Of a stretch of 20,630 nucleotides of DNA, positions 1 through 20,630 are shown piece after piece. Positions within the stretch are counted from its first letter, which is position 1; the number at the start of each line of letters is the position of its first letter. Source of the DNA: Candidatus Heimdallarchaeota archaeon (lineage in GTDB: Archaea > Asgardarchaeota > Heimdallarchaeia > JABLTI01); NCBI GenBank assembly GCA_019056785.1, contig DXJV01000035.1, positions 1-20,630 of the forward strand. Direction: 5' to 3'. Made by a program: the position numbers and the translations under genes. The notes below the pieces were generated by a model. That model saw only the letters and a list, made by a program, of their open reading frames with translations, had not been told where the DNA came from and did not search any database.

Positions 1-453
1 CAGATTCATAAGCTGGCACGAGATGTTCTCAATACCCGCGACCTCTACCTTATTGGTCGTGGTGTTGCTTACCCCATTGCCATGGAAGGGGAACTCAAAA
101 TTAAAGAGATTGCTTACCTTCATGCAGATGCTTTGGCTGGTGGTGAACTTAAACACCATACTTTGGCGTTAATTGCTCCTGGCGTTCCCTGCATTGCTCT
201 CGTTCCTAATGACGACACTAAAGATGACATGCTGAATAATATCATGCAAATTAAGGCTCGTGGGGGAATTATTATTGGTATTGCTTCCGAACCCCATCCC
301 TCCTTCGATCATTTCATTGCCATCCCCTCTTCTCCCTTAAGTCCCTTATTGATGGTTCCTGTGCTTCAGCTTCTTGCCTATCATCTTGCTGTTTTGCGTG
401 GAAATGATCCTGACTTTCCTCGTCACCTTGCTAAGTCTGTTACTGTCCTCTAA
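1..453 (+). CDS. glmS: Glutamine-fructose-6-phosphate aminotransferase, C-terminal SIS domain (5'-partial)
   Basis: Frame is open from base 1 (QIHKLARDVLNTRDLYLIGRGVAYPIAMEGELKIKEIAYLHA...GELKH...DFPRHLAKSVTVL*). Matches GlmS motifs GRG, LKxKE, ELKH and the C-terminal PRxLAKSVT. Confidence 0.93.
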   Translation, partial: QIHKLARDVLNTRDLYLIGRGVAYPIAMEGELKIKEIAYLHADALAGGELKHHTLALIAPGVPCIALVPNDDTKDDMLNNIMQIKARGGIIIGIASEPHPSFDHFIAIPSSPLSPLLMVPVLQLLAYHLAVLRGNDPDFPRHLAKSVTVL

Positions 454-454
454 C

Positions 455-478
455 CTTCTTTTTTTCTTATCCCTTTTC
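455..478 (+). terminator. T-rich tract after glmS, putative archaeal terminator
   Basis: cttctttttttcttatcccttttc directly follows the stop codon. Confidence 0.4.
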
Positions 479-572
479 CATGGGTTCTTTGTACGAAAAA
501 GATTCGCATCCTCGATGCTTAATTTTCTTTTTGATTTATTTAGATTTTATTTTATCATTTTAACGCTTTTAT

Positions 573-662
573 CAACAATAGGTTTATATATGAAAGCCGG
601 ACACAAGATTATAATATACAAGATGTAGTGGTTTGTGCCTAAAAAAACACTAGGAGTAGTAT
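573..662 (+). promoter_or_regulatory. Promoter of nrdR-nrdD: BRE/TATA plus tandem NrdR boxes
   Basis: caacaa (573-578), TTTATATA (583-590), box1 atacaagatgtagtgg (616-631), box2 acactaggagtagtat (647-662). The boxes fit the NrdR consensus acaCwAtATaTwGtgt (box2 more loosely) and are offset by 31 bp. Confidence 0.8.
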
Positions 663-713
663 ATCTCCCGAAAAGTGAGTGAAAAAACTCCATAAAAAAC
701 AGGTGAAATTTAA

Positions 714-3128
714 ATGAAATGCCCGTATTGCGGAAGCCCCAACACTCGTGTGATAGACAAAAGGCTATCAGAGGACATGAAATACAATAGGCGACGCAGA
801 GAATGTATGCAATGTAAAAAACGATTTACAACCTATGAGCGGGTTGAGGATATAAAACTAACAGTAGTAAAGAAAGACAAACGTCGGGAGCCATTCGATC
901 GAGAAAAGATCAAGCGAGGAATACAAAAGGCTTGCGAAAAACGGCCGATAAGTATCGAAGAAATCGATGAGATTGTTGACGAGATTGAGGGCGAGCTCCG
1001 GCAATATGACGAGGTTGAGATAGATTCCCAGGTTATCGGGGAACTTATTATGGAGAAACTTCGGGAGCTGGATGAAGTTGCCTATATTCGTTTTGCATCG
1101 GTCTATCGACGGTTTACAGACATTGCCTCCTTTATGAAAGAGCTTGAAAAGTTGAAAGTTGTGAAGGAAGTCAGTGTCAAAGGGCACGACTCGACTGAGC
1201 TCCTCTTGATGGTTGCCGGCGACACCCGAGAAGAAATTTCCAGCTGGGATAAATCAAAGATAACTCAAGCATTAATGCGCGAAGCGGGATTGCCAAAAGT
1301 TGAAGCTGAAATAATTGCTAATGAGGTTGAGCGTAAAATCTTTGCCTCGGGCATTCAAACCATCTCTGTGGATTTGATTCGTAGCCTAGTTGATAATGAA
1401 TTGTTTGTACGGGGATATGATACCAAGTTACAACAACAAAGGATTTTGGGTATTCCTACCTTCGACCTCAAACAATTGATACTTTCCAAGAGCAAAGAGA
1501 ACAGCAATGTTGTTGCCAACAATCCCGAAGCGGTTAATCTTGCCATTGCTGAAACTATCTTGAAGAAGTATGCACTTCAAGAGCTCTTCAGTCCTGAAGT
1601 GGCAAATGCTCATCGTAAAGGGCGCATTTATCTCCATGATCTCGGTTTCCCGGTGCGAGTCTATTGTTCCGCTCATAGTTTAGAATATATTAAGAAGTAT
1701 GGTTTGAAACTCTTGAATCTTTCAACCATTTCCCGCCCAGCAAATCATGCCGATACTCTTACGGGACATCTTAATACTTTCCTAGCATCCATGCAAGCCT
1801 ATTATGCAGGTGCGTTGGGTCTTGCTTATCTTAATATCTTTTATGCCCCCTATTTTGTTGGGGTGCCTTACAAACAGATCAAGCAAGAAGCACAAAGGTT
1901 GATTTATTCTTGTAGCCAAAATGCCTTCTCCCGTGGTGGGCAGACATTATTCGTGGACTTCAACATCCATCTTGGAATTCCCAATTATCTCCGGGACATT
2001 CCAGCCATTGGACCTGGTGGAAAGTACACCGGTAAAACCTATGCCCATTATGAAAAAGAAGCGCAGCTGTTTGCCAAGGCGCTAATGGAAGTTTGGATGG
2101 AAGGCGACGCTCAAGGAAAAGTCTTCCCCTTCCCGAAGTTTGACTTGCATGTGGATCAGACGAGCTTTGATGACCCCGAGCAGTTCAAGCTCTTACAGTA
2201 TGCTTGTAAGGTTGCTTCTGAAAATGGTTCCACTTACTTTATCTTTGACCGGGACGAGGTCAACTTGTCCATGTGTTGCAGACTAAAAACTACCATTCGA
2301 GACACCTATATGATTGAACACCCAGAAAGCATGCGCTATTGTGGTTTCCAAAACGTGAGTATTAACTTGCCACAGGCAGCTTATCGTGCTGGGAAAGGTA
2401 ATATCAATGACTGTATCAGTCAAATAAAAGAAGCAATGGACATTGCTATGGAAGCACATCTCCAAAAGAAAGCTTTTATCCACAAATTGATGACCACTGA
2501 AAACGGCACCCTCTGGCAGATAGGCAAAACCGCCGAAGACGGGCGCCCTTATGTGGATCTTGAAAAAGCGACCTATATTATTGGCGTCATCGGTCTCAAC
2601 GAATGTGTTCAATATCTTATCGATGAAGAGCTTCATGAGAGTGAAGAAGCCTACAAATTGGGTTTGCGAATCATTGCTGCCATGAATCTTAAAGCAAAAG
2701 AGTTGGAGAAAAAGTATGGCTTGAAAGTCACTCTCGAGGAAACTCCAGGAGAAAGCGCGCCATACAAATTTGCTCGCACAGACATTCGTGAATTTCCAGA
2801 GAGCATCCATTACGTAAAGGGTGACCTGGACACCGGAGCAATTTACTATTCCAACAGTGCGCACTTTGCTGCAGAAGCACCAATTGATATTATTGAACGG
2901 ATCACTAAACAAGGACGATTTAATACTTTAATTGAAAGTGGCTCTATTACCCACATCTTTATTGGTGAGCAAAAAATCGATCCTGCATCCATCCTCAATC
3001 TTGTGAAGAAGAGCTGGCTTCATACTCAAAGTGCACAAATTGTCTTCTCACCGGAATTCACGATTTGTAGAGATTGTGGAAAGGTAAGTCGGGGATATGG
3101 CAGAGCCATGAGTGAAATGGCTCAGTAA
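714..3128 (+). CDS. nrdR-nrdD: NrdR repressor fused to class III (anaerobic) ribonucleoside-triphosphate reductase catalytic subunit; lacks the C-terminal glycyl-radical loop
   Basis: aa 1-~150 are a full NrdR (MKCPYCG..TRVIDKR..RRRRECxxCKKRFTTYE, VVKKD..REPFDREK ATP-cone, LDEVAYIRFASVYRRF). A second ATP-cone follows at ~aa165-235. NrdD core motifs: AHxKGRIYLHDL, VYCSAH, RGGQTLF, FPFPK, SMCCRL, SINLP, IGVIGLNE, EETPGES, YYSNS, GSITH, ending FTICRDCG. RBS aggtga at 701-706. Confidence 0.93.
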   Translation: MKCPYCGSPNTRVIDKRLSEDMKYNRRRRECMQCKKRFTTYERVEDIKLTVVKKDKRREPFDREKIKRGIQKACEKRPISIEEIDEIVDEIEGELRQYDEVEIDSQVIGELIMEKLRELDEVAYIRFASVYRRFTDIASFMKELEKLKVVKEVSVKGHDSTELLLMVAGDTREEISSWDKSKITQALMREAGLPKVEAEIIANEVERKIFASGIQTISVDLIRSLVDNELFVRGYDTKLQQQRILGIPTFDLKQLILSKSKENSNVVANNPEAVNLAIAETILKKYALQELFSPEVANAHRKGRIYLHDLGFPVRVYCSAHSLEYIKKYGLKLLNLSTISRPANHADTLTGHLNTFLASMQAYYAGALGLAYLNIFYAPYFVGVPYKQIKQEAQRLIYSCSQNAFSRGGQTLFVDFNIHLGIPNYLRDIPAIGPGGKYTGKTYAHYEKEAQLFAKALMEVWMEGDAQGKVFPFPKFDLHVDQTSFDDPEQFKLLQYACKVASENGSTYFIFDRDEVNLSMCCRLKTTIRDTYMIEHPESMRYCGFQNVSINLPQAAYRAGKGNINDCISQIKEAMDIAMEAHLQKKAFIHKLMTTENGTLWQIGKTAEDGRPYVDLEKATYIIGVIGLNECVQYLIDEELHESEEAYKLGLRIIAAMNLKAKELEKKYGLKVTLEETPGESAPYKFARTDIREFPESIHYVKGDLDTGAIYYSNSAHFAAEAPIDIIERITKQGRFNTLIESGSITHIFIGEQKIDPASILNLVKKSWLHTQSAQIVFSPEFTICRDCGKVSRGYGRAMSEMAQ

Positions 3129-3174
3129 TTGAGTGGGAAAAAATCTAACAGAACTAATAGAGGAATAAACCAAA

Positions 3175-3417
3175 ATGGCTAAAATCGAACCCGAACCGAG
3201 AAAAATAACAGAATTAGAAACAACAATAGAAGCAAAAGAAAGTCACAACGCAGGTGATCAGCTGAAACCACGCTGTCCATACTGTGGCTCTGAAAATGTC
3301 TACGGTATGAGTAGAGTTGTGGGCTATTTCAGTATCATTGAAAATTGGAATCGCTCTAAAAAAGCCGAGTTAAAGAGAAGGCAACAAGGCAATTATTGGT
3401 TTGACAACAAGTCCTAA
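3175..3417 (+). CDS. Stand-alone NrdD C-terminal glycyl-radical/Zn-ribbon subunit
   Basis: CPYCGSENVYGMSRVVGYFSIIENWNRSKKAELKRR is the canonical NrdD C-terminus (CxxC, RxxGY with radical Gly50 at 3322-3324, WNxxKxxE). It has its own RBS gagga at 3160-3164 and an in-frame TAA at 3166-3168 upstream. Confidence 0.9.
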   Translation: MAKIEPEPRKITELETTIEAKESHNAGDQLKPRCPYCGSENVYGMSRVVGYFSIIENWNRSKKAELKRRQQGNYWFDNKS

Positions 3418-3515
3418 ATTGCCTTGTTTGTTTTTTCCCCTTCTCTTCTTCCTTTTATTTTCATTAATTCCTTCCTTATGTTGATGGCCCCTAATCCGCT
3501 GGAGTTTGTCTTTGG

Positions 3516-3605
3516 CAACAACAAATTTAAATAGTGATGTTTCCTCAAAGAATATGCCATACAAGATGTAGTGGGTAGCACTGAAAAAAACACTAGAACT
3601 GGTGG
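3516..3605 (+). promoter_or_regulatory. Promoter of redoxin-nrdG: BRE/TATA plus tandem NrdR boxes
   Basis: caacaa (3516-3521), TTTAAATA (3526-3533), box1 atacaagatgtagtgg (3559-3574, identical to 616-631), box2 acactagaactggtgg (3590-3605). Same 33-bp TATA-to-box1 and 31-bp box-to-box offsets as the first promoter. Confidence 0.8.
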
Positions 3606-3659
3606 TTACCTTCACTTATTCACTTTACTCTAAAAATATTCATGAAAAACGAGGGAAAA

Positions 3660-3926
3660 ATGATGACAACGAAATTAAAAATCTTCACAAAAAAAGATTG
3701 CCCGAATTGCCCCTTGGCAAAAAAGATTGGAAAAAAATTGGAAGGCCAGGGTGCAAATATCGAATGGTTTGATTTAGATGAGGAGATAGGTTTAACCGAA
3801 GGAGTCTACTTCGATGTAATGGCGACTCCAACATTAATCCTCACTGATGAAAACGATAATGAACTTCTTGCGTGGCGTGGAGAAGTGCCACCCATTGAAA
3901 CATTACAAAAAGAATTAAAACTGTAA
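3660..3926 (+). CDS. NrdH/glutaredoxin-like thioredoxin-fold protein (CPNC), likely RNR reductant
   Basis: KIFTKKDCPNCP...VMATPTLIL (CxxC plus the cis-Pro TP motif). RBS gaggg at 3651-3655 favours ATG 3660 or 3663 over 3642. Confidence 0.82.
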   Translation: MMTTKLKIFTKKDCPNCPLAKKIGKKLEGQGANIEWFDLDEEIGLTEGVYFDVMATPTLILTDENDNELLAWRGEVPPIETLQKELKL

Positions 3927-3942
3927 GAGATGAAATAGACGC

Positions 3943-4647
3943 TTGCCAGACCTAGAAATTAAAGGCTATAGACAATCATCATTAATTGAATGGCCGGGAT
4001 TGTTAGTTGACAGTATCTTTCTTGCGGGATGTGATTTCCGCTGCGGGTACTGCCACAATCCTGATTTAATAACTGTTGACAAAGTAGAGAGCTATGACGT
4101 CAATGAAGTATTAGCAGAAATAGATAATAGAGCTAAAACAAAATGGCTGGATGGCATTTCCATCACTGGTGGAGAGCCAACCCTCAGTAAACGCTTGCCA
4201 GAGTTTCTCAGCATCCTTAAAAAGATGGGATTAAAAACAAAAATAGATACTAATGGGCATCATCCTGCTGTAGTGAAACGATTGCTTGATGAAGGACTAC
4301 TTGACTATATTGCTATGGATGTAAAAGCCACCCCTGAGAAATATCCTTTAGCTGTGAATATAAAAGTCGACTTGAAGAAAATAAGGAAAACCATTTCTTT
4401 AATTATTAATTCCGGCATTGAACATGAGTTCCGAACGACTGTTGTTCCGACCATCGTTGAGCCTGAAATGGACATTCCTATTATCGCAGAGATGATTACA
4501 GGGGCGAAAAGATATTACTTGCAACAATTCCGACCAATACGCTGTCTTGATAAAAAATTCGAATCTTTAGAACCCTATTCCTTAACACGATTGGAAGCCG
4601 CCTGGAAGAAAGTAAAAGACAAATTTGAAGTCTGTGAGATCCGTTAG
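3943..4647 (+). CDS. nrdG: Anaerobic RNR activating enzyme (radical SAM, NrdG2-type)
   Basis: SLIEWPG, GCDFRCGYCHNP (CxxxCxxC), ITGGEPT, KIDTNG, DYIAMDVK, EFRTTVVP, LQQF; lies next to nrdD. TTG start. Confidence 0.92.
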   Translation: MPDLEIKGYRQSSLIEWPGLLVDSIFLAGCDFRCGYCHNPDLITVDKVESYDVNEVLAEIDNRAKTKWLDGISITGGEPTLSKRLPEFLSILKKMGLKTKIDTNGHHPAVVKRLLDEGLLDYIAMDVKATPEKYPLAVNIKVDLKKIRKTISLIINSGIEHEFRTTVVPTIVEPEMDIPIIAEMITGAKRYYLQQFRPIRCLDKKFESLEPYSLTRLEAAWKKVKDKFEVCEIR

Positions 4648-4761
4648 ACGCCCGTGCTTTTATAAGCTCTCAGGCTATTTTTTTTTTATAACTGGAAAAT
4701 TGTATTCTTTCGTAGCTTTTAAAAGTGGTGATAGTTGTTAGAGGTCTAAGAGGTTGAAAAC

Positions 4762-6606
4762 GTGACTAAAATTAAACAATTAAAACACAATGGCATATTA
4801 GTTGTCCGCTACGAGCCAAAGGGACTTTCAATTACAATCAAAGGTAAACCTCATAAATTGACGCCGAAGCAAGAGGAAATGGCTCTTGCTTGGGTGAGAA
4901 AACTTTCAACTCCTTATGTTGAGGACCCGGTGTTTTGCAAGAACTTTTTCGAGGATTTCAGTAAAGAGTTAGGTATTGAGGGGCTTACTGACGAAGATAT
5001 CGATTTTTCAGAAGTTATTGATTATGTTGAAAGAGAGCGCCAAAAGAAAGAAGCAATGAGCAAAGAAGAGAAGAAAGCCGCTCGGGAAGCGCGCAAGAAA
5101 AAACGCGAAGAATTGAAAGCTCATTATGGAACTGCAATCCTCGATGGACAAGAAGTTGAAATCTCGAATTGGACTGCTGAACCTAGTAGTATTTTTATGG
5201 GGCGCGGTGAACACCCCTTGCGTGGCCGTTGGAAAGAAGGACCAACTGAAAAAGACATTACGCTTAATTTAAGTCCGGATGCTCCTGTGCCTGAAGGAGA
5301 TTGGAAAGAAATTGTTTGGAATCCTGACTGTTTGTGGGTTGCCAAATGGGAGGATAAATTAACAGGAAAGACAAAATACGTTTGGCTTTCAGATAGTACA
5401 CCCATTAAACAGAACCGAGAAATCGAGAAATATGATAAGGCGCGAAAAGTTGGCGATAACCTCAAGAAAATTCGAAAAGCAATCCTCGAAGGGATAAAGT
5501 CTCCGGATAAACGAACACGCAAAGTTGCGGCAGCATGTTATATTATTGATAAAATTAACATGCGTGTCGGAGATGAGAAAGATGAAGATGAAGCTGATAC
5601 TGTTGGCGCTACGACTCTAAGACCTGAGCACATAAAAATTGATGGAAACAAGGTGACGTTCCATTTTCTTGGGAAAGATTCGGTCGAATGGCATAAAGAA
5701 GCAGTATTTCCAGATGAAGTAATTGCTGTGTTACGAGAGTTAATTGAAGAAGCTAAACAGAGCCCAGATGATAAGCCTCAAATTTTTTCAGATGTTGGGA
5801 GTAGGCATGTTAATGCTTTTCTGGGCGAAATTGTTGATGGCTTAACAGCAAAAGTCTTTCGTACATATCATGCTTCGAACGTCGTTCGACAAGCTCTTGA
5901 TGAAAGTGATGTCTCAGAGACTGACCCTGATTTTGTGAAAAAAGAGGCTGCAGTAATGGCAAACCGTGAAGCGGCAATTATCTGCAATCATATGAAACAA
6001 GAGCCAAAGAATTTTGAAAATAGATTACAGCGCTTCAGAGAACGAAAATTGAAGGCCAAGGAACGGATCGAAAAAGCCATTGCAAACCGGCAACAGAGAG
6101 AAGCCCGATTAGTGGAGTTAAAAGAAAAGTTACAGGAACGGAAAGCCCAACTTAAAGAGCAAGAATCATTGTTAGCTCAAAGAAAAGCAGACTTGCTTGA
6201 GCTCAAGAGCCTTCCCAAACCTGACTCGGCAAAGGAGCAAGCACGGTTGAAAAAAGCAATTGAACGGGCGAAAAAGAAGGTGGAAACCCAAAAGAAACGA
6301 GTGGAAAGTGCCAAGAAGAGAATTGAAACGGTGAAAGGACAAATAGACCGGGCGAAGAACAGTCTTGGTACCGCCAAAGAGCGGATCTACAAGGCCGAAC
6401 TGGCGCTTCGGAAAATTGAATCTCAAGAGCGGATTAGTAAAAAAACGAAGCGTCTTAACCTCGGGACAAGTCTGAAATCGTATATTGACCCCCGTATTTA
6501 TTACAATTGGGGAAAAGAAGTTGATTATAATTGGCGAGATTTCTATTCAAAAACCCTTCAGAAGAAATTTTCTTGGTTAGAAAGAGGAGAAAACAATAAA
6601 GAATAA
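4762..6606 (+). CDS. DNA topoisomerase IB (archaeal, eukaryote-like long form)
   Basis: LKHNG, FMGRGEHPLRGRWK, KYDKAR, RVGDEKDEDEADTVG, FLGKDS, GLTAKVFRTYHAS, ANR..AIICNH, a coiled-coil linker, and NLGTSLKSYIDPR with the catalytic Tyr at 6481-6483. GTG start after gaggttga. Confidence 0.95.
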   Translation: MTKIKQLKHNGILVVRYEPKGLSITIKGKPHKLTPKQEEMALAWVRKLSTPYVEDPVFCKNFFEDFSKELGIEGLTDEDIDFSEVIDYVERERQKKEAMSKEEKKAAREARKKKREELKAHYGTAILDGQEVEISNWTAEPSSIFMGRGEHPLRGRWKEGPTEKDITLNLSPDAPVPEGDWKEIVWNPDCLWVAKWEDKLTGKTKYVWLSDSTPIKQNREIEKYDKARKVGDNLKKIRKAILEGIKSPDKRTRKVAAACYIIDKINMRVGDEKDEDEADTVGATTLRPEHIKIDGNKVTFHFLGKDSVEWHKEAVFPDEVIAVLRELIEEAKQSPDDKPQIFSDVGSRHVNAFLGEIVDGLTAKVFRTYHASNVVRQALDESDVSETDPDFVKKEAAVMANREAAIICNHMKQEPKNFENRLQRFRERKLKAKERIEKAIANRQQREARLVELKEKLQERKAQLKEQESLLAQRKADLLELKSLPKPDSAKEQARLKKAIERAKKKVETQKKRVESAKKRIETVKGQIDRAKNSLGTAKERIYKAELALRKIESQERISKKTKRLNLGTSLKSYIDPRIYYNWGKEVDYNWRDFYSKTLQKKFSWLERGENNKE

Positions 6607-6733
6607 CCTTTTTAGCATTAAAAAAAAGTTTAAAACTAAGAAAACTACCTCAACAAGCTATCAAAAATGATCCCTCTCAAGTATTTTTTTAAGAATTGTA
6701 AGAAATAGCACGACGAAAAAGGTTGGTTATCTC

Positions 6734-7525
6734 GTGGCAGAATTGAAAATAAATCTGGAAACAAAGGAGAAAGTCATCTTTGCCCACTCTGTGGATCTTC
6801 TTGGCTGTTATGCCTATGCCGACAGTAAAAGTGCAGCCATCGATGGTATTCTTAAAGACTCAAAAGAATATTGTGAATGGTTGCAAAAGCTCGAGCTGTC
6901 TCCTGAATTGAAACTCATTATCAAAGAATTGTTAAAAGGCATAACTGATGTTAATATCATTGAAGAGGTAAAAATGCTCCCGGAAAGCAGCAACATTCAG
7001 GAGCATTCAACATTATTTAATTCAGAGCGTGAAGAGCTTTCTCAGGAAACATTTGAAACTTATTTATCGATTATTAACAAATTGCCTGAAGAATTGATGC
7101 GTATCATTTTTCAATTAACCAATGAAGAGCTGGAACGTAAGGGGTTAGAGGAGCAAGAGTCCATTAAAGATGAATTGAAGGCCCTTTATCAAACTGAAAT
7201 CGATTTGATGAAGAAATTTGGCGAAGAAGTAGAGCGAAAGTTTTATGAGATAATTAACTTAACACGAGATGAACTCGAATCGCTTTCAATTCTCGAACGT
7301 GTGGTAAAAGTTCGACAGGGAGCAATTGCTCTCCTACGTCAATATTTCTCCCAACTTCAACAAGAAGTTAGAATAAGTCCTGAAGGAGAAGCGAATGTCC
7401 CTGGTGAAGAATGGTCCTTAAAGAAGATCTTGCGAATCTTCATTGAACATGAACGGGAGAAAATCAAGAAAATTGCTGAGCTGGTCGACTCATTAGAACG
7501 ATCAAACGAACAACTAACAGCTTAA
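6734..7525 (+). CDS. Hypothetical protein, HicB-like N-terminus and DinB-like C-terminus
   Basis: The N-terminal AHSVDLLGCYAYADSKSAAI resembles the HicB beta-beta-alpha motif. The C-terminal GEEWSLKKILRIFIEHERE resembles the last helix of DinB/YfiT proteins. Confidence 0.5.
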   Translation: MAELKINLETKEKVIFAHSVDLLGCYAYADSKSAAIDGILKDSKEYCEWLQKLELSPELKLIIKELLKGITDVNIIEEVKMLPESSNIQEHSTLFNSEREELSQETFETYLSIINKLPEELMRIIFQLTNEELERKGLEEQESIKDELKALYQTEIDLMKKFGEEVERKFYEIINLTRDELESLSILERVVKVRQGAIALLRQYFSQLQQEVRISPEGEANVPGEEWSLKKILRIFIEHEREKIKKIAELVDSLERSNEQLTA

Positions 7526-7743
7526 AAATGGGCAAGCTCTTTTTCTGTTTTTGAAAATTGGTCAGAAAGTCCCAATAAGCAATTAATAACTGACCAACGC
7601 TCTTTCATCTATGTTAAGCTTACCACAAGAAGACCTTTTCCATCTGAATCAAAAAAGTGAAGAAGCAATGTTCAGGTTATCATTTACTCTCAATTATAAA
7701 TGATAACAATTTCTCACAGCTCCAACTAAGGAAAATCTCAAAC

Positions 7744-7778
7744 CGGAGGAGAGTTATTATTCTCCTCCGCTTATTTTT
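7744..7778 (+). terminator. GC-rich hairpin followed by T-tract
   Basis: cggaggaga (7744-7752) and tctcctccg (7761-7769) form a perfect 9-bp stem, followed by cttattttt. Confidence 0.5.
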
Positions 7779-7883
7779 GCCCCTTAAAAACCGACAAATT
7801 ATTGCTAAGAAAAAAATATAAGTCTTTGAACCAAGTTAGACTCGACATATAATTAACCAAATTTGTAAAGAGGCTTTAAATAG

Positions 7884-8732
7884 TTGAAAGGAAAAATCTG
7901 TCTTGTTACCGGTGGGACTTCTGGTATCGGTTTAGAAATTGCCACTGGACTGGTGGAGCAAGGAGCAACAGTTATTATCACAGGAAGAAATGAGGAATTA
8001 GGTGTACAAATTGTCAAAGATTTGCAATCCAAGACGAAAAATGGATTCATCGAATTGATGGTCGCGGACTTTGCAAGGCAAAAAGAAGTTCGAAAATTGG
8101 CTAAACGCATTAAACAGCGCTATGATCACTTGAATGTTCTAATTAACAATGCCGGTTTATATCAACCAACTTTTACTTTGATGGAAGATGGTATTGAACA
8201 AACTTTTGCTGTTAATTACATAGCTCCTTTTCTTTTAACCCATGAATTACTCAAGTTGTTACAAAAAGGACATCCGAGCAGAATCATTAATATGAGTTCT
8301 TCATTCCATTGGAAAGGCTTTTTAGATTTTGAGGATTTGAATCTTTCAAAAAATAAATACTCTGGTATGCAAGCCTATATGAATTCTAAATTGGCCTTAA
8401 TTTTGTTTACTTACTATCTGGCTAAAAAAGTAGAACGTAGGGGTATTACTGTTAATGCCGTCCATCCCGGGATTGTGAAAACAAATCTCCCACGAAGTCG
8501 GAAGTTTTATTCCTTTCTCTTAAAAATCAATCCCTTCTTTATCTCTGCAAAGAAAGGTGCCGAAACACCACTTTATTTAGCATCTGCAAAAGAAGTGGAA
8601 AACATCACTGGCAAATATTTCGTACGTAAAAAAGTTCGCAAAACGAAAAAAATCACCTATGATGTTAATGTACAGAAACAGCTGTGGGATGTAAGTTTGA
8701 AATTAGCCAAAATCAAAAAGCCAAAAGTTTGA
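7884..8732 (+). CDS. Short-chain dehydrogenase/reductase (retinol dehydrogenase-like subfamily)
   Basis: TGGTSGIG, NNAG, FAVNY, YMNSK (YxxxK), VHPGIVKT, GKYF, LW. Confidence 0.92.
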   Translation: MKGKICLVTGGTSGIGLEIATGLVEQGATVIITGRNEELGVQIVKDLQSKTKNGFIELMVADFARQKEVRKLAKRIKQRYDHLNVLINNAGLYQPTFTLMEDGIEQTFAVNYIAPFLLTHELLKLLQKGHPSRIINMSSSFHWKGFLDFEDLNLSKNKYSGMQAYMNSKLALILFTYYLAKKVERRGITVNAVHPGIVKTNLPRSRKFYSFLLKINPFFISAKKGAETPLYLASAKEVENITGKYFVRKKVRKTKKITYDVNVQKQLWDVSLKLAKIKKPKV

Positions 8733-9040
8733 CGATCCAAGTTTTTGTTAACCTCTATTGCCTTTTTCCTTTTTTTTACTTCTTCCCTTCTAGTTACAAA
8801 AAGTGCTATCTGTTTCATTCATTTACTAACTTGCAATTTTTCCTCTAAAGGTAAAAAAAAGCAAAGAAGAACCTTTCAAGCACTCAAACGAGATGGTTAG
8901 CTCCCTCTTCTTTACTCAAAAGTTAGTTATTAGCAATAGAATTTTAAAAAGCAAACCAGATTCTAGCCCCAGACTGTTTATACTGATTAACAGCTCTAAC
9001 CTATTTCCAACTATTCAATCAATTTGGAGTAATACTAACT

Positions 9041-9928
9041 ATGAAAGAACTAGCAATAGTAACAGATGGCGTTTGTGACCTTACAAACGAAATAATCGAA
9101 AAATATGGAATTGAAACCATTCCTTACCGTATTCTTTTTGGGCAAGAAACCTATCGCGTTTGGCACAACGATAAATTTACTATCAGCCTGGAAGAATTCT
9201 GTTCGAAGCTTGCAACAACCTCAAAAGAGACTCTCCCCAGAACTTCTCTCCCTTCACCGGCGGAGTTTAAGCAGGCTTTTGATGAAGCCCTTAAAAGCGC
9301 TCAAAATGTTATTGCAGTCCTTCTTACTTCAGGAATGTCTGGTGCCGTTCAAACAGCCCAAATGGTCGTCAAAAATTTCTACAATAATGGCAATGTCACT
9401 ATTTTCGATTCTCAGCAAACGATGACGGGAACCGGCATCCAAGCTTTGGAAGCAGCTAAAATGGTTGCAGATGGTAAGAGTAAAAGTGAGATTTTAAATC
9501 GTTTGGAAGCCCTTCAACTAAGGGTTCGTACTCTCTTGGTGATGAATGACCTAGATTATCTCGAGAAACAAGGACGTCTGGGTCCCATTGAGAACATCCG
9601 TAAAAAGAATCCCGATCTTATTCCTGCAATTCATATGAAAGATGGCATATTACATCCATTGACCATTTTCCAAAATGAGGATGACTTGATTACCAGATTT
9701 GAAAATTTTGCAAAGAAAATTGCACAGCAGAATGAAACCGGTGATATCTTTCTCACACATATTAATCATCAAAAAGTAACCAAAATTATTTACGATATTC
9801 TTGTTGATTCAGCTCTTGATGGAACAACTATCTACTATTATCCTGCTAGCGCTATTCTCGGTGTTTATTCAGGCCCCCATTCCATTGGTCTAAGTTATAT
9901 TGGGAATTTTGATAGTAGCTGGTTGTAG
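9041..9928 (+). CDS. DegV/FakB family fatty-acid-binding protein
   Basis: AIVTDGVCDL, PRTSLPS, LTSGMSG, IFDSQ, LDYLEKQGRL, ILGVYSGP. Confidence 0.9.
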   Translation: MKELAIVTDGVCDLTNEIIEKYGIETIPYRILFGQETYRVWHNDKFTISLEEFCSKLATTSKETLPRTSLPSPAEFKQAFDEALKSAQNVIAVLLTSGMSGAVQTAQMVVKNFYNNGNVTIFDSQQTMTGTGIQALEAAKMVADGKSKSEILNRLEALQLRVRTLLVMNDLDYLEKQGRLGPIENIRKKNPDLIPAIHMKDGILHPLTIFQNEDDLITRFENFAKKIAQQNETGDIFLTHINHQKVTKIIYDILVDSALDGTTIYYYPASAILGVYSGPHSIGLSYIGNFDSSWL

Positions 9929-9957
9929 ATTTTTTCCCTCTACAATCTCTTTTTTTT

Positions 9958-10683
9958 TTAATTTTTGAATTTCTGTTCGCCTTTCTCAGCGATTTTCCAT
10001 GCAGCTGATTTGCTTTTCAACTTAATAGTATGGAGCATTCGAACAACCAATCCTAGTCCAAGGATAAAAATACTTAATGCTGCTTTTAATTGGAGAAAAG
10101 TTTCATTTAGAATTAAGGGGTTTTGCGGTAAGAAGTTCCATGGCGGTACAAAAGGGATTAGTGCCATTGCAATCACATCTAGCAATGCTACGATAAAAGA
10201 TGCTATTCTAACTGTAAATTTCTTTGATGCCATCAATAATGTTATCAAAATGACATGAATCAGGAATACCAAAGGATTGAGATAAATCAAAACCCCCATA
10301 AACACCCCTAATCCTTGTCCACCATTAAATTTTAGGAAGACAGAGTAGCTGTGACCAATAGCACAAAAGAGTGGTCCGAGTAAACATACAAAGGTATGCC
10401 AGAAATTGTTTGGCCCTTGAGAGCTAAAATGCTCGAGCGAAAAAATGTGATCTATAAGAGCTATAACGACTGTTCCTTTGAAGAAGTCGAGTAGCATTAT
10501 TGGAACGCCTAGCAGCATACCATAAGTTAAGATAGCATTCATCCCGCCGGGATTCCCTACATTATGTTTACGTAAGTCAATTCCTTTGGCAAGTTTTCCC
10601 AGCCAGATTGAAAAGGGAATTGACCCTATAACATAGGAACCCATTAATGCCAATATCATCCATAAATAATCTATTACTGCCAT
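9958..10683 (-). CDS. plsY: PlsY-family glycerol-3-phosphate acyltransferase-like membrane protein (divergent)
   Basis: SYVIGSIPF, DLRK..VGNPGGMN, LDFFKG, IGHSYSVFLKFNGGQG. Probable start is MAVIDYL at 10683 (the ORF extends to 10770). Confidence 0.8.
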   Translation of the reverse strand: MAVIDYLWMILALMGSYVIGSIPFSIWLGKLAKGIDLRKHNVGNPGGMNAILTYGMLLGVPIMLLDFFKGTVVIALIDHIFSLEHFSSQGPNNFWHTFVCLLGPLFCAIGHSYSVFLKFNGGQGLGVFMGVLIYLNPLVFLIHVILITLLMASKKFTVRIASFIVALLDVIAMALIPFVPPWNFLPQNPLILNETFLQLKAALSIFILGLGLVVRMLHTIKLKSKSAAWKIAEKGEQKFKN

Positions 10684-10800
10684 AATTTTCACATCGATGG
10701 AAATTGATAGGAATATTATTTTTATTCGAAAAAACAGTTCTTCCTTCTTAATTCTTTTGTAGTTAATCAATATTTGAGAAAGAAAATTGTTGTGTTTGCT

Positions 10801-12012
10801 CTAATTGAAATCGATTGTGCTGGTATCCAAACTCGACTCTGTTTGTTCTAAAGTTTCTGTTTGTTCTTTCTCCAAATTTACTTTCTGAGCTACCATTTCT
10901 TTTTGTTGAAGACCAATTTTATATGTGAGGTCGATAGGAATTTTCTTTGGGAGGCCATAGGGCAAGAACTTCGAAACTAGTTTGGAGACTTCCTCATAAT
11001 TCATTTTTTCGTCGAAATTTTCCATGATGTTTCGTAAACCTCGATGGATTTGAATTGTTGGGTATTTACAGCAGATGAAACCACTAAAATTACTTTTTTT
11101 CACAAGAATTAATGAATAATCCCCTAAATCGATTTCCTTTGGGAAGACTTCCTCTCCTACAATTTCTGAGCCAAAAGCAGCAATGGCAGTTGCTACTCCT
11201 GAGACGAGATGTTCATTTATGTAATGTGGCGAAGATAAAAATCCTTGATAAAGGTTTAAACCATGTTTATTATAGATGTTTATTGAAATAACTATTGATG
11301 ATCCATACAAAGCCTTTTTTTTGCCGGTAACCATACCAATTGTTAAGAGGATAAGCCCTACACTTGCAGCAATTAATTCAGCATGTAAAAAGCTTTTTCC
11401 AAAGAATTTGAAATATCTCATAGCATAAAATATTATGCTGAAATAAAAACCAATAATCACTCCTGCAATCATAATGCGTGTCCCAAGACGATATTCTTTT
11501 CCAATTAATTTATGCTGGCGGATCAAATGGACTAAGAACAAGCTTCCAGAAAGAAGCACACCTCCTGCCAAGCAGACTATCCAACCAATGTTTGCATGAA
11601 GTTTGCTAAATTCCAAATTGGAATCGTATGTGACATACACTGCCTTTGTTGAGAGTGTTAAAGCAATTACTCCTCCAACGAACGCACAAATAATATACAC
11701 CATAAATTGTTTTATTTTTTCTTGATATGTTAATGAATTAATAAACAAGCCACTAAATACCATAGCCAATGCAATAGTTATTGTTGAGCTTATTGCGAAA
11801 TAATATGGTGTGGAATATGGGCCATCTGATGGTTTACTGGTAATGACTTGTAATAGGTCTGAAATAATCCAAAGGGACACTAGTAATTCCATTAAAAAGA
11901 AAAATAGCACCGCAGTATTTTTCAAGCTCCATTGCTTCGCGAAAATAATGCTCATGCTAGTAAGAATTATTACAAGTGAAATCCCGCTGTAGATTATAGA
12001 CAAATAATTCAT
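10801..12012 (-). CDS. 7-TM membrane protein with C-terminal longin/roadblock-like domain (paralog A)
   Basis: Seven hydrophobic segments in aa 1-230, then the soluble SINIYNKHGLNLY...HLVSGVATAIAAFGSEIVG...EIDLGDYSLILVK pattern. Clearly paralogous to 13672-14769. Confidence 0.65.
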   Translation of the reverse strand: MNYLSIIYSGISLVIILTSMSIIFAKQWSLKNTAVLFFFLMELLVSLWIISDLLQVITSKPSDGPYSTPYYFAISSTITIALAMVFSGLFINSLTYQEKIKQFMVYIICAFVGGVIALTLSTKAVYVTYDSNLEFSKLHANIGWIVCLAGGVLLSGSLFLVHLIRQHKLIGKEYRLGTRIMIAGVIIGFYFSIIFYAMRYFKFFGKSFLHAELIAASVGLILLTIGMVTGKKKALYGSSIVISINIYNKHGLNLYQGFLSSPHYINEHLVSGVATAIAAFGSEIVGEEVFPKEIDLGDYSLILVKKSNFSGFICCKYPTIQIHRGLRNIMENFDEKMNYEEVSKLVSKFLPYGLPKKIPIDLTYKIGLQQKEMVAQKVNLEKEQTETLEQTESSLDTSTIDFN

Positions 12013-12171
12013 AAAAGAATCTTCACCTTTTCAATTATATAATTTCCTCTTTGGCTCAAATCGATAAAAATGCCTTTTGCTCTGGTTCTTTTGATTTGTC
12101 TATTTGGTGAAAAGGGAAGCTTAAAATGGCGTTATAGTACATGTATATTCATACCATTTAGGTTGAAACCT

Positions 12172-13068
12172 ATGACTGATATTAGAAAAATAGTTCAAGA
12201 AAGCCTTTTTGAGCTTGATAAAGAAAGTTGTTTCATAATTTTGTTAACCCTTGTAATGCTTACCTATTTAGAGGAACCTTTGAATAGAGCGCGGTTCTTC
12301 AATTATAATAAGAAATTAGAGTTATATTTTGACTCGAAAGACATCAATCGTTTTACTCGAGTGAAAGAATTGTCACATATCATTGCCAACCAATTGAAAT
12401 TAGCAAAGGTGCAAGGTTTTGAACGTTTTCTGCAGCTTCTCGTTGAAAAGAACTTGGTGATAAGGGAGAGGGAAGAGCCAGTAGAGGGAATGGCCTGGAA
12501 GGGTTTTGGTGGGGTGCATTCACATTATTCCATAAGTGAGCTTGGAAAAGCGTTCCTTGTCTTACAAACAGCTTTAAGATGTAAAAGCATTAATATCGGT
12601 ACTGTGCAGATAACAAGTGATTGGGATGAAGTTTTAGAGGCTCAAATTGCTCTCATTGTTCAAGCATTTGTCCAAAAACGGCTGGTGCTGGAAAAGCTTC
12701 CAGACATTTTCAGTACCCGACGACCGGCTACAAGTTTTATCACTCAACTTATCTTCGAATTTGTTGCTGGGGCTTCTAAGGCTGTTACTCATGAACAGAT
12801 TCGAAAATTCATTTGGGACAAAGCCGGAGAAATACATATTGGTGAAATTCCTGAAGCACTTGAACGTTTACAGCCTTTGCTTACGCTGTCTAAGACCACT
12901 GTCAGTTTGAATTCAAAAGGACGAAAAGTTCGTGCTGGGTATGCCACTTTTATCATTGAAGTTGCAATTGCTGTTGATGATATGGAAATTGTACAATCTC
13001 TCTATTCTGCTGACAATTTTAGCAAAAGCTCGCAAGAGATCCTAAAACAATTCTCACTCTGGCTGTAA
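12172..13068 (+). CDS. Hypothetical protein, possibly tandem winged-helix DNA-binding
   Basis: Probable start MTDIRK at 12172 after aggttga (ORF extends to 12070). Two wHTH-like endings: LLVEKNLV...YSISELGKAFL and LERLQPLL...VSLNSKGRKV. Confidence 0.55.
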   Translation: MTDIRKIVQESLFELDKESCFIILLTLVMLTYLEEPLNRARFFNYNKKLELYFDSKDINRFTRVKELSHIIANQLKLAKVQGFERFLQLLVEKNLVIREREEPVEGMAWKGFGGVHSHYSISELGKAFLVLQTALRCKSINIGTVQITSDWDEVLEAQIALIVQAFVQKRLVLEKLPDIFSTRRPATSFITQLIFEFVAGASKAVTHEQIRKFIWDKAGEIHIGEIPEALERLQPLLTLSKTTVSLNSKGRKVRAGYATFIIEVAIAVDDMEIVQSLYSADNFSKSSQEILKQFSLWL

Positions 13069-13106
13069 CAAAAAGTCTCGAGAAAAATTACCCTTTGCCA
13101 GGTTCT

Positions 13107-13514
13107 TTACAGAAATTGCTTGTAATCGACTGCCAGTGCAGCGCCGGCTTTAATGATTCGCTCTTTAATTGTCTCCAGTTCAGTCAAGCTTTTAGAAATA
13201 TCTACAACTACAAACCATTCGGCTGATTGCCCTCTTCGTAATGTTTGCGATTGGCTCGAGAGAAGGTCGATCCTATTTTCGGCAAGAATAGATGCTGCTT
13301 TTGCCAGTGAGCCAGGTTTGTCGGTTAAAGTGATTTTTATTTCATATAATTCTGCTTCCGGGTCAGCAAATGGAATTATCCGAATCTCTCGTTTCTCGAG
13401 GTCACCAATAAGCATTACATGCATTCCCTCTGCTATTCCGAGGGTTTCCCGAAGGGAGGTTGTCAGGGTTACTCTTCCCCGGTTGTCGACCCGAACGATG
13501 TCTACTATACGCAT
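13107..13514 (-). CDS. AbrB/MazE-type DNA-binding domain plus ACT domain regulator
   Basis: VRVDNRGRVTLTTSLRETLGIAEG (AbrB) followed by ITLTDKPGSLAKAASILAENRIDLL (ACT). Confidence 0.88.
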   Translation of the reverse strand: MRIVDIVRVDNRGRVTLTTSLRETLGIAEGMHVMLIGDLEKREIRIIPFADPEAELYEIKITLTDKPGSLAKAASILAENRIDLLSSQSQTLRRGQSAEWFVVVDISKSLTELETIKERIIKAGAALAVDYKQFL

Positions 13515-13671
13515 TTTTTTAGTCGTCCTTAGTAATTCTCAGTTATATTTCAACTTCCAACTATTTAAAAAAGCTCTCGCTCTAAAGGAGAGAAAAAAAG
13601 TTCTGCTTAAGTGGGCACTGGAGCGTCTTAACCTGTGTTTCTAAAGGTGATCAGATGGACCGGCTTTAACT

Positions 13672-14769
13672 TTAACCAATTATTGCAGACCCTTCATAGG
13701 TGGAATCTGCTTGCGGTGGGCCGTAGGGGAGAAAATTATCGATTAGTTTCACTATTTCTTTGAATGTCATCTCAGGTTTGTAATTCTTCATAATCCTCCG
13801 AAGGCCAGTATGGATCTGATAAGAAGGATATTTACAAGCAATAAATCCAACAAATTTCCCTTCTTTCACGAGAATAAGAGAATAATCTCCAAGATCGATT
13901 TCCCGTGGAAATACTTCCTCACCAATTATTTCCGAAGCAAAAGTGGCAATTGCTGACGCAACACCCGCGACTAAATGTTGATTCATCGAATGGCGTCTAA
14001 TAAAGAATCCTTGAAAACGATTAATGCCGGTATCATCGTAAATGTTGATTGAAATTACTCGCGAGGTTCCATACAAAGCAGTTTTGCCACCGATGAGCAT
14101 TCCAACGGTAATTAAAAATGTCCCTATACTTGTCGAAACCAATTCAAGGTGCAAGAACAGCTTCACATGCGTTAAATATCTGACAGCATAGAGAACGATA
14201 CTCCCGTAAAAGGCAATTACGACGCCTGCAAGGATAAAATTAATGCTTAATTTGTGTTTCTGTGTGATAATGCGTTTTTGTCGGATGACGTGCCACATTA
14301 AGAACGACCCGGCTAAAATTACTCCCCCAGCAAGACATACTAACCATACAAGATTTGCTGACGATTTCGAGATATCTAAGGTGCTATCATATGTTACTTT
14401 AAAAACATCACGTGAGAGAGTAACAGCTATTACTCCGCCTATAAGTGAAAAGATAAAGAGTAGAGCAGTTTGTTTTAATGGTATTTCCCCACTTAACGAA
14501 CTCGCAAAAAGACCCGTTGAAATCATTGCCAATCCATTCGAAATGATTCCAATCGTAATGAAAATTGTCGGTAATGTTTGATCAGCTGGGTTGCTGAAAA
14601 TCACCTGAAGTAACCCACAAATAACCCAAATGGCAATAAACCCTTCCAGACCCAGAAAATAGAAAACAGGAGGGGATTTTAGACTCCATTGTTTAATAAC
14701 CAAAGTAATTATACTTACCAACAATAATGCAAGAGAGATTGAGCTATAGATTATTGATAAGATATTCAT
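13672..14769 (-). CDS. 7-TM membrane protein with C-terminal longin/roadblock-like domain (paralog B)
   Basis: Seven hydrophobic segments, then SINIYDDTGINRF...HLVAGVASAIATFASEIIG...EIDLGDYSLILVK. Colinear with 10801-12012. Confidence 0.65.
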   Translation of the reverse strand: MNILSIIYSSISLALLLVSIITLVIKQWSLKSPPVFYFLGLEGFIAIWVICGLLQVIFSNPADQTLPTIFITIGIISNGLAMISTGLFASSLSGEIPLKQTALLFIFSLIGGVIAVTLSRDVFKVTYDSTLDISKSSANLVWLVCLAGGVILAGSFLMWHVIRQKRIITQKHKLSINFILAGVVIAFYGSIVLYAVRYLTHVKLFLHLELVSTSIGTFLITVGMLIGGKTALYGTSRVISINIYDDTGINRFQGFFIRRHSMNQHLVAGVASAIATFASEIIGEEVFPREIDLGDYSLILVKEGKFVGFIACKYPSYQIHTGLRRIMKNYKPEMTFKEIVKLIDNFLPYGPPQADSTYEGSAIIG

Positions 14770-15281
14770 AACAGAATATCGGCGATTCTAAATAAATAAT
14801 TTGTTCTTTGAGGCAAAGCGTGAGTAACAACGATTTCCTTTTAGAGTCTCGAGGAAGTAGGAACATAGATGCAAGAGATATAGTGGCAAAACTCAAGCGC
14901 ATAGCATCATCTTAGAATTGAAGTGAAATATTGAGCAAGGGCAACTTTATTCTGACTTATTTAATTATTTATGTTGAAATTGCAGTCAAAATTGAGCGGT
15001 TAATAGTTCATTTGAATTATAATTAATTTGGGACAGGGGCAGAATCGCCCCCGTCACAGGAAAAGGGAGTTATTTTATTGGGGAGAGAGAGGTTTTATGG
15101 GATTCGGAGAGCAACAATAAAAAGAAGTCTTATAATTGCTCTCCAATAGAATATCTCTTTATACCTTTATAAATACTTAACAGTTTAGAAACAAAGGTTT
15201 CCATGGTAATTAAACTATAGTTTTTAGCTGTGTTTTTTTATATCTTAAGTGTTCCACCAAAATAAAAAAGGCATTTCTATT

Positions 15282-15923
15282 TCAATCAATTTCCTTTTGG
15301 ACAACTTCACCGTTTGGTTCTTTTTCCTGAAAAATAATCCCTGAAAATCGCTGGATTTCTGTTTGTAAATCTTTCCAGCAATCTTTAGGCAACCAAGCTT
15401 TCTGGCAAGTATGTTCGAGAAATTCTTTAACATTCCATTTCCATTCTACCGGCACTTGTGGGAGTAGGAGTCCACTTGCTCCCCCACGTCTGATAATAAG
15501 TCCATCTCTCCCAATTTTTATTTTCTCAAGGTATTCTTCTGGTCTCTGAACCTCGAGGCGTTTAGGTGGTGTGAGAATAGTTACTTCCACAACAATTTCT
15601 TTTAGTTCTTCTATCTCAACTGCCGGAAAGCGTGGATCATTTACTGCGGCACTTTTTGCTGCTTCAATTGTTGCTTCGATAAGCGGGTAAACAGGTAATG
15701 GAAAACCAATACATCCTCGTAATTCTTTTTGCCCATTTTTTCTGACTTTATTTAATGTAACAAACACACCTGATTTTTGTAATAACTTCTGGGAAGGGTC
15801 TGTGGGTGTTTTTAGGATTTTCTGGAACGTTAAATAGTGTACAATTGATTTTCTTGCAAGCGAAACCAAATACTCTCCATCCTCAAGTGAATAAACCGGC
15901 TCATCATCCTTACTTTGATTCAT
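15282..15923 (-). CDS. AMMECR1-domain protein
   Basis: LARKSI, GVFVTL, LRGCIG, AAVNDPRF, EVTILT, GRDGL, GLLLPQV, CQKA. Confidence 0.93.
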   Translation of the reverse strand: MNQSKDDEPVYSLEDGEYLVSLARKSIVHYLTFQKILKTPTDPSQKLLQKSGVFVTLNKVRKNGQKELRGCIGFPLPVYPLIEATIEAAKSAAVNDPRFPAVEIEELKEIVVEVTILTPPKRLEVQRPEEYLEKIKIGRDGLIIRRGGASGLLLPQVPVEWKWNVKEFLEHTCQKAWLPKDCWKDLQTEIQRFSGIIFQEKEPNGEVVQKEID

Positions 15924-15989
15924 TTTTTTTATTACCTCTTGAAAAGTTTATTTTACATTAAGTGATTTCCCAACTTTTATCTTTTAATT

Positions 15990-16484
15990 TTAGGTGTCTT
16001 TTTCTATGTTTAAAGATTTCCTACAAAATTCCAGCATTTGTGCCATTTCTTTCCAATGTGGCCCTTTCCAGTAGATTTGTCGGCAATTTGGATTTTTACA
16101 TTGCCAGAATTTAGTATAGGTCGCTCTCGTTTGCGGTTTAAGTTGGTCGGTAATTTTCCGTTTGGATACAACTTTAATGGGTGCATTACAAACAGTGCAT
16201 CTTGGCAAGCTTCTCGTTGGCAAGTGTAATTTTATACCTGTAAATTGATGCAAAAGAATCAATCGTTCTTCGATGGTTGGGGCATCTACTGTGATCGTCA
16301 ATATTCCTGCTTTCTTTGCTTTTTGTTTAAGGTTTTCATCTCGAGTTATAAGAATGCGTTTTTCTTTAGCTGCTCGTAGTAAATAGTCTTCATCTGTAAA
16401 ATCTTGGTCGAAAAGCGTATCGTATCCTAAAATTCTCAGCCATTTTGCCAAACGATAATACATCCGGTCAACAATGAATTTCAT
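15990..16484 (-). CDS. Mut7-C RNase (PIN-like plus Zn ribbon) domain protein
   Basis: MKFIVDRMYYRLAKWLRILGYDT, RILITRD, RCTVCN, CxxxxC.QIYWKGPH. Start at MKF (16484) is more likely than 16514. Confidence 0.88.
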   Translation of the reverse strand: MKFIVDRMYYRLAKWLRILGYDTLFDQDFTDEDYLLRAAKEKRILITRDENLKQKAKKAGILTITVDAPTIEERLILLHQFTGIKLHLPTRSLPRCTVCNAPIKVVSKRKITDQLKPQTRATYTKFWQCKNPNCRQIYWKGPHWKEMAQMLEFCRKSLNIEKDT

Positions 16485-16531
16485 ATTCCGTTTGTTCTTT
16501 TTCCTCGCGAGCAAAGCATTCCTCGACCTTT

Positions 16532-17896
16532 TCAGTCTTCTTCTGTAGGGTGTACTCTCTCTTCAGAAATTTTAACTTTGCTTTTGAGTAATTTGCCGGT
16601 TCGTGCTTTTAAGATGATATGGCCTTCATCTTTTACATGTGCACCATTTACAAAAACATGTTTCAATGTTACTGCAGAGTGGAACCCATCAAAAGGGGAC
16701 CATTTAGCTTTTGACTGGAATTCTTCGGCTCTAATGATAGTCTTTTCTTTGGCAAGAACAATTACATCTGCAAAATTTCCTGCGAGTAACTCACCTCGAT
16801 CCGCTACCCCTAAAAATTGGGCGGGATTTTTTGTTAACTTTGGAATTAGCCCTTCAAAAGAAATTTTTCCTTTAAATGCTGCTGTAAACATAAGTGGAAG
16901 TAACGTTTCCAATCCTGCTATGCCTGAAGCAGCATGTTCGAACTCACAAAATTTCTCCTTGTATCGATGAGGGGCATGGTCCGTTGCAATTATTTTTATT
17001 TTATTTTCTATGAGGGCTTGCCAGAGTGCTTTTTGATCCGTAGTGGTTCGCAAAGGTGGAAGGCATTTTGCTAGTCCCTGCTGTTTTTGCAACTCTTTCT
17101 CTGTTAGAAAGAGATAATGAGGACAAACTTCACTTGAGAGGTTTGTTTTTTTGGAATACTCTTCTAAAACGTCCGTAGTTTTTTTAGAGGAAATATGCGC
17201 ACAATGTAAACGAGCCTTGCTCTCCTCATTTAATATAATAAAATCCTTTAATGCCTGTGCTTCTACTTGTGGTGGATGCGCTTTCAAAAAGGCGGCTATT
17301 GCCGGAAGGTTGGATGAATAAAGTTCTGCTTCTTTCTCAGCTGCATTGGCGGCATCAGCATGGATGATTAATGGTAAACTTGTTAGAGCAATTTTAGCCA
17401 TATATTGTTGTAGCTGTTCATCTTTCTTGTGTGGGTAAAGGGTTGCTGAAGGATAAATTTTGAACCCAAAAATGCCTCCTCTTGCTAATGAAAAAATTTC
17501 CTCGAGGGTTTCAGGGAGAAGGGAGTAAAAACCAACATTCACCGCCGCTTTCCCAACTACCAATGCTTCTTTCTTTTTTAATTGTTTGAGAGAATTCATA
17601 GCTGGCTTGTTATTGGGCATATCAACAACTGTCGTCACTCCGCCGGCAAGTGCAGCCTTAGTTCCAGTTTCCACCGTCTCTTTCTGTTTCTGGTCAAAAT
17701 CCCGCAGATGAACATGAATGTCAATTAATCCCGGGAGAATTAATGCTCCTTTTACATTAATTCTCAAAGAAGCTTTAGGAAGGGAGGGCTCTTTTCCAAC
17801 TTTGAGGATACTCTCCCCCTCTATTGCTATACCTCCTTCCTTAAATCCTTCAGAGGTGAAGATTTTCCCATTAACTATGGTTAAATCAATCGTCAA
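16532..17896 (-). CDS. pyrC: Dihydroorotase-family cyclic amidohydrolase
   Basis: PGLIDIHVHLRD, GGVTTVVDMPNN, GFKIY, HIS, EVCPHYL, PPLR, IATDHAPH, GIAGLET, SKAKWSPF. An allantoinase-like function is not excluded. Confidence 0.8.
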   Translation of the reverse strand: MTIDLTIVNGKIFTSEGFKEGGIAIEGESILKVGKEPSLPKASLRINVKGALILPGLIDIHVHLRDFDQKQKETVETGTKAALAGGVTTVVDMPNNKPAMNSLKQLKKKEALVVGKAAVNVGFYSLLPETLEEIFSLARGGIFGFKIYPSATLYPHKKDEQLQQYMAKIALTSLPLIIHADAANAAEKEAELYSSNLPAIAAFLKAHPPQVEAQALKDFIILNEESKARLHCAHISSKKTTDVLEEYSKKTNLSSEVCPHYLFLTEKELQKQQGLAKCLPPLRTTTDQKALWQALIENKIKIIATDHAPHRYKEKFCEFEHAASGIAGLETLLPLMFTAAFKGKISFEGLIPKLTKNPAQFLGVADRGELLAGNFADVIVLAKEKTIIRAEEFQSKAKWSPFDGFHSAVTLKHVFVNGAHVKDEGHIILKARTGKLLKSKVKISEERVHPTEED

Positions 17897-17965
17897 ATTG
17901 GAACCTCAGCGTTACTAGTGTAAAGTCTAAATTGCCGTGAGAAAAAAAGGAGCAACCCTCCCGTT

Positions 17966-18769
17966 TTAGATTTTCTCTTCAGCAACCAAACGAGTGATAT
18001 CAGTTAATGTGATCAGTCCCACGAGGTTTTCATTATCATCAACAACAAATATGCCTTTATATTTGGTTTCTTCGAAAATTTCTGCTGCCTTGCAAAGTGG
18101 TTCTTTCGCATTAATTGTTGGTGGGTCTGTTTTCATAATATTTCCAACGTAGAAGTCGTGGATTCTGTTTTTTTGATGCTTAATAGGGACTTGTTCTCGG
18201 AACCGAGCTAAAGCATCTGCAAGGGATTCATCATCTATTATCCCCACTATTTTTGTTCCGTTCATTACAGGTAAAATGCTGAATTTTTTCTCCATCATAA
18301 TGTTTCTGGCAGCAATTACCCGTTCGCTTTCGGTGATTTGTATGACTTCTTCTATCATAATGTCCTTTACTTTAATTTTCTTACAGTTTTTAAGTAGTTT
18401 AATAAAATCAATCTTTTTCAAGAGCCCTTTAATGTTGCTCTCATCTTCCATCACTACCAGACTTGAGATTCTATTCTCCAGCATTATTTTCGCAGCATCA
18501 ACAACATCCGCGTCAGGGGCTATAGAAATAATGGGATAGGACATTGCAGCTGAAATGTGCATTGATTTCGGGGAAATTCCTTCGGTTTTATGGGAACCCA
18601 TTCTATTAGCAACATCTCTGAAGGAGATAACGCCAATGACTTTATCATCTTGGGTTACAATTAAACGCCCAACGTCTTTCTTTTTGCGCAAGATGCTCAG
18701 AGCATCAATTAATTTCTGATCCTTGTCAATTGTTATAAAATCCGTTGACATTATTTCTGAGACTTTCAT
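17966..18769 (-). CDS. Four-CBS-domain protein
   Basis: Repeated VxxIM...(L/F)xV...GII motifs, four times. Confidence 0.9.
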   Translation of the reverse strand: MKVSEIMSTDFITIDKDQKLIDALSILRKKKDVGRLIVTQDDKVIGVISFRDVANRMGSHKTEGISPKSMHISAAMSYPIISIAPDADVVDAAKIMLENRISSLVVMEDESNIKGLLKKIDFIKLLKNCKKIKVKDIMIEEVIQITESERVIAARNIMMEKKFSILPVMNGTKIVGIIDDESLADALARFREQVPIKHQKNRIHDFYVGNIMKTDPPTINAKEPLCKAAEIFEETKYKGIFVVDDNENLVGLITLTDITRLVAEEKI

Positions 18770-18861
18770 GTATCGTCCTCCAAAATTCTTTCACTCTTTA
18801 TTATCTCTTTTTCTAATTTTTTTCCTAATTCAATCTTCCTATTACTATAAACCTTTCTTAC

Positions 18862-19476
18862 TTATTTATACAGGTCGTTATAACAATCGCTACAAATTGG
18901 CTGATCATCTGTGTCATACAACGGCGAACCTTCACAATACTCACCACAGTGGGAGCAATAGAAACCCAAAGAAAGGCCTGAGTGCTCTTCATCTTCACTC
19001 TCTCTGTCCAACGCTTCTTCCATATCATAGTCAAAAGGACCTTCTGTTGCTTTATTGCCAAAACCAATTTTTTCATATTCAAACGCTATTTCTAAAAGGC
19101 TTGGGGCAACATGGAGCAGATCGCGATAGGTTACAATTCCAACACAGAGATTGTTTTCAACGATAATTAATCGCCGGATGTTCATTCTTGCCATAAGTTC
19201 CATTGCTTTGGTAAGTTCCATTGCCGGTGAAGCGGTGATAACGGGTTTGGTGGCTATCTCAGCAACAGTTGTTTTTGCCGGGTCTTTTCCTTCTGCAACA
19301 ACACGAGTAACAATGTCGCGTTCGGTGAGGATTCCCAGGGGGTTCTTATCTTTGGTGGAGCCTTTCAAGATGATACTTCCTACCTTATTTTGTTTCATAA
19401 GTTGAGCCGCTTTCCTTACTGACTCGTTCGTGCTAACAGCGATAATGTTGGAAGTCATGATGTCTGCGAGAACCAT
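18862..19476 (-). CDS. CBS-pair protein with C-terminal Zn ribbon
   Basis: LADIMT, GILTERDIV, IRRL, GIVTYRD; C-terminal CSHC...CSDC. Probable start is MVLADIM at 19476 (ORF extends to 19521). Confidence 0.88.
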   Translation of the reverse strand: MVLADIMTSNIIAVSTNESVRKAAQLMKQNKVGSIILKGSTKDKNPLGILTERDIVTRVVAEGKDPAKTTVAEIATKPVITASPAMELTKAMELMARMNIRRLIIVENNLCVGIVTYRDLLHVAPSLLEIAFEYEKIGFGNKATEGPFDYDMEEALDRESEDEEHSGLSLGFYCSHCGEYCEGSPLYDTDDQPICSDCYNDLYK

Positions 19477-19904
19477 TTTTAACCGTGAGTGATTATTGGA
19501 ATCGTTACGCATGTTGTACAACCCTTCTATGAAGTTCTTGTTACTATTATTTCGTTATTATTATAATAAACTGTTGTGAAGGAAATTAATTTTTTAGCCA
19601 AAAATTGTTAAAGAAGTAAAAAAAACTGTTTTTTATTTCACCTTTTCAGCGAAAATTCGTACGTTTTAGAAAGATTTTTTGCTTCGAGATGCCTATCATA
19701 AGCTCGTGTCAATGAAGAAATCTGACAAGATGACTCAGGAGTAATTGCTTGGCTAGCAACCTGAAAATGATGGATCATAGTTACTCTGAGACACACAAAT
19801 AAAATCCGTTCTAATTAATCTCCCCTTTTTTTATTTACATCTCAAGATTATTCACTCTAAACACCTTTTTGTTCTTCACTACAAACTTGTTGAGAAAGAG
19901 AAAT

Positions 19905-20051
19905 TGGTGTCGAGGGCGGGCTTCGATCCCGCGGCCTCCTGATGTCCCATCAAATCTGGCCCTTTATTTTTTCGATTTGATTATGAGTCAGGCGCCCATT
20001 TTAGCAAATGAACACGCATGGACATCTGAAACCAAGCTAGGCCACCTCGAC
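19905..20051 (-). tRNA. tRNA-Met(CAU), elongator type, with two BHB introns (D-loop ~19999-20029; canonical 37/38 at 19944-19981) and encoded CCA
   Basis: Minus strand reads GTCGAGG TG GCCT AGCTTGGTT [31-nt intron] T GGGC G CCTGA CTCATA [38-nt intron] A TCAGG AGGCC GCGGG ATCGAAG CCCGC CCTCGAC A CCA, giving a 78-nt mature cloverleaf. A31-U39 and the lack of three G-C anticodon-stem pairs point to elongator Met. Confidence 0.9.
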
Positions 20052-20228
20052 ACGGCAGCTAAAATGGTTACCATTTTGTTTTCATACTCCATTTTAAGCA
20101 TTTCTCTTTTTTCGATAAAACCGGCATTTCTTCAAAACAAGAGAAAAATTTTTACCGTTAAACCCATTAAATTCTTATTAGGCATTCTATTTAATTAATC
20201 AATAATTAATATGTGAGAATTGATAAAT

Positions 20229-20630
20229 TTGACTGAAAAAAAACTAACGAAAGAAGAACTTCTGAAAAAGGCCGAACAACCTAGTAAAGAAGCTATGAAA
20301 TTGCATCCCTATTATCAAGGGAAGATGCAGACAGTGCCTAAGGCCGCTGTCTGGGGATTCGATGCTTTTAGTGTGTGGTACACTCCAGGCGTCGCAAAAC
20401 CTTGTTTAGCAATAAAAGAAAACAAAAACGAGGTCTACCGTCATACGAATAAGGGAAATATGATCGCTGTTGTTTCTGATGGCACACGTGTTTTAGGGTT
20501 AGGGGATATTGGCCCCGAAGCAGCAATGCCTGTGATGGATGGAAAAAGCCTTCTCTTTAAATATCTAGGTGGTGTTGATGCAGTCCCTATTTGTTTAGAT
20601 ACAAAGGATCCGGAAAAAATCATCCAAACC
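20229..20630 (+). CDS. NAD(P)-dependent malic enzyme (3'-partial)
   Basis: Not in the ORF track. TTG start: MTEKKLTKEELLKKAEQPSKEAMKLHPYYQGK...WYTPGVAKPC...TNKGNMIAVVSDGTRVLGLGDIGPEAAMPVMDGKSLLFKYLGGVDAVPICLDT. Confidence 0.93.
   Translation, partial: MTEKKLTKEELLKKAEQPSKEAMKLHPYYQGKMQTVPKAAVWGFDAFSVWYTPGVAKPCLAIKENKNEVYRHTNKGNMIAVVSDGTRVLGLGDIGPEAAMPVMDGKSLLFKYLGGVDAVPICLDTKDPEKIIQT

Follow-up and report, generated by a model that had tools for sequence, protein, structure and literature searches.

A complete NrdR repressor in frame with the class III ribonucleotide reductase of a Heimdall-type archaeon: a possible enzyme and transcription factor in one

Introduction

In current papers NrdR figures as a repressor of bacteria that archaea rarely have or lack, and an archaeal gene that opens with NrdR raises the question of whether one polypeptide can be both a ribonucleotide reductase (RNR) and the repressor of its own synthesis. 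We evaluated this for a stretch of 20,630 nucleotides from a Candidatus Heimdallarchaeota archaeon (assembly GCA_019056785.1, contig DXJV01000035.1, positions 1 to 20,630; hereafter the window), in which a preliminary description had proposed that a complete NrdR is fused to the class III RNR catalytic subunit NrdD, giving an enzyme that might act as its own transcription factor. Catalysis and sequence-specific DNA binding are known to share one polypeptide, with a pathway metabolite as switch, in the trigger enzymes PutA, BirA and NadR, which repress their own operons, although their folds and pathways are unrelated to those described here. Coordinates below are those of the window, with all features on the forward strand (+) other than the NrdR boxes, which are given without strand.

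Results and discussion

A complete NrdR and an NrdD share one reading frame

The nrdR::nrdD gene (714..3128, +) is one uninterrupted frame of 804 aa (~92 kDa) with no stop, whose product runs from a full-length NrdR through a degenerate second ATP-cone to the NrdD core, with a Shine-Dalgarno-like GGTGA (702..706, +; read from sequence) 7 nt 5' of its start codon. Pfam places Zn_ribbon_NrdR at aa 1–42, two ATP-cones, and NRDD at aa 262–793. The NCBIfam NrdR model TIGR00244 matches at 200.7 bits (cut-off 124.65) over model positions 1–147 of 147, and the NrdD model TIGR02487 matches the same ORF at 354 bits (cut-off 326), bearing out the proposal of a complete NrdR in frame with NrdD.

Within the NrdR module, the zinc ribbon (aa 1–42; 714..839, +) matches PF22811 at 63 bits over 42/42 positions, its cysteines C3/C6 and C31/C34 forming two CxxC pairs that are invariant across 17 fusions, and the NrdR-type ATP-cone with the NrdR C-terminal helix (aa 50–147; 861..1154, +) matches PF03477 at 91.7 bits over profile positions 2–87 of 88. 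The E. coli NrdR structure 9FZF matches the module with E = 8.5e-40 (~50% identity to E. coli NrdR), and the RRRR motif and YIRFASVY helix described previously are present in the translation as R26–R29 and AYIRFASVY. Comparison with the DNA contacts of S. coelicolor NrdR (PMC9110341) revealed that R12, D15, R17, R26–29, R37 and the four cysteines occupy positions identical to its DNA-contact residues; relatives depart from this only by K12 in DPANN, by E15 at two loci and by K26 at a single locus, with the base-reading D15 and R17 and all backbone-contact arginines retained across Asgard and DPANN.

The module thus resembles free bacterial NrdR (E. coli 9FZF/9FVR/9FXK/9GEX; S. coelicolor 7P37/7P3F) in having ribbon and ATP-cone of equal length (aa 1–147), identical DNA-contact residues and, as described below, palindromic box pairs 31–32 bp apart at RNR promoters. 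It differs in that free NrdR is a separate protein of 150–200 aa, whereas here it is covalently joined to the enzyme being regulated; the usual description of NrdR as free-standing and ~140–220 aa long does not apply to this locus nor to 16 others with the same in-frame NrdD fusion.

Given a source that is a low-coverage MAG (word depth about 5–10) and an NrdD that seems truncated at its C-terminus, the fusion might be suspected of being an error of assembly or sequencing, or a pseudogene in decay, yet we regard this as hardly credible. Contigs from 4 public runs in 4 studies cover 714–3417 with identical sequence and 0 inserted or deleted bases, the sole indels lying at 693 and 3437, each outside genes, so that the check for an assembly error at the junction came out clean; no RNA run was listed among the public runs. 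The same fusion and the same split of the NrdD tail recur in 16 other assemblies and hundreds of proteins, the catalytic cysteines are kept, and 12 genomes of the family yielded no other RNR. The 4-run contigs together with the 16 independent loci led us to reject a frameshift or misassembly, both where NrdR meets NrdD and where the tail is split off.

The fusion is the standard form in an archaeal clade

Sixteen related archaeal loci are fused alike (17 with the window), and PF22811, PF03477 and PF13597 occur together in 119 of the best 120 database relatives. Throughout an archaeal clade (Heimdall-type Asgard and many DPANN; hundreds of proteins) the fusion is the usual form of the gene, with NrdR as the regular N-terminus of the sole RNR. 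Certain JGI records already label the protein NrdD/NrdR. The architecture had been presented as not known to be characterised, which holds insofar as our full-text search, with subscription journals outside its reach, found no paper on an NrdR-NrdD fusion nor on such a design in any RNR; a rarity it is not.

In the closest bacterial relatives (loci L018–L081, from Planctomycetota, Omnitrophota, Elusimicrobiota, Atribacterota and Clostridia MAGs) nrdR is a gene of its own, immediately ahead of an nrdD with two cones. These operons resemble the fusion in an NrdD core that is 52–60% identical, in sharing its degenerate inner cone and the linker between the cones, and in the directly upstream position of nrdR, which in several bacteria is in one frame with nrdD with a single stop between. 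They differ in making two separate proteins, with an NrdD that has a canonical outer cone and a built-in glycyl-radical tail. A quick tree with a midpoint root only, which gives no direction of bacteria-archaea transfer, places the fused genes as one clade nested among the bacterial nrdR|nrdD operons.

NrdR took the place of the outer ATP-cone

The two ATP-cones differ in completeness and in kinship. Cone 1 shares a mean identity of 49% with free bacterial NrdR cones vs 21% with bacterial NrdD cone 1, and groups with the former; cone 2 (aa 175–236; 1236..1421, +) is 49% identical to bacterial NrdD cone 2 and groups with it. The match of cone 2 to PF03477 is weak (27.5 bits vs a cut-off of 25.8) and covers only profile positions 10–73 of 88, so that the nucleotide-binding N-terminal hairpin is missing. 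The earlier suggestion of two cooperating cones consequently does not stand as written: only the NrdR cone is complete.

Between the cones, the junction and linker (1155..1235, +; beginning KVVKEVSVKGHDSTELLLMV) aligns to the stretch that separates cones 1 and 2 in bacterial NrdD and is inherited from NrdD. A fusion arising merely because the nrdR stop codon was lost was considered and rejected, as this route predicts three cones and the fusion has two; having two cones of which the first is NrdR-like indicates that NrdR replaced cone 1. Sequence comparison shows the ancestor to have been an nrdR-nrdD operon with a two-cone NrdD, in which a whole NrdR replaced the outer cone and was joined at the inter-cone linker.

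The same linker bears on whether the fused frame is delivered as two proteins, an ordinary stand-alone NrdR and an NrdD with one cone, by proteolysis of the linker or by an internal start, with fusion merely ensuring co-expression. We consider this unlikely, although linker aa 148–165 are hydrophilic and could be exposed, and NrdR has a frame to itself in L016 and L017, which belong to the clade. The length of the linker, the same in the 17 fusions, and a DST(E/D)LxLxV motif are conserved, both being an NrdD inheritance, and fusion persists throughout a deep clade. As for the internal ATG at 1209 (M166), inspection of the sequence found neither GGAGG nor GGTGA preceding it, in agreement with the earlier remark that no strong ribosome-binding site is visible there, and the residue varies among relatives (M, L or Q); being unconserved and lacking a ribosome-binding motif, unlike real starts, it was ruled out as an internal start.

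Paired NrdR boxes mark both RNR promoters

Upstream of nrdR::nrdD, a TATA-box-like TTTATATA (583..590, +; read from sequence) is followed 33 nt on by the first of two NrdR boxes, and a TATA-like element at similar distance is also present in the Heimdall-type loci L002–L004, L007 and L009. Box 1 of this operator (ATACAAGATGTAGTGG, 616..631) agrees with the bacterial NrdR-box consensus at 12/16 positions and box 2 (ACACTAGGAGTAGTAT, 647..662), centred 31 bp from it, at a modest 11/16. Scored with a box-pair PWM built from other loci with the window left out, box 1 is the top single site in the genome (20.1). The score of the pair exceeds all 300 shuffles. A second promoter, with TATA-box-like TTTAAATA (3526..3533, +; read from sequence) 33 nt from its first box, carries operator 2 (3559..3605), with boxes ATACAAGATGTAGTGG at 3559–3574 and ACACTAGAACTGGTGG at 3590–3605 again 31 bp apart, which precedes redoxin-nrdG and is the genome's best pair (PWM score 37.0); no second operator was seen in related loci.

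Scanning the 2.87 Mb genome revealed two pairs only, 616–662 and 3559–3605, both at the RNR promoters of the window. With the strict PWM, 14 of the 17 fused genes are preceded by a box pair at a spacing of 31–32 bp, the remaining three (L021, L035, L072) having one strong box each at the threshold used, and the pairs are conserved while adjacent intergenic sequence has diverged. Because the boxes begin 33 nt after the TATA box, they overlie the predicted transcription start; since the host is an archaeon, they stand after a TATA box and not over –10/–35 elements as in bacteria.

These boxes also bear on whether the NrdR module has given up DNA binding and persists as an allosteric or oligomerisation domain only, leaving the boxes as relics or as sites of another factor. 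Such a role would suit a module that occupies the exact place of the activity-regulating cone in sister enzymes, and in free NrdR tetramer formation is driven by ribbon-ribbon contacts (PMC9110341). We nevertheless judge it improbable: D15, R17 and the backbone-contact arginines are kept across Asgard and DPANN, the box pairs are conserved amid diverged flanks and genome-wide are confined to RNR promoters, and no other NrdR was found that might use them. The fused gene is the only NrdR homologue found in the 2.87 Mb genome (82.5% complete), and in eight same-family genomes it is again the only one, with no free NrdR found.

An enzyme that would repress its own gene

We favour the reading that one polypeptide is the catalytic subunit of this organism's only RNR, of class III, and its own NrdR-type repressor, and hold it to be probable by a fair measure. 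As neither the genome nor the family yielded a free NrdR or a further RNR (searches for class I or II RNR in 12 family genomes returned none, the fused NrdD being the only RNR found), self-repression of nrdR::nrdD appears well supported at the level of sequence; at 82.5% completeness, the assembly could still be missing a second RNR or a separate NrdR. An enzyme that acts as its own transcription factor, as proposed at the outset, is the best reading of a complete NrdR, its contact residues kept, boxes at the promoter and no free NrdR found.

By extension from free NrdR, the zinc ribbons would bind the paired 16-bp NrdR boxes at the predicted transcription starts of two promoters, those of the nrdR::nrdD-tail unit and of redoxin-nrdG. 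Binding would occur with the NrdR cone loaded with dATP and ATP, and with ATP alone the ribbons would be hidden. As two boxes take up four ribbons of free NrdR, and as NrdD is dimeric, the DNA-binding form is probably two NrdD dimers joined by their cones; the 12-, 8- and 4-mers of free NrdR are not to be assumed for the fusion, and the tetramer geometry that free NrdR needs may be out of reach for modules tethered to NrdD dimers.

The dATP signal probably also turns the enzyme off, because the NrdR cone sits at the place of the activity-site cone of sister enzymes and is the only complete cone. With a degenerate second cone and the NrdR module in the place of the outer cone, a single NrdR cone would then probably do both jobs, activity control as well as DNA-binding control, the former being something that we purely infer.

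If the fusion binds its boxes, it would constitute a natural 1:1 lock of repressor amount to enzyme amount, put one nucleotide sensor over both activity and synthesis in dNTP production, and have a bacterial repressor act at an archaeal TATA-type promoter. It would also offer structural biologists a tethered NrdR, the free protein being reported as highly unstable on purification.

The glycyl-radical tail is encoded apart from the NrdD body

The NrdD catalytic core (aa 262–793; 1497..3092, +) matches PF13597 at 377 bits and carries candidate catalytic cysteines in YCSAH and SMCCRL, equivalents of T4 C79 and C290; in NrdD structure alignments the former aligns with T4 'NCC' and T. maritima 'YCF' and the latter with T4 'MGCRS' and T. 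maritima 'SCCRL'. The NrdD body ends at TIGR02487 position 537 of 581, a point absent from the preliminary description: of the C-terminal zinc site it has only the first CxxC, with which the core closes, and it lacks the glycyl-radical motif. The second CxxC (CPYC) and the glycyl-radical motif SRVVGY are instead encoded by a separate 80-aa NrdD tail gene (3175..3417, +) matching PF13597 positions 507–560 and TIGR02487 positions 541–580. All Heimdall loci and most of the DPANN ones have the tail split off; in L072 and the bacterial relatives it is joined.

An intron was considered as an explanation of the split, with GTAAGT after codon 790 and a CAG ending at 3261, both in phase, whose removal (3084–3261) would yield a textbook NrdD C-terminus. 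It was rejected on the conserved VSRGY.R, which follows the first CxxC in the unsplit homologues P0022, P0039 and P0056 as well; its presence there indicates that the split is a true gene fission.

Because the NrdD body has no radical domain of its own, the tail would be an obligatory subunit. It resembles GrcA/YfiD, which serves pyruvate formate-lyase (PFL) as an autonomous glycyl-radical 'spare part', in being a small protein bearing only the glycyl-radical motif, and differs in that GrcA rescues a PFL having its own radical domain, whereas NrdD here has none. The tail proteins would be subunits first, with a possible spare-part role. A 2026 review gives spare parts as known for formate lyases only and leaves open whether non-PFL glycyl-radical enzymes have spare-part proteins (PMC13450708). 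A split, multi-copy radical tail bears on this question beyond PFL; should the tail prove exchangeable, no radical 'cartridge' of this kind would have been known before except that of PFL.

Free tail genes of 67–80 aa occur in three copies per genome, two of them lying away from the RNR locus of the window. Only tentatively would we extend the favoured reading to a wider scheme, in which the NrdR cone of the sole RNR in the Heimdall-type Asgard family and many DPANN might sense dATP/ATP to gate catalysis and RNR transcription at once, with the oxygen-labile glycyl radical carried on a detachable three-copy subunit.

Downstream of the tail gene lie a small thioredoxin-fold redoxin with a CPNC motif (3642..3926, +), whose weak Thioredoxin_2 and Glutaredoxin matches fall just below cut-offs, and an nrdG-like radical-SAM activase (3943..4647, +; Radical_SAM at 81.6 bits, with Fer4_12). 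The redoxin is a probable reductant of NrdD and in 15 loci keeps its place between the tail gene and nrdG, the position of nrdG and the gene order being conserved there too.

An intact NrdR-NrdD fusion shared by related archaea

The nrdR::nrdD frame at 714..3128 (+ strand) runs for 804 codons without a stop, and in it Pfam finds an NrdR zinc ribbon (aa 1-42), the NrdD family domain (aa 262-793) and, between them, two ATP-cone stretches. Both NCBIfam equivalogs recognize it, with NrdR (TIGR00244) scoring 200.7 bits across model positions 1-147 of 147 (cut-off 124.65) and NrdD (TIGR02487) scoring 354 bits (cut-off 326), and the top solved structures for its N-terminus were E. coli NrdR (9FZF and others, E ~1e-39 to 1e-40, about half of the residues identical) together with S. 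coelicolor NrdR. These matches bear out the preliminary description of a single uninterrupted ORF carrying NrdR, a second ATP-cone and NrdD, all of them known component families; the NrdR features that can be read from sequence are present except the free-standing state, and those of NrdD except a radical domain on the same polypeptide. The NrdR-type cone (cone 1) is strong and complete (91.7 bits, profile positions 2-87 of 88). The inner cone (cone 2) is barely above threshold (27.5 bits against a cut-off of 25.8) and covers only profile positions 10-73, and so is missing the N-terminal hairpin by which canonical cones hold the nucleotide. With cone 2 degenerate, the earlier proposal that two cones could couple activity to DNA binding gives way to one in which a single cone probably serves both.

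Evaluating the junction for assembly error, as had been suggested, we found the fusion intact in contigs independently assembled from 4 public metagenome runs (4 studies), with no inserted or deleted base across 714-3417 and the sole indels at 693 and 3437, both intergenic. Given this and the same fusion in 16 related loci, we regard an artefact as extremely improbable; the fusion is real, coherent and testable, and it is not unique to the window. Searching aa 1-260 against 5.8 billion proteins, limited to NrdD-sized ones, gave 317 matches, and 119 of the best 120 share the three Pfam domains (named sources include Heimdallarchaeota, 'Asgard group', Bathyarchaeia, Aenigmatarchaeota, Micrarchaeota and Woesearchaeota). 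Hundreds of such fusions are already in databases under enzyme names, a few JGI records even being titled 'anaerobic ribonucleoside-triphosphate reductase/transcriptional regulator NrdR'. Three fused homologues of 1320-1380 aa (P0059, P0060, P0072) carry intein/LAGLIDADG domains (PF14528, PF14890) inside. Among 80 genomic loci retrieved with aa 150-450, NrdR and NrdD share a single open frame in all Heimdall-type, Nanohalarchaeota and Aenigmatarchaeota loci (n = 16).

Within the window's own phylum (301-genome sample), the full fusion is confined to the window's family (8 of 10 genomes sampled there, plus the window's own), with a free NrdR-like ORF in 2 genomes outside it and the remaining matches covering just the inner-cone region of NrdD-sized ORFs. 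A patchy spread of this kind fits a fusion acquired by transfer, not one inherited from early Asgard ancestors.

Replacement of the outer NrdD cone by NrdR

The closest unfused relatives are bacterial MAGs (Planctomycetota, Omnitrophota, Elusimicrobiota, Atribacterota, Clostridia), whose NrdD cores are 52-60% identical. There, unlike in the window, nrdR is a gene of its own immediately upstream of nrdD, and in many cases the two overlap or lie only a few bases apart; NrdD itself carries two cones. In 8 of these loci nrdR is in frame with nrdD with at most one extra codon after its stop (L028, L034, L046, L061, L068, L069, L080, L081), which leaves these operons one point mutation from a three-cone fusion. 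Plain read-through of nrdR into nrdD would accordingly yield three cones; the fusion has two. Pairwise, fusion cone 1 averages 49% identity to free bacterial NrdR cones and 21% to bacterial NrdD cone 1, and fusion cone 2 averages 49% to bacterial NrdD cone 2. Aligning around the joint, we found the NrdD inter-cone linker (L-K-V, about ten residues, then DST-E/D-L-x-L-x-V) kept directly after the NrdR C-terminal helix. An NrdR-like cone 1, a retained NrdD linker and two cones in all show that this was a replacement and no simple read-through, the entire NrdR having taken the place of the canonical outer cone of NrdD.

A quick maximum-likelihood tree of NrdD cores united all 17 fused genes (the window and 16 related archaeal loci) in a single clade, fully supported by SH-aLRT and nested among bacterial operon-type genes; as the root is by midpoint only, we claim no direction of transfer between the groups. 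Two members of this clade, L016 (Woesearchaeota) and L017 (labelled Saccharibacteria), have NrdR in another frame, ~200-490 nt ahead of an NrdD without cone 1, and are either secondary re-fissions or frameshifted assemblies.

Operators and predicted self-repression

In the cryo-EM structure of S. coelicolor NrdR, R12, R26-29 and R37 contact the backbone and D15 and R17 read bases (PMC9110341). The window fusion has R12, D15, R17, R26-R29 and R37 at identical numbers alongside four zinc cysteines, and these positions are kept in the 17 fusions with conservative changes only. Upstream lie two NrdR boxes, at 616-631 (ATACAAGATGTAGTGG) and 647-662 (ACACTAGGAGTAGTAT), which match 12/16 and 11/16 positions of the bacterial NrdR-box consensus in an archaeal host and have the canonical centre-to-centre spacing of 31 bp. 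At a strict threshold, a box pair with 31 or 32 bp spacing precedes 14 of the 17 fused genes and a single strong box the remaining 3, the intergenic sequence around the boxes varying from locus to locus. The observed pair score exceeded that of every shuffled upstream region in 13 of the 17 loci; in the other 4, 0.3-1% of shuffles reached it.

When a weight matrix built only from other loci's boxes was run over all 2.87 Mb of the genome, with a pair spacing of 30-33 bp required, exactly two pairs emerged, both in the window: the 616 pair and a higher-scoring pair at 3559-3605 that fronts a redoxin gene (3642) and nrdG (3943). TATA-like octamers (583-590 and 3526-3533) precede the two operators, each by 33 nt. 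This puts both operators over the site where archaeal transcription is expected to begin, so that a protein bound there would keep polymerase from being recruited. Box 1 is identical in the two operators. The 16 related loci, with a tighter four-gene cluster, yielded only the first operator and no second pair, so the promoter and operator at 3526-3605 look to be a recently duplicated copy of the first control region.

The fused gene is the sole TIGR00244 match in the source genome and in each of 8 other family genomes; with no free NrdR found, the fused ribbon is the only candidate to bind the conserved boxes. A search for the class I/II large-subunit domain (PF02867) came up empty in all 12 family genomes examined (64-92% complete), and the control genomes yielded the expected matches. 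Since the fusion's catalytic cysteines line up with their T4 and T. maritima counterparts and it is the only RNR found, we read it as a predicted working RNR.

Taken together, one frame, a full NrdR module whose contact residues are intact, RNR-promoter-specific operators, the lack of a free NrdR and the sole RNR found make it reasonably probable that the intact fusion represses its own gene. By analogy with free NrdR and cone-bearing NrdDs, ATP alone would leave the ribbons hidden, and dATP with ATP would let cone-cone contacts gather four ribbons, probably from two NrdD dimers, to clamp both boxes. With an NrdR cone in the canonical activity cone's place and the inner cone degenerate, the same nucleotide signal would probably also switch the enzyme off. 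That position is what a purely allosteric NrdR module would occupy; we consider this reading unlikely, the DNA-contact residues and operators being conserved. Processing of the fusion into two proteins we consider equally unlikely. PutA, BirA and NadR are familiar examples of enzymes that act as repressors of their own operons. We found no description of a self-repressing RNR in the literature, and current NrdR papers treat the repressor as bacterial, rare or absent in archaea; the repressor role of the fusion is a prediction from sequence.

A split glycyl-radical tail

The NrdD body stops after the first CxxC of its C-terminal zinc site, and the second CxxC and the glycyl-radical motif SRVVGY lie in a separate 80-aa ORF (3175-3417, +) in a different frame, with GAGGA before its ATG. 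An intron was considered, given GTAAGT after codon 790 and an in-phase CAG ending at 3261, and rejected: homologues with an unsplit gene retain the residues immediately beyond this point, so the split is a real gene fission. The split tail occurs in every Heimdall-type locus and in most DPANN ones; L072 and the bacterial relatives have it unsplit.

Two further free tail genes (67 and 70 aa) lie on other contigs of the source genome, C57 (L083:1432-1635, +) and C65 (L085:1471-1683, -), neither with a box pair in the genome-wide scan. One NrdD body without a tail, the only one in the genome, thus stands against three paralogous free tails (67-80 aa, CxxC and SRVVGY); family genomes hold up to 3, and 10 of 11 relatives sampled hold 2-3. 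The tails are predicted to be at least obligatory subunits, and one may speculate that the extra copies replace oxygen-damaged ones. The set may amount to spare parts for a class III RNR. According to a 2026 review, formate lyases are the only enzymes with known spare-part proteins, and the question is open for the remaining glycyl-radical enzymes (PMC13450708).

Neighbouring genes

Directly downstream of nrdG lies a full eukaryotic-type topoisomerase IB (4762-6606, +; Pfam N-terminal DNA-binding fragment E = 2e-62, catalytic core 4e-54, C-terminal domain 7e-17). Further along, a DegV-family fatty-acid-binding protein (9041-9928, +) adjoins a PlsY-type glycerol-3-phosphate acyltransferase (9958-10770, -), both of them acyl-lipid genes of a bacterial style, here in an archaeon.

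Follow-up and report, generated by a model that had tools for sequence, protein, structure and literature searches.

Organization of the nrdD locus

The window, that is, the whole stretch of DNA analysed, comprises 20,630 nt of contig DXJV01000035.1 from assembly GCA_019056785.1 (Candidatus Heimdallarchaeota archaeon; 2.87 Mb, 82.5% complete). The features of the locus are listed in Table 1.

Table 1 Features of the nrdD locus, in coordinates of the window
Feature	Position	Strand	Remarks
56-nt element, copy 1	605..660	+	Direct repeat ahead of nrdD-L; contains the NrdR-box-like 14-mer ACAAGATGTAGTGG
nrdD-L, large chain, 804 aa	714..3128	+	NrdR-type Zn ribbon aa 1-42, ATP-cone(s), NrdD barrel aa 262-793
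First zinc knuckle, C785-R-D-C788	3066..3077	+	On the large chain; both Cys invariant in the alignment
Spacer nrdD-L/nrdD-S, 46 nt	3129..3174	+	GAGGA at 3160-3164, 10 nt 5' of ATG; in-frame TAA at 3166-3168
nrdD-S, small chain, 80 aa	3175..3417	+	ATG at 3175, TAA ends at 3417; charged leader aa 1-33
T-rich stretch	3418..3470	+	Candidate archaeal oligo-T terminator, from sequence only
56-nt element, copy 2	3548..3603	+	Ahead of the redoxin-nrdG pair
Thioredoxin/glutaredoxin-like protein, 94 aa	3642..3926	+	CPNC; weak profile matches; candidate reductant
nrdG, radical-SAM activase	3943..4647	+	TIGR02495 (NrdG2), 187.5 bits, cut-off 131.15

The large chain matched Pfam families PF22811, PF03477 and PF13597, the last over positions 1-518 of a profile of 562 (376.7 bits, cut-off 26.2). 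It also matched TIGR02487 over positions 1-537 of 581 (354.1 bits, cut-off 326.35) and TIGR00244 (NrdR) over positions 1-147 of 147. The finger loop (M-C-C-R-L) contains C521 and C522, both invariant among 67 homologues, and either one could be the thiyl site. The C-terminus reads TIC785RDC788GKVSRGYGRAMSEMAQ and is followed by the stop codon TAA (3126-3128); C785 and C788 align with the first cysteine pair in fused relatives. An initial annotation of this DNA had described a large chain that stops after its first CxxC, and the ORF does end past C785RDC788.

The same annotation had placed CPYC, SRVVGY and WNxxKxxE on a downstream ORF in another frame, provided with its own ribosome-binding site and preceded by an in-frame stop. 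All of these were seen: nrdD-S carries C34-P-Y-C37 (3274-3285), SRVVG50Y (G50 at 3322-3324) and a WNRSKKAE helix, its frame differs from that of nrdD-L (3175 mod 3 = 1 vs 714 mod 3 = 0), and the GAGGA and TAA of the spacer are as given in Table 1. The two frames are nowhere open at the same position, so a single frameshift cannot join nrdD-L to nrdD-S, as had also been claimed. PF13597 was the sole Pfam family matched by the small chain (profile 507-560 of 562), with TIGR02487 matched over 541-580 of 581, and the chain aligned to residues 697-735 of P. copri NrdD (8P23) and 603-642 of T. maritima NrdD (4COI). Residues C34, G50, Y51, W58, K62 and E65 are invariant among 64 stand-alone homologues. 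The radical glycine of the RVxGY motif has no place on the nrdD-L polypeptide and is supplied only in trans, by the 80-aa chain.

The two 56-nt elements are 77% identical, and the exact 14-mer occurs in the 2.87-Mb assembly at positions 618 and 3561 only; it is a putative operator. The short spacer suggests that nrdD-L and nrdD-S are co-transcribed, and the T-rich stretch downstream likely ends this unit. The redoxin matched Thioredoxin_2, Thioredoxin_3, Glutaredoxin and TIGR00411, all below their cut-offs, and the position of its gene is kept in operons of DPANN archaea. The nrdG gene is the only copy in the assembly above the TIGR02495 cut-off.

Conservation and age of the split

Checks against read error and in homologous loci, both proposed in the initial annotation, came out in favour of the split. 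Logan contigs from four runs in four studies span 2900-3500 and match across the junction; within the two genes the sole difference is a synonymous G3411A, and indels are absent before 3437. Nine genomes of the same Heimdallarchaeota family show the split, and so do many from DPANN archaea. Among the nine family genomes, the large gene ends in TAA, TGA or TAG and the two genes stand in four different frame relations, with a conserved start of the small gene. A GAGG-type site at the same distance from that start is kept in the family relatives with upstream sequence on the contig, and spacer length varies. The split is not an assembly artefact and not a pseudogene, and its recurrence in family and DPANN genomes speaks against chance.

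The arrangement is widespread. In 84 of 111 close homologues, for the most part from DPANN archaea, the large chain stops directly behind CxxC-x-[VI]S[RP]G[YF], and the next gene is a radical-domain gene of 48-100 aa. Likewise, a small gene directly 3' of a truncated large gene is present at most of 75 loci drawn from GTDB genomes, which largely bear DPANN labels. The radical domain, described in the initial annotation as a separate protein, is thus conserved as such across family and DPANN genomes; the DPANN small chains have no charged leader. Two other assemblies contain the same operon (nrdD-L, nrdD-S of 48-55 aa, redoxin and nrdG), and in both of them the stop of nrdD-L and the start of nrdD-S overlap, as is typical of translational coupling. 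Fused relatives are colinear across the break point, with the pattern C-x2-C-x10..30-C-x2-C. On the homologue tree the split or fused state can be explained with 6 changes, compared with 24 in shuffles, indicating that the split is old and heritable.

The initial annotation had allowed that the split may have precedent. This proved true of the databases, in which many such ORFs are deposited under the labels 'anaerobic ribonucleoside-triphosphate reductase' or 'hypothetical'; a full-text search of the literature found no description of a split NrdD. In a preprint on Tn7 (10.1101/2025.07.27.667033), nrdD appears only as a transposon attachment site.

Ribonucleotide reductases in the family

A search for PF02867 (class I/II ribonucleotide reductase, RNR) found no match in any of 12 genomes of the family, which are 64-92% complete. 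Each of these genomes has one truncated NrdD, where assembled, and no radical domain was found on any assembled large NrdD of the family. Other partners for the small chains did not emerge: the present assembly contains no second NrdD barrel and a single nrdG above its cut-off, and this genome has no match to the PFL-type Gly_radical family PF01228. The split class III enzyme is the one RNR found among the family's 12 genomes. Incomplete assembly could have hidden a second RNR or an NrdD of full length, which the absence of either in 12 of 12 genomes makes unlikely. The radical subunit had been proposed to be obligate, and the family genomes agree with this, showing no other NrdD radical domain and no other RNR class; the small chain would therefore be obligate for NrdD in the family.

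Unlinked paralogues of nrdD-S

Three small genes were found in this genome against one large gene, the two extra copies being unlinked (contigs C65 and C57). Across the family the unlinked copies occupy two syntenic sites, one in 12 of 12 genomes and the other in 7 of 12, and all small-gene copies retain the CxxC, the SR[VI]VGY loop and the WNxSK helix. Core dN/dS was 0.03-0.25 over all loci and 0.03-0.16 for nrdD-S orthologues, indicating that the paralogues and nrdD-S are under purifying selection. A tree of 31 small proteins was poorly resolved because the sequences are short, and orthology was taken from synteny. At least five DPANN genomes with a split operon also contain a second, unlinked copy. 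The occurrence in this family of two extra unlinked small-gene copies is new here.

In this genome the neighbours of the paralogues are roadblock/LC7 genes, uvrA and an HD-domain gene; oxidative-stress genes were not found among their flanks. The paralogue at the uvrA site has no ATG, GTG or TTG in five genomes, and it reads TAA in this assembly where four other contigs read CAA. Copies at site B begin with weak or odd start codons. The 14-mer (allowing up to two mismatches) was absent near the paralogues on C65 and C57, so nothing ties them to RNR regulation, and common regulation was rejected. An origin as copies of the nrdD 3' end that integrating elements had left behind was also rejected for this family, given the synteny of the sites between species and the constraint on the genes. 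All interface and radical residues are preserved in the paralogues, which therefore most likely dock on NrdD-L too, either as alternative or as replacement radical subunits.

Zinc site and model of the complex

The break point falls between the two cysteine pairs of the NrdD zinc ribbon, so a Zn(Cys)4 site would need both chains. In the alignments all four cysteines are present and conserved, two per chain. The complex of the large (L) and small (S) chains was modelled with an ipSAE of 0.92 in three runs, compared with 0.00 for the best of three controls. Of 80 solved complexes, 58 reach the mark used for this score, as do 2 of 110 mismatched pairs; this calibration is only rough for L·S, which was modelled with custom alignments and a riding Zn. 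The runs agreed in at least 72% of contacts, with a partner pLDDT of at least 64. L785-S34 and L788-S37 are among the closest pairs, residues 522-523 of L touch the small chain, and the leader of S makes no confident contact.

A zinc site divided between polypeptides had been claimed in the initial annotation, with a two-chain model as the proposed check. The claim is in line both with the position of the break and with the model, which places C785/C788 beside C34/C37 and so brings the four cysteines together. Structures of one-chain NrdD have been solved (8P23, 4COI and 1H78), and the pass of the L·S model therefore shows likeness to them and may reflect structures that the predictor had learned. 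We infer a Zn(Cys)4 site shared by the two chains from homology and from a model that is indistinguishable from recall of the fused structures.

Proposed mechanism

On these data the locus probably encodes a working two-subunit class III RNR. NrdD-L would provide the regulatory N-terminus, the barrel with C521/C522 and the knuckle C785/C788, while NrdD-S, translated from its own start on the shared transcript, would contribute the knuckle C34/C37, a strand pairing with L residues 780-787 and the Gly50 loop. The inter-chain Zn(Cys)4 ribbon and the strand pairing would hold L and S together, and assembly would set Gly50 beside the finger loop, as in one-chain NrdD. NrdG, whose gene lies 0.5 kb downstream, would generate the Gly50 radical, with the product of the adjacent redoxin gene as the likely reductant. 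The repressor role that the initial annotation gave to the enzyme is hypothetical for the NrdR-like N-terminus.

Comparison with known systems

The locus shares the barrel (PF13597/TIGR02487), the finger-loop cysteines, the C-x2-C...C-x2-C ribbon, the RVxGY loop and an adjacent NrdG with one-chain NrdD and its activase, as known from phage T4 (1H78/1H79), T. maritima (4COI/4U3E) and P. copri (8P23). It differs in that the chain is cut between the cysteine pairs, with the radical glycine and two of the four zinc cysteines on an 80-aa protein, and in that the genome carries two further genes for this radical protein.

GrcA/YfiD of E. coli and Y06I of phage T4, which are cofactors of pyruvate formate-lyase (PFL), are small free-standing copies of a radical domain, like nrdD-S. 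GrcA/YfiD further resembles the small chains in its poorly ordered N-terminal leader, in a gene that lies away from the enzyme gene, as do both unlinked paralogues, and in that the enzyme's activase is expected to act on the small protein (PMC13450708, PMC8683613). GrcA, however, belongs to PF01228 and has no zinc knuckle, whereas the small chains here match PF13597 only. It also backs up an enzyme with its own radical domain, whereas the enzyme here has none and at least one small chain would be obligate.

Class II NrdJa/NrdJb is a parallel in architecture, with a catalytic subunit encoded in two genes and a C-terminal zinc-finger part on the second chain; its zinc finger is undivided between the chains, and extra copies are not described (PMC9669993). 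As in NrdJa/NrdJb, the split is colinear with one-chain relatives and conserved in the lineage, but the likeness is architectural only, class III being compared with class II: NrdJa/NrdJb is B12-dependent, and its second chain has a reducing cysteine pair, not a radical. In the class Ia NrdA of Aeromonas phage Aeh1, a case of genes in pieces, two polypeptides reportedly reassemble into an active RNR; that split is said to stem from a homing-endonuclease insertion and to be a single phage case, not one of a broad lineage.

Alternative explanations

Why the radical domain of this two-subunit enzyme stands apart can be read in two main ways. A neutral fission within the long zinc-ribbon linker, kept as the halves assemble, is a serious candidate, if somewhat short of a probable one; the extra copies would then be dosage or condition isoforms, or competitors for L or NrdG, with no part in repair. 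Fused relatives of the same clade carry expanded linkers of 20-30 residues between the cysteine pairs, which would tolerate a stop and restart, and the state has changed at least 3-6 times on the tree, which suggests that fusion and fission both occur. Moreover, NrdJa/NrdJb is a split catalytic subunit without a repair role (PMC9669993), and the DPANN versions, leaderless and translationally coupled, resemble an ordinary two-gene enzyme. What a neutral origin leaves unexplained are the two unlinked copies, syntenic and strongly constrained across the family, and the recurrence of unlinked copies in DPANN genomes.

The other reading, possible but on the doubtful side, treats the small chains as GrcA-like cartridges. 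O2 would cut only S, at Gly50, the fragments would leave, and fresh S from any of the three genes would restore the enzyme; the split and the extra copies would have been selected for cheap recovery at oxic-anoxic boundaries. Such a role extends the two-subunit explanation and does not exclude it. The three small genes against one large gene are consistent with it, as are the two conserved and constrained paralogue sites, the unlinked copies in DPANN genomes and the retention of the CxxC, loop and helix motifs by every copy. The leader, uncontacted in the model, is reminiscent of the disordered N-terminus of YfiD (PMC13450708), and for PFL it is established that O2 cuts the chain at the radical glycine and that YfiD rescues the enzyme (PMC13450708, PMC8683613). 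On the other hand, the Zn(Cys)4 clasp and the strand pairing could hinder replacement of the small chain, the flanks of the paralogues here are free of oxidative-stress genes, and the start codons of the site-B copies speak against it. Regular exposure to O2 is not evident either, as a search covering COX1 only found no COX1-type oxidase in this 82.5%-complete assembly. Exchange or repair of the small chain after O2 damage, as proposed in the initial annotation, is a hypothesis. The full scheme, a radical cartridge in which NrdG activates S, S clips onto L through the shared zinc and O2-damaged S is replaced from three genes, is unlikely on present evidence.

Restoration of one chain by RNA or protein processing (intron removal, programmed frameshifting or trans-splicing) is highly improbable. 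Excision of 178 nt at 3084-3261 (GTAAGT at 3084-3089, CAG at 3259-3261) would join the frames in phase, but GTAAGT codes for V-S within the conserved tail motif [VI]S[RP]G[YF], a motif that fused as well as split relatives carry in their proteins, and relatives differ in spacer length and frame relation, each with its own ribosome-binding site and start; the intron was rejected on these grounds. Frameshifting is excluded by frames that never overlap open, and a Pfam search found no intein domain at the split site. That the gene is broken or wrongly assembled or sequenced, the organism using another RNR, can hardly be right: other genes may be missing from an incomplete assembly, but the junction recurs in four studies, the split persists in relatives despite differing stops and frames, dN/dS lies far below 1, no catalytic or zinc residue varies and another RNR was found in 0 of 12 family genomes.

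Significance

Annotation and RNR censuses that demand a radical motif on NrdD would misread such genes as truncated. The locus also raises a structural question, that of a zinc site common to two polypeptides and adjoining the radical site. According to a 2026 review, formate lyases alone are known to have spare-part proteins, and whether other glycyl-radical enzymes have them too has yet to be settled (PMC13450708). With a separate radical-glycine chain, three gene copies of it and one activase, the locus is a natural, conserved system in which to test spare parts. If true, the radical cartridge would be the first case of spare parts among glycyl-radical enzymes beyond pyruvate formate-lyase, and it would serve the sole dNTP route in a Heimdall-group archaeon. 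The split enzyme bears on the upkeep of O2-sensitive dNTP synthesis in Heimdall-group and DPANN archaea, in which it is apparently the only RNR.

Organization of the divided nrdD locus

The window stems from a Heimdall-group archaeal MAG whose close relatives are labelled Candidatus Heimdallarchaeota at NCBI. Within the initial 6.6 kb of the window, five plus-strand genes were found 3′ of glmS. The NrdD profile reaches just position 518 of 562 in the large chain (NrdD-L), which terminates 16 residues past C785-x-x-C788, and profile positions 507-560 are matched by the small chain (NrdD-S). The small ORF carries C34-P-Y-C37, S-R-V-V-G50-Y, and W-N-x-S-K-K-A-E, and it aligns to the part of NrdD that bears the radical loop and second Cys pair (residues 697-735 in P. 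copri, 603-642 in T. maritima). The initial annotation had placed the small ORF in a different frame, with an in-frame stop 9 nt before its ATG, and had noted that a single frameshift could not repair NrdD; the sequence bore out all of this, and GAGGA lies 10 nt upstream.

Features of the split nrdD locus and small-gene copies in the source genome (G000)
Feature	Position	Strand	Description
56-nt element, copy 1	605-660		before nrdD-L
nrdD-L	714-3128	+	804 aa; NrdR-type Zn ribbon aa 1-42, ATP-cone(s), NrdD barrel aa 262-793 (profile matches)
NrdR portion of NrdD-L	714-1160	+	aa 1-147
nrdD-S, linked	3175-3417	+	80 aa
56-nt element, copy 2	3548-3603		before the redoxin-nrdG pair
thioredoxin-like gene	3642-3926	+	
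nrdG	3943-4647	+	NrdG2-type activase
topoisomerase IB gene	4762-6606	+	directly 3′ of nrdG
Small gene, site A	contig C65, L022:1492-1704	-	70 aa
Small gene, site B	contig C57, L002:1432-1635; G000:C57:32307-32495		67 aa, TTG start

A complete NrdR is fused onto NrdD (TIGR00244 covers 1-147 of 147, E 1e-59), and the three-domain architecture PF22811+PF03477+PF13597 was frequent among large-chain homologues; locus L061 instead encodes the NrdR-like protein in a gene of its own (153 aa), whose end lies 1 nt 5′ of nrdD-L. The topoisomerase IB is eukaryote-type, with Topoisom_I_N, the catalytic core, and the C-terminal domain. The two copies of the 56-nt element are 77% identical; the assembly contains no further exact match to its 14-mer ACAAGATGTAGTGG, and a copy with one mismatch lies at G000:C16:8636.

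Authenticity and conservation of the split

Near-identical contigs were present in vent and marine-sediment metagenomes. An assembly error had been raised as a possible refutation; Logan contigs (assembled public metagenome runs) covered positions 2900-3500 in four runs from four studies and agreed across the split junction, the sole in-gene difference being the synonymous G3411A. The split was also kept, as the same annotation had proposed checking, in eight other genomes of the GTDB family (12 genomes), where the large gene ends in C-x-x-C-G-x-[VL]-S-R-G-[YF]-G-R with a brief, variable tail and is followed ~45-85 nt 3′ by a small gene of 77-81 aa. Across the family genomes, the large-gene stop is TAA, TGA, or TAG, the two genes show four frame relations, and the spacer sequence varies, with a conserved GAGG site and start (mostly M-E-Q-A). 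This pattern is at odds with decay or recoding and, at the sequence level, agrees with selection for separate translation of two proteins.

Among linked orthologues, the small-gene core (CxxC to end) had pairwise dN/dS values of 0.03-0.16, and the leader evolves several times faster than the core. The linked leaders (alignment A2) share K-x-T-E-[IV] ~20 residues before CxxC, a motif absent from unlinked paralogues and DPANN versions.

No match to a class I/II RNR large-subunit family was found in any of the 12 family genomes (64-92% complete), while control genomes matched as expected, and wherever NrdD was assembled there was one truncated barrel per genome; no RNR other than the split enzyme was thus found in the family. 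The source genome holds a single NrdG above the cut-off, and a profile search found no PFL-type glycyl-radical domain in it.

Predicted complex of the two chains

The two-chain check proposed in the initial annotation was performed by modelling L(255-804), Zn, and S in three runs with three controls. The model gave an ipSAE of 0.92 in three runs, compared to 0.00 for the best control. In calibration, the ipSAE mark was reached by 58 of 80 solved complexes and 2 of 110 mismatched pairs, which holds roughly here, as self-made alignments and a riding zinc depart from its conditions. The runs shared at least 72% of contacts, with a partner pLDDT of at least 64. The most certain predicted contacts pair strand L780-787 with S41-46; C785 comes to lie beside C34 and C788 beside C37, S50-52 is near L472 and finger loop 522-523, and S residues 1-29 make no confident contact. 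Because one-chain NrdD structures have been solved, the high score demonstrates likeness to them and could reflect fused structures already known to the predictor.

Unlinked copies of the small gene

The source genome contains three small genes versus one large gene. Site A, flanked by roadblock/LC7 genes, is occupied in all 12 family genomes; site B, just 3′ of uvrA, is occupied in seven, and another site is used in two. Every family copy keeps CxxC, SR[VI]VGY, and WNxSK, and core dN/dS across all loci was 0.03-0.25. DPANN genomes carrying the split operon likewise had a second, unlinked copy in at least five cases.

The site-B copy of the source assembly reads TAA at a position that is CAA in four further metagenome contigs from this population (77-aa product P0074). 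The TAA reflects strain variation or an error rather than a fixed pseudogene. Site-B copies L015, L021, L044, L046, and L048 (genomes G006, G007, G002, G005, and G004) are 80-81-aa open frames right after TGA, without ATG, GTG, or TTG before CxxC. They carry ATA at the position of the ATG in genome G009, 7-8 nt 3′ of GAGGG, and their core is strongly constrained; judging from sequence, non-canonical initiation may be used.

In another Asgard genome (L139, G198:C6:6500-13000), a full-length fused NrdD lies ~2 kb from a 146-aa open frame repeating its last ~110 residues, both Cys pairs and radical loop included, which may represent either a 3′-end duplication or a spare part of greater size. Three proteins or open frames of 110-150 aa (L140 at G336:C152, L137, L138), one from an Asgard genome and two from bacterial MAGs (anammox and Thermodesulfobacteriota), have unrelated N-terminal sequence followed by the radical loop and WNxSK helix of NrdD, without CxxC.

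Distribution and history

Most of the 120 best matches to the last 245 residues of the large chain (57-83% identity) terminate at this same point; their sources are Asgard archaea, Woese-, Micr-, Iain-, and Aenigmarchaeota, and a number of bacteria. About 35 are fused, reading C-x2-C, a 10-30-residue linker, and C-x2-C-G-S-x-N-V-x-G-[IM]-[ST]-R-[IV]-V-G-Y, so the break falls in the zinc-ribbon linker. Two loci from other assemblies have the order nrdD-L, nrdD-S (48-55 aa), thioredoxin-like gene, nrdG, with the nrdD-L stop overlapping the nrdD-S start and a GGAGG-type site within the L tail. A stand-alone small gene lies directly 3′ of the truncated large gene in most of 75 GTDB species-genome loci (fused in four). 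An exhaustive search gave 351 clusters at 50% identity; 108 of the 150 best were 130 aa or shorter.

When 111 large chains were placed on a tree with the tail left out, the split/fused state required six changes versus 24 in shuffles, with at least three changes forced by well-supported branches; the Heimdall clade of 22 is all split. NrdD elsewhere in the phylum is mostly fused and only ~25% identical to the source NrdD, and the split operon therefore belongs to a clade that it shares with DPANN archaea.

Discussion

The data support well a functional two-chain NrdD whose small subunit carries one half of the zinc ligands together with the radical glycine; a zinc site shared between the chains is a strong prediction from homology and the model. 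One-chain NrdD is the parent family, whereas in the large chain the defining radical glycine is supplied only in trans. Split class II NrdJa/NrdJb is an architectural analogue (PMC9669993), and full-text literature searches found no description of a split NrdD. GrcA/YfiD is a functional analogue of the small chain but belongs to another sequence family, is without a zinc knuckle, and serves as a backup for an enzyme with its own radical domain. A June 2026 review lists such spare parts for formate lyases alone and leaves it undecided whether other glycyl-radical enzymes have them (PMC13450708).

A serious alternative is that nrdD underwent neutral fission and the extra copies are isoforms. Exchange of the small chain and repair of oxygen damage are plausible, and conservation of the extra small-gene copies makes them more attractive.
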